A stretch of DNA of 64,000 bases from Zygnema circumcarinatum SAG 698-1b (GCA_037447605.1 CM074806.1:744001-808000), one strand, 5' to 3'; positions 1 through 64,000 are shown, numbered from the stretch's first letter. A program made the numbers and translations. The notes: a model not told the origin generated them from the sequence alone.

Positions 1-6116
<6,116 letters not shown>

Positions 6117-6725
6117 GCTTCTGCAGGGGCTTCAGGAAGAGGGTTTGGGGTTCTGCAGAAGAGGGAATGGGTGGAAGGGTAGGGTTTGTTCTTGTACATA
6201 GTTATTAGGGTTAGGGAGGAATGTTGAAGTTAGGAATGTGAGGGGACTCATGGTGACTGTAGCAATTGACTGTTCTCTCCGTAAGGGAAGGGTGCACGGA
6301 CATGGTATGGGTACACAACGGAAAGAAGAAAATGAGTGCGGATATGGCAAGTGTGAAGATGGAACGAGTTTATGAGCGAGTGCTGAACTTTGGTCGAATG
6401 CATGCACGCGTCTGTCGCTGTGCTGTGACCTCATTTGATGCAGATCACTGGGAGAATGCGAGAGTGCATTGGTTGCTCTGATTGGTCCGTTTGGAGATAG
6501 GAGCAGGCATCTGGATGAGGGCGTATGCGCGGAGTATCAACGACGAGAACGACTCTAGAAACCCTACGAACAAACACAATTCAATGACATTTTCACTTTC
6601 TGAATCGCAAACACATGCAAACAAACACTACAGCCACCGAAAACGAACATCAAAGAAAGATAAGGCCGTTAATTAGTTTTCAGTTTTTCTATTTTGCTTC
6701 GTATGGCTGTTTACTTTAACAAACC

Positions 6726-6935
6726 CTGAATACCCAACAAAGCAACAGAGTAACCCACAACAGCATGAGTACCCAGCAACAGCATTACCCAACAACAGCA
6801 TGAGTACCCACCAACAACATGAGTACCCAAAAAGCAACAAAGTACCCAACAACAACATGAGCACCCAGCAAAAGCATGAATACCAAACAATAACATGAGT
6901 AAGAGCAACAGAGTACCCACCAGCCACATGAACAA
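6726..6935. repeat. Degenerate minisatellite of about 19 bp, about 11 units, consensus A(A/G/C)CAACAGCATGAGTACCC
   Basis: Units read directly, e.g. acaacagcatgagtaccc, aacaacagcatgagtaccc, accaacaacatgagtaccc, aaaaagcaacaaagtaccc, aacaacaacatgagcaccc. Confidence 0.85.
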
Positions 6936-7167
6936 CAACAACATGCACACCATGAGCCCTTAGAAGGTGAGCCCGCCTCTATCCGCCCACGGATATGGCG
7001 CGCCGCCGATGTGGCTGCCACGCTGGCAACAGGCGCAGCCCCTGCCGTTATATAGAATCCATACCTCTACATAGCACGTTTACGCTTGGCGATGTACGCA
7101 TTCAACGAAGGAACAATTTTCTGAATTGCGCACAGCGAAAGCCCGCAAAAAATCGACATTCGGTGTG

Positions 7168-7200
7168 GCGACGTGGCTCAGTCGCTGTGCGCCACGTGGC
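7168..7200. promoter_or_regulatory. G-box pair upstream of the DLDG1-like gene
   Basis: GACGTGGC (about 7170-7177) and palindromic GCCACGTGGC (7191-7200), about 420 bp before the ATG. Confidence 0.5.
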
Positions 7201-7616
7201 ACCCTCCTCACTCTCCCCCTCTCCCCTCTCCTCCCCCGGCCGCCATGGCCTGAACCGCGCCGGAGCTCCGGTCAGATTGCGCTCTGCAGAGCAGCAGCCA
7301 ACTCTCCGCACATTGCAGCTCCAATCTGAACGAATCTCTCTTCAGCCAACGTTTTTTTTTTCACCACCATTCACTTTCTACTCCTCGCAGAGTCTCTTTA
7401 GCCTTCTGCGTTTGATGCGAGCGGTTGAGCTGTTCCAAGTGCGGCAGAAGGGGACGAAATGTTAATATTGACGGCTTTCAGTGAAGCTGATTCGGCTGCC
7501 GCATCGGCGATGACGAACAATGTGGATTGTGAATTCAGCGCGTCCATGCAGGGCATCAGGATTTGCTGACCCTAGTTTACAGCTTCGTCTGGAGACCATC
7601 ATGCTGGCTATCGGTC

Positions 7617-10600
7617 ATGGTGGCTGAAGCATTACTGTCCGCAGGATCGTTTTTTTCTAATCCGATAGTCTACTGCCATGAGGGAGCACCCTGCAACAAA
7701 AGTCCAGTAAGAAGCTCTCTTAACACCCAGTGCCGAACCCAAAACAGAAACTTAATCGCATGCTCAACGTTTCCAAACTCTTGTCCTTCGACGGTCGGTG
7801 TTTCATTCCCACTGGTTCCATCAGCAGTTCAGCTGAGGATCTATAACACGCACCAGAGGAACCCTAGAAACAGTAAAAATCTTGAACGCTGCAGCACTCA
7901 TGCATTTTATGGAAACCGACAGAGTACGCCGAGGAAGCTGCAGAAACGCGAGCAGCAATTCGATGGAATTCGGATGCGTAAAAGCCGAACAAAGCTGCAG
8001 AATCCATGGCGTTCTGGATCCCTCAGCTATGGCTGCTGCTCTAGTTGCTCCGATGCAATGTGCAATCTTGCAAGTCCTTTGTCAAGGGGCTCATTTGAAG
8101 AGCTAGCAGTTCCAAGATTTCTGCAGGCGTTGAGAAGTAGAGAAGCTTATAGGCGCGGAGGGAAAAGGACACTTCCTATTCAAGCTGCAATAGGGCACAG
8201 ACTATGCATGTGCTCAGAAGACAGCGCTAGTTTTTCTGCATTGAAAGTTCTGTCGCCAATAACTTTAGGGCAGGGCTCGCCCTTTTCTAAGCCATTAGGG
8301 TTTAGCGGAAATAGAGTGCGTTATCAAGAGAGGAGAATAGGAGAATGGAGTTTAGAGAAAGGCCGACGAGGGCCGAAACCGCTTCATGCATGGTGGGATA
8401 AGTGGTTCGGAAGAGGCGGCATAAATGATTTCAACATTGAGGAAAACAACAATGAGCGTGATAATTATGAGAACTGGCGAGAGAGAGGAGAAGGGGAGAA
8501 GCGCATCAAAAAGAGCTGGTCAGAGAAAATTCTGGATGACCTACTTTATGGTGAAGGAGTTTTCTTTGAGAAGGAGACAGAGACAGATGAGGGAAGGACG
8601 TCTCCGTCTCCTGGGAAGCGCCTTTCTCGGAGGCAGCGAATTGACCTGATTGGGGGACCAGACGATAACATCGATGAAATTGTAGCAGATGAGGAAAAAT
8701 TCCGGAAATGGCAGTTAAAGAGGGATACTCTAAGAGAGCTAAAAGAGTATCAGGTGAGTGGGAGAGACCCGGACGACGACTCATGGGAAGATTGGATTGA
8801 CGATAGCATCCGGGTAAGAGAGAAACTTGGAGGCTGGTATGAAGCGCAGCCTGACTGGGAGAGTGGAGGAATACCAAGAAGTCCCCCGAAGGTTCCGGAG
8901 CGAGGCATGAGCTGGTCATTTAAGGAGTTCTTTTTGAAGATGCTCGGTCGTGAGGAGGAGATTGAGGCCGAGTTGTCATTTGAGGAAAGAGTTTTTAGAT
9001 TCACGTCACAAACGACGGTGGGTATTCATTGGTTATTCTCATTTTCTGTGAAACAGTGTATTTATCAGGTTAAGCTTTAACAATAACATCAACTTTTCCT
9101 ATGTACTGAGCACATATTTCTTTCTTGCAGGCGAAGTTCTTCTCTTTTCTAGTTGTTTTCCCAATACTTACGGGGTACCTAGTTCATGACTTCGCGCTGG
9201 TCCCCTTTATTGGGAGGTAAGGATATGTTCACTTGACCTTGATGGCTGACATATCTTCTGTATGGATCGACAATGTGCCCTATGTCCTTCCACTTTTCTC
9301 GGAAGCGCTTTTTGGAAGTCGAAAAGTTGCGATATAGTCCAGGAATGAAGAAGTAAAAAAAAAGCAAAAGAAAAAAAGGGAAAGGGAGCATAACAGGCAG
9401 AAAAGCACAGTGAGGAACTCTGATCTTGATTAGGTTTTCTAAGGCTTTTGAAATAAACTCAAGAGAATCGCATGCTGTCGTAACTTCATAATCTCAACGC
9501 CCTCCCTTGTTTCCTGGAGATGTTGCCTGGGACAGATGGGTGGAAACAACGCCCCTGGTTGCCAAGATGCTTGATGTTCGGGAGTCGCAGAAGTTAATAG
9601 TGATAGAAGAGCTGAAGCTTGAGCGGCAGCGAGTACGGTTTGAGGCGGAGATCGGGAAGACTTCTCCTCTGGATGATGAGGAGCTCGCTGAACACATGCA
9701 TGAAGAAGCGTACGTGACAACAGCTTTATTTTATCTGCTGGGAATAAAGGATACAACTTCGTAGAGTCTGAATTAGGTTCAGATACAGTCCTTCACACAC
9801 TCTTATGAGCTTTGTTGTGGAGGAACTCTTGCTGTTATGCGCAACAGTGAGTGTGACCTACTCTCCCTCTCATTTATGTGTCACTGCCTTGATGGAGCTG
9901 CAGACTGGAACTTCTGGAGGAAGTGCGTGCGGAAAATCGAAGTGCCTTTGCCAACATTTGGTCTGACGTGGTAGTGGGCCTCACAGGCTTCGCCATCTGC
10001 GTTCTCAACCCAAAGCAGGTGAGAATCTCAACTTCAACATACATTAGAGACCCTTCGCCACTAGGCGATATGCTCACTTGCTTTAGTCAGCCAGTCAACT
10101 TGTTCAATTCCGTACGTTACTCTTCCTGGATTGGCTGTCTCCATGAGCCTACGGTTGCACTTTCTCTCAAGGTCAGATAAATAGGAAGTTGCGGTTAGGA
10201 GTTCAAACTGCTATCCCTATTTGGAGTATTTGTCCCGTGAAGCCTAGGAGGGGTCAAGTTTTTGTAGTGTTATTCCAGCACATAGTCGCAAACATTTCGT
10301 TTTCGGATATTCTTGAACTTATGGGCCTCCAGGACCCACATGTGGGTCCTTATGGACCCATATTAAATCCATGAGTCAGCTAAGCTTTTGGGCTCCGGTT
10401 GTGGTGTTATCCGCTTGTGCCTTTGACAGGTGGCAATCATGCGGATGACGGGAGACAGAATATTTACGAACATTTCAGACACGGGAAAAGCATTCGTCAT
10501 TATTCTCTGCACAGATATCTTTCTCGGGTATGCAACGACTAAGAGCACACTTCTTGCACCGTACCATGTGCAGAAGAAGTTCACCAATAATATCTATGGA

Positions 10601-11047
10601 CTTGATCATTCAAGGGCCCCTTTCTTTTTCTCGTACTGCGTTGATGTTCCATGTTGATGTTCCCCAGCTCCGGCGCCCTAATTTCATTTATTTCTCTATT
10701 TGTTATTTAAATTTTAGGTACCATTCCGAGTCGGGTTGGGAGACAGTCATCGATATGTTTTTGGAGCATTACGGGCTGGAGTCGGACCAGGCATCCATCT
10801 ATATCTTTGTGGCAACTGTTCCCGTCACATTGGACGTCTGCTTCAAGCTCTGGGTGAGTTTGCTGAACCCTCGTCGCGCCTGCAGGTCTATCTATGCTTC
10901 ATCTCCTGTTCTATGCTTCGCTGTTCGACTGGGTTCAATTGTGTTGTTGTGACGGCGCCTTTGGCAATCCTTGTGCAGGTTTTCCGATACCTCAACCGTC
11001 TCTCACCCTCGGCGGCTGCTACATTTAGAGAGATGAAGCGGCATTAA
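7617..11047 (+). CDS. DLDG1: Nuclear-encoded CemA/Ycf10-like chloroplast envelope proton-extrusion protein (DLDG1-like)
   Basis: Long first exon (ATG 7617 to ...FRFTSQTT) with a transit-peptide-like N-terminus and a W/D/E-rich region. Later exons give AKFFSFLVVFP, EELKLERQRVRFEAEIGK, SAFANIWSD, NISDTGKAFVIILCTDIFLG|YHSESGWETV, YIFVATVPVTLDVCFKLW|VFRYLNRLSPSAAATFREMKRH*, which is the CemA signature. Confidence 0.9.
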
Positions 11048-11811
11048 TAGCGGCTAGCTGTGAGAGAGAGGAACTTCTCTTCTCCTATCTCTTACTCTCT
11101 CTCTCTCGCTCTCTCTCCCACACTCTCTTTCTCTGTCTCTCTCTCGATCGTCTCTCTCTGCTTCTCCCAGTTCCCCCATCTCTCCTTCTGCTTCCTTCCG
11201 CCCTCTTTGCGCAGACCCGGGGAAGCTGTTTAAGGGCGGGCCTTCAGGCGTATTTCCTACACCAATAATTGTGCCCCCTCATGGAACAGCAGTTTTCAGA
11301 TTTCTGGAGGAGTATTTTTTGACATTTTTGATTTACAGTAGAGGACCAAACTATGCTGACATAGAACCCATCAGCAGACAGTGCACACACTGCCATTGTG
11401 TGCCCTATTCTATTGCATTTCCTGGCCTGCAAATAACGCAACCGGGCGAGCCGCTCGTTTCGACTCCATCTTTTGGCGTGTCTTTCTTCCAAAGGAATGG
11501 CGTCCGCCCCTCCCTCAGCATTTGGTTCGAGTGCTTTCGCTCGTTCCTGTTGAAACTCGCAGCGACTGCACCCCGAAATGTCCCCTCCTGCCCCTGCGCT
11601 CACACTCATGCTTATGCATGAAAACCCCCCACCACCATAAAGCTCATGCTCACAGCCCTCCCATCAATAACCACTGTGCTCCCTTCATACACGACCCAAA
11701 AAAAAAATTGAAATAAAAAGTTTGTTTCCAGTATACCATTTCCATTTTTTCAATTCCTTTCCTCCCCACCACAGTGCAGTTGCCCTCCCTCCCTCCCTCC
11801 CTCCCTTCCTC

Positions 11812-11905
11812 CCACGTCACCATTCTGCACACGTGGCTGATCGCCATTGGACGATGCTCGACCACAGTATCTGTTCGCCGCCCAATCCCAGGTCGCGTCA
11901 CGTCA
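11812..11905. promoter_or_regulatory. ACGT-core elements (ABRE/G-box-like) and a CCAAT box upstream of the 12074 gene
   Basis: CCACGTCA 11812-11819, ACACGTGGC 11829-11837, CCAAT 11882-11886, and GTCACGTCAC near 11897. Confidence 0.45.
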
Positions 11906-12073
11906 CGCTTTGAGTCGTCCATGGCTGCCCTCCCTCATTCCTCCCTCGCTCGCGCTATCCCGCCCTTCTCTCACTCGTGGGCGCCCGGCTGCCCCTGCTG
12001 CGGAGTCTGCTTGCGCGCTTCCCGCCGCACTTGGTTCAGAGCTAAAGGAAAAGGTTTCTCTTGTGGTAGCGCC

Positions 12074-14313
12074 ATGGCGGCTGCAGAACTGATGTGCAGC
12101 TGCGCGTTCGGGCAGGAGAGGGTGAACTTGGGATTTGGATGCAAGGCCTCTGGCAATGCTTGCGGTGAAAATATTCAGAGAAGTGTTCACATTCGAGCTG
12201 CAAATGATAGGTTAGGGCGGTTACGGTTAAATGTGCATGCTCGACCCGTTCGACAAGGGCTTGTTCTCGGACTTGGAGCGTGGAGGTAGGGAAGAGCTGC
12301 AGGCCCTTTACCTGATGGTTTTTTTTTTCAATTATAGAATGTATGCACTTGGTAATAGATAAGGTGACGAAGTTCTTTTGATTGCTCTGCAAATTGCGGA
12401 TGCTTGCCCTTCTGATGAGCTTGTAGCTCGTACAGACGGGGCTTTTAGGGTCATACGGGTTGCAGAGTCTTGAGGATTCTTATTGTGCTAAAAGTACCTC
12501 CTGTTAGTGGTCGTTTATGGTGCGGTTTATTTCCGAATACGTGAATTTCTGCAGAAATGAAATGAAAAATCTAAGGACGCCGTTAGGACATGGTAAATTA
12601 ATTTATATTGCAGGTCGAATGCCAAAAAGCAAAATCGAGGAGTGATTACAATGGGTATTCGGGCGGTCGAGAATTTTGAGACGAGCTTTGAGCTGCAGCC
12701 TCAAGTAAGCAACTTCTTCAAGGGCTCTTGTAATCCCTAGTGCAAGCGTAGCAGTGTGTTTGAAACAGTCGTAGTTATGTGCGGCAAGAAATGGCGGAGG
12801 GTTATATATAAGCCGTTACAAGCAAGAAATCGTTTAGATTGTATTTCAACTCTATTTTTTTAACAAGTTGATTGAAGGTAATGGGCGGTATGCACAGTGC
12901 GAAGAAGTCTTGGTGAAGCTGCTGTCGTCCGAGACCTTCTGTAAGCAGGTATGCAGAATTCTTCCTTTTCGGGTCAAACATGTCGAGGATGCCGCTCAAA
13001 TAAATTTCGGACACTCTGTAGAGTTAGGTTAACTGCAGTAATCTAATGGACTTGGTCCCACTTTCACAAACCTTATCCTGCACCTTCCCCCGACTGCAAC
13101 AACATTTTTGTTTGGCAAAGCTGAGCTTTTTATCAGTCTTTGTTGAATGACCCAAAATCACATGAGCTCCCTTCATTTCTGACCGCTATAAGGTTAGAAA
13201 AGATAAAACGGTCATTGTTCATTTTTTGGAAAAAAAATTGGTTTCAGGTGGCTCAGCAGCCTGGCATGGCCCCTGATTCAACTTGTGGATTCACCGGAAA
13301 GCTGTTTCAGCCGGTTCCATGGAGTCCCACTACCCGTTTCGGAATGCCGCAGGTAAGAACCCTACTCCTAAAGATTCTTTTATGCAAGGAGTGAGCAAGG
13401 AGATGCCTACCCGGCAAAGCAATTTTTTTTTAGGGTTTTTGGCTTCTTTAGATTTTCTTACAGCCTTCAGCTCTGACTAAGTGAAGTGCGATTGTCACGC
13501 GTAGATGTTTCCCTTGTTGTAGGCTGAAAGCTCTACGATAGTAAGGTTAATCCTCGTCTTTCGTATGTATAAAATGTTGCAGGACTGTGAGCAGTATCTG
13601 GAGGATAAAGAAAACTACGTTATCATTAATGTTCCGCCAAACTTCATGTTTCAAGCAAAGGTGAGCTTAGGCCCCTCTGCCCTTTTTGCTCCCCTCCCTC
13701 CCCTCCCTTCTCTGCCTCCACCCTCCCCTCCCTGTCTCCCCATCCTCCACCTTTCTGCCCAACTTAATTACTTCTCTCACTTTCTCCCACCTCCTGCCTC
13801 CCCTTCCCTCCTCGCACCATATTTGAAATTTGATTATTTCCCCTTCATGTCGCACACGGTCCCTCCCTTCCCCCCCCTCCTCCTCCCCCATCCCTCCTCC
13901 CCCCTCCTTCCTCCACCTCCCCCCTCCCCCCATCCTCCTCCTCCACCCTCCCTCCTCCTGCCCCCCTCCTCCTCCCCCCTCCTCCTCCTCCTCCCCCTCC
14001 CCCTCCTCCCACCTCCCTCTTCCTCCCCCCCTCCTCCTCCCCCTNNNNNNNNNNCCCCTCCCTCCTCCCCCCCTCCTCCTCCCCCTCCCTCCTTCTCCCC
14101 CCTCCCTCCTCCTCCCCCCTCCCTCCTCCTCCCCACTCCCTTCTCCTCCCCTTCCATTTTTTCAACACTGAGCAGCTGCCGCCTCCCCTCTCTGGCGTTA
14201 CTAGCGTGGCTGACGTGTGAGCCCCCTGCCGGCCGGGTTCTGGTGTGCAGATTTTCAAGCCATCGAGGCTTTGCGCGATCTACACGAAGCAGGCGGCCGC
14301 CGCTCAGAAATAG
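12074..14313 (+). CDS. Small (about 157 aa) five-exon protein of unknown function with a transit-peptide-like N-terminus
   Basis: Splice phases are consistent: MAAAELMCSCAFG...RAAND R|SNAKKQNRGVITMGIRAVENFETSFELQPQ|VAQQPGMAPDSTCGFTGKLFQPVPWSPTTRFGMPQ|DCEQYLEDKENYVIINVPPNFMFQAK|IFKPSRLCAIYTKQAAAAQK*. Confidence 0.7.
13680..14155. repeat. Intronic C/T-rich low-complexity tract spanning a 10-N gap (14045-14054)
   Basis: Near-pure cct/ccc pyrimidine run, Ns visible. Confidence 0.9.
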
Positions 14314-14485
14314 GAGAATGTTGCAAGGGGAGGCCCAGACTCAAATGTTTTTTAACGTCAAAAAAATTACATAACTGGTCCGCTGGTATCGATGTCGCCG
14401 TGCCGTGTGCTGCTTGACGGGACTGGCTTTCACCTGCCCGCGGTTGGGTCCCAGTTTATCGTGAAGTGCTACATGGACTGTAACT

Positions 14486-15355
14486 GTACTGTAACGGAGA
14501 GCGTGACGACATGTAGCTCGGGAGCGAACTTGGCGACTACGGTACAGTACTGTACTCCGAAATGAAGTTTCCACGTGTCGTAATTTGACTTCCGTAAAAA
14601 GTGGAAAATCCGCCACGTGCACACTGCCAGCGGCGGCAGAATCTTGACTGCCGGCAAAACAGCTCTTCGAAAGCGTCGATTCGGCCACGTGGCGTCCTTG
14701 AATTGGGCAGAAGTATCGTACCGAGAAGATCTTGCGGCCGTTGACACTGGCACGGCCTAAAACCCGCCTCAGATAAACCTCTGTTTCCAGCCAATCGGCG
14801 ATCAGCGCTAGTGCCCACAAATCGACAACAATCCCTTGACCCGATGGGAGAAATCCAAGTTTTTTCCGTACAAACTGAGCCTTTGGATTGTACAAAGACG
14901 TCACTCAAAAACCATCGGGGTGTACCAACAGCAAATTACAAAAATCTGGGAAGAAATCGCGCCCACCACCGACCTTTTCCGTACACCGTGACATGTCACT
15001 GCCCCTACCGGCCAAAAAGCAGTTATGCCGAGACCATACGAACCGACACAACGCCCGCCGCCAGGTTGACTCGACTGCCGGTTTTGGCCGGACTCTAAAG
15101 GACAAACGTAGTGCAGTTAAAGATTACCGTGTCCTTAACGATTCGTACAGATGCCTTGTGAATGCGCCAAATTTCCCTGCAATGATTGGCGCAGTGAATG
15201 GTCGGTGGCCGGGAGATAATCCAAACGGTCCGTACGCAAACTGCCAACTGCACATGCTAACCGACGTACGAAAAGGTCGGTACTTGATCTTTCTCTTTTG
15301 TCGGCAGCGTTCCGAAATTCCGGAAGCCATACGGACGCCGACATTGGATGTGTAC
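14486..15355. promoter_or_regulatory. Intergenic cluster of 14 GTAC cores (SBP-box/CuRE-like) and three G-boxes
   Basis: GTAC at 14486, 14542, 14547, 14552, 14718, 14868, 14890, 14922, 14981, 15145, 15232, 15266, 15280 and 15352. CACGTG lies within 14571-14578, 14612-14619 and 14684-14693. Confidence 0.45.
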
Positions 15356-15689
15356 GAACGTGACAGGTGAGGGATCCCGGTCCCGCGTCAGAACGGAATT
15401 GTGCGAATTTCTGAAACTGAGGCCATGTGTCGCATAAAGCGGCGGAACAGGGCGGGCAGGGGAGGCAGGGAGAGAGGGAGGGAGGCGGCGAGCGAAGGGA
15501 AGGGAAGGGGAAGCGGGCGGAGGGGACGGGGCGGGGGAGCTTGGACTTCAGAGGGAGTGTTCAAGGGAGAATCTTTAGGGCACAGGGAGGGACAGAAAGG
15601 GAGCCAGATGTGTATTTTCTTCCTTTTTTTGGGCTCGTTTGTCCCTCTATCTACGTTTGTGTGAGTCTCTAGCTCTACCCAAGTCTTCT

Positions 15690-16175
15690 CCCTCATCCCT
15701 CCCCTCCCCCCTCCCCCCTCCCCCCTCCCCCCTTCCCCACTTCTCCCCTCCTTCCCTCCCTTCCTCCCCCCCTCCCCCTTCCCCACCTTCCTCCCCCCTT
15801 CCCCCCTCTCCCCTCCCCCTCCCCCCCTCCCCCTCCCCCTCCCCCTTCCCCACTTTTCTCCCTCTCCCCTCCCCCACTGCCCCCTCCCCCTTCCCCCCCT
15901 CCCCTCCCCTTCCCTCCTCACCCCTTCCCCCCCTCCCCTCCCCTTCCCCACTTCCCCGCTCCCCATCTCCCCCCCTCCCCCTTCCCCCCCTCCCTCCCCC
16001 CTTCCCCCCTCCCCCCTACCCCTCCCCCACTCCCTCCTCCCCCCTCCACCTTCCCCCCTCCCCCTCCTTTTCCCATTCCTCTCCCCCTCCCCCTCCCCCT
16101 CCCTCCTCCCCCTCCCCCCACCCCCCCCTCTTCTCCCTCCCCCTCCCTTTTCCCCTCCCCTCCCCCCCTCCCCCT
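15690..16175. repeat. Polypyrimidine/polypurine (CCCCT-type) tract immediately upstream of the LRR gene
   Basis: Almost only C and T; G-quadruplex-competent on the minus strand. Confidence 0.9.
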
Positions 16176-16225
16176 CCTTGGCATTTGAAGGCAGCGGAAC
16201 TGACGCCCGCTGCGTTGGGTATGAG

Positions 16226-19200
16226 ATGGGCGCAGGTCGAGTGATGGCGTGTAAAAGGTGCGGCCGCCATCCGCGCAGAGGCCCTCGTGCTTTCAGTCTT
16301 CGTCCCTCTCTCCTTCTCCGACTCCTTTGCTTACTTCTCTCGTTTTGCATCTCACACTTTCTACTCAACCTCCTTCCCTTCCCTCCTCTTCGTGCTCTCC
16401 GCCTCCTTCTACCTCTCCTTACTCCCTCCACTTCGTTTTTACCTGCCTCTCTCTCCCCGTTCTCCTCTCCCTCGCTCCCCTCTCCTCCGTCCTCTCCTCA
16501 CTCCTTATTCAGTCTTCTCTCCTTCCCCTTCCCCTTTTTTTTCTCATTGTATGCGCATTCCTCTCAAGGAGCGTTTGTCATTTCTCCATTGAACTAAAAA
16601 GTGTGTTGGCCCTTTTTCTCTTTTTCCTATCTCTCCTTTTTCTTGGAAAAAAAATAGGAAATTCAAATTGCTTTGGCGGCAGTTTCAACTGGTGCTCACT
16701 ACCTTCTTCTACCTTCCGGTGGCGCTTTGCGTTCAAATTCATCCCTCTGATGGTACGCTGAACCAACCGCTCACCCTCTCCCATCGACCAAACAACAAAG
16801 TTGCTAGTTTTGTAGAGTTCCCTCCTCCATGGGGCCCCACTGAGTACAAAGATGAAGTGAGCTTTTGGGTTTCTACCGTTGACCGTACTGCTCCCCCTTA
16901 AGCCAGTTAGCCGACCCTCCCTTCCGGAAATCCCCTTCTTAGAACCACCTCATGCAACCCTGAACCCTGACCCCCCTTCCCCCCTTCGCGCCGTGCCTCA
17001 GTGGCCGCCCTCCTCGCCGTGAAGAGCGAGCTGAACAACGACGTGCTCAACATTCTGAGCACGTGGTCGAGCGCGAACACCACATGCGAGCAGTGGGTGC
17101 AGGTGCGCTGCGATCAGAGCGGACGGGTCACCAGCCTGTGAGCTCTCTCACTCTCTCTCACTCTCTCTCCCTCGCTCCCGCTCTCCCACTCTTTTTTTCC
17201 GGCTCTCTCTCTTCTCCAGTCTACCTCGCTTTCTCTCCCACACTTTCTTCATCTCTCTCTCGCCCGCTCCCCGCCTTCGCCGTTCTCTCTCCCCCGCTCG
17301 TTCTCTCGCTCCCTTTCCCACTCACTCTCTCCCTCTCTTTTGTCCCTCTTTCTCCCCCGCTGTCACTCGCTCTCACTATGTCCCCCGCATTCTTTCTCTC
17401 CCCTTCCCGCTCCTACTCTCGCCCACTTTCTCTTCCCTTGTCCCTCTCGTTTTTACTCCCTCTCCCCGGATTTTCTCCCGCTCTCTCTCATTTCCTCTCT
17501 TGCTCCCTCTCCCGCTCTTTCTCCCTCTCCTTCTCTCCCTCTCTTCCCCTCTCCCGCTCTCTCCCTCTCCCGCTCAGTCTTCCACTCGTCTTCTCTTCCG
17601 ATGTCTCTCCCACCCTCACTCACTCCCCCACTTTCTCCCTCCCGCTCTCAGTTGTTCCCGCTCTCTTCCGCTCTCTCTCCCCTCTGTCTCTCTCGCTCTC
17701 ACTCTGTCTCCGGCTTTTGCCCTCACACTCACCGGCTCTTTCTCCCGTCCTGGCTCTCTCTCTCTCTCTTTCTCGCTCTCTCTCTCTCCCCCGCCTTCTC
17801 TATATATCTCTCGCTTGCCCTCACTTTCCCCTGCTTTCTCCCACGCTTTTCCGCCCTCTCCCTCTCTCCTCTCCCTCCCAACCCGTCCCCCTCCCTCTCT
17901 CCCCCCCTCACTCCCCTCTCACCCCCTCCCTTTCTCCCCCTTCCCCCTCTCAAATCCCCTCCTCCCTTCCCCCGACATCCCAGTCCCCCTCCCCCCTCCC
18001 CTTCCCCCTACACCCTCCCCCCTCCCCCTCCCTATCTCTCTTTCTCTCTCCCCCTCTCTCATTCTCTCCGCTACCTCTCCCTTGTTCCCCAGCAATCGTT
18101 CTTGTGTGCAACCATCTTCACGGTAGCCTGTTCCTATTGGAGGACACTTTCGTGTTTTATTGATGTGTGATGTTTAGCTGAAACTGAAACAAAGCGGAGC
18201 AACGAAATTCTGAAATTTATTACACTCGACTTGACGTTCAAGTCACAGATTACATGGAAAGCCTCGTTTGCTGACGGAAGCTTTGTGGGGCGCGCAGGGA
18301 CCTGAGCTACTATCCCTTTGGAGGATCCATCTCCCCTCACATCGGCAACCTTACCGCCCTCACATTGCTGTGAGTCGCCTTTAGCCTTTCATTGAAGGAG
18401 TTCCCAAGTTCGACAATGAAGTGGAAACACCATTTTTTTCAAATCTCTCTCTCTGTCTCTCTCCCCCTCTCGCTCTAACTCTCTCTCTCTTCCTTTCTCC
18501 CTCTCCTTTGCTATCGACATGCTTTTTCTGCCTTCCTTGTATCTCTTTTCCTCTTGCTGTTTCGTTTTCTCGCTCGTTTTCGCACTCTCTCTTTCTCCCG
18601 TTTCTTTTGCTCTTTTGCTGTAATGCTCTCGCCCTTGCATGCTCTCCCCCTTGGTGCTTTCTCTCTCTCTCCGCTCTCCCCCACCTCCCTTCGTCTCTCT
18701 TCCCACTCTTGCTCTCTCGCTCCTGCTCTTTGTTGCTGTTCTTCTTGTTCTTGTCCTGGACTCATCATATTGGCGCGTGCAATGCGCTGCGGCGGCGGGT
18801 TGCAGGTCGATGGGAAACGGGGCGATCTCAGGCGCCATCCCTTCGACCATCGGAAAGTTGGTCAACCTCCAAACGCTGTGAGCTCCCCCGCCCCCTCTCT
18901 CCTTCACTTACTCTTCAGTCAAGCAAATGCGGTCATTTGCTTGTCAGGAAGTTGGCATCTGATGTCAGCTAATGTGGCCTTCACCTGCAGATCCTTTTCC
19001 ACACTGAAGCTGACAGGAAGCATTCCCGCCTCCATCAGCAACCTCAAGAACCTCACTTCCCTGTTAGTCGCTTGCCTTTTTACACATCGGACTCGTCCCT
19101 TTTCTGCTTGATTTGAATGGATCAACAAGGTGATGTATGGCTGTTTCGTTTTTTTTTGGTGAGATTTCTTTTATTATGGTATCTTCTAGTGGCTGGTGGA

Positions 19201-21697
19201 GTGACCCTTTTATTCCGCTGGATGCGGTTATCCAGAATAAAGTTTCGTGAGTAATTCTGTTTTTTCGTTTTGCTTTTGCCCTTTTGCAGAACTATTTCTA
19301 ATACTGCACTAAACAGCCCTTTTCCTCCCCTTGAAAACCTCACGAGGCTCACGGACCTGTAAGTGTTTTGCTCACATTTGAATCCACTAATCATTGTGGC
19401 CCCAATTTAGTTTGCATATAAACGCGTGCTGAAACGGCACTGACATAAACATAGTTTTTCATGTAAAACCACTGATCCCAGCATACGGTATGCAGGGATT
19501 TGTACCAAGCCAATGTATATGGAGTCATTCCGCCATTCATTACCAGCCTCATCGACCTCACAAAGCTGTAAGCCGTCCCATTTCTCTGTCTCTGTCTCTG
19601 TCTCTGTCTCTGTCTCTGTCTCTCTCTGTCTCTGTCTCTGTCTCTGTCTCATTCTCTGTCTCATTCTCTGTCTCTCTCTCTGTCTCTGTCTCTGTCTCTG
19701 TCTCTGTCTCTGTCTCTGTCTCTCTCTGTCTCTGTCTCTGTCTCTGTCTCATTCTCTGTCTCATTCTCTGTCTCTCTCTCTGTCTCTGTCTCTGTCTCTG
19801 TCTCTGTCTCTGTCTCTCTCTCTGTCTCTGTCTCTGTCTCTGTCTCTGTCTCTGTCTCTGTCTCTGTCTCCCTCTCTGTCTCTGTCTCTGTCTCTGTCTC
19901 TGTCTCTGTCTCTGTCTCTGTCTCTGTCTCTGTCTCTGTCTCTGTCTCTGTCTCTCTCTCTGCCTCTCTCTCTACTGTTTATGAGGCGTGGTGTCATCTC
20001 TCCTTTCCCCCCTCTCATGCCCTCCCTTTAAGAAGGGAAAACATATGAGAGCCATAGACACATCCTCGCGGTCTTGACAATGAATGGCCCGTGCCTTGTG
20101 ACTGACTGCAGAGATTTAAGCAGCAACAATCTTTCAGGGCCCATCCCGTCTGAGATTGGGAATCTTGTGGGCCTGGAATTCCTGTAAGCTCAACCTGGTC
20201 TTATTCGAATTCCCTTTGCCCTTTGCGGGAGTTCGTTTTAGCAAATCAATTGCGTGAAATTATTTATGTTCGTTCAGGCTTTTCATGTATGCAGTTGTAA
20301 GCAACTCTTGTCATTTGAGTAAACTGACCTTTTTCTCGAAATTTTTGCCATCCTTTCTTCCTTTTCTCCATTTTCCAATGTGCAGGATGCTCGCCGGGAA
20401 CAGACTGAACGGCACAATTCCCCTGTCGATGGGAAACCTTGTAAAGCTTTCTGAATTGTAATTCTCTCCCCTGTCGTTCTCCCTCTTCCTGCACCCAAAG
20501 CACTCAAAAATAGAAACCAGTTCAAGAAGGCTGTGAAGCGAAGCTACTGATTAACTCGGAACTACTTTGTTGCTGTCTCACTTCTGGACTCCATTTCGCA
20601 TTCCCATTTCTTTGCTTATAAAGGAAGGTCCGTGAGAGGGTGTGGCAGAAAGCTGAGTGATAACCACCTCACTGGGAACATTCCCGCAACTTTCGCTAAT
20701 TTAACAAAGCTGCGGTCTATGTAAGTTTCTGTTTCCTGCCCCCAACCAACTCTGTCTGCTTTGTTCCAAGCGGATCCGTGGGTATCAATTCATCATGTTT
20801 TGATCATATAAACATTTTACTAATGGGGACCTGCGAGGCCGTGATGTTTATGGGAATTGCAGAGAACTTAGTGGCAACAATCTCACGGGAAGCATTCCAA
20901 CATTTTTTGGTGATCTGCCCGACCTTTCAAGCACAATGTAAGCTGCGACCACTAAAGTTGTTGAGTTTTTGAGTCTTCCCTGGTTCACTGAGTGACTGTT
21001 TCCTTTCATCTACGCAATTCCGTCAACTGATGGCAGTGCTCAAAGTAAGAATCTCTTTAGCGGCGTTCATACGTTTGCTCTATTCATTTGACTTCGTAAT
21101 CATTTGTTTAATTTTCCTTGAAGTGCTTCCATTGTTTGTGGGTGTTTTCAGAGATTTAAGCTCCAACCAGCTTACTGGAGAGATACCACCGAACATAGGG
21201 AACCTTGCCTCTTTGTCAAATGTGTGAGTGCCGATCAACCCATTCAGTGCATGATTGGGGGAATGCACAAGCTTGTAGTTCCTCAAACCTTCCACAAGGA
21301 AAATGCTGAGTCGTTCTGCCTAAAACGGAAGTGGAAAAGTTTGGTGGCTAACCATTCAATTCCGAATGCCGCAGTAACTTATCCAACAATCTGCTCACGG
21401 GAGTAATTCCGCAGTCAATTAGCAATATGGAAAGCCTGCTCATCTTGTAAGTATTCGCCATTCCCTTTATGCAAGCGTAGGGGTTTGGATCGAATGTATC
21501 TTGCATGGCCAGAGGAGGGCGTGAGAGAGCAAGATTTTAGGAATTTCCAGATTAAACTTTGGCATTCTGAACTTTAAAGGCAGGTCAGGGGTCATAGTGC
21601 AGCTCAATATGGTTATTGAACCGTCGAGCCCTTGCCCCTTACGCCAGTCGTTAGGGTGCATGTGATTTCTTTCGATGAATATGGAAAAGCTTTAGGA

Positions 21698-21754
<57 letters not shown>

Positions 21755-23240
21755 GACAGAGAGAGAGTATTGACTGACGATCAAACCTCTCTCTCCACTC
21801 CAGCTCGGTTGCGAACAACTACCTGACCGGCAGCCTGGAGCTGAACTTCACCCTCAACGTCCAGAACCTCGACTTCAGCTCCAACTTCTTCTCTGGCCGC
21901 CTCCGCGTCCTCGACAACAGCACCGGCGTGGAGATCTGCCCCACCGCCACCAGCGACTACGTCACCTTCTCGAACGGTCTCCGCGGCAACTGCTTCCTCT
22001 CCGCCGCCGCCCTCCTCGGCACGTGCCCGCCCGGGCGGCAGCGCGCGCCCGCCGCCTGCGCGCGATTTTGCAACGCCTCCGCGCCGGAGGGCGCGTGCGG
22101 GGGGAGGGGGGTCTGCGCGCCCAATGGCGGCGGAGAGGGGGGGGACTCCTGCAGCTGCGAGGAGGGCTATGGGGTCACCGCGGAGGCACCCTTCGAATGC
22201 GTGGCCGGTGAGGGAGGGTTGAGAAGGAGAGGGCTAAGGGTTGAGGGGGAAGGGTGGAGGGTGGAGGGTGGAAAGGGTGGAGGGTGGAGGGTTCAGGCGA
22301 GTGAGGGTCAGAGGTCGTTGGTCAGGGCTGGGAATGAAAGGATGCAAGTTTTTGGATGTGAGGTGGTCAGGGGTGGGAGCATGAGGGGGTTTTAAGGTGG
22401 GGAGAATTCAGAGCTTAGCGCTGGATTGCAGGGTGCAGCAGATTGTGTTGGAAGGGTCTAACTGTAGGGATAGGTTGCGGTTCTTTGCAAGAAATTGACC
22501 TGGTTATGCTTCTCTTTATGGCTGTTTGGGGCTGCTGTCATGCAGTTGCGAGCAGTCCCAGTCCGGCACCAATGATGCCTCCGCCGCCTTCTGGTATTTT
22601 TTGGCCTGCCCATCTCTCCCGTTTTGCCAGGCGCTTGAGAAACTGCAGAATGTCTCTAGGAAAACTGAGATGAATTAATTAGCCCTCTGTATATGGAACC
22701 TGAATTTACCCTTTTTTTATGGACCTGTTTTCAGACGCCATCCTCCCTCCAATAATTGTTATAGCTCCCGCCCCCCTCCGAGGTGTGCACTCTTTTTTCC
22801 CAAAAAAAATGTCTACTTTGCAGTTCCATGTACCTCAACCGATCATCTTGTTTGTCCCTGCAAGCTGAATCGAGTCGTGAGTGTCTCTCTGTCGTTGCTA
22901 GGGGGCTTTTATATGTTCACATTTGAAGCCATAGAAAGTTGAGGTTTCGAATTTAAGAAAATTCGTAACTTGTGCAGGTTTCACACAATCGCCGCCGTCG
23001 TCCAATTCTGCTCTACAAAGTCAACCGAGCGGTAATAGATGCCCCTCCAAGCCCTATTTCTCTCCTCTGCCCTTTTTTGACATTTTTATTTGCAGGCAGA
23101 AAGCCAGAAGGGGACCTTCACGGTTTTAAGTAGTGGAACTTGCGAAAGACTAAGAGGCTTTGTTTTTGGCGACGTGTGCAGGATCCCTTATTTTGATGGC
23201 AGCTGTGGCTGCCCTCCATGCATGGGCACTTTTTTGCTGA
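16226..23240 (+). CDS. Secreted or surface LRR protein: signal peptide, LRRNT cap, about 13 plant-type LRRs, EGF-like Cys-rich domain, Pro/Ser stalk and C-terminal hydrophobic (GPI-like) tail; no kinase domain
   Basis: Probable N-terminus [11 protein letters not shown]|[32 protein letters not shown]|[10 protein letters not shown]...[26 protein letters not shown]. Eleven single-LRR exons follow (18298-18369, 18806-18877, 18991-19062, 19290-19358, 19496-19567, 20112-20183, 20386-20457, 20649-20720, 20863-20937, 21152-21223, 21375-21446), e.g. [24 protein letters not shown]. Exon 21804-22207 ends in CGGRGVC...CSCEEGY...C. The last exon is [18 protein letters not shown]. The start codon is less certain than the LRR exons. 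Confidence 0.85.
17140..18090. repeat. Degenerate CT-rich intronic tract
   Basis: About 950 bp of ctct/ccct low complexity between the LRRNT and LRR1 exons. Confidence 0.85.
19582..19972. repeat. (CTCTGT)n compound microsatellite, intronic, with an internally duplicated variant block
   Basis: tctgtc hexamer run; the variant block attctctgtctcattctctg appears twice (about 19650 and 19750). Confidence 0.95.
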
Positions 23241-25110
23241 GTCAGACTTCAACCCCCCGCGTATGTCTCCTCTCTGTTCTCACACTGTCCAGCATCGCCC
23301 CTCTCTGCCCTTATGCTCTCTCGGTCCCCTCCCTTTATGCTCCCTCTGTGATCTACCTCTGCACTCCCTCTCTGCTCTTCATTTGTCCTCCCTCGGTGCT
23401 CTTCTTTTGCGCTCCCTTTGTGCTCTCCATTCACCAGATTTATTCCCATATCCACAATCGATGATGTGTTCCCGGGGAAGCGTGGGAGAGGGGAGGTGAA
23501 AACTGGGATGAGGAGGGAGATGGGGTGGAGATGAGGGAGAGGGAGTAGGAGAAGACTCGCCAAATTGCCACAGTTGCCTGTCCTTGTTGTCTGCAGGGTT
23601 ACACTTTACCAAATACCAAAACCATGGACTCAAAATCTCTTTGGGTCCTATGCTGCAGAGAATGGCGCTATCAGACTACGGCAGATAAAAGGGATTGAAG
23701 AAAACGGAGACAATATTTTTTGCAATGAATTTCATCAAGTGCTCTTGGTGATCGGGACCAGATGAAGCAAGGCGAGAGTATGCAAGCCTTATAAATACCC
23801 CCACTGTGATATATAACGGTAGGCCTGAGGAGTTTATCCGAAATTGTTGGCTTTAGAATAGATATTGCATTGTTTCAATAGAAAAATAAATGCGCTTTAG
23901 CTTCAATTCTTTAGTTTTTAAGAGTCCTGGGCTGGCCTAGAAACTAGAGCTCATATTTTGGCCATAGTTTCACGATCTGCCTGTTGGATCTCAACTTATC
24001 AATTGGGCTTAGGGATTCCATTGTAGTATTTATGTCTACAGTTTTATGAATATGTTGCTTAGGGCGTAGCTGGACCGAACAGACATCACCCTTGCAAAGA
24101 TAATTGGTTTCTTCACCGTCTGTGAAGAATTTTCAGCTTGGATAGATCTTTTTGGATTTGTAGCCTGTTGGCACATCATCGTGGCAATCCTCTCACTTCT
24201 CAAAAGGTTCACCTGATTCATATGGCCATTAATATGCACGCCGAAAATCACAATTGTCTCACAAGTAGGCAATTATATTTGTAAAAAATGCAATTGCAAT
24301 CATGTAATAGTAATGCAACGGAGTTTTCGAACTAAAAATAATAATAAATTCTGAGGAACAATTTGCCGTAAAAAAGATCCAGTGCAGCTCATTTGGATTG
24401 CCAGCTCTTCACTAAGTTCGTATCGACTGTACGAAAGAGCGACCACAGATACGTTTAGAAATCGGCTTCAACTCGATTATACAACGTTAAATAGATAACA
24501 AAAGGAAAGACATAAGCTTAATTTTTTGAAGATTAGAGGTAGCCCAAAGTCCCCATAGCAACTGACATGTGCTGCCTCCTCCGCCCGTCAGCATTGAAAG
24601 AAATTCCTGTAACCAAGCGGTCCAAGAGCAGCATCAATAAAGCCAGGCAAGGCCTCCCGATCAACTGATAGACTACCATAATACTGTGGATAATTCTGCT
24701 ACCAGAACGTGCGCAGCTTAAAATAAATATGGGGTTGACATGTTTTGAAGTACAGTAGGAAAAATGAAGCTATTGGATGAGGTACGTAATGATGCTTCAT
24801 ACTAACTCCGCCCTCAGTAACTTGACATTGCTTAAAAGTTTGAGAACTCAGCCAAACCAATCCTGGCCAGCCTTCTCATGCAATTCATTCATCTGAAGGT
24901 GCCACCTTCATGCGAGAAGCAAGTACTGGCGAAGTGCCTGTTTGGACGAGGTTCAAGGTGGGTTACAATTGCTTACAAGTCAGCAAAAAGTGGGTCTAAA
25001 CAAACCCAATTGTAGCAAGAATGTTCGGAAAAAGAGTAGATTCTCTGCAAATTGAACCGGCATTCATACATACCTTGTCTTACGTCGACACAAAGTCACT
25101 GCAATAAAAC

Positions 25111-25561
25111 TCACTCCTCGAAAAATTCCGTCACAGCTTCCAAGATGTTCTCGTGTTCCTCTCCACTGCCGTCATGCTTGAGATCCTTTATATGTTCCAG
25201 CTGCATGAAACCCACAAAAAATCGTCCACAACGACCAAGAAACGCTAATCCATATCCTAAAACTGCATACTTACTCGCGCTTACCACATCATAATTTATG
25301 AAAAAAAACCCAAAAGCACACAACATTGGTTCCCTCGTCCCAACCCTCCTCCCCAATTACCTGGTACACCTTCTGCCCGTTGCAGAAGACCTCCACCACA
25401 TTCCACGCATCCAGCTTCTCCAGCTTCACGAGGAAGCCCCGCTCCTCCAGCCTCTTCACGGTGAGCTCCAGCCGCTTGGAGCCATGCCCGGCTCCACAAA
25501 ACTCCGGCCCGCAGGACTCCACGTACTTGCCGTACTTGAGCACCACGTTCCCGCCCGTCAT
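25111..25561 (-). CDS. UPF0728 / C10orf53-like small protein (96 aa, two coding exons)
   Basis: Exons 25561-25361 and 25200-25111 give MTGGNVVLKYGKYVESCGPEFCGAGHGSKRLELTVKRLEERGFLVKLEKLDAWNVVEVFCNGQKVYQ|LEHIKDLKHDGSGEEHENILEAVTEFFEE*. This matches the remembered human C10orf53 pattern (VILRYGPY...RL...VILEKIEDWNVVEL.VN...IKDLEFGGDG). Confidence 0.75.
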
Positions 25562-26047
25562 GGCTGCCACCTGCCTGAGGGGAGGGGAGAGGCGGGGAGG
25601 AGCGGGGAGGAGAGGGGAGGGGAGGGGAGGGGAGGGGAGAGGAGGGGAGGGGGGGAGAGGGGAGGAGATGGGAGGCGAGAGGAGGGAGAGGCGGAGACGG
25701 GAGGAGAGGGGAGGCGAGAGGGGAGAGGAGAGGAGAGGAACGAGAGAGGAGGGGAGAAGAGGAGAGGGGAGTGACCAGAGCGCCCGTCCCCCGCCCGCCT
25801 CGCACTGAAGGGGGCGCTAGGGGCACGCCGCAGGTCTCCGATTCCAACGTCCAAATCTTTTCCCGCCAATGGCGTGCCGCGGGGCCGGTCCTGCTGACGC
25901 GCAGGGAGAGCTTCGTGCAGGTTTCGTGCAAAACGGCAAACGGAAAATTCCTGGGCGGCATCGTTTTGCATTCATTAGGGGAAGTCAGACCTTGACCATC
26001 GTTTACGAAATTCCCGAATTCCTTATACTAAAAGTCACTTCTTGAGT

Positions 26048-26205
26048 GTACGAATTCCGGGTCGGGATCCGCGGCTCCGCCGTACCCAGCCGTACCGAAA
26101 TGCGTACCTAGCCAATTGCTTAATTCGCCCGACAGGCTTACGAAATTGATTTGGCGATGGTCAAGGTCCGACTCCCCCTATTCGATTCAAAAGCCTGTAC
26201 GGTAC
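26048..26205. promoter_or_regulatory. Cluster of six GTAC cores upstream of the UPF0728-like gene
   Basis: GTAC at 26048, 26082, 26092, 26104, 26197 and 26202, mostly in a CGTAC context. Confidence 0.4.
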
Positions 26206-26835
26206 GAGTGCGGGCCCGCACCGAGCAGGGGCGGCACTCGTCGAAGGAGAAGGAAAATGCAATTGAACTCAAAATGTCAAAGTGTTTTGCTTGGTGGTGT
26301 TGCGCCTAAGCGTAGTTTTCCGTTCCTAGTTTTTAGGGTTTGTGCTGAGGTCCTTTGCGATCGGTTCCTCGTGGTTCCCCATGCTGCTTTTGTCCATGTA
26401 CATTTGATGGCCTCGCCATCGTAAGATCAATGCCGCATCCCTTTGCGTTACCAAATGGTCAATAGAGGACATGACTTGGCCAGGCTGCGATGGTTTGACA
26501 CTCGCATGCATGCATGCATGCCCATGTATGGATGCATGTATGGCACCACACATGTCGCCTCTAGGAGGCATACATCCCCATCCCGTATGTCCATTTCCTA
26601 CTTTTTGACTCCCATAGTATTTCAGGACTATCCTGATCAAGAAGAAACACACTTTGAAAGGACAGGCAGACCTCCAAAGCATTGCGAAGGACCAGTCAGT
26701 CTTCCCATTCTTGGCAGTTGCTCTCTATTCCGTTGGTCCTTTTGCATCCACAATTCCTCATCACGAGAAGAGACCCACGGACCCACAACACTGACGATAT
26801 ATGTTATCTTTTTAGGGTTTTTCAACAGAGGAGGA

Positions 26836-27709
26836 TCACGTCCGCAGCGCATTTTTTCTGGACGAAAGCTTTTGCTGCCCCGTTTGGGGCTCCAAAATCA
26901 TCAGTTTCCACCTCACACTCTGCTCCCCCTTCTGCCCTCTCTTTGCCTCCCCCCCCTTCGCCTCTCTCTGCTCCGCTTCCGCCGCATCATCGGCAGCCAT
27001 GGCTGCCTCCGCCTCTGCTTGGGCCCCTTCGTGGGCTTTGATCAACTTTTGGAGGTGGTTCTGTAAATTTTTCGCGACGAGCTCCTGCCCGAAAATTATC
27101 AAAGCTTCGAGCAGCTGCCCGGTCTCCTCTTTGCTCCGTCCGGATGGGCCCAAACTGCGGATGTGCTCCACGAGCGCCTTTTCTTCCCCCGGGCTGCTCT
27201 CGCCCAAGAAAAAAAAGAAAAAAAAAAAAAAAATGCAAAATGAAAAGCAAATTCTAGCTTCTGACAACAACCACACACGGCAGGAAAAATGAACTCGTTC
27301 TCTCTCTGAAAAAACAAGAAAAAATAAATAAATAAAGGGGGGGGGCTTTACCTCCCTGCCCGAACCCTCCCTCCCCCCATCGCCGCTTTGCGGACTGCCT
27401 TTCTCGATATCCTCCGGCCGCTCCCTGCCGTGACATTTGTCACGCCGCTTGAAGCTACAGAGGGCGCCCTCGAGCCTCCTCCTCCTCTGCAGCATCTCCG
27501 GGCACCTTGGTCAGCTCCATAAAATTTATCGACACTTTGAAATAGTTACTCAAATGGGCCGTTTGACAACCCTCACAATCCTCTCTCTCCCCACTCCCAT
27601 TCGTTCTCTGTTCCTTTATTTCTTTCCTTCTTTCTTTCTTCCTTCCTTTCTTCCTTTCTTTCTTTCTTTCTTTCTTTCCTTCTTTCTTTCTTTCTTCCTT
27701 CCTTTCTTC

Positions 27710-27778
<69 letters not shown>

Positions 27779-30700
27779 TTTCTTTCTTTCTTCCTTTTCT
27801 TTCTTTCTTCCTTTCTTCCTTCCTTTCTTTCTTTCTTTCTTTCTTCATTTATTTCGTTCTTTCTTTCTTTCTTTCTATCTGCCATTTTCAAGGCGAGAGT
27901 CGAACAGCAGAACGTACCCGGAAGTGTATAAACTCATTCCGCTGACGTCACTTCCGACCTCCGACATCAAATCGTCCGCCATTTCCTGCCCCAAAGAATT
28001 TCCCTCCTCGACTTTTGCCGCCAATGCACGCCGTCTCTCTCGGACGGCGCGAAACCGAGTCAAATACGAGCCCACCTTTTCCGTTGCTTCTTGAATCTGT
28101 GCGAGCTGGAAACCCACAGCCCCAACCTCACATGTCTGTTACTCACTGCTCCGGAAAAAACAGTCTACAATCGGGGGAGCACATTGTCAAAGAAAACCAA
28201 CCTTTTTCAAGATAGCACTTAAAGCTTACACTCTTACGCCTTCCTAAAGAATAATAAACAGCACCCAAAAACGATCATTTACATCCTCTCTTTATCTCCC
28301 TCTCCCTCTCCCTCTCCCTCTCCCTCTCCCTCTCCCTCTCCCTCTCCCTCTCCCTCTCCCACTCCCACTCTCCCCTACCTGCGTCCTCGCTGCCTCCAAA
28401 GCAGCAGGCGCCGCAACTCTCTCCACCAGGTCTCCTCTCCCTCTCGCGTCCGCCACTCTCACAGCCTCCAGCCACTCCCCTGCCTCCACGTGGAGCCCCA
28501 CCCCTCCTTCCACGTCTCCCAAATACTCCACGGCCACTCTCGCCGCCTCTCCCGGCCTCCCCATGGCGGCGAGCTCCTCCCTCACCTCTCCCGCCATCTC
28601 TCTCGCTGCCTCTCCCGCCATTCCCAACCTTCCGGCTACCACGAACGCACTCTGCCAGTGACCTCCCGTCTTGTAAGCCGCAAGGGCCCTTTGCAGGAGT
28701 CTAGTTTGACCTAATTTATCGGCTCGAGCTCCGGCGCAGTATGCAGCGGCAGCATCTTCAAATCTCTCTTCTTTGAACAAATGCTCTCCCCACTTCTCCA
28801 TCACTCTTCCTCTCCGTTCTCCTCTCCCCTCCATCACTTCGGCTGCTACTGGAAACAGCCATGGATGACTTTCTAGAAACTCCATGAAGACTGGAAAGTG
28901 GTCCGATCCTGCCTCCGCAATGTTCCGAAGAGCACTCTCCCATCTCCCGAGTCTCCGATCTATGGCTGCCTGCATGAGAGGTTTGGGCATCCTCTCGAGT
29001 TGTTCCAAAATGGGAACAATTTCTTGAGGGTCCATTTGTGCGCATGATGCTACCATGGCTGCTAAGGGGAGGTCATAGAGTCCCAGGGCAACGTTAAAGA
29101 CTTTTTCCGGTTCTGCGAGCCACATGAGATGTCTGAGAGAGCTCTCAGCACTCACTCCCCCTTTATTCTCTTCTAGAGATAAGTCATGCTGCTTCACAGT
29201 TGTAGTTTCCCCATTGTCAAAGAGAGAAATGTCTCCTTTCTCCGCCCTCAACTCCACATCTCTCGCCAATTTCACTCTGAGCAGCGCATCATCGAGGAGT
29301 GGAGGTTCGCTTTTAGCCAAAGTTGTGAGTATGCACTTTTCTCTCTCCAAGGATGGTAGTCTCTCCCTCTCTAATGCCACTCGTATCGAAGCACAAACCC
29401 CCTCCACCTTTTTTGAGTCGTTCTCCGTTTCCCTCTCGTCACCATTAGCACATTCTAGGCTTCGTCCTTTACCTTCCTCCTCCTCGTCCTTCTCTACTTC
29501 CCCTACAAATGCCGGCAACATGCCTTTATATGCTCCCTCTGTAATATCGATGCTAGTCAAACCGCACACAAGATCAGATATATGCGAAAGATTCTTCACT
29601 TGACGAACAAAGAGTTTTGCATTTTTGGCAAAATGTCGCCAGCCTCCATAGTCAATCACAACATTTGGGTCTATTCGATGTCGCCGTACGAGCTTCATAG
29701 CCTCCCCATAGTCTAATCTTTGGAGATAGCGAGCAAGGGCTGCAAGCACCAATGTACGCGGATAAATCGTCTCTAAATTTCCCCTCGTGGTTTGCAAGAC
29801 TACCCCCACATTTCGCTCCCCTAAAGCAGCCACAAGTTTTGCCCTTTTCTCCCACAAGGGCTGTTCCTCCAGCCCACTGCCTTTTAGGGTTTTGGAGGTC
29901 TTCAGGGGTTTAGCCTCGTTTCCAGAGACCCTTGAAAGGTCTTCTTCATACTTTTCCAGTGTGAATGCTTCAAGTCTTTTGTGCAAGGGCATGACCCATA
30001 GCTTGTTCCCAACAGTTGTATATGCGACATGATGGACAGTTTCAGTCATAGTTTCACTGATATCTGAGTCTAAAGCAGCCATAGAATGGACTGTGAAACT
30101 TGTACAATCTCGAACTATCAATTTACCGTCGATGTGAAGCCCTCCCTGTTCTGATAGCCCCACCACTCTCCTCTCAGTAATTCCTTCAATCGCAAAATTA
30201 GAGCGAACTGACAGCCATGGACATGGCTGAGGGAAGCAAGCAACTGGGTCTCTGCTTAGGCTCATAGAGGGAGAGGGAGAGGGGGAGGGAGAGGGGGAGG
30301 GAGAAGCAGCCATGGCTGCGCCCTCCTCTGCTCCATATCGCACTACTTCCCCAGAAAAAAAGTGAACCAGTGCCCCCCCAATATCAGAGTTCCCCTGCTC
30401 CTGCCACTTATCGGTTCTATGAGTTTTCTCTGCTTTGAAGTCCCCAACGATCCGTAAAACGCTCCCTGTAACATCCGTTAACTTCACTACATGGAGCCTG
30501 TGCCCTGCTCTCCCATCAACATCGCTCCAACTGACTCTCAACTCCACAAGAACATCTTCCCCTCCTTCGGTATCCACTCGCTTTCCGACCAATAGGAGAG
30601 ATTCACAGCTCAGCCACGTCAGTTGGCGCACACTGGTTGGATCAAAACCCAACCTTGCTCCCTCATTTTCCTCCAAAAAAATGCTTTTTACAAGCGCACA

Positions 30701-33349
30701 CTCCTCGCCCTCCGCAGTCACAGCTAATCCTAAAATCCCCTCCACGGCTCCTTCATCCCCCCACCCATCTCTCTCTCTACAGCTTACCAAACCGAACCCC
30801 CCGTTGGATAACACTGCCGCCAAGACCTCTTTCTCTTGCCTCTCCTCCCTCACATTCGTTCCCTCCTGCAATCCCTCCCTCTCAGCCTTTCCTCCTACTG
30901 TAATTGCAATCATCGCTACTGCCTTTACAGGAGCTTCGAACCTCACTATACAGGCAGCCATGGGAGGGGGAATCAGACTCCTTAGCAGTGGAGAAATACG
31001 GACACCTGCTCCGTCGATTACAGCGGCAGTGCTTCTCCATGTCACAGCTGTCTCCCATACTAAGTGGACAGTCCGTATAGTTCCATCACAAGTCCATAGC
31101 AGGAGGTGTAGGGACTTCTCGGGGTGCCATATTATATGCACGGAGTTCTTTGAATTATAGGGATTGAATCTCCACTCCGCTTTCAAGTACCAATGGTAAT
31201 TGCAGCGGTGCCAGATCTGCATAGATCAGAAAAAAATTCAGAAAAATCAGGATTGAGTGGTCAAATTCGATGCCATTAATGCAAGTTGCTGACGTAGTAG
31301 CCTCTCAGCACATATTTAACGTGCGTTAACGTAAACATTCAGTGTTACCCAGTCCCTTTCCACATATCCTCAGCCCACCTGCACAGCCTGCCACTTCCTG
31401 CAGCGCAGGACAACCCCAAGAAGCCCCGAATCCGAATTCCATTCCATCTGCACAACTTCTTCGTCTTCTTCTCCGACCGTTGGTAATGCAAACTCCCCTC
31501 TCTTCATCCCATTCCTCTCGTACAGAAGCACCTTCAGGGGACCATTCCGGCCCTGGCCATGGCTCCGCTCTGCCGCTGCAAGCACCGCCCCTGAAGGCTG
31601 CCATGAAAGGGCGGAGAAGAGGGAGAACGTTCCCTCAGCGGAGGAGTGCAGCACAGCTCCCTCCCTCTCCCATATTTGAACCTTTGCCTCCCCGTTTCCC
31701 CCAGGACTAAGTGTTGCAAAGAACTTCGCGTCTCCTCGCCAACTGATTCGCACGTCTTCATGACTGCAGCACTGAATCAACATGTGGAACAAAGAGTGCA
31801 AAACTTCAGCCATTTCTTTTTCACGTCACCATGGACTCGAACCAGAAAACCACCAAACACTAAAATTCACCTATGCTTCACCTCCTCACAGTCACAGCCT
31901 CCCACCTTCTCTCCTGCAGAAGCCGCTCTCTCCTCCGGAGCTATCTCCACCTCCGCCAAAACCTCCCAGTCTGCAGTCATGAGCAGCAGCTTTCCCTCTC
32001 CCGTTACGAGCGCTACGATTTCGCCATCGGGTGAAGCAGCCATGGCTGCCAAGCCTCCCTGCACCGTTCCCACTGACGAAACCTCTCGAGAGTTCACACT
32101 CAACAGAAGAAGCTCCCCCTCCGCCATGGCTATGAGCACGCCCTCATGCTCCAGAAGGTACTCCATGGCCACCACATGCTGCGGCCATGGCAGCACTCCC
32201 TGCTCGACGAGGGAGAGCTCCAGAAACACCTGCACAGAAGAAAAAAGTGGCATGGTTTCAGTTTTAGGGCGTCTAGGGTTGCAGCGATTAAGTGAAACCT
32301 AGAAGTGAAGCGTCCTTAGGCCGTAGGATTAGGGTTGAGTTTTTATTTTGGATTAGGTGAAGGGTGTGCAGGCAAAATCAAAGTTCAAAACCCCAAAAAC
32401 TAAGCCTTTATAGAGAAATGTCATGCACAGACACTAAGTTTTAGGCAAACAAAAGGGTCCAAGAGCAACTATCTCGATATAATAAGTAAAGTAGCACATC
32501 ATTAGGTCATGGAAAAACCTTTAACGACCTTAACGAATAGTCTTATCGGACTTCTGACACCTACAAACCTCAAGACCCTAGAATCTTGAAAACCCGAAAC
32601 CCGCAACAAACTGCTTAAAGTTGAGAATGTGCAAGTGCATAAAAGACTTTGCAACAGGCGACGCTTCTTCTGACTTGGATTGCTGACTTTAACTCTGACA
32701 CTTGAAGACTTTCTACGTTCTAAAATCAGGATTTGTTTTTTTTCCTTTTGCGAATGCATAGCAACAGTATCGGCGGCTGCACACATGATTCCTCTGTGGT
32801 TATGTTTCGATCTGTAGAATTCAGAATTTTGAAAATTAATTTAGTTGAAATTTTCAGGGTCCTTGAGGGTTCACAAATAGGCCCACAATACATACATATA
32901 CTAGATTTGTAATGCATATATTTTCAACCTTAATGCAAGAAACCTGATGCTTGCTTTTCAAATATAAGGGAAAGGAAAAATCCCTTCCTTCATCAGTTCT
33001 GCTTGAACTCGAAAACTTAAGAATAAGAAGTATAAGGTAAGTATAATATTTAAATAAAATACTAATCCGGTACTGAAATAGAGAGGGAGTACAGAAAAAT
33101 AAAGGTGAATGGTCCTATGGCAAAGACCTCATTGCCGTTAAACTGATGCACGCCGTAAATTACGCACGTGTCCGTCGCCATGTAAACCGCCTCCTCTTCA
33201 GGAACCACTGCCATGGCGACCGCCCTCTCGCAGCCGCTCTCCGCCTCTCCATTCTCGCCATCCTGCTCCGTGAAGCGGATGCTGCTCCCTGGCCTTGGCG
33301 CCAATGGGGCGGCGGTGGAGCGGTCGAGTATGGTGACGAGGTTGTTCAT
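26836..33349 (-). CDS. ELP1: Elongator complex subunit 1 (ELP1/IKI3/ELO2)
   Basis: Exons give MNNLVTILDRS..., AMAASPDGEIVALVTGEGKLLLMTADWEVL, ISWRGDAKFFATL, LSWQPSGAVLA, YERNGMKRGEF, VQ|IWHRCNYHWYLK, VVLQTTRGNLETIYPRTLVL, LVRRHRIDPN, ALGLYDLPLA, QMDPQE, SDVSGMSLYT and GRVRAGS|PGEEKALVEHI. Stop at 26836. Confidence 0.95.
27605..27880. repeat. (TTTC)n/(TTCC)n microsatellite in an ELP1 intron
   Basis: Direct inspection. Confidence 0.95.
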
Positions 33350-33587
33350 GGCGGATAGACCAAGGGCACATAGGAACTGCGTCCTGCGCTGGAAGAGAGC
33401 GGGAGTGGGATGGAGGGAGGGAAGGAGGGAGACGGAGAGGGTGAGGAAGAGGGAGGGATTGTGATTTGTGAGAGGCGCAGTGTGACAGCGTTCAAAATTT
33501 CCCCGCTGGGCCCTGTTGCTGAACTGTACCCTGCCGTACGGTATAACCCTAAAGAACTGATCCCTCCCTCGGCTAGCTACAGCGCAG

Positions 33588-33754
33588 GGTAGAGGCGGGT
33601 AGGGACTCCCGCCATGGCGGAAGCCCTAGGGCGGGGGCTGCCCGCGACTACCTCACAGGGGTGGGCATGGACCGCATCCAACAGCACGAGATGGAGCTGG
33701 GCGCATGCCTACCTCTATCGGAGTCTCAATCAGGTTCTGGCGTCCGCGTCTACG
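33588..33754 (+). pseudogene. Frameshifted single-exon fragment of a SufS/NFS2-type cysteine desulfurase
   Basis: After a cag acceptor at 33585-33587, the frames piece together VEAG[fs]TPAMAEALG[fs]AARDYLTGVGMDRIQQHEMELGA[fs]YLYRSLNQV[fs]GVRVY. This matches the SufS/NFS2 motif [44 protein letters not shown]...DVRIYG. I recognised no other SufS exons in the window. Confidence 0.75.
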
Positions 33755-34173
33755 AGTGCATGCGCTCCATTCTCCGTTGTGCGTTAAGAAATTTACATTT
33801 TGCATTCCGAAGGAAAACGCAGAATGAAATGCATTGTGCAGACTACAGAGTACAGAGGGCTCAAACGCGGGATGTGGACATGACACTTCATTGCCGAGTG
33901 GCGGCAGACCTTGTGCTCAATTGGTTGCGACGCGGCAACGGTGATACATCTTGCTCCCATGCTTTGCACGTCAGATAATTTAAAATCTCAAGAGATGGTA
34001 CTTTAAAGGATTTACCAGCGATGCCAAGAACGCAAATTATGATAAATAAACATCAGCGCTACTCGACTGACAGATAGCAGCTCGCATACTCAAATGGCCA
34101 TGCTTGCTTGTAACGTATTCCCTCCCTCCCCAGCCCTTGCCCCGTTCCACCGTCCACAGAGTTGGTTGATTTC

Positions 34174-37100
34174 TCAGTAGTAGCGCATCCAGCCCGGCAG
34201 GCCCCGCGGGACGATTTCCGGCACGTCTTCGGCGAGGCGCTTCCAGAGGTAGAGGCGGGGCAGGCCCTGGTAGAGGAGGCGGCCCAGCGTCTGCGCGTGG
34301 AAGGGCATGGCCCACCGCAGGCACCGCAGGAACCGCACGCGCTGCGGATGCCGCTCGAGGCTCACCATGATGAACGGCAGCAGCTGCACACAGGCACAGG
34401 CACGGGCTGGGATGAGAGCATGCCATACTATGCATGGCAAACAAGCGCCTGCTTTGGGTGGAACGAGAGAGCGCATGGCTTTCCGGATTCAAGCAGTAGA
34501 ATAGGGAAATGAAGAGTAAGGCCAGTCTGTATGGTGGAAGTAGGATGATGTCCAGTGTCCAGTGTGGGTCCTGGTTGTTGGCAGGATAAGCGGATGGGGT
34601 GTTTACTCCATCCTCAAACTTGTGCAGGTTGCAGTGTGCCAGACAAATTTTATGGAGCTCGGAATGCTTGTCAGTAGCTGCATGTAGCCGTATGACGAGA
34701 AACGCCCCCCAATCACTTTTCACCAGAAAAGAGCTTGAACGAGTAACTTGCATCATCATAATTCTCCCCGGTTGTTGGAATAGCAGATTCCCAACAGGAG
34801 ACAACGGCTTACCTCTGCCCATAACGCCATTGGTGTGGTCTCCCAAATGCGTCGCGTCGACTCTTTATGGATTCGAATGGGGATAAACTTTCTGCCAATG
34901 TGGTTCAAGTGATCCTCCTCCCTCCGTAGATGCCCTCTCAGATCATCCACAAAGGCCGTAACAGCCGCCTGCAATGGCACTCTTCACACCCGTGTATCAA
35001 TAAGAAACCCATATTCCAGTTCACCTCCATGTCCAACATAATCACTGCTATATCAGCTGCAATGTAAAAATCTCTGGGATTTCTTCTTCCAAAGCAAAGT
35101 GCAGCCTTGGACAAGATACACAATGCCTAATTCCTCTTTAATCCCACAGTTCGGCACAAACCTGCACAGATGCAGCAGCTGCAGCCTTCTGCTCACCCCC
35201 TTTAGCACTCGTGAAAGCTTGAATGGATGAAGTCACTGCAGTTGCCACCTCGTCACCGTGCATGTGCTCTTCGTGTGCGAACGCCGTAGCGCCCGGGAAG
35301 TAACTGTCAAAGAGCGGATACTGCGCAGCTTCTTCATGCTTTGAATGCTCTCCAAGTAACAGCATGATCTTGCTGAATTGCGTCTCAACCGCCCTGGAGA
35401 GAAGGGGAAAACCACCAAGGTATGGTGTAAGGCCGCAAGATGACGTCCAATTAATGAAAAAGAATCAGCATGAACAAACGTATGAGCCGTTAGACCAGCC
35501 ACTGACGACCGCTATCACTTGCAGTTGTGATGTTCAATGGAAGATTGAATCAGAATCCTCGAAGCAAGCCCCATATTAGGAGCAAAGATTGAAACCATTG
35601 CGTACAGACCCATTGCAGTTTAAGGACAGAAAATAACCGTCAATATTATTTGGGAGACTAAGGTAGGTGAGTGTTCATTTGGGCAGGCTAAAGAAGAAAC
35701 GAAGTGACATACAAATAGAACAACTCAGACAGGACGGGGATTATACAGCAACTGGTAAATCGACTGAGCAAGAAGAAATTTACAAAAGGCGAGAACACTT
35801 GCCTTAAATTAGGTCCACTTGGGGCTTCCACAAGGTTTTGGCACTGCTTTTGCAGCTTACCCATTGCTCCTCGAAGGGCCTCGTGGATAAGCTGAAAGAC
35901 ACGCACATGAAACGGCAAACAGTGGCATTGATACACTTAAAAGTTGTGATGGGAAGCCTTTGGTTTAAATGCTTTCTCCACAGGAATGCTCCCACTGATG
36001 CATTAACCTCACCTTCACGAATGTTATGGGGCCCCATTTGTCTTCCGGCACAAACACTTTGTAATTGACGAGCAAGCTTAGAGTCTGCATGGTCGCGATG
36101 AAGGCTGCCCAATTTACTGCGACCATTGCTGCATACATCAGAGCCTGGAGGCAAACACAGAAGGGACTCCGGTTAGCGCTGCTGATAACCTTCCATGTGC
36201 AGGGGCATTAAGCTGCAATCTTTCCGGCTGCCTAGGCAACTGAGCTATGGGTAGGATCCCATCATGCAGGAGGAAAGCGTGCAATTAAATGGCAGTCTGC
36301 TGTTCTCACCTTCGTCGAGCTGCTGTTGATGAACTGATGGTAGAATTGGGAGATGAAGGCGACAGTGGCAAGAGGGAATACGTAACCCCATGAATACATA
36401 TCAAACCGAGTCTGGACATTGCAAGAGGACATGACATGTTAACAGACATTGAAGAAACCAGTGTCCCACAAGGAAGGAAAGTGAAGGATTTCGCAAGCAA
36501 GAGATTCAACAGAGGGCCGACTTCAGTTGTCCTGACGGAGGACAAATCTTGCAGCTAATTTTCTGATGCATTGAAGAGCCGATTGATTCTTTGTTCAAGT
36601 TGTGCCTCCCGCAAGGAGCCCAACCAGAAAACATGAGTTCTCTGATATTGAGATAAGGGAATGCGACTCATACTGCCCAGAAGTAGCTCTGCAGGCCGAG
36701 CGAGAGCATCACAAGAACGAAGCCCCATGTGCAGTAGAAGCAGAAGCGGCTGAAGTTATCAAATCCCGCAAATGCAAGTGTGCTGCCGTCGGGTGAAACA
36801 GATGCTTGAGTGAGGGCCATCCAGCTCAAGCCCGCCATGGCAGGGGCTGCCACGTAAAGGAATATTGCAGAGCGGAGCTTGTCTTGGGGCTTCTCCTCTG
36901 CAGGGGATAACGCAGAGAAAGTACTTCATATCTCGAGATCATACAAGATCATACTCAAAAACATCCCACACGAAGTCAATAGACAGAAGTCGTAACAATG
37001 TTTCTTATCTACTTTAGCAGATACTCGATGACCCTTGAGCCATTTTGAACCCTTACGACTCGATAATGTCGTCGATCTTATGTCAATAGATTGCCCTTAC

Positions 37101-40100
37101 CAGTAACGATGCGGAGAATGTCAATGGCTGCGAGAACAGGCCACATGAACAAAGCTGACGAGAACCAAAGCCAACCCACTTCCTGATACTGAAGGAAATT
37201 GGAGGTGGGTCCGTGAACCCATGGGGCTACAAAGGCGGCGACGAAGTTTCCCAGTAAAGGCATCATCCAGCCACTGTTGACGAACTCGATATAGAGAGGA
37301 TTCTTCACCAGGTAGGAGGTCATAAGGACTGCTTGCAACATCTGAACCGGTGCAGCAATCCACTGCAGTCAAAGAAAGGGCAAGGGTCAGCAAGGGAGCA
37401 ACCCTCTGCTTGAAAGTTTATCTTCTATCTTGTTCAGTTTCAGAAAAGCAGACTGCTAACGAAATAGTATGTCCTGGAGACCTTGAGTAAACGGAATTTA
37501 CTACACAACGACGTATGCCAGACTTGCATCTGTGCAACATGGGAGATGAATTTCTAATTGTTTCGATTGCAGCAGACATGTGTTGAATCAGCAAGAACTC
37601 ACAAATAGGACTTGGCAAAGTCGCCACTTGTCGTCACGTGCAGCAATGTATGCAAAGAGCAAGATGGTAACAGGAATTGTGGAAAAGAAGCTGCGTTTTC
37701 CTGTTCCCCCAAAAACATACAAACTTCGGAACACGGTCAAAACAAGTGTGCCGAATGACTTCCTCACTAAAAGAAAATCGTGGCGAGCGAATGCTAGTGG
37801 TTCGTAGGTGGCCAGCGAGGCTGCCCCTCAATCGCAAGCATGCATCACCTGGATGCTGCCACTCCTTTGCAACTTTTTTGGGATAAAGAGCGGTCCGAAC
37901 AATGTACAGGAGCAAGAATGCTCCGAATATGACTCCTGAAAAAATGGCAACTCCCTTCCAAAGGCCCGAAGGCGTGCCCAGTGCACTGTCTGCTTCTAAC
38001 CTGCTCCCTCCCCACAGAGGTAGACAAAAGGCTCTGAGTAGTGATTCATTTCGGGTAATGCTCGAGAGCTACTATCACTGCTGCTATTGTGAGTTCTGTC
38101 CATACTAACAGAACATGTTCATGTTCATGTTCTGTTCTGTACATAGTTCTGTTCATAGCAACCGCCGTTTGATTAGTTTTGAATAGTGCCACAACTCGGC
38201 AAAAACGCCTCATTAATTAATTGCATTGAACACAACATGTCGTGTTGTAACTATTCTGTATACCAGTTACATTGTATGGCGATTCTTGAAACTTTCTGCG
38301 ATTTGTCTAGAGGATAGAGCAGAATGTAGGATGAACTATTCGATACAAAAAGGTGACTATTGCAAGAGAGGTGGTCCGTCAGTTTGAGACCTTACCACAC
38401 AAGAGCGACACTTGCGAGTGACATTGGCATGGAAAAGTACGTGATCTGCATGTGCCTCACAACTGCGACGCAAAACAGCACACACCCATGCGGGCAGCAT
38501 CAGCTCGCCAGGTCTACAACCGTACAACGGTAGTTGATGAGGAAACCATTGCTTTTTCCTTCACTACAATTGACATCCAATTCCGTGCTCCTTTGAAAAT
38601 GGGGCTTAAATCACAGTCGGCACAGACAAAACCCAAACTCGAGCTCTGCTGACCGTGAAAGTCGTCTCGCGTATATTCGTCAGTTTTTATCTTGTAGTGA
38701 AGAGCGGCCGCTCGCCGCTCCTCTGGAACATTATTTGCGAATTCCACTTCCTGCAGGCACGGCCAAAGCTTCCCCCATAAGTAAGCCACCCCCGGGAGTG
38801 GGAAAAACAAGCTTGCTCTCTTTCATCCAATCATGCATCATTATACACCAACTGTCAGCAAGCCATGTCAAGCCATGCGTCAAATGACCCCCACGAGGTA
38901 TCCAAGGTACGAGTTTACCATGGGCTTCTCGAACTTTGGGTGTGTGTCCGCCCACTCGAGTAAAGTCTTCGCATCCTTAATGGCATCATGTGCTTCGTCC
39001 TTGACTTCGGGAGTGACCAAACCAAACTTAATGAAATATCCAAACATCCAACAGGCTACGCAAAAATCGAGAAATCCCTGCAACGCGGAAGCACCTGCAA
39101 GTGGGGGACAAGAAGGATGTGGTGAATGGGCGGGCTGCCCTGCAGCAGGAGGAGGACAATGATTCATCTCGTAGGTATGCTGTGGTATACGAGTCAGTGC
39201 GACTTGCAGAAATTGCAGCAACGACTTTAGAAGAAACATGACGAAACAAAAAAAACTGAGCACACAGAAATGCAGAGCATCACACTATTCTGGTTTCAGT
39301 TCTGTCGGAGGGGTTGCAGCAAGCATACCGAAAAGCATTGCCAATACTACTGCACCCGCAATGTTTGATTCCAAGAAGAAAAGAATCATTGCCAAAGCCG
39401 AAAAGATAACCCCGCAGAATTGGGCGAACTGCATGCATCAAGCCACCATCGGATTAGACGCAATACTATCACCATGAAACAGATTCCTGGCAGAAATCAC
39501 CGGGTCAATTGCGACAAAGAAACTGAAAGCCTGACAGATGTCCTAATGGCGACCTTGCAGACCCTTCTCCTACGCCACGTGGTGTCCAACTTAAGCTTTT
39601 CAGGTTCAGCAAAACGTGAAAATACTTTTCACCTGCAGTGGCGCTCCATCACTTAGCTTCCGGGGGATGAAGTTTCCAGCGAGTATAGACATAGATCCAA
39701 AAATGGACATGCTGCCACCGAAGCAAAAGCTGCAGTCACAAACAGCAAACACATGAGGAGCAGCTTGTGCGTTTGCTGATTGCAAGGGTACACTGTGCCT
39801 TACTGCCCATCACCACCTGCTTTGTACCATATGTGCTCCATAACGCCCTGAGAAGCTCACAAGAGAGGTCAACAAGAAGGCCTACCGCGCAACAAAGTCA
39901 CCCGCCATGCCTGCGATAATCCAATGCATAGAGCGATGGTTTCTGAAGATGATGCCGAAAACGCACAAGATGGAGACTGCACACGCACGACTTGACCAGC
40001 TTAGCGCTTATTTCACCACAAAAAAATAAAAACGTCCACACGCCGCAGAGTGCATTCGTAAACCTGTGAGCATCCTCCGCCGATGACGCGTCAATTCAGC

Positions 40101-41047
40101 CTATCTCACGGAGAGAGTCCAAACAGAATAATGGAAGAACTGCAAATTGCAGCAACTCACTTTAGTGATGCGGCACTAGCAACAGTGCCTGAACCACAAC
40201 TTGGCACGAAAGTCCAGCCAAATGGAGCTATGGATGCACGAAAACGGCTTGACTTTGATCTCATTGAAACAGAATAACATGTGGAGTACGAACAGCTATC
40301 ATCACTGAAAAGTCGAATGCAGACGCAACGGACAATACAAAAGCTACGCCATAAAGGAAAAGAAACAGACCGTGCACGAGTGTGTTCCAATGTAAAAAAA
40401 AAAAATTATATATATATGACGAAATGGATGGAAATTGCTGTAAGAAACCAAACAATTTTAGCCTGCCGATGAAATTATGCAATTTATAAGGAAAAAAGAA
40501 ACGGGAAATGAGACCAAAAAACGAGGCTGAAGCAGGGTTGAAGCTCGTCACGCTCTTCAAATGTATACATATGGAAGACCCGCTCACCAAGAACAGCTCC
40601 GACGCGGTTCTGGTTCTTATCTGCCACTATTGGAAACCAGAGAACCGGGAAAATGGAGCCAATCTTCATTCCACGCGAGGGCGGATAAGCGATGTACTTT
40701 TCCTGGTCGCCATAGAGGCCTGGCGCCGCATTCGCAACCTTTGCCGAAGTCTTCCCTCCTGCGTTGGACCGCACATCAAGCAAGCAAGCAGGGCGCATCA
40801 CCATAAGCTTTCCACAGGAAGACCTCCCTCCTTGCTGCCAGCAAAAATACCTTCCAATAGCAGCGAGCGAATATTCCTGCAAGGCCACTGCCAAGATGAC
40901 CACGGCCACCATCCCATGCAACCAAACTCTTCCAACCAGCCCTCCCTCCCTCTGCTCACTCTCTCCAATCGCGGCACTACCTTTCCCCATCTCTACGTCT
41001 CCTTCTCCCGCAGGCGCCCCCCCCTCCATGAAGCCTCCCTCCGCCAT
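34174..41047 (-). CDS. Three-domain membrane protein (about 840 aa, 18 exons): DUF4395-like module, TDT/SLAC1/TehA channel domain, hemerythrin-like (HHE) domain
   Basis: All splice phases close. Exons 41047-40981, 40758-40588, 39976-39886, 39729-39633, 39428-39329 and 39094-38919 give FPIVADKNQNRVGA...GAPLQ|FAQFCGVIFS...ALQGFLDFCVACWMFGYFIKFG (DUF4395-like). Exons from 38462 to about 36010 give HMQITYFSMPMSLA, YPKKVAKEWQHP, SFFSTIP, WMMPLLGNFVAA, FLYVAAPAMAGLSW and FDMYSWGYVFPL (TehA/SLAC1). Exons from about 35890 to 34174 give LIHEALR...EHSKHEE...EEH...GHLRREE (hemerythrin-like). Confidence 0.88.
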
Positions 41048-41448
41048 GGCCTGCAGGCTGCAGCGCCCTCCTGCACCCAAAGCTCAAAGCAGCGACCAAC
41101 AAATGGGCAGCTGGAGGCTCCACCCTTCCAACTCGCGGGCGGTAGGCCGGCGTGGCCACAATACGTCGCCAAGTAAGCATCCCGTTTGAAATGGAGGTTT
41201 GTTATTGGAACACGTCATTCAATCCATGCTGACTAGGCTCCAGCTCGACCGCCTGCGCGACTCTCCGCGAAGCTGCGAGCTGACGCGCGGGTCACGACAA
41301 AAGCCAGCCTTCCGGGGACCAGTCACGAAGGCTAAACGACAAGCCGTACGTCGACCCAGCGCCGGCCAGAACTGGCCAGCTAGAAACACGACAAACCTCC
41401 CCGCCCCGGCGTCCCCGCCTCCGGCCGCCCGAGCCTCGAGAGGCGACA

Positions 41449-41460
41449 CCACACGTGTGG
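41449..41460. promoter_or_regulatory. 12-bp palindrome CCACACGTGTGG (G-box core) about 400 bp upstream of the channel gene
   Basis: Perfect palindrome read directly. Confidence 0.4.
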
Positions 41461-41742
41461 AATGATTACTGTTCGCGCGCACCCAGGGAGTGTTCGTACA
41501 GCACGGCGGGCGGGGACATTTAACTCCGCACATGCGGCCTCGGCCGCGGGGGGACTTCTTAACGACAAGCGGGCAGTCTTGTTTTGTCGTTTTCCGTGGT
41601 ATTCGCGGGTGCGGTCTCGAACGCGGTTGGGCGACACGACCGGCGAACTTTTGACCGTGCATTCATTGACTTTGGACTTCTTGACTCATAGACTCTGTGT
41701 GAGTCACAGCTGAGGTTGAAGTCCTCTCTCTCCCTCTCTCAC

Positions 41743-41952
41743 AGGAGGGAGGGAAGGGAGGGGAGAGGGAGGGGAGGGGAGGGGGAGGGGAAGGGGAAGG
41801 GGAGAGGGAGGGGAGGGGAGGGGAGGGGGAGGGGGAGGGGGAGGGGAAGGGGAGGGAGGGAGGGAAGGGAGGGGAGAGGGAGGGAGGGAGGGAGGGAGGG
41901 AGGGAGGGAGGGAGGGAGGGAGGGAGGGAGTGGGAGGGAGGGAGGGAGGGAA
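41743..41952. repeat. (GGGA)n / G-rich polypurine tract upstream of the channel gene
   Basis: Direct inspection. Confidence 0.9.
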
Positions 41953-42972
41953 GGACAACCCCCAGAAAGACACGGAGCCGCCAACACTGGTCCATCCAAG
42001 CACGAGGTAGCACAGCTACAACCTGTCACTTTCATCAGTCGAATGTGTACTGAAAAGAAAAGAAATGCGCAGTGTCGTGTCACAGTATACGGACAGTGCA
42101 CGTGGGCAATACTCCCCACGGCGACCTCTTAGTGTTTGTACGTCTCCACCCCACCCACACATTGTTGTCAGTGGCGTCTACGGCAAAAAAAGTGGGTCTG
42201 ACGAGACACAGGGAACATGCCGACATGATATTCCAAGTCAGCGGGGGCAAATTGTCAACGAAAGACTCTCGCATGGTGATGAAAATATGGAAATCAAACA
42301 CTAGCCATTCTCCCTAAGCCTCCTAAACGTCACCCATCTCGGTAGTGAAATTTTTAGTTCCATGGAACGACACCAAACATGAGGTGATAGGAGAAAGAAA
42401 AAAAAATACATAAATAGGGAGAAACATCCAACAGAGCAACTGCGTTAATACCACTATCACCTTTCTGCTCTATGCACTTTAAAAAAATTACCTCTAACCA
42501 TTGCATAGAGTAATACCTTTAGATGTAGACGGAATAAGCCAATTCAAAGACGCTACTTCTTCCTTACCCTCTGCTTTTTATTCGGACGGCGCTTCCACAA
42601 CTTTCTACTTGTAAGTATGATATGGGTTCCTCCATTCCTCCGTTTTGCTGGGAGAGCAGCAAACCTGGAGGAGCCCCACACAAAAAAAGTATCGTATTGG
42701 CCTACTATGAACATCTACTTGCTGCTCACTACCTCTACGTCTCCCTCTCCTTCTCTGCTTCCCTCTTCCAGAGTCTCCCTCTGCCCCTCTCCCTCTCCCT
42801 TCCCCCTTCCCTCTCCCTCCCCGTCTCCCTCGCTTCACCAGATTTTGATGACTACCCTGAATCCCGATAGTTATAAGCAACCCAAACCCTAAATAAATAA
42901 ATAAAAAAACCAGTTTCATCCCTGCACTACCCACCCGTCTAATTATACGGTGAAAAATCCATTTATTTTCGA

Positions 42973-50099
<7,127 letters not shown>

Positions 50100-50357
50100 G
50101 GCCTGCGCTGAGAGATGAGCGGAGGAATAGGGAGGGGGAGGGAGAGAGGGAGAGTGAGGGAGAGAGAGAGGGAGGGAGAGAGGGAGAGAGCGGGAGAGAG
50201 AGAGGGAGAGAGAGGAGAGAGAGAGGGAGAGAAATAGAGAGCTAGAGCGATAGGGAGAGAGAGGGAGAGACGGAGAGCGCGAGAGAGGGAGAGAGGGAGA
50301 GAGAGGACAGTTGCATCGGCGGAGGATTGGACTGAAGAGCGCGCGGATTTGCGAGGC

Positions 50358-50728
50358 GCCACGTGGCGGACAGAGGGCGCGCCTGCGGGCGGGGCCAGCT
50401 CGCGTGGGCCAGTCGGAGCCGTCCGATGGGAAGCCATGGATTGACGGAGAGCCGTCCGATGGGGGGCGGGTGGGAGGCGGAGAACCACAGGTCACGGGGG
50501 ACGTGGCCGCGCGCCAGATCCACCGACAAGCATCTCGTCCAACACGTGCCGAAATGCCATTGGTCGAGACACCGGAGGTTGATTTGATGGGCGCGGAAGT
50601 GGATCTCTGAGATTGGGTGCGCGCCGTCGATTCTGCACAGTGGACATTCCGATCTTTGGTTTGTCGTATGCAGACGTGGCAGGCGATGGAGGACATGCAC
50701 ATGCAGCCAGATTGGTGGGCCACGTGGC
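50358..50728. promoter_or_regulatory. Phototropin upstream region with five ACGT-core (G-box/ABRE-like) elements
   Basis: GCCACGTGGC 50358-50367 and 50719-50728, GACGTGGC 50500-50507 and 50673-50680, CACGTG 50543-50548. Confidence 0.55.
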
Positions 50729-52679
50729 ATCCACGGCGAGCTGGAATTCGATTGTGGACAAAAGACCGACCAATAAGAGCTGTCCGTTACACGAGCAACG
50801 TGTGACCGCCCAGTGGCTGGGCGAACGGACAGCGCATAGGCGGCGAAACGGGACAAGGACTTGTACGATACATGGAACGCCGTATCCGGTGCGGGAGGAC
50901 GCTGGCTTACCAAGACCAAGCAACCATTGGATTCGATGGCCAACCATTGGCAATGGGGGGCACTCAGACAAGGGTTGAAAGTGAATTGTTACCAAGCGGT
51001 AATCTTTTGATCGGGTGAATATGACCATTTTTGGTAATAGTTCCAATCATTGGCAATGTTTGCCAGGCATTGGATGTATCCAATGGTTGGCGCAATTACC
51101 AGTGTTTTTGAACCATCGGATCCGCCATGATTTGACGTTACCAACCGCTGGCAAGCACTGGTTGGTTGCCATCCGATGGTCCGACCTGTGCGCATAAAAA
51201 TGTTGAGTCAAATTTGTAATACGCTCGCTGCTTGTGAGTCCACTTTTGCTTTTGAAAACCTTTTTTTTGAGTTGGCCCAATCGCCCTTTTTTTGAGCGGC
51301 CCTCTGCTGGTTTTGGAGATTTCTTCTGTTTTGGTTTCTGCCCGAGGCAGTTGTGCACTCCTCTACCTGTTCCGGAGTTGCTCCGACGTGTCAGTAATTG
51401 CACGGAGCCACTTGAGCAGTGTCTATTTGCATTATGAGGGGGAATTTAGTACGCTCCGGGCTGTGTCTGACGCCCACCTATTGCAGATGTGTTTTCTCCG
51501 ACCCGTCGCCTCATTTTAGAATTCGCTCTTGCCGATCGTGCGGCCATGAAGAACTGCTCGGGGATGTAGAGCAGCAGCTCTCAAGGGGCGCCTGCAACTC
51601 CTGTAGAGGCAGATAAGGCCATGAGAGGCGCTCCATTTAAGAAGCGAAAGCGTTAATCTTGTCACATACCTTCGACTTAGTTTTGAGCGGAGCATGCTGT
51701 CCAACCAAATGCTTCTCTATTGGCTCTCTATCGAATTGAAAGGGTGTTCGCTTCCCCTCTTGGTCGCCCCACTCAATGCTCCAATTCTGAAACTTCATTC
51801 TCCTTCCTCTGTGGGTTGGACTCTCAGACTGCAGCTTGGTTGCCTCACATCTTAAGCTTTCTTGCGGCTCAATCAGCAAGGAACTCTGGCTTCCAATTGC
51901 CTCCAAACCCTAAACGCACTCATCAACACTACTCAAAAGACAAAACCTAGCGACCAGCCGAAGTCCAGCTGCCATATACAGTAAAGAGCATTCAAACCCT
52001 AACTGCCACATAAGAAGATGGTCTCTGAATCCACCAAATACTCAAATCTAGCACCTCGTCTGTAGGTTTGATTGCCTCTCACAATCTGTACAAAGTATAT
52101 GCTGAATCCCGTCAAGAAGAGAGGGCGTCACCTGTCAAATCGATGTGTCAATCCTTACCTCACTACTTGAGCAAACTTTGAACCTAAGGCAACTGAAAAG
52201 GCAAAGTTTAGCTGGTGAATTTATATCCTCACTAGTAGGAAAGAAAAGGCAACTTTCCACAGCCTCAGGAAAGCTAGGATTAAGGGCGGAGATTGATCCT
52301 ACGGTTTTCTTTTTCTCCAAATACATCAGAAGAAAGGGGTGAGCATTGCAAATACGAGAAAGCCTGACTGCTTATTAGATGGCTTCTTGATGATGGTCCT
52401 ATCGTTGAAAGCACAATCGTTTCTTCCCCAAAGGAGAGGCGTGACATGCTATTATTATTCCTACGTTGCTCTGTCGCCCATCTGCGCACAGCCCATCACC
52501 CTTGCACCTTCTGAATGCATCATAAGATAAGGAGCAAAGACCAGGTCGCACTTCGTGGTCTGCTGTAAATCCAATAAAAAGTTCTAGCGTTCTAGTTCTA
52601 GTAAAAAATATATGTCCATATGCAATGAGAATGCATAAGGGAGGTCGGGTGGGGAGGGTGGGGGTTGGCTAGCTAGCTA

Positions 52680-53215
52680 GCTCCCTCCCTCCCTCCCTCC
52701 CTCCCTTCCCCCACTCCCTCCCCCTCCCCCTCCCCCTCCCCTTCTCCTTCCCCTTCCCCTCCCTCCTCCCCTTCCCCTCCCTCCTCCCCCTCCCCTTCCC
52801 CTCCCTCCTCCCTCCCTTCCCCCACTCCCTCCCCCTCCCCCTCCCCCTCCCCCTCCCCCTCCCCCTCCCCCTTCCCCTCCCCCTCCCCCCTCTCCCTTCC
52901 CCTCCCCCTCCCCCTCCCCCTCCCCCTCCCCCTCCCCTCCCCCTCACCTCCCCCTCCCACTTCCCCTCCCTCCTCCCCCTCCCCCTCCCCCTCCCCCTCC
53001 CCCTCCCCCTCCCCCTCCCCTCCCCCTCCCCCTTCCCCTCCCCCTCCCCCTCCCCCTTCCCCTCCCCCTCCCCCTCCCCCTCCCCCTCCCCTCCCCCTCC
53101 CCTCCCTCCCCCTTCCCCCTCCCTCCTCCTCACCTCCTCCTCACCTTCTCCCTCCCCATCCCCCTTTCCCCCTCCCCCTTTCACCCTCCCCTTTACCCTT
53201 CCTTTCCCCTCCCCC
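52680..53215. repeat. (CCCCCT/CCCT)n polypyrimidine tract upstream of GBP
   Basis: Direct inspection. Confidence 0.9.
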
Positions 53216-54494
53216 TCGCCACGGCCTTTGTTCCGTCGGCGCGCGACCCCGCCACGTGGCGGACCTGTCACGCGCGCCCCTCGGGGGAGGGAGTGCGCGG
53301 GCCGCGGCCTCGGCCGTACGGGCCACGCGGCGCCGCCAGGAGGGCGGGCCGAATCCCCCTCATCCGCCGCCGGCCAATGGGCGCCTCGCGCGCCGCTCTC
53401 GCTGCTGCCGCCTCCCGAGGGGAGGAAGGGAGGGAGGGAGAGGAGTGGAGAGGGAGGGAGAGGAGTGGAGAGGGAGGGAGGGAGGGAGGGAGGGAGGGAG
53501 GGAGGGAGGGAGAGGAGTGGAGAGGGAGGGAGGCAGGGAGGACCAAAAAGAGAGGAGAGAGACCAAAAGGACGGAAGGGGATTGGGCTTGATCTTGTCAG
53601 CAGGAAAAGAGCTTTTGGCAGGAGAGAGAGGAGGAAGGCAGAGGAGATTGAAAGGGAGAGAGAGAGACAGACGCAGGCATTTGGCGAAGCAGAGGAGTGT
53701 CGATGGCTCTCGTGAGAGCTCCCATGGTCACTCTGCAGACAGGAGTTCTTGCAGAAAGCAGCAGTGCCAGAGAGCAGGCGAACCCTAGCGGAGCTGTGAA
53801 GCTCTTTGGAGGCAGATCAGGGTTTGCAAGCAACGGCGATGATAGGTTTAGCGCTTTCCATGCAGCTGTGGAGTTGAGACAGGTTTGTCAGTCCTAACTA
53901 TGTCCCTGGAATAGTAGGTCAGTATGAAGGTTATGCGGCTTGTTTCCGCACTTGAATCAATTTAATGGCTGAGGACTTCACATTTTGATGTTAATGAAAA
54001 ACAAGCAATGCGTGCTCAGCATCATTTGCCATCATAATATGTATTCTCTTGCGGGTGATGTTCTTGTTTACTCTTTGAAGCTCTTGCTCTTACTCTCCTT
54101 GTGATTACAGCCTGCCTCTTTCAGACATGCAAAGGTGCGAAAATGTTCCGCAGTTAGAGCCACAGTAGCAACGTTACCTGCAGAGGCTGCGGAAGGTTCG
54201 AGAGAGAGCAAAGTTCAGCCAGAGGGTATGTTGCTTGCGCTATTCGGATTGGTTGCTTATGGAGTCAAATTGAAAACATTTAATTTGCAAGTTGTGCTCC
54301 TACGATTGCAAAAATGTAAATGAGTTGTGTTTGACTTCTCTAGGCTTCACAGCTGGCACAAGCACCTTCTCCTAATGCAGCAGATTATTTTGTTGCGGTG
54401 TACTCTTGTGTTGGATATACTCGTCGGTTGTAGGTTTTGATACTGACAATACCAAGCCCTGCAGTTCTGCCTGAAGTTATTGACTATACTGACT
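53120..54494 (+). repeat. First copy of an apparently identical direct duplication of about 1.37 kb (promoter plus first two GBP exons), ending at the 10-N gap 54495-54504
   Basis: 53120-54494 recurs at about 54543-55917 (offset 1423; GCCACGTGGC at 53251 and 54674). The ORF translations from the two copies are identical. Confidence 0.9.
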
Positions 54495-55125
54495 NNNNNN
54501 NNNNTCCTCCCCTTCCTCCTCCGCCTCTCCTCCGCCTCCCCTCCCCTCCTCCTCACCTCCTCCTCACCTTCTCCCTCCCCATCCCCCTTTCCCCCTCCCC
54601 CTTTCACCCTCCCCTTTACCCTTCCTTTCCCCTCCCCCTCGCCACGGCCTTTGTTCCGTCGGCGCGCGACCCCGCCACGTGGCGGACCTGTCACGCGCGC
54701 CCCTCGGGGGAGGGAGTGCGCGGGCCGCGGCCTCGGCCGTACGGGCCACGCGGCGCCGCCAGGAGGGCGGGCCGAATCCCCCTCATCCGCCGCCGGCCAA
54801 TGGGCGCCTCGCGCGCCGCTCTCGCTGCTGCCGCCTCCCGAGGGGAGGAAGGGAGGGAGGGAGAGGAGTGGAGAGGGAGGGAGAGGAGTGGAGAGGGAGG
54901 GAGGGAGGGAGGGAGGGAGGGAGGGAGGGAGGGAGAGGAGTGGAGAGGGAGGGAGGCAGGGAGGACCAAAAAGAGAGGAGAGAGACCAAAAGGACGGAAG
55001 GGGATTGGGCTTGATCTTGTCAGCAGGAAAAGAGCTTTTGGCAGGAGAGAGAGGAGGAAGGCAGAGGAGATTGAAAGGGAGAGAGAGAGACAGACGCAGG
55101 CATTTGGCGAAGCAGAGGAGTGTCG

Positions 55126-58100
55126 ATGGCTCTCGTGAGAGCTCCCATGGTCACTCTGCAGACAGGAGTTCTTGCAGAAAGCAGCAGTGCCAGAGAGCAG
55201 GCGAACCCTAGCGGAGCTGTGAAGCTCTTTGGAGGCAGATCAGGGTTTGCAAGCAACGGCGATGATAGGTTTAGCGCTTTCCATGCAGCTGTGGAGTTGA
55301 GACAGGTTTGTCAGTCCTAACTATGTCCCTGGAATAGTAGGTCAGTATGAAGGTTATGCGGCTTGTTTCCGCACTTGAATCAATTTAATGGCTGAGGACT
55401 TCACATTTTGATGTTAATGAAAAACAAGCAATGCGTGCTCAGCATCATTTGCCATCATAATATGTATTCTCTTGCGGGTGATGTTCTTGTTTACTCTTTG
55501 AAGCTCTTGCTCTTACTCTCCTTGTGATTACAGCCTGCCTCTTTCAGACATGCAAAGGTGCGAAAATGTTCCGCAGTTAGAGCCACAGTAGCAACGTTAC
55601 CTGCAGAGGCTGCGGAAGGTTCGAGAGAGAGCAAAGTTCAGCCAGAGGGTATGTTGCTTGCGCTATTCGGATTGGTTGCTTATGGAGTCAAATTGAAAAC
55701 ATTTAATTTGCAAGTTGTGCTCCTACGATTGCAAAAATGTAAATGAGTTGTGTTTGACTTCTCTAGGCTTCACAGCTGGCACAAGCACCTTCTCCTAATG
55801 CAGCAGATTATTTTGTTGCGGTGTACTCTTGTGTTGGATATACTCGTCGGTTGTAGGTTTTGATACTGACAATACCAAGCCCTGCAGTTCTGCCTGAAGT
55901 TATTGACTATACTGACTATCGCCTTTGCATGGCTTAGCACATTGCTTGCTATAAGAAATGCGTGTGATGAAAAACTGAAAGTGAAGTGGCCGAGTGTTGA
56001 GTTGTTCTGTTAGCACAGAGCTGTTCCATGAAAGTGCGTGCTTTTGGACCGTGCCACGCATTTCTGTGAGCCTTGTCTGTGTTTATCAAATGTGTGCAGG
56101 TCCTCGAACTGGGCGGCCGTCGCCAGCAGACCTTGCCCGCACTTTGATGGAAGTCCGAGGAGAGGGCACACTTGCGACTACAGATGCAAAAGGGTGGCCT
56201 CTCGCCACTTTAGTGCAATTTGCACTTGACACTGAGGGCAGGCCTGTGCTAAGATTGGACCCTGGAGCAGTGCACACTGTGCACTTAGAGAGGGATAGCC
56301 GATGTAGTCTGCACGTGCAGGTAAGACTCAGGTGCTTGAATTGCTGGATATGTCTGCCATTTTCTTTATTCTTGAGAAACTTGCAATTACACCAGATACG
56401 CACTATCACCGTGAAAACAGTCTTTATGTTTTCCCGGCAATTATTCTTGAAGCTATCGCTGCCGAAATTCCAAACTGCTTAGAGAAAAATTGCTGCTTAT
56501 TATTATATGGATGGGGGGCTCTGATTGCCAGTTGGAACTTCCAGGCAAACAAAAACCTCAGTGTACTGTTACTGGTCGCGTTTGTCTTCCCAGTGATAGC
56601 TTGGAAAAGCTGGTGAGTGGGTTTTACGAGACACTCCTCCTGACATTCGTGCACTTAGGGGCCTTGTGAGTCCAAAAACGGATTCTTGACTCACAAGCTC
56701 CAGGAGCGCTAGTCAAGGAAGATTTTTTTACGAAAGTTTTATTTCAAAAAGGGAAGGAGGCGAAGACTCAGGGCATTAAATAAGCATGGAAGACACGAGC
56801 CATTGGCGTACATTAAGAACTATACAGCACACCTTTACAAGGTATCAATAGGACCAAGGTGTGCTGAGCCACCATCATTGGAAGGAAAAAGGGAAATCAC
56901 TGAGATGTAGTTGACATGGAGTTAGTCCAGTCTCGTCCTTTGTAGGCAAGCAAGAAAATCGATGAGCAATCTATTGTGTACTACCAAGAGAAGTGCTCTT
57001 AAGCTCTGCTAAGTTCCTTGCGATTCTGCGTCATATTTCTGCCGAAACCATTCAAGAAGGTCGTGATGTAGGATAGCCAGAGGGTTGTATGCATTCCAGC
57101 ACCAAAAACGTTACCCTGAACGCACGTGCACTCTGAAGTGGGATGCGACTATTTATAGGGGCCGTTCTTCAATGTGTTCTAAGTGTCCTTGGCATGCACA
57201 GATTAAGTACATTGTGAAACAAGTGGATTTGTTTTAAGGATGTTACAACATTGTTTGAACCTTGTCGTTGTTGCTTTTCCTTCAACAGAAGCTTGAGACT
57301 GCATGGCAAAGGCGGTATGGCAAGGATATGGTGATTGAAGAGGCCGAACATTCCCTGTGCTGGATAGAAGTGGAGAAGGTTCTGAGCTGCCAGGATGTGG
57401 GAGAGGTATGTAGATGCCCACTTGTTTGGCTAAAATGATTGAGCCATCTGTTCTATTTCCCGATGGATGAACCGCATCTGCCATGAGATGTTTCCAGGGT
57501 CAGCTTGCGTTTTCGGCATTATAGGCTTTGGCGGCATGATAAGAACTGAAAATTTATGGAAACTACACGTATGGCGACGTTTGAAGAATTTAGAGTATCT
57601 GGGGTAAGAAGTAGTTCACCAAAGGTGCATTTGCAAAACTACGACAGCATACCAGTTCTCATCAGCTTTGGTGAAAAGTGTAAAGAAGATGAAGTAAGTG
57701 AAACCTGAGCTGTTAGATAGTAAATTTCTACAGTTTTTGAGTTGTGAAGCTAGCATCGTCAAAGATGATATTTTCAGGAGATCGGTGACGAAAATGTGTA
57801 GATTGGAGGGGCATGTTTAAATGTATGGTGTAGTTTGAATGTATTAGTGTATAGTACAACTTGATCCAGACTATGTCGCGAATCTGAATCTTCTCCTTTT
57901 TCACAGTCTGATGAAACTGAGGTACCCATCCCTCGCTGTTGGCTAAACCCGGCAAAAACAAGTCATTCTTGTCTTAGTGAACGCAGAAGCGCGGTCTTTG
58001 CAGAGGGGTTTTCTCTTTGGTCTTTAGGGTTTTTTATGGACTTAGGTTTTTTAGGGAACGTTGTAACCAGTTCCTTTCCATTTCGTGGCTTTTATATTTC

Positions 58101-59019
58101 CTCATATAAAGCTTGAACTCGAAGGATTAGACAACGGAGGCACTGTCTAGGTTATGCTCTGATTTTGGTGGTTTGACAGAAAGGAACCGCGTGCATGCAT
58201 TTTCTCTGACTGGAGAGTCGCATGAGTATGTGTATTTTGTTTCTTGAATGAAGTTTACTACTTAGGCTTTACTCCTCAGAGGGTCCAGGTGCTTATGGCT
58301 TATTGCACCTGTTCCCTGTGTGTTTGCAGGAGGAAGTGTGGGTAGTCGCGAATGACTACGCAAATGCTGAGGCAGACCCTCTAAGAGATTGTGCTGGAAA
58401 GATAGTAGAGGACATGAATCGAGAGCACTGGGAAGACATCCGACGGTTCTGCTATTCTTATGCGGGGGTGGATGAGGAGGTGAGATTCTTGGCTTTTATG
58501 AGCAACTGGATTTATCCCATGTAGCTCGACGCTAACGAGCTCCGCGAACGCCGTGACAGGAACCCTACCTGTTCATGTTCTTGTTAAAAGGAAAAAGAGA
58601 TAGTGAGTTGACAGCCTTAGATACGTACATTGCTATCGATATCGAGGATGTCCTCGTCCGGTTAACAAAGTTCGGCCACATCATTGAGCCCCCCATATAT
58701 CAGGTACTTTTCTCCATGTTGTGTTAACTGACTTTTCACATCACCCCAAGTCCCCTATCAATCCCTGTTTCTCCCCCTTGTTCTTTTGCAGATTGAGGAA
58801 GCGAGCATGACTTGGGTGGACCGTCTGGGCTTTGACCTCCGCGTCTTGATGCGTTCCCCTCAGCAGATTCGAGAAATCCGCGTTCCATTCCCGCGAGAAG
58901 TGAAGGATGACAGGGATGCACGATCCTCCATCATCATGATGGCCCAGGTGGCGTGGGAGCACGAGCGCCACTACATCCCGCCCGACATCCCTCTCTTGGG
59001 AGCATCAACGGTTCTCTGA
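55126..59019 (+). CDS. GBP: Glutamyl-tRNA reductase-binding protein (GBP/PGR7), plastid-targeted
   Basis: Exons: MALVRAP...ELRQ|PASFRHAK...QPE G|PRTGRPSPADLARTLMEVRGEGTLATTDAKGWPL...RCSLHVQ|LELPGKQKPQCTVTG|KLETAWQRRYG...VEKVL|EEVWVVANDYANAEADPLRD...|MTWVDRLGFDLRV...IRVPFPREV...MAQVAWEHER. Confidence 0.92.
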
Positions 59020-60405
59020 TGCTGCTCCGTGGAACGGTACAATAGTATTCGTTGGGGGGTTATGGCTTATTTTGTCTTGCAAATGGAGACAGTACCGACA
59101 AAGAATGGAAATTGAGCGCCAATTAGAAGTGGACTTTTTCGCAGTGTTCCTGCCGACAGGGAGTTGCAGGGATGTGAGCTGTTTGCGGAGAAAGGAATAA
59201 TCGAATTACTACGCTGCCCTGAAGCGGGTTTTTGAGAATACAAAGATTTTGACTTTGGAACCGTTTTTGGAAATTTGGCATGAAAAGAATGGGGGGAGGG
59301 TGGGGGGGTGGCGATGAAGGTGCTCCGCATAGTAGGGGCTTTCAGACTTCGAAAAGTTTTGCACTTACGGAACTCGAACGCGGTACATGCTTTCTGCAAA
59401 AATAGGTACTAATATGTCATAATATTTATCGTTGTTGGAATTTAAAAGAAGAGGTTCGTTGACTGACGGCTGTTACGTATCCACTTTCCGAGGTAGCTTA
59501 CCAAGATGAGGCCGCCTAGCGTGCCTGTAATCGTTGCTGCCAAAGTGCCCACAACAAAGTTCTGCTTTGCCGAACTGTTTGCCTGCAAAACGTTTCCTGA
59601 ATGAAAAAACGTCGAAGAAGATACAAAGAGAAATAGAATAGCTGCTGATTCTAATAGACCACTGTTCCAACGCATGCCGCTGGACGTCCTCTTCAAAACG
59701 TCAGTTTAGAATCACACAAAGCAATTTCACCTCCCTTTTTTGCAGAAGGACAGTAGTGCAGTGCGCAGTTAATAAAAAAAAAAGGGTTTCAGAATTTCAT
59801 GGCCTAATAAAAGTTGAGGGCTGTTGCCTACACATCCTCAGCCCTAAAAACCCCAGTATGGCTCGATTACACGGCAGATCAGCGAACATATGATTCATAA
59901 GTAAAGATTTAATTTGATGGAACAGAACCAATGCTAAAATTTTATGTGGTAACATCTGCCTTGCAAAGTCTCTATCCTCTAGCAAGACCGCTCAGAAGGG
60001 TCCTGTCACTCTGATCGACCAACATCTTGCAAAGACCTCGGTCCACCTGACCTTGGTCAAGAAAATGGTTAAAACTTATCCCCCTACGTGCGACATTAAA
60101 AACGTCAATTAGTCATAACTTTTTAAAATAAAAAAATAAAATGAAGAGCTGACTTCTTTTCCCGTGTAGCCTTCAAACCTGACACCGCTTTGAGTCAGCA
60201 ACAGGGGATCGGAGCACATAAAAAGCCATGTCATGCCGACATGACTAAATAAGTTCATAACTTCCCATACATCAAGCTTCCCCGCTCCTCCGAGTCAAGT
60301 CACATCACGTCACCATATGTCACACGCTGCATTCCAGTCAGCAGCGAACGCGTCCTTGAATCCACGTGGCTCTTTGGAGCTTCTACATTGGTTGCCTGCC
60401 GAAGG

Positions 60406-63400
60406 CTAGGGAGTGTCCCTCCACTTCTGAGACTGGCCAAAAAACCCTAAAACTGGTTCAGACCACGACGAGGAACGGCTGGACTGCGCTCCTGTTGGCA
60501 GCATACCGGCACCTGTGAAAGGGATGAGAAAGGAAAAGCCCGGCTCCAAAACGAGCTCCACAGGGGGTTCCACCTCATTCAAGTTGACCGGGGTCAACGA
60601 GGTCATCACATCGTCAAATTCGAAAGGGATGCTGCACACATCAAATCATGAGATGCATGCTCAGCGGCATCATGCGTGCTCGGAAACAGCGGGCCTTCTG
60701 GTGATCATGTGAGGGACAACACAAGCGTCAGAACATGGCAGCACACATAACGAAAACAAGGAAATGCACTCTAACTGACTGTGGAGGTGCATAGAACTGT
60801 GGTTGCTTTTCTTCGTCGACTTCATACCCATGATCGTCTTGTAGAAGAAGTGGCGAGTCTTCAGTCACGAGGGCCCACATGCTGTCTATGACAGGCGGTT
60901 CCACGCTTGTCGTGTCGTACTTGTCATCTTCATAACATAGGCAGAGGTGTACAAGCTGGTTCATGTTAAGGTTCGGGCACAACTCCTGAAAGTTCTGGGC
61001 CGTGAAAGTGGGCTTGCGTTCAAAGAGCTGCAAATTGTTCAGGAAACCCGTGAGTTATAGATCGTAGACAGAACATGGCATGCGGTTTAACTTGTGTTCG
61101 TATGGTGAACACAATGACATTTTCATCTCTCACAAATCATGGAGCACGTCCATCTACTATCTCGTTTGGTGCTCATATAGGAACGTGATTTACGGTCAAC
61201 GAAAGTTTAGGCATATACTCAAGAACGGACTGAAGGAAAATGGACGTTTTGGGGTTTGGGGTATTAAGGTTTTGGGGTTTTGGAAACCCACCAAGAAATC
61301 GACGGCATCAAGGACATGACATAGCTCGTCGGCGAGGGTTGACAAGTCAGAGTCGAGTTTATTCTGAAGCCATTCTTGCACCTTCTGAAGCCATTCGGTT
61401 ATCCTAACCAGGCCGCTACTTAGGATTTCCCCATTCCTGTATGTACAGGGGCACCACTGACTCGATGTCACAAGGCTGCACGGCTCACCCAGCACAAATT
61501 TCCAGTTAGCCACCTCCTCGTTTTCTTCCAAAACCAGCTGCAAATCTCCTGATATGCACACTCCATGCAGCGTGTCTGCTATGCCGAGTCATGAGCTTCT
61601 CATTACAAAAACGACGTCTGTTCCTTAGTACAAGTGGATACAATCATTCACTCCCTCTTGGAATATTCAACGCAAATGCCAGAAGGCTTGCAGGGAAGGG
61701 GGTTGGGTGTTGGAGGAAGGAGAGAGGGAGAGAGATAAGGACGATGAACTTAAACCACGTTAGGTCGTATCGATATCGAATCGTTATCGTATCGTTATCT
61801 GTATGCTCACCTATTGAAAACATTGATGTCAATGTATGATAACAGCTGCTTAAAGAGCTCATGGATAAGTAAGGGCGGCACATAATTGCGCTGCAGCGTA
61901 TCCAGAAGCTGCTGAAGGACATGCAGGATGTTTGCCCAGCTCCCGCTCGCCTGCTTGCGAGTTAGAGTTGCTGACTGCGGAATTCCTCTAAACGGTGACC
62001 CAGTTGTGCCTGTATTCCTATCGAGTTTGCTTGCTTGGTCCTGCATGTGCGAGAATCAGAAACTGTACCAATAAGAGAACATCTCATCTTCCCTGTTTAT
62101 CCAGATTTGAGGGTTATGGCAAAGTGTTCAGACGTTCGAATGCCGGAAGCAATTAATCAGATAAAGCGAATGAGATGAACTGAAATAATCGCAAAAGGAA
62201 AACTCACAGGTGTAGGCCCGCTCATGATCATCTGCAGCTCTGTCTTGATGCTATCTCGAATGCTCAGATAGAGACTGCCCATTAATATTCTTAGTTGGAG
62301 CTTGAACATCATGGCAGACACACGCTCTTCAGGTTCGTCTTGTTTGTTGAAGAAGGAGAAGCCATGGCCAGCCTTCGGCTTGGGTCTGTAGGTCTGCGCG
62401 AGCTGATATAGTACAACAGTGTTGCAGAGCCAGTATGCATGTACCGATGTGTTTCCATGACGATATGCTGACTGAAAGGTTTCTATCACTTGGTCGAACA
62501 GGTTTGTTCGGTCCGCTTCAAAAGCATCCCAGTACATGAGCGATTTGTAGAGGATGGAAGCAGCAACAGGGTGCCCGCTCGGGCTGAAACCCATGTTCTT
62601 ATCTTTACCGATCTCTTCGAGCAGGACAGCCTAAAGAATGCACAGACGCAAAAAAGCAAGGTAGTTAACAACACTAGCAACCCTAAAACCCAAAACCCAA
62701 GTGGCAAGTTCAATATCACAGTTAGTCACATCTCTCCTTGGAAAATGGAGTTCAAAGCCGACGGTGGTATACTCACTGCAACCACATGGTTTGGGAGTTC
62801 CGAGTGGTTTGGAGAAAGCTCTAGAACACGATTTCGAAGGACCTTCACCTCTCGTTCAAGACGCTCCTTTCTACAACCCCAACATTCCAGAAGAAGGAAC
62901 CCACACCACATTTTGAAAAGTTGAATGATGAATGTTGTTTCTCCCTAAAACCTGCCCTATTCAGCAGAAACCTCTGGTATAAACGTAGATCCAATCAACA
63001 GCAGAGAAAACTTGCTCCTTTACGGAAATTTATACCTTTCATAAGCACCAATGCGACTGCACCTGACCAAAAGAGCCGCGAAGACTACTTACCCAGCCAG
63101 CTTTTCTTGCATTGAAGCGATCTTCCCCTCCAGGCTGTGAATTTCTGAATCTTTGTTCAATAGCTGCTCTTCCATTGCTATTTTCAAATACTTCATCTCC
63201 TCCAGCTCTTTCGTTGCTGTTTCAGCCTTCTGCTCTGCCGCCTCCTTCGTCACAAGCAACACTCGATATTCCCCCTTCAGCTTGTGCAGCTGCTCCACCT
63301 CCTTCTGCATTCCATTCAGCAGCTTCTCGAACGCTTGTGGATTGGCTGCGGGCTGCTGTTGGGCCTCTGCCGCAAGAGCCCTCTCTAATTTCCCTTCCTT

Positions 63401-63812
63401 AACAGCGGGAGAAACTTCTACAGGACTACTGCGAATCTGCATAGTAGACCATTTTCGTAGGACCTTCTTTGCAGAAGCCACACTGCTAAGTGACAGCCGA
63501 GACAATTCAGGAGCTTGATTCCCCCTTGAAGTAGCACCGGCCGGAAGAGGTAGAGGTGCAGACTCCAATATGGGTACGGTGAGTCTCGATTGGGGATTTG
63601 CAAAAGGTGGGGTCACAGATGGAGGTGGAGAGAAAGGGTCTTTGGGTTGTCGAGGAAGAGTTGATACTTCTGTTACTGGGGGAGGAGGAGAGCTGTCAGA
63701 CTGTGCAGGTGGAACTACCACTACTGGAGGAGAGGAGAGGATGTCAGACTTAGCAAGAGGTGTAGGTGTTTCCTCTGAGGATTTAAGTGGCCCAGGTTCT
63801 GCTGCAGGTGCC
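60406..63812 (-). CDS. Myosin XI-type coiled coil plus globular tail (DIL domain); 5' part lies beyond the window
   Basis: LEREVKVLRNRVLELSP, MGFSPSGHPVAASILYKSLMYWDAFEADRTNLFD, AYWLCN, SWANILHVL...NYVPPLLIHELFKQLLSYIDINVFN|SL...NGE, LCPNLNMNQL...YEDDKYDTTSV and IPFEFDDV...EPP...GFSFL all align with the remembered plant myosin XI tail. Confidence 0.8.
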
Positions 63813-64000
63813 TGTCAAAAATGTGTTTAGGAAAAAAAAAAAATCGAACTCAGTTTAAGGCTGTGGCAAAAACTTAAGGGCAGCAGCTGGAGAGTGTCTC
63901 GCTCGTATTTTCAGGCAGACCAATATTCAAGTTCGAGAGGCCACTCCGAGATGCCCAGTTCGTATTCACTCGTCTCTTTAGAGTAAACAAAAGGAATTCA

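Follow-up and report, generated by a model that had tools for sequence, protein, structure and literature searches.

A single spliced gene of the alga Zygnema circumcarinatum encodes a DUF4395, SLAC1/TehA-type channel and hemerythrin-like fusion protein of a conserved eukaryotic family

Channels of the SLAC1 family are known to be regulated externally, through kinases that act on their disordered tails. In plant SLAC channels these cytosolic tails serve as a plug and the pore is opened by phosphorylation, while the role of the gate residues F450-P451 has been described for AtSLAC1 (PMC10645844). Haemophilus influenzae TehA (PDB 3m71 and related entries) is a bacterial, stand-alone protein of ten transmembrane (TM) helices without sensor domains. 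The tellurite-resistance protein TehA belongs to the TDT family, which besides channels also has carriers such as the yeast sulfite pump Ssu1 and Mae1, so that the label "channel", used throughout this text, is uncertain. Hemerythrin domains of the sensor type are known from two ubiquitin-ligase systems. In FBXL5 the domain is N-terminal in an F-box ubiquitin-ligase adaptor and controls the protein's own degradation, whereas in BRUTUS, an iron sensor of the plant lineage, it is one of three hemerythrin domains ahead of CHY/RING zinc fingers. DUF4395 is found as a bacterial stand-alone protein of about 150-200 residues in Actinomycetota and Chloroflexota, a 4-TM module with PKQFA-x-x-CG and C-x-G-C motifs.

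We analysed a 64,000-nucleotide stretch of DNA from Zygnema circumcarinatum SAG 698-1b (GCA_037447605.1 CM074806.1:744001-808000), here called the window. The locus at 41047-34174 on the minus strand is one transcribed gene for a 914-residue membrane protein of a conserved eukaryotic family. An earlier note, made from the sequence alone, had proposed 18 exons and about 840 residues; the frame-consistent model and the RNA junctions correct this to 17 exons with 2745 coding nucleotides, 914 codons and a stop. One reading frame runs across the introns from the predicted ATG at 41047 to the stop at 34176-34174 (minus strand), and the frame of exon 1 is open from 41083. All introns are GT-AG except intron 14, which has a GC donor. 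Each of the 16 junctions, the two between domains among them, is backed by RNA contigs of four runs: at 14 of the 16 the joints are canonical and fall exactly on modelled exon borders, and at the remaining two (E6/E7 and E16/E17) loose RNA ends spell the neighbouring exon. A 1637-nt contig spans exon 1 to exon 12 and a 712-nt contig spans exon 12 to exon 17. Reads were placed over 6,000 letters, outside which lie the first 398 nt of exon 1 (40650-41047) and the body of exon 17. The features are listed below.

34174..41047, minus strand: whole coding region (frame-consistent model; RNA contigs at all junctions; relatives align from about aa 94 to the end)
40588..41047, minus strand: exon 1, N-terminus with little conservation (aa 1-134), then the beginning of DUF4395 near aa 135 (donor 40588 to 39976 in four runs)
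39886..39976, minus strand: exon 2, DUF4395 TM1-TM2 (joints 39976/40588 and 39729/39886; alignment)
39633..39729, minus strand: exon 3, DUF4395 loop (RNA joints)
39329..39428, minus strand: exon 4, DUF4395 TM3 with C221 at 39416-39414 (Pfam DUF4395 profile 75-106, E 0.0025; invariant Cys column)
38919..39094, minus strand: exon 5, end of DUF4395 TM4, CVAC (C261 at 39062-39060, C264 at 39053-39051) and start of the predicted cytosolic linker (Pfam DUF4395 profile 110-129)
38654..38750, minus strand: exon 6, DUF4395-channel linker with a conserved K-x-K-T-D-E segment (joint 38749/38918; loose ends 38654 and 38463)
38396..38462, minus strand: exon 7, SLAC1 TM1 (joint 37998/38394 and loose ends; alignment to SLAH1/SLAH3 via P0009)
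37849..38000, minus strand: exon 8, SLAC1 TM2 (Pfam SLAC1 profile 34-69, E 4e-5)
37603..37700, minus strand: exon 9, SLAC1 TM3 (RNA joints)
37101..37362, minus strand: exon 10, SLAC1 TM4-TM6 with WMMPLLGNF (Pfam SLAC1 profile 108-197, E 3e-5)
36674..36897, minus strand: exon 11, SLAC1 TM7-TM8 with AAPA (Pfam SLAC1 profile 201-264)
36310..36411, minus strand: exon 12, SLAC1 TM9 with gate F620-P621 at 36378-36373 (Pfam SLAC1 profile 277-300; invariant Phe column)
36013..36144, minus strand: exon 13, SLAC1 TM10 and KWGP, aa 678-681, at 36039-36028 (joints 36143/36309 and 35891/36013 link channel and hemerythrin exons)
35803..35891, minus strand: exon 14, hemerythrin helix 1 with H689 at 35885-35883, followed by the GC-donor intron (joint 35392/35802 in four runs; invariant His column)
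35162..35393, minus strand: exon 15, hemerythrin helices 2-3 with H732xxxE736 at 35347-35333 and H759 at 35266-35264 (invariant columns)
34813..34968, minus strand: exon 16, hemerythrin helix 4 with H806xxxE810 at 34932-34918 and start of the extension, RKxxP (joint 34967/35161; invariant columns)
34174..34383, minus strand: exon 17, conserved C-terminal hemerythrin extension and stop (loose end 34813 spells its first 30 nt in four runs)

A 19-exon draft with an intron at 40850-40759 and an exon at 40227-40161 was dropped on frame evidence and RNA: the 92-nt intron, placed in exon 1, breaks the frame and leads to a stop, and the well-flanked open piece 40227-40161 breaks the frame as an exon and is left out of the RNA, where 39976 joins 40588. 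The RNA also showed a second variant at both ends of exon 5. In a diverged expressed copy the hemerythrin ligand codons differ only synonymously, and RNA variants at H732 are likewise synonymous.

The central proposal of the earlier note, that one polypeptide carries DUF4395 and a complete SLAC1/TDT channel, with a hemerythrin-like domain following the final TM helix, is borne out by spliced RNA, an unbroken frame and full-length relatives, and the protein contains the motifs that the note quoted (CVAC at aa 261-264, WMMPLLGNF at 478, AAPA at 550, SWGYVFP at 615). Exon 10 was the query that found the family. Relatives with 27-36% identity occur in Capsaspora, Rigifila, chlorophytes and eukaryote-type metagenome contigs. 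In blastp the protein matches full-length relatives at E 1e-90 to 3e-140, with each segment separately significant; aa 94-914 align with aa 8-832 of the Capsaspora protein P0012 (E 9e-135), with similar coverage of P0009, P0004, P0010 and P0008. As the spliced protein matches full-length relatives along nearly the whole length of these relatives, its three domains are established. The expected Pfam domains were recovered in part on the exon pieces, with DUF4395 and SLAC1 weakly positive and hemerythrin (PF01814) negative on four window pieces, while PF14340, PF03595 and PF01814 are all found in P0004 (Rigifila), P0012 and P0009 (Capsaspora), P0008, P0010 and the relative L003.

The conserved order in this eukaryotic family is DUF4395, a SLAC1/TehA-type 10-TM domain, a KWGP linker and an extended hemerythrin, preceded in some lineages by a glutaredoxin. 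Capsaspora CAOG_07723 and CAOG_08260, Rigifila ramosa EP00004_P014257 and UniProt A0A7S1LSH0, A0A2V0PFY0 and A0A482SNB2 are collinear over their whole length and share the invariant Cys, gate Phe, KWGP (KFGP in one), ligand set and tail with the window protein. The family is not limited to algae: Capsaspora is a close unicellular relative of animals and Rigifila a deep-branching protist. An Atlas cluster holds 59 eukaryotic members, Chlorophyta being the commonest group, and full-length AFDB matches carry the name "Glutaredoxin domain-containing protein". The Capsaspora and L003 relatives are intron-free. Word-index protein searches recovered very few members, and the window's own protein was absent from the protein libraries searched. 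Uncharacterised homologues of the same architecture thus exist in databases, as had been anticipated, and are listed there only as uncharacterised proteins; we found no paper describing the fusion and no literature on the function of DUF4395 or of the Capsaspora genes. An architecture search across algae and bacteria gave chlorophyte members, whereas the bacterial and archaeal genomes scanned carry DUF4395 only as a stand-alone protein. Neither a DUF4395-SLAC1 nor a SLAC1-hemerythrin fusion was seen in 41 prokaryotic genome loci (0/41) or about 70 bacterial-type metagenome loci, all seeded only with DUF4395 motifs. A non-systematic search of land plants found no member.

The N-terminal 134 residues are poorly conserved; in comparison with the family relatives this N-terminus is longer and unrelated, and hydropathy indicates a hydrophobic stretch at aa 37-64 which could alter topology. 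Exons 4 and 5 match the DUF4395 profile (PF14340, positions 75-106 and 110-129) collinearly, at 18.6 and 12.2 bits as pieces, below the gathering score. Residues 135-292 match relatives at E 2e-26 to 4e-19 (blastp), and those relatives score 45-76 bits on PF14340. In the family the domain has four TM helices, an invariant Cys and an equally invariant CxxC, and both profile and Cys motifs place it in DUF4395; bacterial stand-alone proteins superpose on the relatives' models at TM 0.65-0.72. The window protein departs from its relatives at several points, with PLQFAQFCG around C221 versus PKQFAxxCG in the family, CVAC versus CxGC, and Q255 just before the CxxC where all relatives have Glu. Some family members add an N-terminal dithiol glutaredoxin, carrying CPFC or CPYC ahead of DUF4395 in L003 and L001, and in some Chloroflexota a thioredoxin is fused to DUF4395. 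The glutaredoxin of some relatives strengthens the thiol-redox half of the idea put forward in the earlier note. The window gene is without one (in tblastn the glutaredoxin region of L003 had no counterpart anywhere in the window; best E 0.6, elsewhere), as are Capsaspora and Rigifila, so the glutaredoxin is not essential to the core. Conserved gene neighbours of bacterial DUF4395 gave no pathway pointer among 41 high-GC loci less 17 without usable ORF calls; amidohydrolase, DUF7064/7065, polyketide-cyclase-like and cupredoxin-like proteins were shared within one close lineage only.

In case of the channel domain, exons 8, 10, 11 and 12 match the SLAC1/TDT profile (PF03595) in order at positions 34-69, 108-197, 201-264 and 277-300. 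The pieces score 14-24 bits each against a cut-off of 27.9, a shortfall due only to the scoring of exon pieces. Residues 340-686 match P0009 at E 2e-71 and P0012 at E 3e-69 (blastp), and these two score 152 and 147 bits on PF03595. All structure models are of relatives, to which the window protein is tied by blastp and MAFFT. The P0012 channel model (pLDDT 80) has the ten-helix fold, with TMt 0.90 and rmsd 2.5 to TehA (3m7c), the best channel superposition, and TMt 0.87 to SLAC1 (7en0). By sequence, the best matches are land-plant SLAC1, SLAH1 and SLAH3 of the same Pfam family (PDB 7en0, 7wnq, 8j1e, 9m7r, 9m7s; E 2e-19 to 3e-12 via P0009, phmmer, SLAH1 at E 2e-19), which share the 10-TM fold (TMt 0.72-0.88) and keep the TM9 gate Phe and helix-breaking Pro; TehA is weaker (E 4e-9). 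The gate Phe singled out in the earlier note is F620-P621 in YVFPL, an invariant column which aligns with "tFPm" of SLAH1, SLAH3 and BdSLAC1 at the F450-P451 position; F262 of TehA is its equivalent. Where land-plant SLAC1/SLAH proteins have disordered tails, this family has a 4-TM CxxC module on the N-side and a folded, putative di-iron domain on the C-side. The window protein thereby falls outside the phospho-gated SLAC1/SLAH subfamily, marked by having only disordered kinase-targeted tails, as it carries DUF4395 and a linker of about 75 residues ahead of the channel and a folded hemerythrin behind it.

The 4-His/2-Glu ligand set expected of a di-iron hemerythrin is intact (H689, H732/E736, H759, H806/E810), with all columns invariant in the MAFFT family alignments. 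The KWGP linker after TM10 is near-invariant, with KFGP in one relative. PF01814 scores in relatives straddle the cut-off of 25.3 bits (L003 31.9, P0008 28.0, P0010 27.3, P0009 26.2, P0012 24.5, P0004 19.4). Window residues 687-820 match the relatives' hemerythrin regions at E 7e-15 to 4e-4, and the C-terminal tail (aa 821-914) matches at E 2e-18 to 4e-13 (blastp). The hemerythrin model of L003 (2285-3004; pLDDT 91.6) has a four-helix-bundle fold. By this fold and by profile the domain is of the FBXL5/BRUTUS sensor type, in line with the earlier note. The closest solved structure is FBXL5 (PDB 3v5x, 3v5z, 3u9j; probability 1.0, TMt 0.70-0.75), in which the H/HxxxE/H/HxxxE positions align, and FBXL5 is the only significant profile match above bacterial RIC proteins (E 6e-5). 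In comparison with FBXL5, the family hemerythrin follows the channel's last helix and has about 95 further conserved residues. The best whole-length fold match is the third hemerythrin of BRUTUS/BTSL (Arabidopsis Q8LPQ5, F4IDY5, F4HVS0), with TMq 0.71-0.75 over 224-249 residues, which takes in most of the C-terminal extension; identity is only 14-16% and both sides of the comparison are predictions. A classical oxygen-carrier hemerythrin was considered and rejected, since in both fold and profile the domain lies closest to FBXL5/BRUTUS sensor domains and to extended bacterial HHE proteins.

The best explanation is a two-sensor SLAC1-type channel with a hemerythrin and a membrane dithiol, to which we give a probability of roughly 55%. 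SLAC1 termini are cytosolic; from this and the four DUF4395 helices, the relatives' glutaredoxin, the CxxC at the end of TM4 and the hemerythrin should all face the cytosol. In the topology so predicted, a third invariant Cys, in addition to the CxxC, would lie early in TM3. The channel domain would conduct small anions, with the pore shut by the TM9 Phe as in SLAC1 and TehA, and two built-in sensors would take the place of the phosphorylated disordered tails of land plants. One would be the BRUTUS/FBXL5-type di-iron hemerythrin, fixed to TM10 where plant SLAC1 has its C-terminal plug, through which iron loading or O2, NO or peroxide chemistry may act on gating or protein stability. The other would be the dithiol at the membrane face, served by glutaredoxin in relatives, which may make the same pore responsive to glutathione redox state. 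That iron, oxygen or thiol redox state gates anion flux is plausible; a link to chelator efflux, named in the earlier note, is conjecture. A bolder version, which we advance tentatively and at somewhat worse than even odds, is that this is the first hemerythrin-gated ion channel: an FBXL5/BRUTUS-type di-iron centre on the last SLAC1 helix would respond to iron, oxygen, NO or peroxide by directly opening or closing anion flux, with the glutaredoxin-served dithiol as second input, in an ancient device common to green algae, Capsaspora and Rigifila.

Redox-coupled oxyanion handling is an unlikely alternative. Here a glutaredoxin-CxxC relay would act on selenite, tellurite, sulfite, an arsenate-like oxyanion or a glutathione adduct where a TDT-type exporter opens to the cytosol, and the hemerythrin would be accessory, for instance in peroxide protection or reporting. 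TehA and Ssu1 are TDT members, Ssu1-named proteins are among the fold matches and P0010 is named a tellurite-resistance-like permease by JGI; the dithiol glutaredoxins fused ahead of DUF4395 in L003, L001 and UniProt entries, and the bacterial thioredoxin-DUF4395 fusions, would fit such a relay. However, the window gene, Capsaspora and Rigifila lack a glutaredoxin, the channel sequence is nearer to plant SLAH/SLAC than to TehA by the E-values given above, and the bacterial DUF4395 genes have no conserved sulfur, selenium or arsenic neighbours among the loci surveyed. We consider it distinctly improbable that the hemerythrin instead controls protein stability, like the domains of FBXL5 and BRUTUS, with iron or oxygen loading setting its folding and deciding whether the channel is kept or degraded, and so channel abundance rather than open probability. 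This mechanism is established for FBXL5 and BTS, which are the closest structural and profile relatives, but a near-invariant KWGP immediately behind TM10, together with a long conserved tail, suggests that the domain is held in a set position relative to the channel, and no degron or ubiquitin-ligase element was found in the protein. It is very improbable that the fusion arose through an error of modelling or assembly in which two or three adjacent genes were read as one. Contig word depth climbs from the DUF4395 to the hemerythrin exons (runs X2 and X3), a second Rigifila isoform (P0003) is without DUF4395 and a full-length molecule is beyond proof by short-read contigs, but exons 5-6-7 and 13-14 are linked by splice joints in all runs, overlapping contigs cover exons 1-12 and 12-17, the joined frame has no stop codon or break, and in relatives one unbroken ORF encodes the entire protein (L003 984 aa, L002 797 aa, L001 851 aa).

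If the two-sensor channel reading is true, the family would hold an anion channel gated by built-in metal and redox chemistry, distinct from external kinase control. The eukaryotic sensor-type hemerythrin fold would gain a third output besides the ubiquitin-ligase systems of FBXL5 and BRUTUS/HRZ. Further, DUF4395, a widespread bacterial membrane domain, would obtain its first functional context, as a dithiol that faces the cytosol and has glutaredoxin or thioredoxin as its partner.

The channel gene was modelled from three-frame translation of window 33800-41400, which gave a chain of open segments along the minus strand. A 19-exon draft was dropped because its reading frame fails. With 41047-40588 taken as a single exon and the piece 40227-40161 omitted, the model becomes frame-consistent:

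34174-41047, minus strand: channel gene, 17 exons, 2745 nt, 914 aa, frame intact throughout
34176-34174, minus strand: stop codon
about 41700-42100: CT-rich simple repeat, parting the kinase exons from the channel gene
43200-45300, minus strand: protein kinase exons (AGC-type, phototropin-like), upstream of the channel gene

The omitted 67-nt open piece (40161-40227, intron 1) has good AG/GT flanks and looks exon-like but breaks the frame, and it is bypassed by an RNA joint at 39976/40588. The earlier note had counted 18 exons and about 840 aa, which is near but inexact; its statement that the exons join without frame conflict holds in the 17-exon model. The predicted N-terminal 134 aa, from a predicted start codon, include a hydrophobic stretch (aa 37-64). 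All motifs quoted in that note were found in the window protein:

aa 261-264: CVAC
aa 478: WMMPLLGNF
aa 550: AAPA
aa 615: SWGYVFP

Between 39 and 46% of the sampled words of 34900-40800 were present in six runs from the same organism, approximately the exonic share of this stretch. For splice mapping, contigs from four RNA runs were placed on window 34650-40649. Joints with CT..AC ends (GT..AG on the gene strand) matched the model borders from exons 1/2 to 5/6 and from 7/8 to 15/16, while the exon 6/7 and 16/17 junctions were seen as loose contig ends spelling the neighbouring exon; reversed and complemented, the 30 letters ahead of 34813 read as the exon 17 start. Intron 14 (35394-35802) has a GC donor (GC-AG) and was spliced in all four runs. 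One 1637-nt contig leads from inside exon 1 to exon 12, its length indicating that exon 1 is unspliced as far as ca. 40803, and a 712-nt contig leads from exon 12 into exon 17. Both the DUF4395-to-channel junction (exons 5-6-7) and the channel-to-hemerythrin junction (exons 13-14) are spliced in RNA. In two runs contig depth increased about 5-fold towards the 3' end, which could be due to 3' bias or shorter transcripts. Low-depth contigs crossing introns were also seen (35441-35831, 36382-36703, 38069-38423 and 39948-40617; word depth 3-16 versus hundreds to thousands on exons) and may stem from pre-mRNA, intron retention or carried-over DNA.

The RNA contigs were only 95-99% like the window, with 1-5% of exonic positions differing across 34650-40649, so that the expressed copy is a diverged one; the variants point to a second allele, strain or paralogue. 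Synonymous changes account for 19 of the 36 listed exonic differences, the nonsynonymous ones are concentrated at aa 665-672 and 763-777, and those at the H732 and H806 codons are silent. Exon 5 varies in the RNA at both ends: in one variant, 30 other letters stand at 38919-38945 (3' end), and a four-letter difference at 39087-39090 (5' end) changes Ser to Ala.

Pfam was run on exon pieces of the window protein, with full-length domain calls taken from relatives. The piece matches were:

exon 4: DUF4395, profile positions 75-106
exon 5: DUF4395, profile positions 110-129
exon 8: SLAC1, profile positions 34-69
exon 10: SLAC1, profile positions 108-197
exon 11: SLAC1, profile positions 201-264
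exon 12: SLAC1, profile positions 277-300

All are collinear, and each falls below the gathering score because the pieces are fragments. No exon piece gave a hemerythrin match, so that of the three Pfam domains expected earlier, DUF4395 and SLAC1 were recovered sub-threshold and hemerythrin was not. By blastp, the spliced protein matches relatives along nearly their entire length (aa 94-914 against aa 8-832 of the Capsaspora paralogue P0012, E 9e-135), and each segment is significant alone:

DUF4395 segment: E 2e-26 to 4e-19
channel segment: E 2e-71 to 1e-29
hemerythrin segment: E 7e-15 to 4e-4
C-terminal tail: E 2e-18 to 4e-13

Spliced RNA and near-full-length similarity to PF14340-PF03595-PF01814 relatives bear out the proposal of three domains in one protein. 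These data show that one polypeptide carries a CxxC membrane module, a SLAC1-type pore domain and a sensor-type hemerythrin, in that order, and the DUF4395-SLAC1-hemerythrin architecture of the gene is near certain.

An exon 10 query against 1.84 billion representatives returned only nine matches, four of them long proteins carrying PF14340, PF03595 and PF01814 in that order. Two organisms are named as sources of the family: Rigifila ramosa, with P0004, and Capsaspora owczarzaki, with CAOG_07723 and CAOG_08260. Members beyond the four long proteins are P0012, P0010 on a eukaryote-type metagenome contig (L001), L004, and the 984-aa ORF of L003, which is without interruption. An ESM Atlas cluster of 59 eukaryotic members, most commonly Chlorophyta, carries SLAC1 in 100%, DUF4395 in 90% and hemerythrin in 59%. 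It was automatically named 'Glutaredoxin-C4 family protein', and full-length AlphaFold DB matches are called 'Glutaredoxin domain-containing protein'. These names arise because the L003 and L001 members begin with glutaredoxin. The domain is complete at the L003 N-terminus (PF00462, E 2e-10, CPFC). The P0010 gene call (L001:10001-12556) begins within glutaredoxin, the gene caller having missed an upstream exon (ORF L001:9719-9952) that bears the CPYC half. A short intron-like gap parts the two, and the true L001 protein is thus glutaredoxin-DUF4395-SLAC1-hemerythrin. Glutaredoxin is absent from the Capsaspora and Rigifila members, and no glutaredoxin exon was found in the window. In Rigifila, P0003, a 604-aa isoform of the Trinity gene of P0004, has an unrelated N-terminus and lacks the DUF4395 and first channel helices that P0004 has, reflecting either alternative transcription or misassembly.

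A scan seeded with DUF4395 motifs, covering bacteria and archaea at one genome per species, found only stand-alone DUF4395, mostly in Actinomycetota and Chloroflexota. The ESM Atlas also has DUF4395 fusions with an RGS domain (a 50-member cluster in Cercozoa) and, in some Chloroflexota, with thioredoxin, which mark DUF4395 as a membrane module that recurs on the N-terminal side of signalling or redox domains. Our literature search found no paper on the fusion, DUF4395 function or the Capsaspora genes, in line with the earlier note, which knew of no functional description. The uncharacterised homologues guessed at do exist in databases, named only as hypothetical, 'DUF4395 domain-containing', 'glutaredoxin domain-containing' or 'tellurite resistance-like'. 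The window gene is therefore a new member of an uncharacterised family.

Family alignments showed invariant positions in all three domains of the window protein: the Cys of PKQFAxxCG (C221), the CxxC (C261, C264), the TM9 Phe (F620, followed by P621), the hemerythrin columns H689, H732xxxE736, H759 and H806xxxE810, and much of the ca. 95-residue C-terminal tail. KWGP (aa 678-681), directly after TM10, is near-invariant, with KFGP in one relative (L004). Two small departures from the relatives occur in the window protein: CVAC replaces CxGC, and Q255 stands against Glu in every relative. Aligned via P0009, a Capsaspora member, its Phe-Pro falls on the FP of SLAH1, SLAH3 and BdSLAC1. The AtSLAC1 equivalent of this FP is F450-P451, the central-gate residue and TM9 helix breaker, with F450 the counterpart of HiTehA F262 (PMC10645844).

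Relatives P0012 and L003 stood in for the window protein in structure modelling. The P0012 model, built from the family alignment (mean pLDDT 80, pTM 0.65), has a channel part that can be superposed both on TehA (TMt 0.90, rmsd 2.5) and on structures of SLAC1/SLAH from cryo-EM. Its DUF4395 part forms four long helices, with the CxxC between the fourth and a short next helix. The L003 hemerythrin region and tail were modelled as ten helices (pLDDT 91.6, pTM 0.87). Third hemerythrin domains from Arabidopsis (BTSL1, BRUTUS and BTSL2) matched this model best, with a TM by query of 0.71-0.75; the matches span 224-249 residues and thus take in the tail. The best solved-structure match was the FBXL5 hemerythrin domain (prob 1.0, TMt 0.70-0.75), and in the Atlas the fold matched FBXL5 and an extended bacterial HHE protein. 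FBXL5 (E 6e-5) likewise came first in a sequence-profile search with this region, followed by the RIC proteins YtfE and ScdA.

SLAC1 termini are cytosolic. Combined with four DUF4395 transmembrane helices, this would place the relatives' glutaredoxin, the three cysteines and the hemerythrin on the cytosolic side. In plant SLAC1, membrane-adjacent N- and C-terminal segments act as an inhibitory plug freed by phosphorylation (PMC10645844); here, folded chemistry-reading domains would occupy these places. As in FBXL5/BRUTUS, the hemerythrin may sense how far its di-iron site is loaded, or how that site reacts with O2, NO or peroxide; the membrane dithiol may sense the redox state of glutathione or glutaredoxin. 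That KWGP, the joint after TM10, is near-invariant suggests that the hemerythrin is rigidly coupled to this helix. We favour direct gating of the channel only tentatively, at somewhat less than even odds.

Alternatively, a thiol relay may work together with a TDT-type exporter on an oxyanion that reacts with thiols. The TDT family includes TehA and the sulfite pump Ssu1, and Ssu1-named proteins are among the AlphaFold DB fold matches; however, three lineages do without glutaredoxin, and plant SLAH is closer to the channel than TehA is. Another possibility is that the hemerythrin sets protein stability, as its likeness to FBXL5 would allow, instead of gating the pore. An artefactual fusion of neighbouring genes is very unlikely given RNA spliced across both domain junctions.

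In conclusion, we favour, with a probability of about 0.55, a built-in sensor in which hemerythrin and membrane dithiol would control a SLAC1-type pore, in a protein all of whose parts have been kept across very distant eukaryotes.
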